Below are positions 1-64,000 of a stretch of 64,000 bases of DNA, piece after piece (positions within the stretch are counted from its first letter, which is position 1; the number at the start of each line of letters is the position of its first letter). The notes under the pieces were generated by a model. The model did no database searches. It was given only the letters and a program-made list of their open reading frames with translations, and was not told where the DNA came from. The position numbers and the translations under genes are program-made. Source of the stretch: Eledone cirrhosa (lineage: Eukaryota). Location of the stretch: assembly GCA_964016885.1 (NCBI GenBank), contig OZ024741.1, positions 231,880,001-231,944,000 of the forward strand. The letters run 5' to 3'.

Positions 1-440
1 GAACAAAATAATCCCTTAGTTTCATCATTAAATAGTTTTGCACAACAATGCTTACATACTACTGACATTCTTCCTCCATTTGATGGATTATCAGAATTTT
101 TACATGAATCATATTCAAATGCGGCATTTGTAAATGATTCAACAGAACTACGTAGTTCAGCATACCTAGATCATTTTACTTGAGTTACAATTTCTTGTTC
201 CTCCCTAGTCTGAGAATGTCTTACTTCATTGTGAGAAACTCCATTTTTCTGTCTTAATTCATCTCCTCGTTTTTCGGTCAAATTTCGTCTCAACTCTTTG
301 TGAGTTAATCTGTTATATTCTCTTATTTCACTTCTCCTTTGAATTGAGAGACTTTCCTGTCTTTGTCTTTGATACTCTCAATTGTTTTATCTCAGAATTT
401 CTTTCTCTTCTTCATTCATTTCTTTCGGCGCTTTCTTTCT
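1..440 (-). mobile_element. Helitron Rep/helicase N-terminal fragment (degenerate, runs off window edge)
   Basis: Minus-strand translation gives a charged R/E-rich stretch followed by AAFEYD...GRMSVVCKHCCAKLFNDETKGLFC. This fits the Helitron N-terminal GxMxxxCxxCxAxxFxxExxGxCC zinc motif. In-frame stops present. Confidence 0.7.
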
Positions 441-534
441 GTGCTATTTGAAATTTGCCTTACAACATTAATATTATTGTTGTTTAAGTTAGTAGTTGCA
501 TGGAAATAGTTTTCATTAAATGCACTGTAAAGGG

Positions 535-720
535 CAGTGGATTGGCAGTATCGGTAGATGGTCGGACGCCATGCTTTGCAGAGTTACGGCCATTTATGGT
601 CTGAGTTTAAATCCCGCCAAGGTTAACTTTGCCTTTCATCCTTACGGGGTCGATAAAATTAAGTAGCAGTAATACACTGGGATAATTGCTGGCCTTGTGC
701 CAAAAGTAGAAAGAATTATT
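535..720 (+). mobile_element. tRNA-derived SINE (family repeated throughout window)
   Basis: A-box-like TGGCAGTATCGG, B-box-like GAGTT(C/T)AAATCC, core GCCTTTCATCCTTACGGGGTCGATAAAAT and tail GGCCTTGTGCCAAAAGTAGAAA-ATTATT. At least 8 copies in the window. Confidence 0.85.
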
Positions 721-1020
721 ATGCAGTGTATTAATATTGATTTCGTAATTTTCTGAAGTCACGCTGTTGTTAAATGAATTTGTGTCGTTTTTTCCAGGGC
801 GAAATATATGGATGACAAGAAGTGTAAGATGAAATAAGAAAAGTTTGGAAAAGAAAGAACGATATCTACAGATACGTTCACTCATAGCAAACTTTCGCCA
901 GCAGACCAGAATTACTTGACTGTGTATGTGTAGGTTTCTGTGAGTGTGTGCGTATGCGTGTCAGCGTCATAATATACAGCCAATCATGTAATTCCCAACC
1001 CTAGGCAAACATACAGCCTT

Positions 1021-2548
<1,528 letters not shown>

Positions 2549-2794
2549 TATATATATATATATATATATCCCCTCTCTCTCTCTCTCTCCCTCTCGTTCT
2601 TTCTCTCTATGTCTCTCTCTCTCCCTCTCTTTTTCTCTCTCTCGTTTTATTTCTCCCCCCTCTCTCTCACACCCACACATACATATCTCACTTTCGCGGT
2701 GTTGGTGGGAGCGTGTCGTGGTAGCAATAAGATTAGATACAACAGTGACAGTAGCAGTAGGTGTGTGACGCTGCAGAAAGTTTTGAGATAGATA

Positions 2795-3835
2795 AATTTC
2801 TTTATTAGCCACAAGGGCACAAAAGAAGGGGACAAATACAAATGGGGAGTTTACATACAGGTATATATAACTGTTAAAAAAATAACAAATAACAATTGAA
2901 ATCCCCAATAGGGGGAGGCGTTACACAGGGGTTTTACACACCGCGAAAAAATGTACAGTCCTCATCTCCAGGAGGACCAAGAGTGGGTACTCCTTTCCTC
3001 TCTTCCTCTTTTTCCTCAACCTACAGGCTTATATAGAGACAAGGCCCAACCACTCGGGCCATCTTTGCCACATTCACCCACCTTTTATAAAATGTGTTGG
3101 AGTACAGCACTTCTCTTTCCATCCTGATTCTTCTTCCAAAATAATATTTGTAAAAACGAATCAGTTGTTCGCCGGAGAGAAGGGTGTCTGACGTCAGTCC
3201 TTTTAATCTCGCCCACCAAATAACCTCCTTCACCATAGCCATAACACATAGGAAAACCGCCTCTCCTTTGTTTTTGAAGGAGGGTGGCGGTTTGATCATG
3301 ACAATGGACTCGGTGGGCAACTGGATTGGTCCCACCCGCGACAAAAGTGGTTCTACATAGCCCCACAGGTCGGTAACGCCCGGGCAGTGTACAAATGCGT
3401 GCGCGATGCATCTCTGACAGATCTTTTTCGAAGGGTACCTGCCCGGGCGCCCATGTCTGTAGAGCTTATCTCGAACTGGTAGAGCTCTCGGTAGCACTGC
3501 CTGGCCAGGGACTTTTGGAAGTTGTCCATCGGTCCCGAGCGGAATGTCCTACCGAACAGACTGGCCAGTTCGTCCTCCTCTGCGCATAGAGTTTCTCCGA
3601 GCGCGCCGTCGCGCTTGCTGCGGACCAACCCTCTATAGAATGACGAAGTGGAGTCTCCACTGATCGCTAAGTCCGTTTACCAGAGGACTGTGAGCGCCTG
3701 AGCACATTCGATGTGCCAGTCGACCATTTTCCTCGGTCTTTGCATGATCCAGGACTCCAGCTCGGTCAGCAATACGAATCGTTGGAAGGCACGTCTCACT
3801 AATGCGGCCCACACCGGTTGTCCGGTAAGGAATAC
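2795..3835 (-). mobile_element. Tx1-clade non-LTR retrotransposon, 3' fragment
   Basis: ALPVRDKLYRHG...CQRC...HAFVHC C-terminal zinc-finger region. 3' end CCCTTGTGGCTAATAAAGAAA is shared with other copies. Confidence 0.8.
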
Positions 3836-3837
3836 GT

Positions 3838-3875
3838 TTTGAGATAGATATATAGATAGATAGATAGATAGATAT

Positions 3876-3915
<40 letters not shown>

Positions 3916-3932
3916 GTAGGTAGGCAGGTAGG

Positions 3933-3965
<33 letters not shown>

Positions 3966-3995
3966 AGATGGATATGTAGGTAGGCAGGTAGGTAG
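3838..3995. repeat. (GATA)n/(GGTA)n/(TA)n microsatellite
   Basis: Direct reading. Confidence 0.9.
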
Positions 3996-4344
3996 ATGTG
4001 TGTGATCGTAATAATTATTTATATCAAAACAGGCAGAATATGGATGGTAATTCAAGTTAATACACTTCTCACTGGTATCTAATGGTTACCGTATTTGAAT
4101 GCATATGTAATAACTATTTTAGTAAGTATCTCTATATATATAAATGTAAATGCGCGTGTGTTTGTAATTCGATTTTCTATATCTTACTAAATAAAAATAT
4201 ACAATCATACGTTAATTCAAATATTTCATGTAAAGGACAATGGACCTGTCAAGACAGAAATATAACCATACTGTTTTCAAAATAATTGGGCAACTTTAAT
4301 TAGATTTTCAGTACCCACCATGTAGTTTCCAGTTGTTGACTTCC

Positions 4345-5800
4345 TGTTTCTTCTACAACAACTACAACGGTACGCGATGGTGCCCACCCAGAGCCCCGGC
4401 GGACAGAATGGAGAAGGCGTTTCCCTGGAGGACGGCAAGGGAGACGCGCTGGAAAATCCTTCAACTACAGGGGGATCTCACTGATGTCACTTGTGCCAAA
4501 TACCCTCAACAGGATGATTCGTAACAGGATCCAATCCGAGATGGAGAAGAAGCTCAGAGACAACCAGAACGGGAAGATCAACCACCAGTCAGATCCTGAT
4601 GCTGAGGAGGATATTAGAGAGTGCTAGAGCAAAGAGCCCTCCTGCAGTCATGGTTTTCATTGAGTCATGGTTTTCCTGCAGTCATGGTTTTCAGTGAAGG
4701 TCCACAGATTCAAAGGCGTTCCTAGAACGCCTTTTAATCTGTGGACCTTCACTGCCTGATGAAGAACTTACAGGCTTATGGAATCCCCAAGAAGATAGTG
4801 GACCTGATATCACTGCTTTACACTATCAGCAAAGTCCAAGTCATTACAACTGATAGGATAAGAGAGGTCTTTGTGATACTGGCTGGAGTGTTCCAGGGAG
4901 TTACATTGGCTCCTTACCTTTTTATCATCGCAGTTGTCTATTGTATGCGCCTTGCGCTGGAGAAACATTAGGTCTCTGGATTTACTGTAACACCGGCTCA
5001 GAGCAGCAGAGTTAAGGCGAAAAAGATATCGGATACTGAATTTGCCGACGACATAGTTCTGGTGACAAACACAATGAAGGAGGCAGAGGATTTGATGCAG
5101 GAGGTGGAGTCTGTGTCGATGAGTGTCGGGCTGAAAATGAATGAGATTAAGACGAATTATCTGGAAGAGAATATCAAGAAGCCAGAGAAGATTACTAATG
5201 TAGGCAGGAAGGCGCTAGAATTGTTTGAGGACTTCCTGTATTTGGGAGCAAAGATTGGGAATACGGAAGATTATGTGGTCGAGAGGAAGAGCAAAGCCTG
5301 GGCGGCGTGCCACAGATTCAGACGGTGTGGAGGTCTGACCTTCGTAAAGACCTGAAGATCCGTCTCTTTGTGGCTGTAGTGGACTCTGTGCTGCTGCACG
5401 TGTCTGAGACATGGACACTCACCAAGGAACTCACTCAGAAGGTGGATGTGTGCTACACGAGAATGCTGAGGATGGCTCTCAACATTAATCAGTATAGACT
5501 GAGGATAAAGAACTCAGAGCTGTATGGCAGCCTCCCAACAGTCAGTTGGAGAGTAGCCCAGAGGAGACTGAGGTTAGCTGGACAGGCTCACCGACATCCA
5601 AAGTTGACACTGCACTCAGTGCTCCTGTGGGAGCGACGGCATGGACACACTGGAAGAGGAAGACCGAAGTTAACAGATATTGATGCCCTAAGGACAGACA
5701 CTTGTCTATCGGAGAAGCAGGACATGGCAGCGATATTGAGGGACAGAGACCGCTGGAGAGAACCCATCCATGAATCTCGGGAATTTAACCCCCCCCCCCT
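4345..5800 (+). mobile_element. RTE-group LINE, 5'-truncated RT fragment
   Basis: GVFQGVTLAPYLFII, EFADDIVL, FLYLG, RRLRLAGQAHRHP and GRGRPKLT motifs with frameshifts. Ends in a C-run followed by (TA)n. Confidence 0.85.
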
Positions 5801-7164
5801 ATATATATATATATATATTCAATCAAATGTGAGAAAAAACATCCTCCTCCTGGGAAGGTGAATCCTACAAATGTCGATATTCCAAAAATGGAATGATGAA
5901 GGAGTTGAGAAAAAATCAAGCAACAGGATTGAATGAACCCTTCCCACAGTATGCTACTTAGGCACTCTTACACTGAATCCATATGTCACCTGGGTGTTAG
6001 AGGAGTAATATCAAAACTCACCCGCGATATATCACACCTTGACCAAATGATTACTCAATAGGTGTTTTCTGATGTCGTATCTATTACATAATAGATTCTA
6101 CTGAAATATATATAACAGTAACAATGTATTCAATAAAATGATGTAATATTAAAATACACTGATTTCTCCTTCATTGTTTTTCGTATATATTTATATATTC
6201 TATTACATGTTCCAACCGAAATGATGTGGCCATGATGAGACACAGCCATTGACATATATTATTTAAACCATTACAAACACCGAGAAACAAAAAGAATCAG
6301 TGTTATTAGGTTTACGCATTTGTTGAAAGAGAGTAAAAGAGAGGGACAAAATAAACATATTGGAGATCAGTGCTCCAAAAGGTGAGCACAGTTGTACATT
6401 AGAAAACAGTAAAGAAAATGAATAAGAGGGAGAAAGAGGAGGAAGATAAATGAAGAGAGAACTTCTCGAAAGACTGGAGTATTTAACAGTTAAAAATTAT
6501 CTGAAATCTAAGTCATCCGGTGGTGAATAGTGGCAGGCAAGAATTGTCGGTGTGTGAGGCGCTGAACTTTACATGGCTGAGGCTCTCAGGCAGCTACGCA
6601 ACCAACTTTTCTACCACCCCTACCCTCTGACCCTCCCACCTGATATCAGCAACAAGTTTCCTCCACCATCCAACACCTCGTCTCCTCCTCTCTCCTACCT
6701 CCCACCACCTCCCACCCCATCGTCTGCACCCCCCGCACCCCCACCATATTCATCCTCCCCAAAATCTCAGAACACAAAACCCCGGCCGCCCCATCGTTTC
6801 AACCTACAGCTACCCTACTGAACTAATCTCTGCCTTCCTCAATTCCATATTGCCCCCCACCCCCACCCTCATTGTCACCGCCCTCCGCTCCTACATTTCA
6901 AATACCAACTACGGCCTTAAACATTTATTTACACCGTCATCACCCACGGCGACGTCTTACGCGCCCACCAACACTAACTTGAAAACTGTTTTCTGTTATA
7001 TAAAAACTACAATAACAACAGAATAAATTCTCTTCTTAAAACACTGTGTTTCCTTCAAAATATACGCGACAAACAACTCACAGAAAATAGATTATTTTCC
7101 ACTAAACAAAAAACAAGCCGAACGCCTAAAACGCACATTAACAATTAATATGGAAATACATACG

Positions 7165-7405
7165 GTGGATTGGCAGTATCGGTGGAGGGTCGGACGCCAT
7201 GCTTTCCAGCATAGTTACGTCCCTTTACGATCCGAGTTCAAATCCCGCCGAGGTTGACTTTGCCTTTCATCCTTACGGGGTCGATAAAATAAAGTACCAG
7301 TAATGCACTGGGTAATTACTGGCCTTGTGCCTAAAGTAGAAACAATTATATTTATATAGCACTGGGTAATTGCTGGCCTTGTGCCTAAAGTAGAAACAAT
7401 TATTA
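7165..7405 (+). mobile_element. SINE copy with duplicated 3' tail
   Basis: Matches 535-720. The tail GCACTGGGTAATT.CTGGCCTTGTGCCTAAAGTAGAAACAATTAT is present twice. Confidence 0.85.
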
Positions 7406-7456
7406 TACATATAAATATATTATACACATATCCACTCACACATATACACATAAACT

Positions 7457-7497
<41 letters not shown>

Positions 7498-7519
7498 CTA
7501 TCTCACACATACGGCGGTG

Positions 7520-7579
<60 letters not shown>

Positions 7580-8464
7580 TATGCACACATACACATAAAC
7601 ATGTACACATATACCTGTATACCTACAGACACATTTATAAAAAAACATCTCTACATACATATATGTATACACATCTACTCAAGTGTTTAGTTCACATATA
7701 CATTGACGTGGGGAAGGGGAAATTAATCAAATGTTATTGTACCTCTGAGGCTTTTTCTTCTCTTCAGCGATCGAATGTTTGAAAGTACGGGTGTCATCAA
7801 TTATTTTTCTTTTTCAATATGAGATTTTTTTAAAGAAAAGAGAGGGGGAGAATTCCGTTGCTTGAAGATGGAATATCACTTTTTCCTGTTCAGTAGTGGT
7901 TTCTATTTTCTAATAAAGAATTCTTCTTTATATTTTCGGAAGTGTTCGTTGTCCGACCATATCTTAAATAAGGGGAAAATTGTGAAATTTCGCTTTCAGC
8001 ATGTTGCGAAGTGTTCACTGCATGTGGTGTTTCTGACAGAGGGGTCTCTAATTTGTTATTTGTGTACTCGAACTCTGTCATGTATGGGAAAGTCCAAATA
8101 AAATCCAAAACCAAACCCATAAGATACCCTCAAATTTGGGAATATGCAAAAACACAAGAAATGTAGAATTCTCACACTATAAACAAACATCAACCAGAAA
8201 TCGGAGAATCCCAAACACACAATTATACACAAACCAAACACTGAACACCAGAACCATATACAACTACTATCAAAACCCCAAGAACAATTACCAGCGGCAA
8301 AATCAAAGACATATGATGACCGAACGGAACAACAGAAGTACTAGACGCCCATATATCAACCTCTAAACAAAATACTACCGTTCAGAAAATTATCAACATG
8401 AAATGCCAGCGAACAGAACATTTCCCCACAACAGAAACACCGCCACCTCAAGTGGGAATTATTA

Positions 8465-8615
8465 TTTTTTGACGCATAGAGTTACGGCCCTTGCCATTCT
8501 GAATTCAAATCCTGCCGAGGTTAACTTTGCCTTTCATCCTTACGGCGTTGATAAAATAAAGTACCAGTAATACACTGGGTAATTGCTGGCCCTGTGCCAA
8601 AAGTAGAAACAATTA
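8465..8615 (+). mobile_element. 5'-truncated SINE inserted in the PLE
   Basis: SINE core and tail, flanked by duplicated ATTATTTTTT. Confidence 0.8.
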
Positions 8616-10914
8616 TTTTTTAGAATAAGGTGCCTCCCACCAAATGAAAGGAAAAAAGGAAAAAACACCACCCTTCAAGTGGCACCCGACGAGAAAACTC
8701 CAAAGGAACCAAAAATAATCCACATATCTGCAAAAAAACTAACACAACAGGAAATAAAATTGCTAGAAAATGGACTGAAATTCACACCCACTCCGAAAGC
8801 AGATCAAGCCGACCTTATAAATGCTACAGAAGATTTTTGTCAAATATTACGTCTAGGAGAATTCTTCCAGTGTATAGAATACGAGTAGGAATCACTAGTA
8901 AGAAACAAAAAGACCTTCAGGCCTCCGTTAAATAGAGACAAACAGCTGGAGGATTACATCACCTACCTCCTACGACAGCACAGTCAAATACTGCAGAGAC
9001 GAAACACAAACACAACATCCCTACAGACCAACTGCAAGCACTAAATAAACTATAAACATACTCCTCAATAATCATAAAAGAAGCGGACAAAGGTGGAGCA
9101 ATCGTCAAAAAACACTACAAGGATGTGGTCCTAGAACAGCTGAATACCGAGGACTTTTACAGAAAATCAGCAAAAACGAAGAAAGAATATCGATAATTAA
9201 AGTAGGAAAACTGACGACCAAGTACCAAAACAACCTCACACTAAAGGAAATCAATTACTTAACCAAATTCGAAATGAAAACCAGCAATTTCTATGGTTTA
9301 CCGAAGGTTCACAAATCCAGAGAAATCCAAAACAGTATAAAAGGCATCATATGTTGAAGTACCAAAACCGACAGATTTAGAATTACGCACAATTGTTGCC
9401 GGTCCAGCCTCAAGCACACAACATCTAAGCAACATATTAAACATCATACTGAAACCCTTATGTAAAAGAGTGCCAAGCTTTATCTGAGATGATATGCAAT
9501 TCCTTAACTATATCCCCCAGCAAGTACACCAAGAAACAATCTTAGTCAGCTATGACGTAACAAGCTTATATAATAACACCCTCCGCGACTTAGGAATTGA
9601 AGCTGTTGACTTCTGGATTACAAAACATCCAGACTATATTTCAGAGCGATTCCCCAAAAAATTTATTTTGGAAGGACACAAACTAGTACTGGAGAACAAC
9701 CACCTCCTTTTTGATAACAAATATATTTACAAATAAAAGAAACGGCTAATTGTACCAAAATGGCCCCAACATATGCAACACTCGGTATGAGCCACCTGGA
9801 GGCAAAATTATATTCCAAACTGCAGGAAACATTCCGTCATGACTTGACACCTGCATTAATCACAACTGGAAACGCTACCTAGACGACTGCTTCATCTTCT
9901 GGAATAGAAGCCAAGAAGACCTTCAAAGATTCTATTCCATCATAAACAATCTTCACGAAGAAATAAAATTCATCGTGGAATATAATAAAGAGGAACTACC
10001 GTTTCTGGATATCCTTATCATTAAGGAAGGGGAAAATATCAAAACGGACTTATTTTACAAACCAACAGAAACACACCAATACTTGAATTTCCGTTCAGCA
10101 CATCCATCACATACCAAAAGGAAAATTCCTTTTAACATGGCAAGAAGCATCTGCACCATAGTAACACATCCCACACTACAGGATAAAAGATTATATGAAT
10201 TAAAAGAATTCCTTAAGAGACAAGAATATCCGGTAAACCTCATCAACACAGCCATCTCCAAAGCCCAGAACATCCCAGTGTCAACATAGAAAAACAAAGC
10301 AACAAAATAGAATGGAAAAAACAGTTATTCCTTTTGTCATCACTCAAACTCCAAGGAATTTCAACATTGTAAAAGCCGCCAAACAATATCTCCCGATTCT
10401 CCAGCAGTCCCCTAAAATGAATGCACTCATGAAAGACGCACAAATAATATATAATAAACGCCAAGCACCCAACCTAAAGAAACTGCTTACCAACGCAAAA
10501 TGTACGTCTAATAATGACGCAATGCAAGTTAAGAAATTCGGGGACCCTCGATGCATAACCTGCGAACTCATTGAAGAGGGTGGACAAATCTCCTTTAAAA
10601 ACAACCAGTCTTTCACAGTTAATGCAAACATGAATTGCAAAACAAAAAACTTGATTTAATGTGCAACTTGCCAACAATGTAAAGAATACTACATTGGTGA
10701 AACCGGAATGGGTCTACATGACAGAGTTAAACAAAAAATTAGAGACCCCTCTGTCAGAAACACAACATGCAGTGAACACTTCGCAACGTGCAGGAAGCGA
10801 AATTTCACAATTTTCCCCTTCTTTGAGATATGGTCGGACAACGAACACTTCCGAAAATATAAAGAAGAATTCTTTATTAGAAAATACAAACCACTACTGA
10901 ACACAAAAACGTGA
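8616..10914 (+). pseudogene. PLE reverse transcriptase / GIY-YIG endonuclease ORF (disrupted)
   Basis: GLKFTPTP, FYGLPKVHK, LVSYDVTSLY, MAPTYA, WKRYLDDCFIFW, LPFLDILI, KPTETHQYLNFRSAHP, PRCITC and NLI*CATCQQCKEYYIGETG. Several stops and frameshifts. Confidence 0.9.
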
Positions 10915-11319
10915 TATTCCATCTTCAAGCAACGGGATTATCCCCCTCTCTTTTCTTTAAAAAAATCTCGTATTGAAAAAGAAAAATAATTGATGACACC
11001 TGTACTTTCAAACATTCGAACGCTGAAGAGAAGAAAACCCCTTTGTGGTACAATAATATTTAAAACATGTCCCCTCCCCCACACCAATGTATATGTGAAA
11101 TTAAACACTTGTGTATTTTTATATATATGTCTGTACGTATAGAGGTATATGTGTACATGTTTATGTGTATGTGTGCATATGTGTGTGTGTGTGTATATAT
11201 ACATATATGTGTGTATGTATGCACGTGCGTATGTGTGAGATAGATATGTGTATATATATGTATGTGTATGTGTATATATATGTGTAAAATTCCTGAGATC
11301 CATGGACGAGTTCTCTCCA

Positions 11320-12075
11320 GCGTGGGTTTTGCCCGTGTAAAAAAGGTTATAACAAGAAGATATAAATTTCAAAGAATTCAAACAACAAAAATTCCCCAAT
11401 ATGGGGGAAACTTCCGAGGCTCACTGGTGGCGAAAACCACACAAAAGACCTCGGCCACCCTGACCTCCAGCGTAAGCGCCCTCTCTCAGTTTTCTACCCC
11501 TCAATCTAAAGGCGCATACTTAGAGTGGGCCCGGTCAAGCGCAGGACATATCCAGATGCTCGGCACCGCTCTCCAGGAATATGAAGCAGTGGCAGGAGCA
11601 AAGTTAAACCAGGAAACGTCGGTGGGCTTGTAGCTCGGCACATGGAGAGCCAAGTCCATGCAGCCAGAGAAGCGTCGTGGGGCGTTGGATGGAAGGACCG
11701 GTTAAATTGATCAGGGTATGGTTCGGTCCGGAACTCCAGATGGAGAAAAACTGGAGCGAGGTGACGAACAGAGTGGCCTCTCTCACCCAGAAATGGGCCG
11801 AGAGGAAGTTGTCCCTGAAAGGTCAGGCAGAGGTAGCGAATGCGTTCATCGCATCCGTCATCTGCTACCGCCTAACCGTTGTGCCTTGCCCCGGCCCAAC
11901 TCTGACAAAAATGAAGCGACTCCTCTTCCAATTTTTTGGAAGGGACCTGCTCCCGTGGTCAGACGATCCATTTGCTGTCAACACCCGTTGCGTGGAGGAC
12001 TGGGCATGCCGTGGCTGATGAGCGCAAACACGCGCTGAGTATGCGACATCTCTGGTGCTTCCTTGACGGTGCGAA
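11320..12075. mobile_element. Tx1 fragment with internal inversion (3'UTR on -, RT C-terminus on +)
   Basis: 11320-11533 matches the Tx1 3' region on the minus strand. 11534-12075 encodes WAERKLSLKGQAEVAN on the plus strand. Confidence 0.7.
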
Positions 12076-12194
12076 AATGAGGACACGCACACAGACACTT
12101 TCACTTTTATATATATGTATAGTTATACATACATATACAAACACATCTACACATATACATATATATAAATATACACATAAAAATATATATATCT

Positions 12195-12425
12195 ATCTAT
12201 GGCGGGTAAAATTCACGAGATCCATGGACGAGTTCTTTCCAGCAGTCTCTGTCGTTCATTATCGCTGCCATGTCCTGCGTCTCCAACAGACCAGTGTCTG
12301 TCCTTAGGGCATCAACATATTTTAACCTCGGTCTTCCTCTTCCAGTGTGTCCATGTAGGGGATTCCACATGAGCACTGAGTGCAGTGACAACTCTGGATG
12401 TCGGTGAGCATGTCCAATTCGTGAG
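12195..12425 (-). mobile_element. RTE-group LINE 3' fragment (same family as 4345-5800)
   Basis: GHAHRHPELSLHSVL...GRGRPRLKYVDALRTDTG. The 3' end abuts (TA)n. Confidence 0.8.
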
Positions 12426-13344
12426 TTTTTAACAGGCACTCACAAAGAAACATTTCTCATTGGAGGTGCTATTACCAATGGTCTGTCCTGTGCAACGCCG
12501 GGATACACTGCTAGTAGTACTATAAACGAACGGCAAAGTGTTGACAAAGTTATGACGGCTGTATAAAAATGTGCAGGGTGATCAAAATAGATTGAAACTA
12601 CAGAGTAAATAGATCTGCGACGAGGTGATGAAATCTGACCTTACACATTTGCATCTCTCTAAGACAATGTCATAGGATCGAGATCTTTGGAGCTATGCAG
12701 TAATACAGAAAACCCATCTTTCCTTGCGTACAGACTTTAACCTACACTCAGTACGCACCTCCTGATCCAATATACACTTCACACCCCATACAGCTTCCAC
12801 CCACCTCTACCCACGCCGCCTTTTCTTTATAAAGAAGTGTTGGTACACACTATATATGTGGTTGTCGTTAGGAAGTGCGTCGACTGGTAGTAAACCAGCC
12901 AGAAACGGTTCTATACGAGTAAGATACTGTCACCTAACCCAACCTGTTTCAAGTGGGACAAACCCGTGTGCCAATAACAGGTAGGATTCAACAGCAACCG
13001 CTACAAAATAAATCCCTTTTATTTCTGTAAACAATGAATATTTAGATAAATATTGATTCTGACAATATTTATTTTACATTCATTTTATTTCATATAATTT
13101 ACTTTTGCCTGCAGATATTGGGCTATTTAGATTGACAACACCTCAATTTGGGGGCCATTACGAGACTCCACTGTGTTGTAAATATTCGGAGTATGTCCTC
13201 CACGTAAAGGTACCTTTCTCCTACATAATTCCCCTCGCTCTGGGCTGCCACAAACACCATGAAAATGCATATGAGCACTACACACCACATACCGTCTAAA
13301 TGACTAAATAAATAAAAAAAATCAGATAATGGATGAATAAAGAA

Positions 13345-13522
13345 ATAATTGTTTTTACTTTTGGCACAAGGCCAGCAATTATCCCAGTGCATTACTGGTA
13401 CTTTATTTCATCGACCCCGTAAGGATGAAAGGCAAAGTTAACCTCAGCGGGATTTTAACTCAGACCGAAAACGGACGTAACACTATGCTGCAAAGCATGT
13501 CGCACGACTGTCTACCGATACT
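13345..13522 (-). mobile_element. SINE copy
   Basis: Reverse complement of the 535-720 family. Confidence 0.85.
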
Positions 13523-13733
13523 AAAAGAAAATATCGCCAAATGAATTCCAATCGTAAATATCTCGTGAATGATATACTAGAAGTTAATAAAATGGGAAAA
13601 CACGTCTCGTGACACTGAACGTGTACGATTGGTCCGTTGGCATCGTCATAATGATGAACGCCTTTCCAATAACAAGTTTCGGATAATAGAAAGTAGCTTT
13701 ATTTTATAACTTTCGATTTAAACCTTCCTTACA

Positions 13734-13797
13734 ATGCCAATCCTTTCTATTGCTGGAATTTTTATTTTATTAACATTGCAGTCAATTTTAGCCGACG
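13734..13797 (+). CDS. Putative first coding exon (signal peptide) of a host secreted/membrane protein
   Basis: ATG...MPILSIAGIFILLTLQSILAD with a hydrophobic core and ILA cleavage-like site, followed by consensus donor G|GTAAGT in phase 1. Confidence 0.6.
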
Positions 13798-13978
13798 GTA
13801 AGTAATAACGTCCTTGCTATATTATTTAAATAATGAATGTTTTGTTTGTCTGTCTGTCATGAAATACTTTACTCTCATTTTTATTAGATAAGTACAACGT
13901 GGGGAAAAATTTGGTAGAAGACAATAAATTCTACCATTGTATCGACTGAAACACCATCTAAGATCAACACTGTGTATG

Positions 13979-14067
<89 letters not shown>

Positions 14068-14075
<8 letters not shown>

Positions 14076-14560
14076 ATACTTTGGGAGGGTCATATTGCCA
14101 ATAAGAAACACACGCACCAGTTGCTTTCACTTCAATTTATTATAATAAATTTATAAATTCATAAATTTCCGGTTGGTTGGTGCCACAAACAGATGGTTGT
14201 TTATATATTGTCAAAGTTCTTTCGTCACACATTCTGAGCACACAACACACGCACAGAAACACAATGTCGTAGGACAGAACAAAGGAGAAGCACAGACACA
14301 AAGAAAATAATCCTCAGTCACTGAATAGGTCACATAATGTGTGACGAAAGAACTTTGACAATATATAAACAACCATCTGGTTGTGGAACCAACCAACCGG
14401 AAATTTATAAATTTATAAATTCCTAAATTTATAAATTGAAGTGAAAGCAACTGGTGCGTGTGTTTCTTATTGGCAACATGACCCTCCCAAAGTATAACAA
14501 TATCGGTTTCAACACACGTTTTCAGATAAAGAATCTTGCTAAACAAATTCAGAAACGAAA
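14068..14560. mobile_element. Fold-back non-coding element within (TA)n
   Basis: ~165-bp inverted arms at 14068-14233 and 14336-14503 with a ~100-bp spacer. (TA)n on both sides. Confidence 0.75.
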
Positions 14561-14589
14561 TATATATATACATATATACATATATATAT

Positions 14590-14677
<88 letters not shown>

Positions 14678-14863
14678 AAATGGGGAGAAGAATACTGCTG
14701 GTTGCACATGGATAACATGTAATAAAATAAGTCCCTCATCAGTGATTTGCCGACGATCATAGATATTTCATTGCATTAAAAATCATATACCTCACGTCGG
14801 TGCAATAATAACTAAATTAAGTTATTAGGACAATTAAAACGCGTAAAGCGAGTGAGACAAGAT

Positions 14864-14897
<34 letters not shown>

Positions 14898-16539
14898 GTC
14901 TCAGCTGTCTTCAGTGGATCACTTCAGTTTCGAATATCTTTAATGCATTCTAAACTTTAGTGATTCACAGAAATCAGATAAGCAGGAATTGTCCTTGTGA
15001 TTTTGTCTTCCGTGTTTTCACCCACGATATTTAAATAAGATTTATTGGTAACCACTCTTTTTTAATTCTACATTATATATACAAGAATTCTCTTAGCATA
15101 CCAGTTGTAAACCCCTTAATGATGCCCGAACGAAAATGATAAACAGAGATGGTCTAATGACCTCGTTCGTTGCACTTCTATACAGGGCTTGCATGACCCT
15201 ATGAATCCATTTGTCTACACTTTAATTATTTAGCAACCACAGGATTACAAAGCAGTTGATTCCGAAAAGTTTTCTCCATATCAGGAAATGGCAGGTGTAG
15301 AGGTTTACTCTTAGCTAATTACTTCTGCTGTTGTCGGATCAAAACGAGGGCATCAGTAGTAATCCTATTTGAACATCACTCTGTCTCTAGTTATTTGTTT
15401 CATATCCCTTTCAATAACTTGTATTACCTCATCCATCAATTTCATGCCTTTTACTTACCTCTCTCTAGTGCACCTCCTTTACCCTTGTAGCAATCCTCAA
15501 TGTACTACTTATATATATTTTTTTAATATATATATTTATGTGTATTTGGTGTATACGTTCGTATGTGTGCGGGTACAGGCGTTGCGTGGGTTCTGTATGT
15601 GCGTGCGTGTTCTTGTGTACGTGCTTGTATTTGCATACCCATGGCGGGTGTTTTCGCGTATGCATGTGTATGTACGTATATGGATGCGTGCATGTTTATA
15701 TTTTTGTTGTTCAATTACCTCTGTAATTTATTTACATTATTCTTAACCCTGAAGCCGAGAATCATTCGGTTTCCTAAATAGAATTTTAGTCGACGACTTC
15801 ATTTATACCATAAACGTGGTTTTGACTTTGCGTGTAATTATTCTCACCGCTTCACACGATGATGTATTATCTTCGTTTTTTTCCGTTCATTGCCAGACAA
15901 CGTCTCCATGAACCACCTAATAGAATATTAGTCTACGACTTCATTCATACCATAAACGTGGTTTTGTCTTTGCGTGGAATTGTTTTCTCAGCTCCAAATA
16001 ATGACATTTTTTTTTCGTTTTTTTCCCGTTCTTTGCCAGGGAACGTTTCCACAAACCAAAGTATCGTCTTCCTGTCTTCCTTCGGTTGTAACGTTTTTCG
16101 AAATATTTACTTCTGCGTTCACAGATTGATTTTTTTAGTTTCAGAAGATCCCGTTAAGGGTGAAAGCAGCGATTCTTTGCTTAAACTTTAATCTGTTATT
16201 TTAATAATTATTTGCTCTACGGTTCTTATATATTTGATATATATTTATCCTTATCGAGCCCTCTTCGGATTTTAGTCTTCAAATTTGTTATTATTACTAT
16301 ATATATATATAATTTAAAACAAAAACCAAAAACAATACCGAAGAGTGCAGTAGAAAGTTATTGTATTAGGTTCACGCTTGAGAGTGGGGTAGTTTTCTGC
16401 TAGCATGTGTAGTGTGCATATTGATATTATACGCAAGTATACATGCATGTAGATATGATACATTAAATAAAATCGTAATTGACAATATACACAGAAATTG
16501 AACAAAGACTGCGTTACATTAAAAAAGACGATATTATAT

Positions 16540-16712
16540 AGAGGGTTGGACGCCATGCTTTCGAGTATAATTACGTCCCTTTACGGTCTGATTTCAAATC
16601 CCATCGAGGTTAACTTTGCCTTTCATCCTTACACATACACAACATACCTACACCGATAAGAAGGTAATGCACTGGCTAATTGCTGGCCTTGTGCCAAAAG
16701 TAGAAACAATTA
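16540..16712 (+). mobile_element. SINE copy (altered middle)
   Basis: Head, core and tail match the SINE family. Confidence 0.75.
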
Positions 16713-16999
16713 TATATAAACTGCATTAGGAGAAAGTTAGTGACGGAAATATATGAATGTTTATTTAAGCGATCGCTAAACGGAAGTGTTGACATTTGAA
16801 TATTTTAAAGAAGTGAATCGTTAAATAAGCAATAAAATACATTTAATCAAAAGCTACGGAATTTAGTAGATAAATTATGTAATATTTATTCATTATTTAT
16901 TCAAAGTAATCCAACTTATTTTACAAACGGGATAACAAATTATATTCTGGATGAAATCCCGCACTCCTTTCTCTACTATAGTTAAGATAGATATATATC

Positions 17000-18050
17000 A
17001 ATACTACTAGCCTCTCACTCAACAGTCGTTTTCTGCCGGCTCCACCTCCTTCCCTCCGTCTCACATATTACCCTGCCATCATCACCCTCTCGCCCCACTC
17101 ATTTGACTTGACCATCTTGATCACTTCCTGTTGCGCATGCAACATTCTATTTTAATCCTCTCCATTTTTTTATTCTCTTCATTTTGTCGACCCTACCACA
17201 ATGAATCTATCACTTGGATATCGACACGATTTTACATCCGGATGTTTAACATCCACATATATACACACCGAAATCCATTCAGAAACTTAGACACACACAG
17301 ACACTCGCACTATTTTCGCACACACACAACTACACATTTCCCTCGAACCCACATCGCCTACTGACACATCAGGCATCGTCGTCTCTTAACCACACAAACA
17401 CACACACGTGCACCCCACCTCTGGATTTGACACAATCTCATCTCACCCTATCCGAACCGTTCCATCCATACACATACACACCACAGCTACACCCATAAGA
17501 AGAGTATACACTCACAGACATACACTCCATTCCAAGACACAATGGGTTTTTAAAACCCACAATCACATACACACTCGCCTCTCGCACACTCTCGCGCTTA
17601 CACACACATCCACGGATACACGCACACACACCTACATTGAATAACACGCACACACCTCACCTTCCGCCATCCCCGCTCGGACTTCATTTTTCCTTCCCCC
17701 CTCGCACTACCCCACCCCACTCATACCTTACGCACCACCACACCCGTGCCTTCCATAAACCTCTCTCACTTTTTAATATTCTGTTGTTGTTTTTTTAATT
17801 CTGTGTTTTCTCTATATATTTCGTTTAATACTTTTTCTATTTAATTTCACTTCATGTTTTATATTATTTTTTATTTTTATTTTTCCCGCTAACTCCCCAC
17901 TCCCACCCGGAGTTCCACCCCCTCCCCTACTCTCCTGATGGAGGATTTATGTCCGAAACGTCGTTGACAACGTCCCCGCTCTCACCAAGCGTGAAGCTAA
18001 TTATACCATGTACCATTTACTCCTGCGTTTGTTTGTTTATTTGTTATTTC
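17000..18050 (+). mobile_element. C/A-rich degenerate repeat ending in a hammerhead-like motif (probable PLE pseudo-LTR remnant)
   Basis: CTGATGGA-GGAT-TTAT-GTCC-GAAACGT...ACGTC at 17935-17974, followed by (CT)n(TA)n. Confidence 0.4.
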
Positions 18051-18051
18051 G

Positions 18052-18125
<74 letters not shown>

Positions 18126-18412
18126 AAATAACGAAACGAAATTAAATTTCGTTTCGTTTGTAACTCACTTTTGTATGACTGACGCTTAAACTATTAAGTT
18201 AAAAATGTACATCCACATATGTATACTGAAATACTAGTATGCATATGAATACACACACGTGTACATATGTAGATGTACCGAGTTTTTCACTGGTCACTTT
18301 ACTGTGAGTGTCCAGATATTCTGTATGTAAACACACAGACAAACCGGTTTTTAGAGTCATACTGGTTTTTGAGGAAACACCTTTCCTCTATTCTCCAGAA
18401 AGCCAGACAGGG

Positions 18413-18457
18413 AATATTGGACTAGTTTCGATGTTGTTACATCTCATCAGCAATATT
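18413..18457 (-). ncRNA. Type I minimal hammerhead ribozyme (mirror copy)
   Basis: Exact reverse complement of 19003-19047. Confidence 0.9.
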
Positions 18458-19002
18458 TACCCATCTTCCGGCCTTTCTAGAGAATCGTAAAAACACATAT
18501 CGTTATATGATTTTTCTATGAAAATTAGTAGTGGGCAGACTAATTTGCATAGAGCGTGAGTACGTACCGGTTCAACGGAGACGATAAAAACAAATAACGA
18601 AACGAAATTAAATTTCGTTTCGTTTGTAACTCACTTTTGTATGACTGACGCTTAAACAATTAAGTTAAAAATGTACATCCACATATGTATCCAGATGTAC
18701 CGAGTGAAAAACTCGGTACATCTACATATGTACACGTGTGTGTATTCATATGCATACTAGTATTTCAGTATACATATGTGGATGTACATTTTTAACTTAA
18801 TTGTTTAAGCGTCAGTCATACAAAAGTGAGTTACAAACGAAACGAAATTTAATTTCGTTTCGTTATTTGTTTTTATCGTCTCCGTTGAACCGGTGCGTAC
18901 TCACGCTCTATGCAAATTAGTCTGCCCACTACTAATTTTCATAGAAAAATCATATAACGATATGTGCTTTTACGATTCTCTAGAAAGGCCGGAAGATGGG
19001 TA

Positions 19003-19047
19003 AATATTGCTGATGAGATGTAACAACATCGAAACTAGTCCAATATT
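19003..19047 (+). ncRNA. Type I minimal hammerhead ribozyme
   Basis: AATATTG (stem I)-CTGATGA-GATGT/AACA/ACATC (stem II)-GAAA-C TA G-TC^-CAATATT (stem I'). All core nucleotides are intact, and stem III is the palindrome ACTAGT. Predicted cleavage after 19040. Confidence 0.92.
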
Positions 19048-19527
19048 CCTTGTCTGGCTTTCTGGAGAATAGAGGAAAGGTGTTTCCTCAAAAACCAGTA
19101 TGACTCTAAAAACCGGTTTGTCTGTGTGTTTACATACAGAATAGCTGGACACTCACAGTAAAGTGACCAGTGAAAAACTCGGTACATCTACATATGTACA
19201 CGTGTGTGTATTCATATGCATACTAGTATTTCAGTATACATATGTGGATGTACATTTTTAACTTAATTATATATATATATATATATATATAATCTGCTCA
19301 CGCGGTCCACATGTCTGGAAACACCTTTTATATAACTACAAAGCTCCGGATTGAATAATTAGAACATTCTAATTTTCTAATCAAATCAAACATTTTAATC
19401 CGGACTTTCACAGTTATCTCTCTCACACATTTCGCCCTTTACCCGTGGTTTTGTATCGCTTGGGTGAAGTGTTCGTTTCTGCGCATGCACGTTCATATGG
19501 TTATCCTTCCTGTTCCGTATAACCATG

Positions 19528-19580
19528 ACCAGTCCGAACTGAAGATCCGTGTAAGGTGAAACAATTGTACCCGGTATGGT
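19528..19580 (+). ncRNA. Hammerhead-like motif (partly degenerate)
   Basis: CTGAAGA-TCC GTGTAA GGT-GAAAC-AATT-GTA with palindromic ACAATTGT stem III. Stem I pairs only partly (ACCA/TGGT, CCG/CGG). Lies in a ~310-bp segment between two (TA)n tracts. Confidence 0.55.
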
Positions 19581-19598
19581 GAACTAACTGTTGTGTTA

Positions 19599-19649
<51 letters not shown>

Positions 19650-19653
<4 letters not shown>

Positions 19654-20559
19654 AATGCATGTGTATGGTGAACATGTGTGCGTAAGTACATATATGAGGG
19701 TAAGTATATGTGTGTATGTGTGACCACAAATACGGATATAATATGAGTTGAAAAAGAAAATGATGATATAGTTGACACGCGTCCAGATACAGGTATTAAA
19801 TACACATACGAGTATGGAAGCACGCGTATAAACACACACACATGCACCTTTGTCTGTACGTATTTGTGTGTATAAATATTTTCTTTATAGATATATGTTT
19901 TTTATAGATATATGTGTATGTACGTGCGTCCCTATGTTTGTTTTCTTTTCTCTAGTGTTAATTGATTACTTTCTCTTTCATTTAAAAATGTTTTTCATTC
20001 TCATATACTGTTTCATTTTTATACATATATCGAGAATGACATTTCTTTTCACTATTACACTCCCTTCCCTATTTATCTTCCGCATATAGGTGACCGCGCG
20101 CGTGTGTGTGTGCTTATACGCGTGCTTTCATACTCGTATGTGTATTTAATACCTGTATCTGGATGCGTGTCAACTATATTATCATTTTCTTTTTCAACTC
20201 ATATTATATCCGTATTTGTGGTCACACATACACAAATATACTTGCCCTCATATATGTACTCACGCACACATTTTCACCATACACATGCATTTGTACATAC
20301 ATACATATGTACATTTGTAAGTGTATATACATACATATACACATACCTAACTATATTTCCTTATATTTTTTATATATTTTTTTATATTTTTTAATATATC
20401 TCTTGCATTACTTTTACTTATATATTTTTTGCATTTCTTGAGGAGACTTTCCAAATGTTTCACTATGTTTTATATTACCTTGTCCGACGAACAAATGAGG
20501 ATGTTTTTTTCCTATTCGTCTTATTCGGGAAACCTCTGATAATGAGGTAATTATATTGT

Positions 20560-20560
<1 letters not shown>
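19650..20560 (+). mobile_element. Fold-back element within (TA)n with degenerate hammerhead
   Basis: 19650-19848 is the reverse complement of ~20090-20295. At 20474-20551, ATTACCTTGT-CCGACGA...GAAA...ATA-ATGAGGTAAT gives a 10-bp stem I including two G-U pairs. Confidence 0.65.
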
Positions 20561-20609
<49 letters not shown>

Positions 20610-20612
<3 letters not shown>

Positions 20613-21965
20613 TAAGATAACAATACAATCTTACATTTGCAAGAGTCTATCCTCAGATCTCGTGCCGATTTCGACACGAGGATTTAGATCCCTCCTGCTC
20701 CGGTGTAGCTGAGTTGTATTGTCTATGTGTTGGCAGGTTGGTATTGTAGGGCTTGAAATTTTCCAGTATTAAACTTCATGCTGTTGTCCTCGGCCCATTC
20801 GTATATGGCATACAGATCCTATTATAAAAGTGCAGCATCAGTGCCGAGTTATTTTATTGCCTATGTTACCTTTGTCTCATCAACGTAGCAAGTGAGGGGT
20901 GTTGTATTTACTACAGAAGGCAATTTCTGAGAGAGCTACCAAAAACGGTAGCTGTCCGAAGACTGTACCCGGGGGCACCCCGCTTGTTGTTGATATTTTT
21001 TTCTTTTCAGTTGAACCCACTGGCTGTAACTATCTGGCTTATGTCTTTTAAGAAATCATGTAACCATTCACCTACATTTACAGTTATATCGACCTAGTCG
21101 ACCTAGTCAAAGGCGTTCGCAAAGTCAGGATACGTCACGTACACATATGAGTTGTCTAACAGTCGTTTCAGTACGCAGTCGTAGTGTTGTAACAGCTGTG
21201 TAAGGGAGCTTCTTCCTGGGCGAAAGACACGCTGATTGCTAGTCAGTGGGTCATTTTCCTCGAGGAACGTGATCAGTTTCTTTTTGATGATTCGTTCCAT
21301 GACGTTAATGATATGTGACGCCAGGGAGACTGGCCTGTAGATTTTGGCCTCCGCTCTTCTTCGTCCTTTATGGATAGGGCATAATGTGCCATCTTTTAGC
21401 TCTCTGGATAGTTTACCGCTAGCCAAAGAATTTTCCGAAGAGTATCTTCAGTGGTCTTGCTAAGGCACGTTTACATGTTTTTAGGGGGACAGCTGGTAAT
21501 CCATCAGGTCTAGCTGCTGAGTTTGTTTTAATTTCTTCTATGGCAGATATCATAACTCCTTCCGTTATGTCTATGTGGTTGATGATCCCCCTTTCTTTGT
21601 GGAATGTTGTGGCATCAAAGACATCCTCTAGCTTTGTTATTTGCATGTGGCTCAATGGGGGTGGGAACATACATTTGTACTTTATATTCAGTATTTCACT
21701 TATCTCATGGGGATCTTCGGTTATTAAACCATTTTAATTGCTATATGCCGAGGCAGTTTCTTTGGCAAGTTTAAAGAAGGCCTTAGGATTTGTTTTGATA
21801 TTTTCTATGACCCTGGCTTCTTTCTATGCCCTCTCCTTCTCATGTGAATGTTTGAGTGCAGTTTCAATTTCAAGAAGTGCCTGTTTCAGATATCGTTCCT
21901 TCTTATTCATCTGTTGTGCATATAACTGGTTTGATATTTGTGTCCGTTGGCCCTTTTCCTCTTAA
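20610..21965 (-). mobile_element. CR1-group LINE RT fragment
   Basis: YRPVSLASHI, FRPGRSSLTQLL, YPDFANAFD, GVPPGTVFG and MKFNTGKFQAL motifs; degenerate. Confidence 0.75.
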
Positions 21966-22216
21966 CTAGAAGGCATTCTAAATATTTATTCGTAAACATT
22001 AGATATACGAAATTTACATACTTATATGTATACAGCTATTTTGGAGTTAAAATTGTGATTTATATATATAATATATATGCATTTATGTAACTGTATATAT
22101 ATGCCTATCAATGTCTGCTTCAGTCAATGTATTGATGTGTTTAGGCTCGTTGCTTGAATACGAACATCTTGCACAAAACAAACAAACAAACATGTGTTTC
22201 GCACTTTTCTTTTCAG

Positions 22217-22297
22217 ATTGCGAACATCCTACTGCCTGCCTGACAGATGAGAAATATATGTTTGACAATTGTGCGGAGCGTTGTTCAAGGAATGGGA
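22217..22297 (+). CDS. Putative internal exon, small 4-Cys (ShK-like) module
   Basis: Polypyrimidine TTTTCTTTTCAG acceptor and GTAAGT donor. 81 nt, phase 1-1, DCEHPTACLTDEKYMFDNCAERCSRNG. Confidence 0.65.
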
Positions 22298-22439
22298 GTA
22301 AGTATTCTGGAATTTAATGTTTATCATCAACTTAGTATCAATGCAATTATTAGACAAGTTATTTCTTCTTTTTCTTCTTCTTGAATATCTCCTAGATCTC
22401 TCAGTCCTCAGCCTATCGGGCAGTGGGATTTGTGGAGAC

Positions 22440-23315
22440 CCCGCCTTAGCTTTTTATAGAAGTTAAGTGCCGGATAAAAATGACGACGTTCTCGGGGAGA
22501 CTGTAATGTTCGAATAAAATCAATTAGCTACTCTTTACTAGAGAAAATTCAGTCCAGGACCCATGGATTACTTCCAGATATCCCTGGCCTGACAGCTTTG
22601 CAGAGGAACTTTATCAGTTCAGGGCTACTTGTAGATGCATAGAAATGACGTGAACCAGGTTTGTCCGAGATTTGCCTAGGATGACCAAACCTTCCGGCAC
22701 GGAATGTTCGTGTGGCCGGGCATTGCTAGTTTGTGGGTATATGCCGCACACCTTCTGTCAGCTGTGGAACAAATCCTTATATCAACTGAGTCCATTGTGA
22801 AGATCGCCCTTCCAGCTCCATTTAGAGTGGTAGGAGGGGCGAAAGTGGTCGTGCGGTGGACGTGCTTGAAAGGTTTGAAGACAAGCACTTACCTCTTCGT
22901 TGATATCAATACTGACTTTTTCAGGTATCACCTGAAGAGTAAGATAGATCAGTGTGGAGAGGGAAATGCTGCCTTCCAATCAATTTGCTGGAAGATAGGT
23001 GAAAATGGCGAGCATGGTCCGAGTGAATTGGTTTGCTCTGATTATTCGCCTGTAAATTGGAGGACATATCTGAGATAGGGAACTTGCCTTAGCGGTCAAG
23101 GCTACCATTTCTTTTTGTCGGATTTCCCGAGAGTGAATTTGGAGGTGTACCCAATTTTAGGGAATTTGTTATGTTTTTATTTTTAATGTTTATACTTTTT
23201 ATAAGTCTTCCATATAAACATTTCCCTCACACAAGAAAACCCACTGGACTGTCCTCTACCGTCTTTATAATTCCCTTAATCTAAGACCTATGAAGCCAAT
23301 AAAGGAAACATTATT
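22440..23315 (+). mobile_element. Tx1-clade 3' fragment
   Basis: STESIVKI...WTCLKGLKTS homologous to other Tx1 copies. Ends GCCAATAAAGGAAACATTATT. Confidence 0.75.
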
Positions 23316-23319
23316 GATA

Positions 23320-24710
23320 TTTGAGTCTGACATTTATGTTAGTTAACTAGAAAGTTTGTTGAAATGAATATCAAGCCACTACCTGCAGCCTCACATATTC
23401 AGGACGTATCGGAGGGTTCTTGCTGTTCCCAGCAAGCAGGCCTTTTGAAGTCTTCCAAAAAGTGGGGATGGACTAATCTTCTTTCACAATCCTTGGAAAC
23501 TCTTTGAGATAGTACGTAGTGCGTCTATGACAACCTTGATTTTATGGCAGTTCCAAATCCTTTTTAACTGCCACTTTAAATCTTGGTGTCGGTTAATTTT
23601 CTCCCTCTCCTTTTCTTGCATACTCGTCTCAAATGGGCAGGCTACATCTACAATCAGACACGATCTTTTTTCTTTGTCCAAAACCACCAGGTCAGGCCTA
23701 GTTTGTTCTAATTTCTTGTCCGTCTGTATCCTAAAATCCCATAGCACCTTCAATGCATCGTTCTCTATCACCGACTCTGGCTTGTGCTCATACGACTTCT
23801 CACAATGTGGTAAATACTTTAGTTTGCATAGGTGCCAGTGGATCACCCTGCCCATCACATCATGTCTCCAGCCTTCATAGTGAATCTGAGCTAGGTGTTT
23901 ACACTCGGAAACAATGTGAGCCACAGTCTCCTCTCTCTCACTCCTCTGATCTTACACAGTGAGCTAGCCTCCTCCTTGTCAATATGGTGTTTCACCCACT
24001 TCGTTTTGAGGGCTTGATCTTGTGCAGCAATAGCCTTCCTTCTGTAGCTTTTTTAAGGTCTTCTCTTTTTAACCACTTCCATGTCTGTGTATCTCTAAAT
24101 TCCGTTTTCTTAAAGAAGGTGCTATGAAGGAAATTATCATTAAGGTTGCTATGCCTCCTTGTTGTTATTTCCTCCTTGGAATCCCCTGGTCTATTGTCTT
24201 CTCCTTCAGTACAATTTTGAGCATTGTCTCCCTACTGTCAGCCACATATTTGTGCAGATTGTTTTTTCTCCATCTGAACACAGTCCTCTATGCTGATAAA
24301 ACCTATTCCACCTTCAGATCTCTTTAAGTAGAGTCCATCAAGATCACTCCTTTTGTGGGATATGTTGTACATAGTCAATAGCTTCCTAGTCTTCCTATCC
24401 ATTTCATTTTGTTCAGCAACATTCCATTTCAGAATTCCCGCACTGTACCTAATAATAGACACAGCTCGGGAATTTACTGCACTTATGACATTCCTACTAT
24501 TTAGATGTGATTTTAATATGTTCCTTACTCTCCTTATGTATTCAGATCTTATCAATTGCTTTATTTTTTGTCCTTGATGTCATCTGCCTCCTGATAAATA
24601 TGTGTATCCCTCTTCAGTGTCAATTTCCTTTATCATCTCATCTGTTGGTACCTGGATTCCGTTGCTTCTGCTCAATTTACCCCTCTTCATCACTAGGACT
24701 CCACACTTAT
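23320..24710 (-). mobile_element. R4/Dong-clade (RLE) non-LTR retrotransposon, 3' part
   Basis: HIVSEC...RHDVMGRVIHW, LWDFRIQTD and RPDLVV...VDVACP (CCHC plus PD-(D/E)xK endonuclease). Confidence 0.85.
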
Positions 24711-24759
24711 TATTATTAGTATTATTATAATAAAGAAATCATTATTATTATTATTATTT

Positions 24760-27035
24760 TATTTTATTTCATTATTGTTTCTGAGATATATGCCGTGTGT
24801 CTTCCTGACACCTAGGGCAAATACATTCACAGTGTGCATTGGTAAGCCATTTAATACAGCACATTGATTATAATTTTAAAAAAAACAGTATACATACATA
24901 CACATGTGCATATGCATATGTAAATACAAGGAGAGATATCAATCTTACAGAGATAGTGATCTTCTCAATACGTGTGCAGTACCAGTCAAAACAAATTTTT
25001 GCACCTCGTGCAGAGAGGGTAAACCAGGAATCATTCGCAAATATTGTTCTGTTCCTTTCTTGATCATTCCCCGTCCTCCCACAATCACTGATATTGCAAC
25101 GGCCTTGAGGTGCCACATTTTCTCAATTTCAATATGCAGAACTTTATATTTTCGTAGCTTGTCAAATTCTTTTGCTGCGATATTTTGATCACATGGGATG
25201 CTCATATCTATCAATAAACAGACCTTGTTATGTTGATCTTTTACGATGATGTCAGGTCTATATGCTTTTATGGTCCTGTCAGTATATACAGGAAAATCCC
25301 AGAGAATTGTTACTTTTTCTCCTTCAGTTACAGCTTCAGGGTGATGATTGTACCACTTGTCTTCAGCTTTGATTTTGTAATGCCGACATATTACCCAGTG
25401 TAGATATTGGCCAACTCTGTCATGTCTATATTTGTATTCTACTAGTGCTAAAACTTTACATCCAGAGACTAAGTGATCCACTGTTTCAACCTCAGCATTG
25501 CAGAATCAGCACTTTAGATTTATTCCGTTTCTCATCACATTGGTCTGGTAATTACGAGTCAATAAGCTTTGATCTTGGGAAGCAAAGATGAAGCCTTCAC
25601 TCTCCGTCTTTAGCTTTGAACTACGTAGCCACTGATGGGTGTGCTTTTGGTCAACATCAGCTTGTTTGCTACGGGCCACATATTTGCCATGAGGAGGTTT
25701 TCGCTCCCAATTTGATGCTAATTGTCTTTGCCCTTTTGCTTTTACCAGTGATTTTATGTGCCTAGCAGCATCAGTTGCAACAGTTTCTTTAGTCTGTCCA
25801 TCCTGGGTATCAAGCGTGAGATCAGTAGCATATTGTTTGCTCTCTTTCAAGATAGAATGAAGATTCTTACTTCTCTCATGCTTTTCAACAAGTTTCAGCA
25901 TACAGTCGTTAGTTGTTTCAAGGTATTTGGCTAGTCCAATGGTGGTCTTGTAAGCAAGTTCAAATTGGATCAGGCCACGGCCTCCTTGAGCTCTAGGAAG
26001 GTAAAGACGATTCACATCTGCTTTTGGGTGGTGCATCCTATTACAGGTCAGTAGCTTACGGACTTTGGTGTCGATTCTTTTGATTTCACTCATATTCCAG
26101 TTCAACACACCGAAGCTATAAGTGACAACTGGGACTGCCAAGGAATTTATGACTAACACCTTGTTACGGGCGTTTAGTTCTGCTCTCAGAACTGCACGTA
26201 TTCTCCTGTAACATTCTTTCCTTATCCTCTCTTTCATATCTGCATGCTGTATGCCAGAGCCCTCATTAATCCTTAAGTATTTATAGGTTTGTTTCTGCTC
26301 AAGTTCCTTTATGATTGTTTCAGCATCCAATTCAACTGACCCTGAGTTGACAAGCTTCCCCTTCTTGAAAGTGGCTTTTGCACACTTATCAAGTCCAAAC
26401 TCCATCCTGATGTCATCGCTAAACGTTTTTACTGTCCGCAAAAGGCCTTTCAGTTCGTTATTATCTTTGCAATATAGCTTCAAATCATTCATATAAAATA
26501 GGCGGCTTATTTTTTTGTTGTCAATTCTATAACCATACCCTGTTTTATTAAGTTCTGATGTATGCAGAAAAGCAAGGGTAAAAGTGAGTCACCCTGGAAT
26601 ATACCCCAGTTGATGTTTATATTCCTAGAGCACAGTGAAATGAGACAATTGATGATTTGTGTTACATAATGACATATTGTGTTTCGGGAGGTTTGAGATC
26701 ACAGGTGAGATTTTGATGTCCAGTGATTTCAGAATCCATGAGTGTGGTATGCTGTCAAAGGCTTTTTCGTTATCGATCTATACAGAACTGAGATTTCTGT
26801 GTTTACTATGACAGTTCTCAAGAATCATACGATTAATCAAAAGTTGATCTTTGCAACCATACGAACCTCGCCGACACCCTTTTGTTCAATGGGGAAAAGA
26901 TTGTTCTCCTCATAGTTTATAAGTGGTGGAAAAGCAGGTTATGGGCCGATAGTTTTTTGGATCTTTGGTTTCATTGTTCTTTGGTAGAAGGTAGGTAATG
27001 CCACTTGCGATCCAATCAGGTGTATATTTTGGATC
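24760..27035 (-). mobile_element. R4/Dong-clade element, second subfamily (RT + RLE)
   Basis: LFYMNDLKLY, FGLDKCA, RLYLPRAQGGRGL, RHDRVGQYLHW, WDFPVYTD and RPDIIV. (TTA)n at both ends. Confidence 0.9.
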
Positions 27036-27049
27036 TTTATTATTATTAT

Positions 27050-27242
27050 TGGGAATTTTTCATTGTTTCAATTCTCATTTTTATTGTTTATATATATATA
27101 TGTTTCTATGTCTTTATTTTTCTTTTCTTATATAAATAATAAAAATCTTTACACGGACAAAACCCACAGCGTACCATCCTGTACGGTCCTGTGCCGTCTG
27201 TAATGTTTTTCTTGATGTCAGCCCTTGTGGCCAATAAAGAAA

Positions 27243-27277
<35 letters not shown>

Positions 27278-27798
27278 GCCCCGCCCTCTTCTTTAGCCGG
27301 GAAGGGCAGGCAGTTTGTATCTGTCTGGTGGCCATGGCGAAAGAGATTGTATGGTGGACACGTTTGAAAGGGCTGAAGACAAGCACTTATCTCTTCGCTG
27401 ATGCCCTGATTAACTTTTTCAAATTTCATTTAAAAAGGAAAATCAGGGTAGAAAGGGAAGTGCTCTCTTCCCAGCATTTTGTTGAAAGATGGGTGAGAGA
27501 GGCAAGAATGGCCCAAGTAAATGGGCCTACTCTGAGTATGTGTCTGTAAATTAAAGGTGGAAAACTGGGAGAGGGCACTTGTCCTGGTGGTCAGGGTCAC
27601 TGTGGCTTTTTAAAGGGCTTTCTCTACGAATGTCCCTCGGAAGTCTCCCCCCAATTGGGGAATTTTTTCGTTGTTCTATTATTACATCCTCTGTTTCTTG
27701 TTTTTTACACGCAGAAATGCCCATCTGTACCGTCCTGTAATGTGCTGTACTGTCCTTAATGTCTACTTCATGTAAACCCTTGTGGTTAATAAAGAAAG

Positions 27799-27800
<2 letters not shown>
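27050..27800 (+). mobile_element. Two tandem Tx1 3' fragments, each ending in (ATT)n
   Basis: CCCTTGTGGCCAATAAAGAAATC(ATT)n at ~27222 and CCCTTGTGGTTAATAAAGAAAGC(ATT)n at ~27777; ORF WWTRLKGLKTS. Confidence 0.8.
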
Positions 27801-27853
<53 letters not shown>

Positions 27854-27857
27854 GTTC

Positions 27858-28525
27858 TTTGAGTCTCAGTCATTGATGTTATTTAACTGGAAAGTTTGTT
27901 CAAATGAATATCAAACCGCTACCTGCAGCCTCAGATATCCAGTACGTATCTCGCAGGGTTCTTGCTGTTCCCAGCAAGCATGCCTTTTGAATTGTCCCCC
28001 AAAAAACGGGGCTGAACTAATGTTCTTTAAGCATCACTGAAAACTCTTTGACATAGTACCTAGTGCTCATTTTTCCTAAACAGTTTTAGACCACCCATAA
28101 AGAGGAGGTGGTTGATGATAAGCTGTCCTCTTTCCAGCTTGTATCCTGCTGTCACATTTCGCAATATGAGGGACAAGGATATGAGGATAAGGACTAACAA
28201 AAACCGGACAAACTATTTCCTGGGAAGATAAATGTCTTGATCTTCACGCCTCACAAGGATTCTCCACCTGATAGCTGTGTTTTCCAGGACTTCATACTTG
28301 TACTTAATAGCTGTCTGATGTTGTCTGCCATCTTAAAGATCTCTAAGCTTTTGGTTATCCAAGAATGAGATAAAATGTCGAATGCCTTCTTGTAATATAT
28401 TCATCACATGGCACGACCAGTATGCCGGTTCTTGCAATTTTTTATTACCATCTTGTCAATAAGTAAACTGGTCTTTTGTACAACGGGCCTTTTTTCGGCA
28501 TCCTTTCTGTTCATTCGGTAATAAG
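27858..28525 (-). mobile_element. R4/Dong fragment (3' end joined to an RT piece)
   Basis: 3'UTR matches the copies ending at 23320 and 57290. Internal part is homologous to 49960-50370. Confidence 0.75.
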
Positions 28526-28627
28526 TTGTTGTTATTATTATTAATATTATTGGTCTGATCGGACATCTTTTTGCTCGCTCTCGTAAGTCTCTCTATTTAC
28601 CTGTTATTATTATTTATTATTTATTTG

Positions 28628-28952
28628 ATCTGAGTTCAAATCGCGCCGAGGTCAACTTTGCCTTTCATCCTTACGGGGTCGATAAAATAAATTACCAGTA
28701 ATGTACTGTGTAATTGTTGGCCTTGTGTCAAAAGTAGAAACAATTATTATTTATTGTTAAATGGTGAATTGGCAGTATCGGTAGAGGGACGGACGCCATG
28801 CTTTGACGCATAGAGTTACGGCCCTTGCCATTCTGAGTTCAAATCAGCCGAGGTTAACTTTGCCTTTCATCCTTACGGGATCGATAAAATAAAGTACCAG
28901 TAATGTACTGGGTATTTGCTGGCCTTGTGCCAATAGTAGAAACAATTATTAT
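28628..28952 (+). mobile_element. Two tandem SINE copies
   Basis: Partial copy at 28628-28752 and full copy at 28763-28952, the latter bracketed by repeated ATTATTTATTGTTAAATG. Confidence 0.85.
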
Positions 28953-28959
28953 TTATTGT

Positions 28960-30467
28960 TAAATGTTTGTTGTGTAAGGGATATAAGATATTGGACTTTG
29001 CCCTGTGAAGAGGAAAGTATAATATTTGGGCCTTTTGGCCCAAATTTTTGAACATTTTGCATTTAAAAATTAACGAAAAAAAACAAAACCTGGCTGAGCC
29101 ATTCGCCCCAGCGATATGTCTGCTGTCGTGCGACAACGACGTAAAATTTGAGAGGAAAGTTATGGGGAACACAGAAATTGATACAACAATCACTACCACA
29201 AACAATGTGAACGAAAATAGCAATGACAACACCACTAAGAACACTAATTTTGAAAAGAAAGACCACACCCACCACAACAGTAGCAGTGACAACCAAATAC
29301 AGACAACAGAAAAATTGACAACAAATGCAACAACAATAATAACACCACTAACACGAACACAAATAGCGACAACACCAACAACAAGAACAATACAAATAGG
29401 ACCGATAACAACAACAATGGCGGCATCAAAGACATAACCGACTGGAACAGTGATAACAGCAGCAACACCAACAACACCATTTGTAGCAGTAGCAACAGCA
29501 ACAGCACAAACAACAAGACCAGTAGCAGCATTAGTGGCGGCAACAATTTTGCCACTGTGAAAGGTACCATCTCTTTTGCAAAGGTGGCTCGCAACGTAGA
29601 AACAGTCCTGGTCGATGTCGGTCGCAAGTCACATGGTAACCAGAACTGAATTCTCAGTGTCATTGAAACCACCAACCGACTACCTGGAGGAACAAGAGTG
29701 ACGCACAGTGTCTTACTATACGATTGCCACGAAATTGCTCTTGTGGAGAGAGCCTCGTAGGCCCAAATCCAGAAGAACTTGGGAACTGTGTGGACACGGA
29801 CAACCCATATCACCCGAGGCAAGGAATATGCTACCGTGGACGTCCTTTTTGCTGCCACTCAGGGAACAAAATCGCACTCACTGAGGACCCTACGAAGTGA
29901 TGACATAACGTTAATCCCGTTTTACTGTGGGAAAAAATATTGGAAAAGTCAGGATATACCAGGTTCCATCCTACGTACCCGTGACTTGGCTTGTCGTGTC
30001 TGTTCTTGCGGGGCATCGAGGATAGAACAAACAATCTGCAGGTACAGAATTCGGGGAGAGAGAACTGGTCCGGTATTGGAATCGAGAGGCTCATCCAAAC
30101 CTCCGGGACTGCATCAGCGCTATTCCCGATGTAATAGACCTAAGGAATGGCTCCCAACTTCCCATATCTGTGGAAGGAAGCCGCCCAAAGTGCTTTAACT
30201 GTGGATCGAAGTCTCACCTCCGGGCTTTCTGCCCACAGAAAATAACAAAGGCGAAGGTCCCCTCCCTTCCAACGCCGGAACCGTTGCCATCAGAAACAGA
30301 GCAGTCAGCGAAAATGTCGGATTCTTCTACAGTGAATAGGAGGAAAACGTCCGTGGCACCCATACCAAAGCCACGGACAACAAAATCAGCGGCGGCAAAT
30401 GCAGCAACAGAATGAGTTGCACTAGCTGCACCTGTGCCAAGAACGGCAGACCAGGCTCCACCACCAC
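28960..30467 (+). mobile_element. Tx1 5'UTR + ORF1 (Asn/Thr-rich N-terminus, CCHC knuckle)
   Basis: THITRGKEYATVDVLF and PKCFNCGSKSHLRAFCPQK (CX2CX4HX4C). Homologous to 54670-55800. Confidence 0.8.
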
Positions 30468-30815
30468 TTACTTACTTGTACTTGTACTTATGTCGACATT
30501 CACCCTGGACGGGTTGAGCCGGCTTCTTCCCTTGTCCTGACGGCATCCCGAACCATGGCAGCCCTCGCACGACGGTCCCGGGCTAGGTCACTAGAGATAG
30601 CGAGCCAGTCACGGTTCCATCGGCGCAGGCCGACCACCTGCGGACCTGAGAGTTCGAAGATGTCCTCCTTGATCGTCGTTGCCCAGGTCTTCAGCTGACC
30701 GCCAACGCGCTTGCGACAGTTAAGGAGCGGAGGTGTGAGGAGAACATCGCGGATCAGCTCACCCTCAGGGTGCCGGGCTGCGTGACCAAACCATCTCAAG
30801 CGCCGTTGCAGAAGC
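30468..30815 (-). mobile_element. RTE-clade LINE 3' fragment
   Basis: RRLRWFGHAARHPEGELIR...GGQLKTW with a short tandem (CAAGTA/TAAG) tail. Confidence 0.8.
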
Positions 30816-30819
30816 AGTG

Positions 30820-31335
30820 AAGGAAGGGGTTGAAGATTTAGGTGAAGACGAAGAGATTGTATGGTGGATAAGGTTGAAAATATTGAAGACGGACAATTTC
30901 CTCTTTAGTGAAACCGATTAATTGTTCAAATTTCACTTGAAAACGAAATTCAGGGTGGAGAGACAAGTACTGTCTTCTAGAAAGTTTGTTGAACGGTGGG
31001 TGAAAGTGGCGAATCTGGTCCGAATGAACGGGCCCATTCTGAGTATGCGCCTGTAGACTTAGGTGTGGGAGAACTGATAGAGGGCGCTTGCCCTGGTGGT
31101 CAGTGGGGACCATGGTCTTTTGTGTCGTTTTCACTGCGAGTGACCCTTGGAGGTTTCCCTCTATTGGGGAATGTTTGTTGTTTAAATGTTTTTGATTTGT
31201 TTTTACAGGTTTCTATCTTCTTGTTATAACCTTCTTACACGGCCAAAACCAACGTTGTATAGTCCTGTACCGTTTGGTGCCGTCTGTAATGTTTTTCTTC
31301 ATGTTAGACATTGTGGCCAATAAAGAAACCATTAC
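30820..31335 (+). mobile_element. Tx1 3' fragment
   Basis: Same C-terminus and TTGTGGCCAATAAAGAAA end as other copies. Confidence 0.75.
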
Positions 31336-31429
31336 TATTATTAATATTATTTAGAGGGTCGGACGCCATGCTTTTCAGCATAGAGTTACTAGCATCCGAG
31401 GTGGAGAGACCTTTGAATTATTCGAGCCT

Positions 31430-34400
31430 TAAGCCCGAACATTTTGATTTATATTTATTTTTTTAAACTTTGAAAAATCATTTTCCAAAAAAGAACATGG
31501 AAGATTTGACCTTGAATCTGAGAGAATGGTACAAGGGAAGGGATCTATAAACAGTAATCGTTCCTCTTTACCACCTCCAACCGGCGTCACCACCACTCCC
31601 GCTCCCACCACCACGAAATTGATGGCCCTCTTAGCACGAACAGAAGAAAATCAAACAGGCGGGGACATTTTTTAATTAAGTACATTTTGCGTGCCAGAAG
31701 ATTTGATTCTTGCGTGAATGTCGTTCGATTCCACAAGGAAATTCGATACAGCTTTCATCAGGGAGTGGGAATCATGAATGTGAGGCCCACATCCAGACTG
31801 TTAAAGGGGTTCCCAAAATAAACCCCAACAACCATTGAGATCGAACCACCCGACCCTCACAAGACCCCGGGAAGTAGGTAAACCCTCCTTCTCTCTTTTA
31901 GCTTGCCAACATAGCCATATTAAGAGTAGGAATTTTAAATATTCGTGGCCTGGAGTTACCCTGGAAGCAGGGTCACCTTCTAAACAGCTTCAGGTCTCTG
32001 CAACGGATGTAATTTCCGTCAGCGAGACAGATTACCGACACGCGCGCACTAACCCCATTTTCGACGACTATCAGATCTTCGCATCTGTTAGCCGGCCAGG
32101 AATGGGAGATGGGGTGGCTGGTGCTGTTTAGAAAACACCCGGAACGCGAGGTAAAGTCAATCATCCGGGACCCGGACGATAAGTTGGTGGTCGTGGACGT
32201 GAACAATAGTGAAGGTTGTGCCTTTAGACGGGTGGTCATCTACATCCCTTCCGGGGCCGGACGGCCGAACTTCTTTAGATGCCGGAAAGACTTTTTGGGT
32301 GCGTCTCGCCCTTTACTGTTAGCTGGAGACTGGAACGGCATATTATACGCACACTGGGATTGTGGGGAGCAGCTGATAGTATCAGCCAGTTCCCACAGTC
32401 TGAGAGGCACCGATTAGATCTCCCTAATGCGCTAGTGTAAACCTGGACCAACCGTATAGGGTTATTTAGATCATATATAGACATGATTTTGATTAGAAAA
32501 ATAGATAGAAATAGTGTAAGCTGTCCATGTTTTAAAACGGTCGCCTATTCAGATCACGAGTTTGTGATCTGTATGGTGGACCTAGATAAGACGTGAAAGT
32601 TAGGACCTGTTTACTGGAAGCTGAATATGTCGTTTTCGGCACGTAAATCTGAGCGGGACAGGTTCAACAATTTAGTTAAGCAAAATATGACAGGGAGGGG
32701 TGTCGTCAACAACAGATGGTAGGGGCTCTCAAAAGAGAGATTAGAGTAATTTCGATAGGGCGTAGCAAAGAAGTAACGTTAGAGAAAAATAGGAAGGAGG
32801 GGAAGCTGGTAGCTAAGTTAGACGAGACTATTTGTTGTGGCATTGCAACTGACGTGCTAGCGGCGACAATGGCATAAAACAGTTTCTTCAATGTCAAACA
32901 CGAAGGTTGCATTATCAGGTTAAAGGCGCGTGTTCTGAGAAACGAGGGAACACAATCTGTTCGATGGGCCCGCGTAGCAGAGGCGCAGTGTGGTTATAAA
33001 ACCAGAATTCAATCTTTGATGGACCGAGACTGACACGAGCCAAGCGATTTCAAGAGAATATGTGAGGCCTTTCGCCAGTACTTAGCTCGGTTGTTTTGGG
33101 AGAGTGGTCGGTCAGAGACATTAGCGGACTTCAGTCCCTATATCGACAACGTCCCGTGACTCTCGATGGTCGATGCTGAGCGCTGCAAAAGGCCGATTAC
33201 TTCAGCCGAAATTCAGGAAACCCTTGTTAACCGGTTTGGATGGTCTGCCGTACGAGCTTTGCATAAATATGCCAGATTTGTTCACTGATCTCCTCCGATC
33301 GCTCTACTGCAACTGGCAGTAGAATAAGAGTATTCCCGGTTCTGTGAGCCGGGGCGTAGTGAGACTTATAAGGAAAGGAGAGAAGAAGGACACATTAGAG
33401 AATTTCAGGCCCATAACACTGCTTAACACAGAGTTTAAGATTTTGGCCAAGGTGTTAGTGAAGTGGTTGGTGCTTGTCGTCTAGGATTTGGTTGGGGAGG
33501 CGTCAACTTACGCAATGCCGACCAGGTCCATACACAACAATCTCCACCCTATGCGATACATCATATACAGGGTAGCGTGTAAACCCGGCTTAGCGGGATC
33601 TCTGATCAATTTAGATCCATCGAAAGCATTCGATAGGGTCGACCATCGGTACCTGGAAACTGTCCTCAAGCTAGCTGCGTCGACTCCGTCTTCAGAAGCT
33701 GGATCCTGCAATACAGAGCAGTATCTGCTCGGTGGTGAAAGTTAATGGTCACCTCTCGGAACCGTTTCAGATCTCACGATCGCTCCGTCAATGGTGCACC
33801 CTCTCTTCCCCTCTGTACGTATTGACTCTCGAGCCATTACTGGGGTAGCTGGAGCTGTTTCAGGGCATCCCGCTCGAACACGAAAAAGTTGTGAGGGCTT
33901 AGGCGGACAACATCACCGTGATGGTGTCGTACAGCTCGGAAATCGAAGTGGTTGGCACCTTATTGGAGGAATATGAAAGGTTGACTTGAGCGAAACTTAA
34001 CCCGGTTTGTTGGCTTGCAGCTCAGCCGCTGGAGAGGCAAGACAATGCTGTATAACAGTGTCGCTGGGCGCTGGACGGATGGATCAGTAAAGTTGTTCGG
34101 TGTTTCGTTCGGACCATACCTCCAGGTGGATAAGAATTGGGACGAGGTAATGAGCAGGGTAGCCAGTCTCACCCAGAAATGGGTTGCGAACAAGCTATCA
34201 CTGAAAGGTTGAGTGGAGGTGGCAAATGCGAACAACGCGACTGTCATCTACTACCACCTGGACATCGGGCCTTGCCCCCGTTGACTCTTCCCCAATTTGT
34301 AAAGGCTCTTCTTCAAATTCTTGTGGAGGGGACAAGTCTCGTTGATAAAGCAAGTCCATCTTCTTCCAGCACCCTCTGCGTACAGCACTGAGCATGCCGT

Positions 34401-35230
34401 GGCTATTGATGCGTAGACATATGCTGAGGCTGCGGCATCTCCAGATATTCTTCCTAAGCGGTGAACGGTGAACGGTGAACAGGTGTCGTCACCGTTTATC
34501 CGACGGGCCTTTCCGCAAGTTGTCTCTTTGACAAAGCTGCATTACTGGGTCAAGAAGAGACCGAGACTGGGGGACTGGCATTTGAAATGTTGCCAGGCAC
34601 TCATACCCTCTACCAGGCCGGCAATGTTGTCAGTGGAACTTCCACTCTCGAGCGCTATAAGGATTAGTGGTGGGCAAGTGCGATGACTCACACGTAGAGG
34701 ATCTGGGCGTCGATGAAGTCTGACTAGTCTTCTCCAGAGGACTTTCGAGCCGGGAACGATGGATAACTTCCAGAAATCACTCGCTTGGCAGTGCTATCTC
34801 ACTGCCAGTTCGAGATAAACTCTACAGGCAAGGAAGTGCTGTCAGACGGACCTGCCGGAGATGCGCGCAGAGTGACGAAATCGTTCTGCACGCACCGCAC
34901 TCGTCCAGTGTCCGTTCATTACTGACGTGTGGAGTTATGTCGAACAGTTGTTGTCGCGTGTAGAACGGATCCGGCTATCAGCCGAATCCATAGTGAAGAT
35001 CGACCCGCCGCCTTCTTTTAGCCAGGAAGTGCAGGCAATATTGGTGGGGTACCTGAGTTGCCATTGGGTACCCGCTCCCCTATTGGGGAATTTATTTAAT
35101 TGTGTTTATACATAGTTTATTTTATATTTTCATTGTTAAATTGGTTTTGCTATTGTGCAATTTTACTCGACCCTATTGTAAACCACCACTGCCCGTGTCT
35201 TTGTATTGTCCCCTACATGTCGGCCCTTGT
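31430..35230 (+). mobile_element. Tx1 element, end of ORF1 and complete but degenerate ORF2 (APE + RT + zinc finger)
   Basis: VISVSET, LAGDWNG, SDH, FRPITLLNTEFKILAKVL, DPSKAFDRVDH, KLSLKG and the shared 3' tail. Confidence 0.85.
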
Positions 35231-35289
35231 GGCCAATAAATGATATCATTATTTCCTTCATTATTCATATTGCGCATCATTACTTCTGT

Positions 35290-35985
35290 GCCTTGAGTAT
35301 GAGCACCGTATATTTTACTGATGTTGTTTCTATTGTATTGATAGTACTACTCGTAATATGTGTACATTGCCTAGTAGTGCTATCTTTTGTATGCTGTATA
35401 TATGTTTAAGTCATGGAGTTTTGGCTATGTATTTGTCTGTGTGTTTCTTTTTTTATCATTCCTAGAGCACTTTTTATTTTACTTATTGTTTTAGTTTTCA
35501 TATTCCACATTCCAGTTATTTCTCTATCAAGATCTTTATATTTGGAGATTTTCCTTGGAAGTTATATTGTCGTCTGTGGGGATAGATACATCTATTAGAA
35601 ATCATTTTCATCTTTATGGTCTTTGACTATAATATCTGGTCAGTTGGCCTTCATCTTTCTGTTTGTATGTATTGGCATATCCAAGAGAATGTTTGCTTTG
35701 TCATTCTCTGATACCTTTTCTGGTGTATGTTTCTACCATATTTTTTCTGTTGGTATTTCATAATTTTGGGATAATTTCCAGTGTATGAAGGGCCAAACTC
35801 GATCAATCCTGTGGAATATTCTTTTTTGGCTACAGCTGGGCATTCAAAGACTATGTGGTTAATTGTTTCTTCCCTATCTCCACATATTCTGCAACTATTT
35901 ATTGTGCTTTGGTGGGTAGGCTATAGTCTTGTGCTGGAATTATAATTCCTTCCGTCTCAGCTTTCAGTCCAGTGCTTCGGAGTAT
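35290..35985 (-). mobile_element. R4/Dong RLE-domain fragment
   Basis: Minus strand LRSTGLKAETEG, CRICGDREETINHIVFECP and KISKYKDL. Confidence 0.7.
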
Positions 35986-35999
35986 TATTATTAGATTCA

Positions 36000-37050
36000 T
36001 ATATGACACACGAGACAACCAGATAATTCATCACCTATTTGAGGCATTTGACATCTGGGACCAAACTTCCGAAAGTTCAAGAAGGCGGTCTTATTTACAT
36101 GCCAAACTTTGTAAGAATGTTCATTGCACGATTGGTCTATTGGAACCATTATTTGAACCAAGAGGACGCGCTGTCCCTGTTGCCACATCTAGCGGCTTTC
36201 AGCCGTAGCTTTGAACAACCGGAACAATATTTGCCGTTTAAACAGTTTCCACTCTGTTAAAATCTTCAATTTGCTCAGGGAGTTCTTTGAATTTGGATGC
36301 AATAGTATTCGCATACCTGAACCCATATTTCTTATCCACAAAGCTTTCCACTTTATCCTGTAGGTCTATCCTCAACTGACAGATTTCTGCGTTGATCTGA
36401 AAGGTCTCCTGTTGCAGATACCTGGATGATGACCGGTTGACAGCACAGTACCTCTCATAACAGGAACATCCTACACAGAACCGAAGCCATTAATACAAAA
36501 CAAAATCAGTTATTCATCTCTGTCTCTGATTTCTCACATACCATGTATATTTATGGATGTCTTTTTCTCGGATGTAAGTGCTCATTATAGAATGTCCATT
36601 CCTCGAACAGAAGTCTGATAAGGTCTCTCCATATTTATATCGTGGTCAGTGTCAACATGTTCAATGACGTTTCCCATTAGAGTGTATGATTCAGTCTTAA
36701 CTGCATCCAATGCTGTGAGAAAATTATTAAGGAAGGATTTGTATTGGAACTCAATGTTTGGTGCAAAAATTACACCAATCACTGAGACCTATGGGTGTAG
36801 TCCATAACAAAGTCTGTTAGTCGGGAAATTGTAGGTATCTCCATTCCCACAGGTTCAGTCATATCCAGCACCACACATGATTAGTGGATTATTCTGTTTT
36901 CCATCCAAATCTACAGTAACACATCCACCGGACTTTAATAAGTATACTCCGACAATATCTAGCCGGTAGTATATAGCCTACCCCACTACTTACTGCTCAT
37001 TACCTGTAAAGGTTGCAATGTTCCAGGTTACAATTTTCAAATATTTTTCC
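36000..37050 (-). mobile_element. Very old RTE-like APE endonuclease remnant
   Basis: Minus strand YRLDIVGV, VIGVIFAPN, LMGNVIEHV, INTWY and TDFVL in APE motif order, with many stops. Confidence 0.5.
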
Positions 37051-37590
37051 CTTCCAAACCCACTTTGGGGTTTCAGGATACTCAATATTTCTGTGTCCAT
37101 ACCAAGCTACCCAAGACATGTCGAAAGCCCGTTGCCAATTGTTACAGAATGAGGTGGGGATTGAAGTGTACATTAGGAAAAAGCCCTCTACATAACACTT
37201 GAATGCGTTCCTTATAAATCCGTGCAAAGAACGATGCAATATGATGGCTTTTCTTGCGTCTAGCCATATTACAGTGTATTTTGGTTGCCTTATTCATGTC
37301 AGTAACCAATTGGGTACTTTTCCTAGACATTCGAGAATTAATAATCACAGTTAATATATAATCGCAGTAAAGAGAAATATGTTCATCTTACTATATAACA
37401 GATAGGGTCGCAGATATTTATTAAAATGTCTATTTTGGCTTTGGCATATAATTTGTCCATCACGCTCCGCCTAACATGTCCCACTAAAATTTTAGCCTTT
37501 TCGCTCCTCGTCATCATTGACAATAGCATAAGTACCATCCTAATATTTTAATATTGAAATGGAAATATGTCATCAAATTATATTTTTCAG

Positions 37591-37740
37591 CTAATTGTCC
37601 CAAGTTTATAGATTGGTTCGGAAGAGAACAGAAGTTTCAATGTCACTGTTACGATTTAAAAGAGTGTACATTTAAACAGGAAGATCCATGTACAACTGAC
37701 CGTTGTCAGGATGGCTATGATGGTCCAACATGTCAAATAC
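37591..37740 (+). CDS. Internal exon encoding an EGF-like (laminin/MEGF-type) module
   Basis: TTTTTCAG acceptor and GTAAGT donor. 150 nt, phase 1-1, NCPKFIDWFGREQKFQCHCYDLKECTFKQEDPCTTDRCQDGYDGPTCQI. Confidence 0.8.
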
Positions 37741-38119
37741 GTAAGTCAAATATTTTCAAATTCATATTAATGTGCCTTTATCGTGTGCCGGTTTTTTCTA
37801 GCTACAAGAGTACCATTATTAATGATTTCCACATTTTCAGTGGCCCTTTAATTTATGCTAGTGTTAAATTCTAACGTTTATGTTTATGTTACATTTGTAC
37901 AAAGATTTAAAGCCCATTTATAGATTATGCTATAGGACACACTCTATCCAAATCCAGTACCTCATATATCTATTTCTTTACGTATGCAGCCGTTTTATAT
38001 GTAAATAACAGGTCAGCTCAGATATTTGGGTACATTTCCATGGAGTCATGAAAGAAGAACTTTTTTTTAAGAAGAAATTGGCATGAATAATCGTTATACA
38101 CGTTTTGACGCATCTATCT

Positions 38120-39110
38120 GATTGTGTCTGCCGTTAGCAGTGATGTTCGCTTCGATACGAAGAATGACAATTTTACATGTACGAATCAGATGATCTTTAT
38201 TTATTTTAGATATAGTGCCAATTATGCGGACTTCAGAGATCTTATAGCATTAATTGACTTCCCACTCTACTGCACCCCATACATCTAACCGATTCAGGTC
38301 TGGATAGCTAGGAAATCATTTATGTGGAGTTAAGTGATAGGGGTGAATGTAACTCGTCCATTATTTGCTCGTCTTGTCGGTATGAGACGGCGCAAAATAT
38401 TATTGGGAGGTGTACAATCCTTCTTTGCACACGCTCTATATCTAAGGCCTCACATCCTTTCCCCCATTTTATTTTAGTTAGTTGCATTGACCCTTAAGAA
38501 CCGAAGGAAGCAGTGAAGAGGCGTGAGTTCTGCCTCATTGCTCACAACTGCCAGAACCATCATTGATGTCGGGAGTGTTGAGTGTATGACCATCGGACCA
38601 TGTTTTGAGTCACTCAAAAAACATCTAACATTCCCGAGTTGACCTTTTTGTCCCGATCAAAGTTTTCTCATCATAGAAACAACAAATCATTGAAGGCTCC
38701 TCTATGTTTCAGCGTGCTCAAAAAGCTATTTCCACGAATCAGGCGAATATTTTAATTTTTATAAACATGCATTGGACATTCCGACTCATAAAAGAAAACA
38801 TCGAAGTTCTTCATGCACGATTCCTCTGAATGTGTACGTTGAAGTCCTGAGCTACTTAGCAATATGTCAAATTGATTTTATGGGCATCTTATCGATAATA
38901 TTCAGCTCCTGTTGTAGACATTGTGTGTTCTGGTGGTATAATAACTCTTAACAGGCCTTTAGCGTTTGGCTTCTACTGCAGAATTCCCGTCATGTCTTTC
39001 AGATTCTTGCAAAACAAACATGCAACATTTAAGCCTCTATTCCCAGCCTTTAGTGCAAACATTACAAAGTGTCATTTCATTTGCTAAGGTACAGTGATTT
39101 CTGACATCAT
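38120..39110 (-). mobile_element. Degenerate Tc1/mariner transposase, maT (DD37D)-like
   Basis: Minus strand pieces FYDEK/NFDRDKKVN (frameshifted), PTSMMVLAVVSNE, LRVNA, FAPSH and YPDLNRLDVWGAVE. Confidence 0.7.
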
Positions 39111-39214
39111 TATTTGTGAAACAAAATGATAATCAGATTAAGATAGACAATTGTTAGAGCTATCAAAATATATGTCTTCAAAGACCTGAACAACGTTGTT
39201 TGTGTACATCAGTT

Positions 39215-39500
39215 CCAATTGGTATTTGGAATAGAATAGTTGTTCGATCAATACAAAGGCCTGCTCATAACATTACCGTATAAGTGATTGAGTATTCCAT
39301 AGACATATCTACAATAAACCTACATACTAGAGATATTCAGCGTGACACAATACATGACAATGGTGTCTAACTTCACACACAAAACTAGGGTTCACCTAAG
39401 ACTATTGTCAATGACTAACTAGCAGATACCATGCAAAGGAACCGAACACGGTGAGATAGTTATAGCAAAGCGAACTTTTGAACCACCCATCCAAGCTGTA
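39215..39500 (-). mobile_element. Old SINE of a second family
   Basis: tRNA-like head (GTGGTTCAAAAG...GTTCGGTTCC) plus a central TGTCACGCTGAAT...GAGCAGGC domain recalled from octopus SINEs; heavily diverged. Confidence 0.45.
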
Positions 39501-39573
39501 TCCAAACGGTGTCTAAAGGCATATACAAGCGCGCACAAACATGCACAAAGACATACAGACAGATCCCCCCCCC

Positions 39574-40938
<1,365 letters not shown>

Positions 40939-40940
<2 letters not shown>

Positions 40941-42835
40941 CTTCTCTGTTTTTAGCCTAGGAAAATATATATATATGCCTACGTATATAATTACATGCAT
41001 ATATGTATTTATTTTCTTTTATTAATTGAGTTCTTTACACGAGGAATTAATATTGGTTTTGAAATAACTAATTAACCCGCGTGTGTTTTATATTTTACTC
41101 TTAATAATTCGGCCGGAGAATTATATTCCCATTTGCCCTTTATAGCATAACTTTCTGCATTTACTGCGGTTATGAGAAGCGGTTCTTATTCGGGTACAAC
41201 TTATGATTTAGCCTAAGAAAATATCTATATGCGTGTGTAATTTATACAAGCATATATTTATTTTTTTATTTTCAATTGAGTTCTTAAACACGTTGGATTG
41301 ATAATGTTTTCAAAAAAACTAATTAACCCGCGTGTATATTATTTTTTTCCTCATTTCGGGAGTTGTCTCCCCTTCCCGCTTCGTGTCGCTATGATACTTC
41401 CTCAGTCAAAAACTGCTGGAATTTCAAATTTGGCGGTCATTCGAGGCAAGAGAGAGCTACTTTACGGACATGATTTTTGACAGCGGTAAGTAATTGTTTT
41501 CTTATATCAATGTTTAATGGGCTTCCACTGATGATTTATAAGTGCCCACCTAAATATATTCTTACATGAATATATATTAGGCTTCTACATAAACTGGAAA
41601 CATTCTCCCAAACTTGTAGAAAACTTATAATGAAACAATTGTTTGGAAAGAGAGATATACTTTAACTTTAATTATATCTCATAAAATAATACAACTGGTT
41701 TTTCCACATTATACATATTGTTAGCACCCCAAACATTTAAATTGGGTTTATATTTTAATATAACCTAATGTTTGTTGAGTGAGATGGTTACCAGTCAGAG
41801 TTTAACTTTAAACTACCTCTGTTATTGTATTAAATATTTACTCTTGATTGGCCAGAGGTGTTTATTTCCAGGTACCTTATGAATTTGACTTTCCGTATTT
41901 ATTACTGTTGTGAAATATTGTGGCTTTTTTTGGTTGTAACTTCTCTGTTTTTTAGCCTAGGAAAATATATATATATGCCTACGTATATAATTACATGCAT
42001 ATATGTATTTATTTTCTTTTATTAATTGAGTTCTTTACACGAGGAATTAATATTGGTTTTGAAATAACTAATTAACCCGCGTGTGTTTTATATTTTACTC
42101 TTAATAATTCGGCCGGAGAATTATATTCCCATTTGCCCTTTATAGCATAACTTTCTGCATTTACTGCGGTTATGAGAAGCGGTTCTTATTCGGGTACAAC
42201 TTCTGATTTAGCCTAAGAAAATATCTATATGCGTGTGTAATTTATACAAGCATATATTTATTTTTTTATTTTCAATTGAGTTCTTAAACACGTTGGATTG
42301 ATAATGTTTTCAAAAAAACTAATTAACCCGCGTGTATATTATTTTTTTCCTCATTTCGTGAGTTGTCTCCCCTTCCCGCGTCGTGTCGCTATGATACTTC
42401 CTCAGTCAAAAACTGCTGGAATTTCAAATTTGGCGGTCATTCGAGGCGAGAGAGAGCTACTTTACGGACAAGATTTTTGACAGCGGTAAGAAATTGTTTT
42501 CTTATATCAATGTTTAATGGGCTTCCACTGATGATTTATAAGTGCCCACCTAAATATGTTCTTACATGAATATATATTAGGCTTCTACATAAACTGGAAA
42601 CATTCTCCCAAACTTGTAGAAAACTTATAATGAAACAATTGTTTGGAAAGAGCGATATACTTTTACTTTAATCATATCTCATAAAATAATACAACTGGTT
42701 TTTCCACATTATACATATTGTTAGCGCCCCAAACACTTAAATTGGGTTTATATTTTAATATAACCTAATGTTTGTTGAGTGAGATGGTTACCAGTCAGAG
42801 TTTAGCTTTAAACTATCTCTGTTATTGTATTAAAT
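40939..42835. repeat. Direct tandem repeat, 1000-bp unit x ~1.9, between (TA)n tracts
   Basis: Sequence at 40941 recurs at 41941 with scattered substitutions and ends at (TA)n at 42836. Confidence 0.9.
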
Positions 42836-42851
42836 TATATATATATATATA

Positions 42852-44454
42852 CAGTGCCCCGCAAAAGTTTCCAACACATTAGGAAAAATGCGGTTTTAGG
42901 TATGTTTAATAAAGTTAGGGTAATGAAAATGTAACTACTGTTAGAACATATAACGAGGCAGTTAATGATACAATCATATTTTTAATAAAATAACAAGGAA
43001 ATAGCTCATGAAGAAAAATCAATATTTTTATAACGCAAAAGTTTACAACACATTTATTAAATCATCTCTTAATATTTCGTAGCGTAGCCTTTGTTGCTAA
43101 TTACAGCCTGTAGGCGTTTGGAGTAGCCTCCTACAAACTTCTTGCATGTTTCTTGGCTAATATTTTTCCATTCTTCACAACAAATTTTCAGGGATATTTT
43201 TAGTTCAGGGATATTTTGGGGTTTCCTTTTTTGAATTCTGAGTTTCAGTTCTCTCCACAAATTTTCGATCGGGTTAAGATCTGGGGACTGACTTGGCCAT
43301 TTTAGAACATTTATTCCATTCGTACTTAACCAAGATTGTGTTAGCTTTACAGTATGCTTTGGATCGTTATCTTGTTGAAAAAACCAAACTGGCTTTAAGC
43401 TGAGAGAATGTGCACTTTGATGTAAATTCCTTTGCAAAATACCTCTATAATAAGCGCCATCCATTCTTCCTTCTATTATTTCAATATTTCCTACACCTGT
43501 GGCACTAAAGCAACCCCAGACAATGAGTGATCCACCTCCAAATTTTACAGTTGGAATAGTATTCTTCAGCGAATATTCAGTACCTTTCTTTCTCCAGACT
43601 TTTGCCACAGCATTTCGACCAAAAAGTTCAATTTTTGTTTCGTCTGACCAAAGTACATCTTCCCAAAATGATGCTCATTTGCAAAGTTTAATCGACGAAG
43701 AACGTGTTTCCTCGTAAGAAGTGGTGTTTTCCTTGGAGACATCGAGAAGATATATCGATGTAGTGAACAACTAATTGTATCTGTGCTCAGTTTTACTCCA
43801 CTTCCTTCTAGGTCATCCTAAAGATTTTTAAGAGTACACCTAGGTTCGTTGCCAACCTTTCTTGTCAATAACCGAGCTGCACGTTCCGTTATCTTTCTAG
43901 GACGACCAGAACTAATTAGAGGACAGAGGGAATGATGAGATTTCAAGTGACGAATTATAGTACCAACTGAACTCAATGGCACATTTAACTGACAAGATAT
44001 CTTTCTATAACCAACACCATATGTATGAAGGTCTACAATGCGTTTACGGAGGTTTTGATCAATCAGTTTATTTTTCCCCATATTGTCAATGTTTACAGGA
44101 CGGTTGTCAATGTTTACAGGATGGTTGTCAGACAAATAATGACGTATGTTTTTAAGTGTCCTTAGAAGTTACCTTAAACTTAATCAAGAACATTCTACTG
44201 AATTTTAAATCTGAAAATTTAAGAATGTTCTTGAAAAAAAAGCGATAAATATAAAATGTGTTGTAAACTTTTGCGTTATAAAAATATTGATTTTTCTTCA
44301 TGAGTTATTTCTTTGTTATTTTTTTTTAAATATGATTGTATCATTAGATGCCTAACTATATGTTCTATCAGTAGTTACATTTTCATTACCCTAACTTTAT
44401 TAAAAATACCTAAAACCGCATTTTTCCTAATGTGTTGTAAACTATTGCGGGGCA

Positions 44455-44457
<3 letters not shown>
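42852..44457 (-). mobile_element. Full-length Tc1 DNA transposon with long IR/DR-type TIRs, TA target
   Basis: TA-CAGTGCCCCGCAA...TTGCGGGGCACTG-TA. ~200-bp TIRs with an internal direct repeat GCAAAAGTTT(C/A)CAACACATT. Confidence 0.95.
43069..44081 (-). pseudogene. Tc1 transposase, DD34E (disrupted)
   Basis: MGKNK HTH region, VLWSDETK, FQQDNDPKH then 34 residues to SPDLNPIENLW. Internal stop and frameshift. Confidence 0.9.
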
Positions 44458-44511
<54 letters not shown>

Positions 44512-44516
44512 TAAAT

Positions 44517-44547
<31 letters not shown>

Positions 44548-44556
44548 GAGATAAAT

Positions 44557-44639
<83 letters not shown>

Positions 44640-44651
44640 TATATATATATA

Positions 44652-44713
<62 letters not shown>

Positions 44714-44728
44714 AAAAATAAAAAAATA

Positions 44729-44812
<84 letters not shown>

Positions 44813-44822
44813 TATTATATAT
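44458..44822. repeat. Long interrupted (TA)n tract
   Basis: Direct reading. Confidence 0.95.
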
Positions 44823-45064
44823 ATTACACTTAACATATATACGCGAACTTAGGTTTCGAATCCTAGTTATGGCCAACATATCATAATGGAGGAGCCGTTT
44901 CAATACTGACCTCTCAGCGGCATCTAGGTCAAAACTACAAAAAGAAATCTTTAGCTGACTATATTTTCTTTTAAAGAATGGAGAACACTTCCCAAATCAA
45001 GGGAAGTATTTACGGAATCATGGAAATCTCCTGAATTTCTAAGTTTATATGTATGTAAAATGAG

Positions 45065-46900
45065 GCATTTAGGAAATGCAGTCGGTACCTGTCAGACATT
45101 TCGAAGCATCGGACCTGGCATTAGAGGCTTTTATACCGTTTCCTCTGTCTACTAGACCCACACTGTCCCACTGTGCATCTAAGAAACCATTCCAGTCGCC
45201 AACTATGAATAAAGAGGAAGGCGCTCCTAGAAATATTTTGAGTCGTGAGAAGAAATCAGTTCGACCTGCCCCTCTCGGAACATATACGGCCACTGGCCTG
45301 AAGGCGACCGCCTCTCCACTAGTTACGTCCAGTACCACCAATTTATCTACCGGGCCCAGGAAGAGGCTCCGTATTGCGAGATCTTGGCATTTCCAAAACA
45401 AAACAGATACTCCACCTCCAGATCACAGATGGGTCACAGATGCGTGCGACGCGTCGTCACCGAAAATGGGTGCGAGGGTTAATGCATTGGAAACTCTGGA
45501 CTCGTTAATGGCTACCATATCTATATCCGTTGCCCTGAGGCCGATGTGCTGTTGGCCATGCCTTTAAAACCCCAGGCCACGTACATTAACCAGCCTGTCG
45601 TGAGTAAAGCCATGATCGATTAAGAGGAGAAGTAAGTGTGAAAGACCACCTTCCATATATCTTTTGGGAAGGACAGATGTTCCGTACTCCCGAAAGATTG
45701 TGGGCTCTTGTGTCGAAAAGTCTCTTTAGATTCATTTAGAGAATGTCCTGGGGAAGTCTCCGATAGAATAATTGAGTTATATTTAGATGTGCGTATGTTT
45801 TTTGCCTGACTTGCATGATTTGAATGTTTGTAAGTTGTCTGATTTTTGGGACTGTAATAACATCTTTTTGCCTAATTGTGGTGTTGGGCTCTCTGTAGTT
45901 TATTAGTTTTGTGTATTTACTGTTTATTTTTGTAAAGTGTGTGATGTTTGTACCTTTTTGTTGTTGCAAGTGTGGGCTAGATTTTGTTTGGGATGTTGTT
46001 AGGGTGTGTGGTGACTGTTGCGGTTTTGCTGGTATAGATAGTTGTGCTAGTAGTGGAGAGGATGTAAGTTTTAGGATGTTTGGTCTCATTCAACGACTTT
46101 TTTTGAAGGGGCATTGTTTTCCCTTTTTGGGGGAAGGGGGGGCGCAGAATGTTCGCGATTCATAGGCCTCGTCAAGAGTTACCTCTGACTATGTGACGTC
46201 GAAGAGTGGCATGTCCTCGATGGGTATTGGTGTTGTTGTTGCTGGTAGTGTTAGTTCTGTTGGTCTTAGTCATGGTAATTTTTATTTTCTGTTTGTTTGA
46301 TGTGGTTGCTGCTACTGGTGTTGAGGTTACAGTTGTTTTTATCATGAATGTTGTCTGGAGTTTGGTGGTAGTTGTTGTTGGTGATATTTTTGATGTCGGT
46401 AGGACTGGTAAAATGATACGGCCTGGAAGATATATTTTCTCAGGAAGCACGTCTCCATTCCTTGCATCGATTGCATGAGGATTTCCATTCATATTCCTGA
46501 CCAATATTCTTTTTTAATTTGGTAGACCTCAAGGATTTTCCAATTTTTCTCAGTGTCTACCATTATTACAGCAGCTATTAGGAAAACGGATGGCAATTTC
46601 CAGCGGTATTTGTAAAATTCCGATCCTCACTAATCTCATTCCGCAGTAAAATGTGCCGAGAAGGTTCTTATCACTCTGTAGGGGTTCATTTGAGTGAGAT
46701 CCTGCTTCTTCCTCCATAGCAAATCTCACCAGCACTGCATCAACAGACCGGCCTCTTTGGATGATAGCTTTTTTGGTTCCTGAATTAAAATCTCTGTGGC
46801 TCTCTCTATTTTCTAGTCTTTAATCCAATGTTACTATAAGTTACAGTCCGATGTATCGTACTTTGGATTATTTCGTTAGGGTTGTTTATGTTTGCAATGT
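45065..46900 (-). mobile_element. Diverged Tx1 ORF1 + APE fragment
   Basis: FRPVAVYVP and IVGDWNG with a Thr/Asn-rich ORF1 remnant upstream. Confidence 0.65.
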
Positions 46901-47329
46901 TTATACAAGTTCTCTTGCTTGTTTTATTCTCTGGAGAAATTGATCATCGAAAAAGAAATGTTCATAGCACTAGCGAATTATTTAGCCATGCTGGTCTTAT
47001 TCGTTGATTTGCTGTTGTTGCTCCTATTATTGTTGTTATTGTTGTTGTAGTCTTCCTCATTTTATATTTCAGATTGAGGCAGCGATTCTGTCACTATATG
47101 AAACCTTTGGCTGCGCACTCCACGCTCTATTTCTGAATTCATGTTTACAATTTTCAAAATTCTGTTATATGACAAATTCAATGAAACAGACACTCGTTCA
47201 GGGGAGTGACGTATCGACACGATTGACCCAACTTTGAGAAGAAGGTCACTTGTTCCTAACATTAAGGTTCTAGTATAAGGTTAAGCTGGAACAAAACACT
47301 AGAGACAGCCAACATAACAAAACATAATA

Positions 47330-47520
47330 ATAATTGATTCTACTTTTGCCACAAGGCCAGCAATTTCCCAGTGTATTACTGGTACTTTATTTTATCGATC
47401 CCATATGGATGAAAGTCAAAGTTAACCTCGGCCGGATTTGAACTCAGAATGACAAGGGCCGTAACTATATGCGTCAAAGCATGGCATCCGACCCTCTACC
47501 GATATTGCCAAACCATCGCC
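47330..47520 (-). mobile_element. SINE copy
   Basis: Reverse complement of the SINE family. Confidence 0.85.
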
Positions 47521-47544
47521 CTTAATAATAGAACATAAGAATAA

Positions 47545-47805
47545 TAATAATAATAAATCTTTCTTTATTAACCACAAGGGTTTACATCAAGTAGACATTA
47601 AGGACAGTACAGGACAATACAGGACGGTACAAATGGGCATTTCTGCGTGTAAAAAAACAAAAACAGAGGATGTAATAAAAATAACAATGAAAAATTCCCC
47701 AATAGGGGGAGACTTCGGAGGGACATTTGGGGAGAAAGCCCATTAAAAAGACACAGTGACCCTGACCACCAGGGCAAGTGTCCTCTCTCAGTGTTCCACC
47801 TTTAA
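47545..47805 (-). mobile_element. Tx1 3'UTR fragment
   Basis: Closely similar to the reverse complement of 27550-27800. Confidence 0.8.
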
Positions 47806-47819
47806 TGGGCTTTCTCCAC

Positions 47820-47865
<46 letters not shown>

Positions 47866-47872
47866 TAATAAT

Positions 47873-48770
47873 AATGTGACTGACAGTAGGGAGCCAATCC
47901 TCAAAATTGTACTGAAGGAGAAGAGAATAGCCCAGGGAAATAACAACAAAGGAGAAGAGCAACCTTCATGAAAAATCCCTTCATAGTACCTTCTTTAAGA
48001 AAACGAAATTTAGAGATCCCAAAAAATGGAACTGGTTAAAAAGAGGAGACCTTAAAAAGATACAGAAGGAATGCTAATGGCTGCGCAATAGCAAGCCCTC
48101 AGAACGAAGTGGGTGAAACACCATATTGTGTAGGATCTGTGAAGAAAGAGAGGAGACTGTGGCTCACATCGTATCCGAGTGTAAACACTTAGGCCCTACT
48201 CACTATAAAGCCTGGAGACATGACATGATAGGAAAGGTAATTCACTGGCGTCTATGCAAAGTAAGCAATTTACCACATTCTGAGAATTGGTGTGAGCATA
48301 AGCCAGAGTCGGTGATAGAAAACGATCAAATGAAGGTGCTATGGGATTTTACGATACAGACAAAAAAGAAATTAGAACACAATAGGCTACAATAGGTGGT
48401 TTTTGACAAGGAAAAATGATCGTACCTGATTGTAGATGTAGCCTGCCCATTTGACACGAGAGTCCAAGAAAAGTGAGAAAATTAACCGATACCAGGATTT
48501 AAATTGGGAGTTAAAAAGGATTTGAAACTGCCATGAAATCAAGGTCGTCTCGATTGTCATAGCCGCACTGGGTACTATCTCAAAGAGTTTCCAAGGAAGG
48601 TTAAAGAAGATCAGTCCAGTCCCTTCTTTTGGAACACTTTTAAAGGCAAGCTTGCTGGGAACAGCAAGAACCCTCCGATAGGTCCTGAATGTCTAAATCT
48701 GCAGCTAGCGGCTTGATATTCATTTTAACAAACTTTCCAGTTAAATAACACCAATTACTGAGACTTAAAT
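47873..48770 (+). mobile_element. R4/Dong 3' fragment
   Basis: CRICEEREETVAHIVSEC, RHD and WDFTIQT; (TAA)n at both ends. Confidence 0.85.
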
Positions 48771-48784
48771 AATAATAATAATTT

Positions 48785-49070
48785 TTTCTTTATTGGCCAC
48801 AGGGACTAACATGAGGAAGAGCATTACAGAGGACACAGAATTGTACAGGACGATTCAAAGTGGGATTTGGTGGTGTAAAATGTTATACAAAACAAATTCC
48901 TCAAAAAGGGCGAAACCTCGGAGTGTCACACGTGGCGAAAACCACACAAAAGCCCACGGCCACCCTGACCACCAGGGCAAGCACACTCTCTCAGTTTTCC
49001 CACTCCTCAGTCTACAGGCGTATACTCAGAGCGGGCCCGTTCAATGGGACTTGACTCGCCACTTTCGAGG
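48785..49070 (-). mobile_element. Tx1 3' fragment
   Basis: TTCTTTATTGGCCAC end plus 3'UTR homology. Confidence 0.75.
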
Positions 49071-51558
49071 AACCTTCACCAATACAACAATATCCTCAAA
49101 GCAAACGCAAATGTGGTGAGGAAATTACTTGGTATAAAAACGAGAGGAAACACCAAACAAGAAAGGTCAGAACATTGGTGGAAGAAACGACTGAATGGTC
49201 AAATCAAAGAAATGAGAAAAGACATCGAAAAGCATGAGTCTTTACTGAATGTGACGTTACAAGATATAGACACTAAATATAGATTGAAAATAAAATACAA
49301 AACTAGGGGAAATGAGCTAAATGTTATCAAAGGAGGACTGAAGCAAAGCATTGTAACAAAAAGTCTAATGATTAGGCCGCATGAAATCAGAGTTAGTCAG
49401 TATAGATAGAACCGCATCTTTGACAACAACCAGATGTTGTTTGAACAGCTTGAAGGGAAAGAAAGAGGCAATGACGTGATCCCTGAGGCGGAACAGACTG
49501 AGTCATTCTGGAGAGGAATATGGGGGCAGGATGTTGAACATAATAGACAGGCAGTGTGGATTGAGACAGTTCAAAAGGAGATTAGTGAAAAAGCACACCA
49601 ACAACCTGATTTGAGTATCACAGTTGAAACTCTTAAAGGGCAGACCAAAAAACTAACGAACTCGAAATCGCCAGGCCCAGATGGTGTGCAAGTATATTGG
49701 ATTAAAAATATAACATCCCTCCACCAAAAACCGACAAACATGTTCAATGACTGCTTGATGTCGGGTGAGGTAACAGACTGGTTGACAAAAGGTACCAGAG
49801 TTCTGGTAATGAAAGACCGAATCAAGGGTAATGATGTTACCAACTATAGGCCTATCACTTGTCTGTCCGTAATGTGGAAACTGTTAATAAGCATTGCGTC
49901 TGAGGAAATCTACTATCACCTACACTTAAACAACTTGTTACCGGACGAACAGAAAGGATGCTGAAAGAAGTCCCGTGGTACAAAAGACCAGTTACTTCTT
50001 TATAAGAATGTAATAAGGAATTGCAAGAGGAAGCACACTGGTCTTGCCATGGGATGGATAGATTACAAAAAGGAATTCGACATGGTATCTCATTCTTGGA
50101 TAACCAAAAGCCTAGAGATCTTCAAGGTGGCAGATAACATCAGACAGTTGTTGAACAAAAGTATGAAGTCCTGGGAAACAGAGTTAACATCAGATGGAGA
50201 ATCCTTGGGAGGCGTGAAGAACAAGAGAAGTATCTTCCAGGGAAATAGATAGTTTGCCACCTTTGTTGTTTGTCCTTGCCCTTATACCCCTGTCCGGCTT
50301 ATCGCGAAAAGTGAGATCAGGATACAAGTTGGAAAGCAGAGAGATTACCATCAACCACCTCCTCTTCATGGACGATCTTAAACTCTTTGGGAAGAGTGAG
50401 AATAGTTGGATGTACTTTTTGACACTGTCTGTATTTTTACCAATGATATATGTATGTAATTTTGTGTTAATAAGTGTGGAGTCCTAGTGATGAAGAGGGG
50501 GTAAATTGAGCAGAAGCAACAGAATCTAAGTACCAACATGATGAGATGATAAAGGACTGAAGACGGATACACATATTTAGGTGTTATGGAGGCAGATGAC
50601 ATCAAGAACAAAAAAATGAAGTAATTTATAAGATCTGAATACATAAGGAGGCTAAGGAACATATCAAAATCAAATCTAAATAGTAGGAATGTCATAAGTG
50701 CAGTAAATTCCAGAGCTGTTTATATCATTAAGTGCATTGTGGGAATTCTGAAATGGAAAGTTGCTGAACAAAAAGAAATGGATAGGAAGACAAGGAAGCT
50801 AATGACTATCTACAACATGCTCAACAAGAGGAGTGATGTTGATGGACTCTACTTAAAGAGATCTCAAGGTGGAAGAGGACTTGTCAGCATAGAGAATGTG
50901 TTCAGATGGAGAAATACAACCTGCACAAATATGTGGCTAACAGTAGGGAGCCAATGCTCAGAATTGTACTGAAGAAGAAGGCAATAGACCAGGGTATGTC
51001 CAAGGAGGAAATAACAACAAGGAGGAACTGCAACCTTCATGAAAAATCCCTTCATAACAGCTTTAAGAAAACGGAATTTAGTGATCCACAGATATGGAAC
51101 TGGTTAAAAAAGGAGACCTTAAAAAAGCAACAGAAGGAATGCTAATGGCTGCGCAAGAGCAGGTCCTCAGAACGAAGGAGGTGAAACACCATATTGATAA
51201 GGAGGAGGCTAGCTCACTGTGTAGGATCTGTGGAGGGAGAGAGAGGAGACCGTGGCTCACATTGTATCCGAGTGTAAACACCAAGCCCAGACTCACTATA
51301 AAGGCTTGAGACATGATGTGATAGGCAGGGTGATCCACTGGCATCTATGCAAAGTAAAGTATTTACCACATTGTGAGAAGTGGTATGAGCATAAGCCAGA
51401 GTCGGTTATAAAAAATGATCAGCTGAAGGTGTTATTGGATTTTGGGATACAAACGGACAATAAATTAGAAGACAATAGGCCTGACCTAGTGGTTTTTGAC
51501 AAGGAAAAGAGATCTTGCCTGACTGCAGATGTAGACTGCCCATTTGACACGAGAACAG
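49070..51558 (+). mobile_element. R4/Dong element, RT + RLE (degenerate)
   Basis: [48 protein letters not shown] and RPDLVV. Confidence 0.9.
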
Positions 51559-51559
51559 C

Positions 51560-54500
51560 TGATCTTTCATGACGCCCAGGAGAACGACGTCGCTCTTTCC
51601 CTCCGCTAGTCCTCTATAGAACGCCGAGGTGGATGATCCGCCGATACTGGTGCCCAGCTAGGAGAGGGCGGTGAGCGTCTAGAGACATTCCAGTTTCCAA
51701 GCGCTATCCCACGGTCCTTTCCTGACAAAGGACTGCCGCTCTATCAAGGAGACGAGCTGTGGGAAAACGTGCCTGGCGAACGGCGACCACACCTGTTCAC
51801 CGTCAAGGAATCAGCAGAGATGTTGCAGCCTCAGCGCATGTTTGCGTATCATCAGCCATGGCATGCCCATTACTCAACGCAATGGGTGTTGACAGCAGAT
51901 GGATCGTCTGACCAAGGAAGCGCGTCCCTTCCACAAAAAGCGGAAGAGTAGGCGCTCCATTTTGGTGAGAGTTGGGCCGGTGCAAGGGACGACGGTGAGG
52001 TGGTAGCAGATGAGGGACGCCATGTACGGATTCGCCACCTCCGCCCGTCCTTTCAGGGACAGCTTCCTCTCGGCCCATTTCTGAGTGAGGGAGGCCACCC
52101 TGCTCATCACCTCGGTCCAGTTTTTCTCCATCTGGAGGTCCGCTCCGAACCAGACCCCGAGCAATTTAACCGTCCGCCCGTCCAACGCCCCACAATGCTG
52201 TCGGACGGCATGGACTTGCCTCTCCAGGTGCCGAGCTGCAAGCCCACCGACGTTTCTTGGTTTATTTTGCTCCTGTCACCGTTTCGTATTGCTTCAGAGC
52301 GGTGCCGAGCATCTGGACGTGTCTGTGGCTCGACATCAAAACGGTGACGTCGTAGGCGTAAGCCGTCTCAGGTTTCCCGCATCCTAGTTCGCGTGGGACG
52401 CCCTTCATCGCCCCCAGTTTGTGCAGTAACGGCTCGAGAGCCAATACGTACAAGAGGGACGAGAGGAGACAACCCTGACATACTGAGCGCATGATGCTGA
52501 ACAGCTGACCGTTCAACCTCCTAACCGAGCAGATGTCGCTGTACATCACAGCGATCCAACCCCTGAAAACAGGCCGGAAATCGGCTGCCTTGAGGACGGC
52601 CGCCAGATACCAATGGTCGACCCTATCGAATGCTTTGGATTGATGCAAGTGATCAGGGCCCCACACGTGCCAGGTTCCTTAACCACCCTCTCTATGATGT
52701 ATCTCATGAGGTGGAAGTTGTCATGTATGGATCCGTCCGGGATGGCGCATGTCTGCGCCTCTCCCTCCAGACCCTTGACTACAAGCGCCAATCTCGTTGC
52801 TAACACCTTGGCCAAAATCTTGAACTCTGCGTTTAGCAGGGTTATTGGCCTGAAGTTATCGATACCATCCCCCTTGTCCGGGTCTTTTCTCAGCAGCGCC
52901 ACCGCTCCCCGGCTCACAAAACTGGAAATGCTCCCGTTCTGCTGCCAGTTGCCATGGACGTCTGTCAAGAAGTCACCGAACTAGTCTGGTATACATGCAT
53001 GAAGCTCGTAGGGCAGACCATCCAAACTTGGCGATTTACCCCTCGTGCAGTTAGCCATCGCTTCCCGTATTTCACCGTCTGTTACTGGCTTTTCGCAACA
53101 CTGTGCTGCGGTGGTCAAGAGCCGTCGCAGTCTGTCGAGGTATGCACTGAAGTCCATACCTGATTCGTCCCGCCGCTGCTCCCGAAAAGTTCAGCAAAGT
53201 GTTGCTGAAAAACTTCACACATCTGCTCGGGTTCGAGCAACACGCGCCCGTTTTGGTCTGATAAAGACCGAATTGTGGCTTTTTCGCCACGTCGCGCCTC
53301 TGCCACCCGGGTACATTGGACGGCTTTTGTCCCCTCGTGTTACAGAGCACGCGCTCTAGCTCTGACAACGCAGCCTTCGTGTTTTGCGTTGAAGAATTGG
53401 TCGAGTGCCAATCTCGCCGCAAGCACGTAGCTTGCGATTCCTGTCCTAAACGCCTCTTCTGGCTTTCTGATTAGCTCTCCCTCTTCTCTATTTTCTTCTA
53501 TCAATGGTTATTTGCTAAACCTAATCGACTCTACTTTAATTGCCCTTTTCAGGTCGGACCACCATCTGTTGTTGACGACCGCTCCCGTCAACGCCCGCTT
53601 AACTAATATGCTAATCCGGTCTCTGTAGGCTTTGCGCACCGGGAAAGACGTGTCAGCTTCCAGTAACCGGGTCCTTGTCTATGAAGTCTGTCTATTTCGA
53701 TCTCACAGATCACAAATTTGTGGTCTGTGTAGTCGACTATTTTAAATTGTGGACAGCTTATACTAGCCTTATCTAGTTCCCTGCAGAGATACGAGATACA
53801 ATCTGGATGACCTGATGTGGTTTGTCCATGTCCACATTGGCACATTCGGGTGATCCAGTCGATACTTGTCAGACAGTTCAAAACGTCTGAGCAGGTCGGT
53901 GATGCTCTTGCATCCTCCTCCCCTATCCACTATCCCCACACAATCCCAGCGTGCATCCAATATACGGTTCCAGTCGCCCACTAACGCTAAAGAGCGGGAC
54001 GTTCCAAGAAAGGTCTCTAGACGTCTAAAGAAATCTGGCCGTCCTGTCACTGTAGGGGCATAGACGGCTACTAGCCTGAAAGCCTTGCCTTCGGTGCCGG
54101 TCACGTCCAGTACCACCGACTTAGCTTCTGGGTCTAGGAAGATGGCCCGTATGGAGAGATCCAAGCCTCTCCGAAAAATGACGGCAACACTCCTCCCGAC
54201 CCTGGGCGGCTGGGAGATGCGTATACATCGTAGCCGCCGAAGATCGGTGCGAAGGCTCGTGCTTCGGAGATTCTGGTCTCGCTGATGGCCACCACATCTA
54301 TGTTTAGTGACCTGAAGTCGTTGAGCAGGTGACGCTGCTTCCAAGATGACCCCAGGCCACGTGCATTTATACTGCCTATTCTGAGTACGGCCATATTGCA
54401 TGAGGAACGGGGCAAGTGAGAAAGGGTTACTTACCTTGATCGTGTGGTGAAGTGACAGTAGAACCGTCCATTTGGCTAGTCATGGGTGTTTCCAAGAGGA

Positions 54501-56650
54501 TGTCAGTGTATATCCTCTTGGTAACCGACCCTCTGAAGTCCCCAAAGTTTGTACTGTTCTATTTTGATATCAATGATGCTTATGTTTGTCGGGAGAGTTC
54601 TTGGTGTTGGTGGGGTGTAGTAGTTATTTTGTGTGATGTCTGTGTGCTGCTTTATATATTGTATGAGTTCTTTATTTGCCATGTTTATGGCTGTGTACTT
54701 TTGGGGGGAAGGGGTGATTGTGTTGCTGTTTTCTTCTTGTTGCTGTTTGGTGCGTGTGTTTTGTTTGTGTTGTTTGTGTTTTTGGTGATACAGGTTGTGG
54801 TGTGGTTGTTGTTGGCGATGGTGCTTGTGGTGGTGATGATGATGGTGGTGGTGTTGCTGCAAGTTTCCTTGCAGCTTTTACCCCTCTTTGTGTGTCTTCA
54901 CTTTTGGAGGGTGAAGCTAAGGGTTTTTTTTCTTTTTTTGCTTTTTTGTGGCAGACCATTTGCCACGTCACTCCCACCTCAAACTCCATGTCGGATTCCG
55001 TGGCGTTTGGGATGGGCATGTGCTCCAGAGCTGTTGATGGTGGTAGTGAAGCCCTCTCCGGCAATTTTGTTGCTGGTGCAGCACCTGCAAATGTAGCTGC
55101 TGGTGTTGCCGCCACTAATGCTGATGCTTTAGTTGTCCGTGGCCTTGGTACGGGTGCCACGGACGTTGCCCTGCTACTCACCGTGGAAGGGGCTTCTGCT
55201 TTTGTTGCCTGCCCTGCACTTTGTAGCAGCGGAACAGGTATTGGAAGGAGAGGGGCCTTCTTCTTCGCTATCTTCTGCGGGCAAAAGGCCCTGAGGTGAC
55301 CCTTTGAAAACATTTTGGCTGTCTTCCTTCTATGCTCATAGGTAGATGGAGTCCTTCCTCGATGTCTATGATATCGGGGATAGCATCGATACATTCCTGG
55401 TCAGTTTGTATAAGCATTTGCATGCCTATACCTGACCAGTTCTCTCTCCCTATTTTCTCTACTTGCAGCATGGTCGTCCTGTCCTCGATTCCAGCAAGGA
55501 CAGACGCGGCCAGCCAAGGTATGGGCACGTCGGGTGGGACCTAGATCACTTTGGCACTCACAATTTTCTGCCCGCAGTAGGAGGGCACCATGACTATCTC
55601 CTCACTCTTTAGGGTTTCCAAAGAGTGTGACTTCGCTTCTTGCTGGTTGGCGAAAAGTACCTCCACTGTGGCATACTTTCTGCCTCGGGTGATGTGGGTT
55701 TTGCGTGCCCAGACGCACTCCAAGACCTTTGGGATTTTAGCCTCCGTGGCTCTCTCCACGCGATGTGAGATATTGCTTACGTAGCTGCTGGTCCTTGAAA
55801 AAATCGGGTGGAGGTTTCACGGAGACTCTATTAGTGCTTCTTGTTACCATGGTCCTTGCGACTGCCATCTCCTCCTCTGTGACTAACACTGTTTCGATAT
55901 TTCGGGCCACACCTTCAAAAGAAGTGGTCCCTTTTTCAGCAGCACCACTATTTTTGCCGCTACCGGTCCTGCTGGTGGTGCTGAGATCGGTGTTACAGGT
56001 ATCGATGTCATTGTTGATGTTTTCGTTGGTAATGTTGTTGCTGTTGTTGTTTTCGTTTATACTGTTGCTGTTGTTACTGTTATTGTGGCTGTTGTTATTA
56101 TTGTCGTTTTTGTTGATACTCTTCTACTATTATTGTTGTTGTGGCTGTTGTTATTGTCATTGTTATTGTCGTTCTCGACCTTACCGTTGTTATTTTTTTG
56201 TTGCTGTTGTTATTGATGGTGTTGTTGTTGGTGTTATTGTTGGTGTTGTTTGTGTTACAAATATTTGGTAATTTTAAATCTGTAACAATATCATAAAAAA
56301 TGATATTGTTCCTCTTTTCCTTCGTAATATCTTCTTTTAAATTTACCTTCGCTGGAACGCCGTCTTGTTGATATGTTGACAAAGTCTCCCTCTCTCTGTG
56401 TTGTCTGACAGCGCTCTCTCTCTTTTTTGTCTTATCCACGTTGAAAGAAATTTATTTTTCAAATAATATTTTTACACAATACAACACCCCGTAAAGAGGT
56501 GCCGTATTATTTACGAGTGAACCCCTGTATTAGGTGGGTCACTTCTTCTAAACTTCTATCAAGTTTAAAACTTGAATAAAAGGTTTAGAACGGTTGAAAA
56601 CGAGGTATACTGTTAAACAAACTGGAGGCGATAAGAAGCGTGGCTTCACC
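51560..56650 (-). mobile_element. Near full-length Tx1 element (ORF1 + APE + RT), 3' end missing
   Basis: ORF1 (THITRGRKYATVEVLF, HLRAFCPQK). ORF2 MAVLRIGSINARGL, VAISETR, GDWN, TDH, FRPITLLNAEFKILAKVLATRL, KAFDRVDH, AYAYDVT and WAERKLSLKG. Confidence 0.9.
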
Positions 56651-56669
56651 TTCAATAATAATAATAATA

Positions 56670-56900
56670 ATAATTTCATTTATTGGCCACAAAAGCCGAC
56701 ATGTAGGGGACAATATAAATTCACTGACAGTGGGGGTTTAAAATAAGTTCGAGTAAAAGTGCACAATTGCAATACTAATTTAACAATGAAAATATGAAAA
56801 TATAAAATAAACTAGGCATAAATATAATAAAATAAATTCCCCAAGAGCTGGCTGAACAACCCAGGGGTGACTGATGTACCCCACCAATCCTGGACCACCC
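56670..56900 (-). mobile_element. Tx1 3'UTR fragment
   Basis: Homologous to 35040-35230 in reverse, with (TAA)n at its 3' side. Confidence 0.65.
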
Positions 56901-57049
56901 TGCGCTTCTAGGGCACCCGGAGAGAGCACACACATGAGCCCACACATATCCCAAAGCGTTTAGGAGTTGAGACTCGGATGCCCGCTCATCTAGGCGTGTC
57001 TTTATATTAATCGTGCTATATGATACAGTGCATTTGTTATCATTTGGGA

Positions 57050-57290
57050 CTGTCATGAGATCAAGGTCGTTCCGATTGTCATAGGAGCACTAGGTACTAT
57101 CTCAAAGAGTTTTCAAGGATGGTTAAACAACATTAGTCCATCTCTCTTTTGCGCAACATTTCAAAAGGCATGCTTGCTAAGAACAGCAAGAACACTCCGA
57201 TACGTCCTGAATATCTGAGGCTGCAGGTAGAGGCTTGATGTTCATTTGAACAAACTTTCCAGTTAAATAACATCAATGACTGAGACTCGA
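57050..57290 (+). mobile_element. R4/Dong 3' end
   Basis: IKVVPIVIGALG...LRYVLNI* followed by 3'UTR and (TAA)n. Confidence 0.8.
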
Positions 57291-57389
57291 ATAATAATAA
57301 TAATTGTTTCTACATTTGGCACAAGGCCAGCAATTACCCAGTACATTACTTGTACTGGTACCCAAAGAATAACAGTAATAATAATAATA

Positions 57390-60300
57390 TTTGTTTTATT
57401 TATTGGACGCAAGGCCCGACATATAGTGGACAATACAATAGACGGTGGGGGTTACACAAATATCGAGTGAAAAATAGGAAAACATGAACATTACAACAAT
57501 GAAAATTCTCCAATAGGAGGATAACCACCAATCATGAACGATAAGACGCTTCGATGGAACCCTCTCTGCTCCTCAAATTCACGAGCCTACAGGTGCATGA
57601 TCAGTCTAGGCCCAATCAAACGGAACATTCTCTCCACATTCACCCACCATCGAATTCGGGTGACTTGCGCCTCGTGCAGACGACAAGGGCATCATGAATT
57701 TCGGTTGAAGTTATTGGCCTTTCGCAGTGCTCAGTGTCACCCGTAGAGGGACCCGCCAAGCCGTTGAGGTAGGGTCTGAAGTCCGCTACCTTCTTTGACC
57801 TTACACATTTCCCCAACAACCGAGCCATGTGCCATCGAAAGGCCTCACACATCCACCGCGAATCGCTCAGCTCCTGACCGCCTCGGTCCGTTAGAGAACA
57901 AATTGTGGTTTTATTACCATGTTGCACTTCTGCCACGCGGGGCCATCGAACAGCTTATTCCCTCGTTTCTCAGAACATGCACCTTAGCTCTGACAATGTA
58001 ACCTTCTTGTTTCGCATCGAAGAAATTGTCTAATACCATTCTAAGCCCTATCGAAATTATTCTAATCTCTCTTTTGAGAGCCCCCACCATCTGTTGTTGA
58101 GACCACCCACCCTGTCATCCTTTGCTTAACTAAATGTTTGTCCCGGTCCCTCTAAGTTTTGCGTGCCAGAATCGACATGTTCAGCTTCCAGTAACCAGGT
58201 ACTAACGTATACGTCTTATCTAGGTCGACAATACAGATCACAAACTTGTTATCTTAATAGGCGACCGTTTTAAAACGTAGACAACCTACACTACTTCTTT
58301 ATATATTCCTAAAGAAAATACTTTCTATATACGATCTAGATAACCCAATGTGGTTGGTCCAGTTTTACACCTGCTGATTAGGTACTTGAGGCTTTTGCAC
58401 CCCACCCCTATTGGCTACTCCCACACAGTCCCAGCCTGCTTCTAAGAGGCCGTTACAATCCCAGCTAACATTAAAGGGTGATACGTACCCAGAAAGCTTT
58501 TCAGGTGATTGAAAAAGTCTGACATCCGGCCCCGGCAGGGGTGTAGACAGCCACCAGTCTAAAGGTGTCACCTTCTCTATTGTTCACATACAGAACCAAC
58601 AACTTTCCGCCTGAGTCTCGAGATGCAAGCCTTTCCTAAACAGCACTGCCATCCCACCTCACATTCGCGGCCGACTAACGGAATGCGAAAATCTTATAGT
58701 CGCTTAAAATTGAGGCTGCTGCATGCGTGTCGGAAATCCCTGTCTCGCTGATGGCAATTACATCCATTTCTAGAGACCTGGGGTCGTTGAGCAGGAGACC
58801 CTATTTACATGGAGACTCCAGGCCACGAACATTTAAACTTCCTACTCTTAATATGACCAGTTGGCAGGCTAAAAGAGGGAACAAAGGTTTACTTACCTCC
58901 CGGGCTCTTTTAAATATGCGGTGGTTCAACCTCTATGGTTGGTGGGGTTTCTTTTGAGAACCACTTTAAAAGCATCGATGTGGGTTTTATGTTAGGGGTT
59001 CCCACGTCCCGAAGAAAGCTGTCTCGAATTCCTTTGTAGGAATCGAGCGACATTGGCACCAGAAACAAATCTTCTGGCACGCTAAATGTGCTCGTTTAAA
59101 AATCTCCCCTCTGTTTGGATTTCTTTACTTGCTACGAGGGCCATTAATTCCATGTTGGCTGTTTTAATAAGCACAAAGTTTCGTATGTGTTGTTGGTGAG
59201 GTTTTATTCGTTTTCTTGACTGTGGTGGTGATGGTTTTTTTCGTGTTGTTTCAGTTGTGTCTGTGTTTGTTGTGAGTACGGTGTCTGTGGTTTCACACGT
59301 TTGTGTGTGTATTTGTTCTTGCGTCTGTTTAGGTTGTTTGCGTTTGGGGGATTCTGGTGGTGGTGATGGTGTTGGTGGTGTTGATGTTGATGTTGTTGGG
59401 AAGATGTTGCGTGGGTGATGTCTGCATTTTGTATTGTGGGTATTATTTTGCTTTGTGGAGTTGTTTTCTATGCGTGTTTTCTTTTTTGCTTTTTTGGGAA
59501 TTTGGATTCCCTTCATCTTCACTACTGGTAGATGAGGGTTCTATGGCTGTGTGTCTGTGTGTGTTTATGTTTTTATTCATGTATGTATTTTATTTCGGTG
59601 GTGGTGAAATTAGACAGCCTGCCTCGTCTCCGTCCTGGGTGGCCAATGCTGATATGGTCCAGAATTGCTTTTACATTCCCGGGCCTGATCTGGAGGAGTA
59701 TCTCCAGGTCAACCCCAGACCATTCTCCACTAGGAGTCTTTGTGACCTCTATCAGGACTGTGTCCGTCCCCTCCACAATCACACATCCCAGGAGCCACCA
59801 CATGTCAGGGCCTGGTGGGATCCTGAGAATGCAGAGTCGAGCTGTTAGTTCTCCTATGCTGGAGGGGTACATTATGACCTCGCTGATCATTGCATGTTTT
59901 ATAGCGAGGGCTGTAAATGGTCTATGGTGCCGTATTGTCTGCCCCTCGCTATGTATTCGGTGTCGCCCCCGATGCATGTCAGCGCGGCTTCAAATGCCGC
60001 CTGCGCAATTAAAGCCGTCCTCTTTATAATCTGCATCTATAATGCACATTTCTACGTTCTAGTGCTTCAATAGATTCTACCGAGACAGTTAAATTGGTCC
60101 AGGTTTGCTCTTGATGAGCATCCAGGCCTGGGCCAACGTTTCATCTTTATTCACTAGGTCAATGCTGGAGCATGGTCCCTCTTTGGCTGCTGGCGGAGTG
60201 AAAGTGTTCTTGTTGTTAGTAATGTTCTTATTCATGTTGGTGTTGTTGGTGTTTTCGTTGTTGATGTCGTTTGTGTTGTTGCCGTTGTCGTTGTTGCTGC

Positions 60301-60725
60301 TGTTATTGATGTTGTCATTTTTCTTCACATTTGTATTTTCACTGTTGTTGGTGTTGTTGTCGTTGGTGCTGTTGTTGTTGGTGTTGTCATTATTGTTTGT
60401 GTAGTTGTTGGTGGTGGTGCTGCCGTTGCCGATACTGCCTAATGTGCTGTTGGTGTTCATATTGTTGTGGGAGGGGCAGCATTATTCGCCTCAACGTTTA
60501 AACCGCTGTGAAGCTACAGCAGGCTCAACTTTCTTTTTCTCTTTTTTTTGTGGGGGGGGGGGTGCTGGCTCCACCAGGTTTTTTCCTTTCGAAAACACTT
60601 ATATTATGTTTTAAACAAACCTAAAATATTTGGGCGAAAAGGCCAAAATATTATAGTTTCCCCTTCAGAGGGCAAAGTCAGAGGGCTTATATCCCTCTTA
60701 CGACAACAACATTTTACAATAAATG
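57390..60725 (-). mobile_element. Internally deleted Tx1 element with 5'UTR
   Basis: 3' tail at ~57400, APE motifs and Asn-rich ORF1. The 5'UTR at 60570-60725 is homologous to 28960-29100. Confidence 0.8.
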
Positions 60726-60744
60726 ATTCATGACAGGTAAATAG

Positions 60745-61670
60745 ACTTGAGGGATCGAGCAAAACAACGTCTGATCACACCAATAACCACCAAGCAGATG
60801 AAAACTGCCTGCCCTTCTTCTTCCTTACAGGAGGACGACAGGGTGATCTGCACAATGGACTCAGTCGATAACCGGATCCGTCCTACACGTGCCAGCAAAT
60901 GTTCGACATAGATCCACAAGTTAGCAATGCTCGGACACTGAATGTGTGCGTGCAGGAGGGTTTTGTCGCCCTGTGCGCATCTCAGACAGGCTCGGCTGAC
61001 GGCACTTACGTGCCTGTAGAGCTTATCTCGAACCGGCAACGCTCCCCGGTAGCACTGCCAGGCCAGGGATTTCTGGAAGGTGTCCATAGGTCTAGGGCTG
61101 AAAGTTCTCATGAAGAGGGCGAACATCCGATCGTCTTCGACGCCCAGGGTCTTCCCTAGAACGTCGTCACTCTTCCCCTCCACTATTCCTCTATAGAACG
61201 CCGATGTGGATGTTCCACGGATACAAGTGCCCAGCTGGTAGAAGGCTGTGAGCGCTTGGAGACATTCCAGCTTCCAAGTGCTATTCGTCGGTATTTTCCT
61301 GATCCATGACTGCAGCTCCGTTAATGAGACAAACTGGAGAAAAAAAGTCTGTCAAACGGCTACCACACCTGTTCAGCGTCAAGAAAGCGCCAGAGATGTC
61401 GCAGCCTCAGCGATTGTTTGGGCATCATCAGCCACGGCATCCCCAGTCCACCACGCAACGGCGGCTGTCAGCAGACGGATCGTCTGACCATAGGAGCAGG
61501 TCCCTTCCATAAAAAGTGGAAGAGGAGTCGCTCCATATTTATCAAAATTGTGCCGGGCCAGGCCCAACGGTTAGGTGGTAGCAGATGATTGATGCGATGA
61601 ACGTATTCGCCAACTCTGCCCAACCTTTCAGGGACAGCTTCCTCTCGGATCATTTCTAAGTGAGAGGGGC
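60745..61670 (-). mobile_element. Tx1 RT C-terminal fragment
   Basis: AWQCYRGALPVRDKLYRH...CLRC...HAHIQC. Confidence 0.8.
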
Positions 61671-64000
61671 CACACAGGGCTCACATAAAGAAGTATTAAA
61701 GACGATAGAGCACAATACAGTGTGGGATTTTCTTTGTGTAAAATGAAATTTATATAAGAGATTAAGAAAATAAACATTTATAATAGACAGAAGAACTTCC
61801 CTAAAGTTGAGGCGACTCTAAGTGTAACTCGTTTAGAAATTGCGCAAAAGCCACGGTCACCCTGTCGACTAGGGCAACGAAGCGCCCTCCCAGTCTTCCT
61901 ACTCCATTCTACAGGCGTATGCTTAAGACAGGCCCATTTACACGGACCAAGCTCACCATTCTCACCCACCTTTCAACAAACTGGTCGGAAGGCAGCACTT
62001 CCTTCTCCACCCTGATTTTCCTCTTCAAGTGAAATATGAAAAAGTTAATCAGGTCTTCGACAAAGAAAAGGTGGCTGTCTTCAACCCTTTCAAATGCGTC
62101 CACCACATGACCTCTTTCGCCATGGTGACCAGGTAGATAAAGAACTGCCTGTCCTTCCCCTCTAAAGGAAGATGGCGGGCCGATCTTCACAATGGACTCA
62201 GTTGATAGTTGCATCCGTCTACACGTGACAGCATGTGCTCGACATAAACTCACAAGTCAACAATACTTGGAAACTTGACGAGTGCATGCAGAGCGGTTTC
62301 TTTGCCGGCGCGCTCCTCTGGCAGGCCCGATCAACGGGACTTTGATGCCTCTAGATTTTATACCGAATTAGCAAAGCTCCTCGGTAGTATTGTCAGACAA
62401 GGGATTTCTGGAAATTATCCAAGGGCCCTGATCCGAGAGTCCTCTGAAAGAGAGTAGATTGTTGATTTTAGTCAACGCCCAGCGTCTCCTCAAGGACGTC
62501 ATCGTTCTTACCCCCCATTAACCCTTAATAGAACGCTCAGGTGGAGTTTCCACCGATGTTTCTGCCCGATTTGCTGAGGGCTGTGATCGCTTGAAGACAT
62601 TTCAGTCTCTAAACGCTCCTTCTCGATCTTCGCTTGACACAAGATTGCAGCTCAATGAAGGAGATGAGCTGCGGAAAACTTGTCGACCACACTTGTTCAC
62701 CATCCAGGAAAAGTAGATGTCATGGCCTCAGTGCATATTTGCGTAACATCAGCCAGGGCATACCCAATCCTCACCGTAGCGGGTGTTGACAGCAGTTGGA
62801 CAGCCTGCCCGATGGAACATGGCCCCACCACAAAAAAACGAAAGATTAGACGCTCCAGTCCACATTGGCACATTTGGAAAATCATTTCGGTATCTCTCAG
62901 ACAGTTGAAAGTGTCTGAGCAGATTTTTGGGGCTTTTACATTCTCTTTCCCTCTCCGTTATTCCCACACAGTCACAACGTGTATCCAATATATCCTTTCA
63001 GTCTCCCACTTACACTAAAGAGCGGGACGTTCCTAGAAATGTATCAAGGCCTCTAAAGAAATCAAGCCACCCCGCCCTTGTCGGGCCATAGGCAGCCACT
63101 AGTATGAAAGCACAGCCTTCGCTGCTGGTCACGTCCAGCACCACTAACTAACCTTGTGGATCCCGGAAGATCGAGGCCTTTCCGAAATAGCAAAGCGGCC
63201 CCACCCTCGGATCCGCGATGGCTTTGAGTTGCGTTAACCACGTATTCGCCGAAGGTGGGTGCGAAATTTCGTGTTGGAAATTCTGGCCTCACTGTTGGCC
63301 ACCACATCTATGTTTAGTAACCTGAGATGGTTAAGCAGGTGATCCAGCTTCCAAGACAATCCTAGGCCACGTGTATTTTCACTACCTATTTTGAAAGATG
63401 CCATGTTGGATGAAAGAAAAATGGGAAAGGCCACTTCCCTTAATCTTTTTTTAAGAAAGGTGGCTGTTCCGCCCCTGCTCGGATGTGGCTCGTTTGCAAG
63501 TACGTCCCCATATATGCTTCTGGAAAGTGTCCTTCAGTATTTAAAAATTGCCTCAAGGTACATTTGTTTTTAAATGTGTACGCGTTTTTCATCTATGTTT
63601 ATAAAATTTAAGTGTTGATGTGGTGTTAGGTTATGTGATGTATTTCTGAAATGCTTTTATGTTGTATGTTGGTTGTTCATGTTTATTGCTGTATAGTACT
63701 GGTTCCATGTTTCTGTTGGATTTGGTTGTTCGGGATGTGTTTGTTGTTTGCGGTATCTGTTGTGGTGGGCACTGTGGGGGTTATGTGGTTTACTGGTGTT
63801 GATGGTGGTGGTGGTGGTGAAAGTGGTGATGTTGGTACTGGTGACCTTGTTGCATGTGTTGGTAATAGTTGTCTCAATGTTTTAGCTATTTGCCTTCTTT
63901 CCACATGCCGTTGTGTGTTCCAGTGATCCAGCCTTTAATGACATACTCTAGGTATCGAGATGCGATGCTATCGAAAGCTATCGGTTGATTTAAAATCCGC
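61670..64000 (-). mobile_element. Internally deleted Tx1 element (ORF1 end, APE, C-terminus)
   Basis: MASFKIGSENTRGL, VVANSEAR and FHLKRKIRVEKEVL. Confidence 0.75.

Follow-up and report, generated by a model that had tools for sequence, protein, structure and literature searches.

The locus described here represents a single inserted copy of an abundant family of non-LTR retrozymes. It lies in a stretch of 64,000 nt of Eledone cirrhosa DNA, below called the window (contig OZ024741.1 of assembly GCA_964016885.1, positions 231,880,001 to 231,944,000). The family is new and has insertion anatomy of the type of Penelope-like elements (PLEs); its component parts were known before, as retrozymes, PLE tails and the link between them are already published. 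To judge by sequence, one fixed short end and one fixed long end form the signature of a PLE 'tail'. We consider it likely that an insertion of two arrays results when a PLE enzyme starts reverse transcription at each of the two nicks and copies, turn after turn, a single monomer circle that carries A-to-I edits.

Positions 18118-19268 of the window consist of two inverted arms of a 466-nt unit, set within (TA)n target tracts (18075-18122 on the left, 19269-19291 on the right). The repeat period at the locus is 466. One full unit on the plus strand, 18703-19168, serves as the reference, with 18703 as unit position 1, and the predicted hammerhead cut follows unit 338. The left arm (18118-18690, minus strand, 573 nt) runs from unit 68 to 466 and on to 174, with its 3' end pointing outward at the long end. 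The right arm (18703-19268, plus strand, 566 nt) runs from unit 1 to 466 and on to 100, with its 3' end outward at the short end. Unit 101-174, the candidate PLE-type tail, is present at the left end only (18118-18191, minus strand) and contains a 13-bp hairpin at 18130-18158. The 5'-to-5' junction (18691-18723) has 12 inserted nt, ten of which are a fold-back copy of the start of the right arm; this creates a 13-bp hairpin with a GAAAA loop at 18693-18723. AACGAAACGAAATT hairpins occur at 18130-18158, 18596-18624 and 18836-18864, and the unit folds more stably than 100 shuffled versions of it (z -8.6). The locus contains no ORF as long as 150 aa, and an RT + GIY-YIG ORF is absent from the element.

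Both arms contain a candidate minimal type I hammerhead. The plus-strand motif (19003-19047) has a 7-bp stem I formed by 19003-19009 and 19041-19047, CTGATGA at 19010-19016, a 5-bp stem II, GAAA and GTC, with the cut predicted after 19040; its stem III is the palindrome ACTAGT. The mirror hammerhead on the minus strand starts at 18450 (whole motif 18413-18457), is identical, and has its predicted cut between 18420 and 18419. The Rfam model Hammerhead_HH9 matches both motifs with 37 bits (E 1.5e-7 and 2.1e-7), below its gathering score of 52. Rfam matches to miRNA hairpins were treated as generic hairpins. The cores are well conserved in the family: none of 11 core columns varies, compared with 114 of 387 elsewhere (p 0.038; p 0.07 in a smaller set), and the core is invariant across 83-85 loci per column. 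One pair of stem II is A-U in 42 loci and U-A in 40 and is never broken (82/82), although this swap is probably a single event. The cleavage-site triplet is GUC or GUU across the family. Covariation according to RNAalifold is weak, with double changes in 6 of 140 pairs, and an intermolecular stem III is predicted at -6.2 kcal/mol. Minimal hammerheads of animals were reported to need dimers and to cleave poorly (Cervera 2014). Runs X4-X6, labelled as three other organisms, yielded single unit-length contigs of the repeat (495-497 nt, two of which wrap round, at a depth of 4.5-11); tandem DNA gives the same picture, and these runs were not accepted as RNA evidence.

An earlier note on this DNA had described two arms with few differences, hammerheads on both strands with the palindrome ACUAGU as stem III, the hairpin at the centre and further hairpins in the unit. 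All of these are seen; 498 nt of the arms align with 4 mismatches, and there is one more in the terminal part. The expected stronger conservation of the core relative to its neighbours was also found. The arms had been placed between 18126 and 19268; the right end stands, and the left end is actually at about 18118-18120, its last bases being hidden by a G>C substitution, private to the window copy, at unit 167. The description as young fits the family, which was recently active. The window copy itself is only middling young, with an internal divergence of 0.8% (rank 51 of 74 loci); 8 of the 74 have no internal difference at all. Its near-equal arms and centre hairpin are peculiar to this copy and not the family layout; the near-equality is incidental, because arm lengths are uncorrelated family-wide. 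The AGT-GAAAA-ACT of the unit itself may have allowed a 3-bp snap-back and then a 10-nt extension at this junction.

Other repeats surround the insertion. Directly to its left, at 17935-17970, there is a hammerhead-like motif with a non-canonical core, relatives of which are absent among the fetched loci. On the right, 19292-19603 is the end of another repeat family that has a degenerate hammerhead motif at 19539 and stops at (TA)n at 19604; its relatives in eight fetched loci have a short end and a longer continuation. A further inverted repeat, with 240-nt arms of 91% identity, lies at 19606-20339 and is flanked by (TA)n runs. Broken coding fragments of a Neptune-type PLE occupy 7888-10905 in both orientations, and an ORF at 43069-43674 resembles, as judged by eye, the C-terminal part of a Tc1/mariner transposase.

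The family is found at thousands of sites in the 3.0-Gb host genome. Exact matches to a 24-mer from the unit number 9,694 genome-wide, against none for a control. A DNA search gave 232 matches from 40 scored of 348 candidates; many lie in head-to-tail arrays, and tandem arrays reach 31 units. Loci were sampled by similarity (33, set A), by position on contig C1 (25, set B) and as 60 consecutive loci chosen on the long end (set C). Sets A and B, the window and one locus met by chance (L114) form the first 60 loci, 49 of which are two-armed. All 49 are divergent: the minus arm precedes the plus arm, the 5' ends meet and the 3' ends point outward. In 44 of them one outer end is at unit 94-106 (short) and the other at 170-175 (long), the remaining five have one broken end, and none has two ends of a kind. 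The same rule is followed by 17 of the 18 two-arm loci of set B alone. Eleven of the first 60 loci are apparently one-armed, and several of these retain a remnant of the second end. Among the loci of set C, 37 with two arms and four with a mini-arm have a short far end; in five it is off-rule and in 11 absent. Three loci, including L186, run off their stretch, and L186 and L200 were scored by eye. In the pooled set, all 75 of 75 pairs whose two ends fall on fixed sites are long plus short, with one exception met afterwards, the long plus long locus L227. A possible short plus short pair is listed at C1:141.07 Mb, and about a fifth of the loci have a single arm or an off-rule end.

The short end is usually at about unit 100-105 and the long end at 174, with a tail of 69-74 nt between them. 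As the insertions lie in (TA)n, a target-site duplication would be masked. Exact ends joined to (TA)n were counted genome-wide, with 2,277 long and 1,267 short ends and none for the controls; the short-end pattern is narrower (restricted to a subfamily), and the ratio of these counts is no test of pairing. Loose (TA)n ends in public runs X2 and X3 are at 18807 and 18876, the same two places. The earlier note had the two arms end at different points of the unit. These points are not arbitrary; they are two fixed sites common to the whole family, and the palindrome is its normal insertion layout. The note's inference of two priming events and of a recently active family with a unit of about 466 nt is supported, and head-to-tail arrays elsewhere in the genome were indeed found.

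A second, related hammerhead family, with 865 candidates, has the same back-to-back layout (L114:8584-9901 and L132-L162). Its unit is about 470-520 nt with an internal variable (TA)n, and its tail is about 62 nt. The ends are at 55-61 and 120 in all seven loci where both could be read, two of these loci being likely duplicates. The core and ACUAGU are kept, whereas the stems differ and the triplet is GUA. A diverged relative of this family was observed at L223:8624-9695.

Sequence divergence within arms averages 0.43%, compared with 0.34% between the arms of a locus and 4.6% from locus to locus. Even the youngest loci have two long arms; in L102, 22 pieces have no differences. On the ribozyme strand, the 58 rare locus-fixed variants in 104 loci include 28 A>G and four T>C changes (p 8.5e-6). 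Here 'rare' means present in at most two or three of the about 104 sampled loci, out of thousands, and since this sample is about 4% of loci, some rare alleles may be inherited from an unsampled parent. L183, an apparent duplicate of L182, and 68 ragged columns were left out of the variant table. In contrast, 197 single-unit variants include 21 A>G and 19 T>C changes (Fisher p 3e-9 against the locus-fixed set). C>T changes are not raised among the rare locus-fixed variants (four cases). The A>G events cluster, with five or six per locus in four loci. Rare alleles fixed in an arm, as defined on one arm, recur in the other arm in 38 of 42 cases, and in 25 of 25 cases if they are A>G. In L054 and L191, A>G sets private to the locus are present in all units of the two arms. 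That the change is strand-specific whichever way an arm is oriented speaks for sense RNA as the template, and the presence of A>G changes in every unit, with no single-unit excess, requires a bottleneck through a monomer, most simply a circle.

One alternative is that double priming by the PLE enzyme takes place on linear, uncleaved multimer transcripts, that the arrays grow and are homogenised by unequal crossover, and that the hammerhead is a passenger. Indeed, older arrays have periodic shared variants (39 shared and 150 singleton). Long arrays have a higher-order periodicity of about 2-7 units (L046, L032, L039, L124, L126), the period of shared variants being five in L046 and four in L032 and L039. 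Thus some length was probably gained later or from multimeric templates. The PAc hammerhead was reported to be dispensable for insertion in vitro (Frangieh 2024, PMC11167929), and Li et al. 2026 (bioRxiv 10.64898/2026.07.22.740005) invoke local amplification and report cleavage in one of nine dimers. However, edited multimers predict an excess of single-unit A>G changes, and the counts are nearly equal. Private A>G sets throughout both arms, as in L054 and L191, need a monomer bottleneck, loci as young as L102 are already long on both sides, and the ribozyme core is conserved. On this balance, linear multimers are an unlikely general template.

A different question is what causes the A>G excess if the remaining model is kept. 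Selection for G-U wobble pairs or polymerase error could replace ADAR. Candidate edited sites, among them unit 212, 213, 390, 391 and 408, show no enrichment in stems (16/28 compared with 82/126), and the neighbour signal is weak, the depletion of 5'-G at A>G sites being not significant (p 0.16). ADAR editing of the RNA is thus a putative source of the changes. However, positions predicted to be unpaired show the bias as well (12 of 44 A, 1 of 39 U), and wobble selection therefore fails as an explanation; the C>T count and the clustering of events in four loci also argue against a cause other than editing. We regard such a cause as quite unlikely and retain ADAR as the probable source.

Arm lengths have a median of 572 nt and a maximum of 14.3 kb, and 131 of 166 arms cross the ribozyme site. 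Arm stops are not enriched at the ribozyme cut (4 of 133 within 3 nt). The stop profile is uneven (chi2 p 0.0007), but this is largely an artefact of the unit border. Among 88 junctions, 21 have an overlap of at least 3 nt, where 6.4% would be expected for random blunt joins, and 40 have insertions, some of them due to subfamily differences from the reference unit. Fold-back copies were recorded by a crude rule at 8 of the 88, the window included. In L199 (3018-3267), a retrozyme arm ends with a 10-nt fold-back and is directly followed by the 3' end of a copy of PLE family E; the join is either a template-switch chimera, and then a clue to the partner, or the result of a later deletion between neighbours.

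The window copy, with near-equal arms and a snap-back centre, resembles the product of self-priming fold-back. In that process the centre hairpin would be the starting point, and one arm would be a copy of its partner or, as Arkhipova 2013 discussed, of an antisense template. A few true mirror junctions exist (L166, L172, L198), and palindromes at PLE junctions have been published (Arkhipova 2013, PMC3846280). However, the length of one arm shows no correlation with that of the other (rho 0.13, p 0.25), and only 3 of 75 pairs agree to within 10%. The arms mostly start at unrelated unit positions, each has its own fixed outer end, and the A>G bias is on the ribozyme strand in both. As a general rule fold-back is disfavoured and seems improbable, and it may apply to the last 10 nt of the window junction.

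DNA-level repeats often insert at TA, form tandem arrays and have inverted arms at their termini, and the present element has no ORF, as would be expected if it were a satellite, a MITE or foldback element or a Helitron-like repeat with a chance hammerhead motif. In fact, its ends are 70 nt apart in the unit, so the termini are not identical, the ribozyme core is invariant and the layout is shared with coding PLEs. The A>G bias tracks the RNA-sense strand in both orientations, which is not expected from a DNA process, and we consider this origin very improbable. Inverted repeats and (TA)n are difficult to assemble, but the window arms differ at five sites, the rule recurs in more than 100 loci and two families, and public runs, which may be related to the source of the assembly, give the same ends, so that an assembly artefact is hardly conceivable.

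A search with PF01541 gave more than 10,000 GIY-YIG candidates in the genome. ORFs with both RT and GIY-YIG are 780-1,096 codons long, and most have the CxxxxCxxC linker, which Craig 2021 (PMC8557442) assigns to Neptune/Nematis. In one coding PLE family, numerous copies are 98-100% identical and have long open frames. The coding PLEs have inverted arms and ends paired at (TA)n, 36, 39 and 66 nt apart. Among 50 PLE loci compared (40 GIY-YIG flanks and ten long family-B loci), a small part of the candidates, none shares sequence with the unit, and the loose (TA)n ends in public runs gave no coding element that shares it. PLE family A, with a 66-nt tail, is a partner candidate on tail length alone. 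Long ORFs near the sampled copies are separate LINE or PLE insertions. An inner ORF of L084 was considered as a partner and rejected as a LINE: L084:2447-7212, inside a retrozyme locus, has tandem 5' repeats and a 1,040-codon ORF with endonuclease, RT and a PHD finger. Another observation concerns the 3' regions of coding Neptune-type PLEs in L104, L109, L115, L117, L122 and L223. They contain a hammerhead-like motif with UUGAAAA or UUGAUAA in place of CUGANGA and the palindrome ACCGGU; we take the altered core to resemble a compensated 3-8 pair.

The probable course of events under the edited-circle model is as follows. The minimal hammerhead would cut transcripts of an array, probably as a dimer held by the ACUAGU palindrome, and ligation would yield 466-nt circles. 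ADAR may then edit some of these RNAs, leaving the observed A>G bias. A putative GIY-YIG/RT protein of a PLE would cut both strands of (TA)n and start cDNA at unit 100-105 and 174. The cDNAs have a mean length of about 1 kb and continue beyond the ribozyme site, presumably by rolling. The 3' ends of the two cDNAs would be joined by microhomology, bluntly or in a templated way, in the window after a 10-nt snap-back. Later block duplications may account for the periodic shared variants of older arrays.

Several parts of this model have precedents. Cervera & de la Pena 2020 (PMC7229834) showed retrozyme circles and their ligation by RtcB and mentioned RNA editing only as a potential cause of heterogeneity among circles; the word 'inverted' is absent from the available text of that paper. 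Li et al. 2026 link retrozymes to pLTRs and leave mobilisation open, and 'tail' does not occur in the text available. The present family is similar to animal non-LTR retrozymes in that its tandem units are non-coding, low in GC and have one type I hammerhead each, in its dispersed arrays and in the presence of PLEs in the same genome. Its unit of 466 nt is slightly above the quoted range of 150-450, and it differs in having a minimal hammerhead of the PLE type, 5'-to-5' array pairs, two fixed ends and shared A>G sets.

With EN+ PLEs (PMC3846280, PMC8557442, PMC11167929) the family shares head-to-head arms, a tail at one end only, (TA)n targeting, a minimal hammerhead and a variable inner junction. 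Craig 2021 described an inverted 5'-truncated PLE copy, a 30-40-bp tail at one end and a bias to (TA)n. According to Frangieh 2024, the PLE protein cleaves and extends both strands, and two internal RNA start sites bound the tail. Non-autonomous Chlamys elements of green algae, such as MRC1 (Craig 2021), are also PLE dependants with multicopy head-to-tail insertions; their similarity to their partners lies at the 3' end, and hammerheads are missing from most Chlamys. Unlike EN+ PLEs, the family has no ORF, its arms are multi-unit arrays of up to 31 units, and its tail is 69-74 rather than 30-40 nt, one coding family of this genome having 66. In L1 twin priming, two cDNAs from both sides of a break are joined by microhomology into an inverted insertion. 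Here, in contrast, each cDNA starts at a fixed internal site, and the arms consist of a single unit in repeated form. The strict long plus short rule for paired arrays and the editing stamp were not found in a literature search that covered main texts, and supplements may bear on their novelty.

In the published work consulted, the choice between sense and antisense template (Arkhipova 2013), the origin of tandem and inverted PLE structures, and that of retrozyme arrays (rolling circle or unequal crossover) are left open. The family offers natural products by the thousand, in which both start sites are resolved to the nucleotide and a molecular barcode lies within the sequence, and young intact PLE proteins are present in the same genome. 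Thus the form of the template, its polarity and the partner could be tested in the published in vitro PLE assay. The chances are somewhat better than even that each insertion is a DNA record of one ribozyme-made, ADAR-edited monomer circle copied many times round by two PLE reverse transcriptases at once, each from its own fixed start site. If this is true, it would be direct genomic evidence that retrozyme arrays of animals arise at full length by rolling-circle reverse transcription. The inverted arm of PLEs would derive from dual priming on sense RNA, and A-to-I edits would be written back into the germline in bulk.
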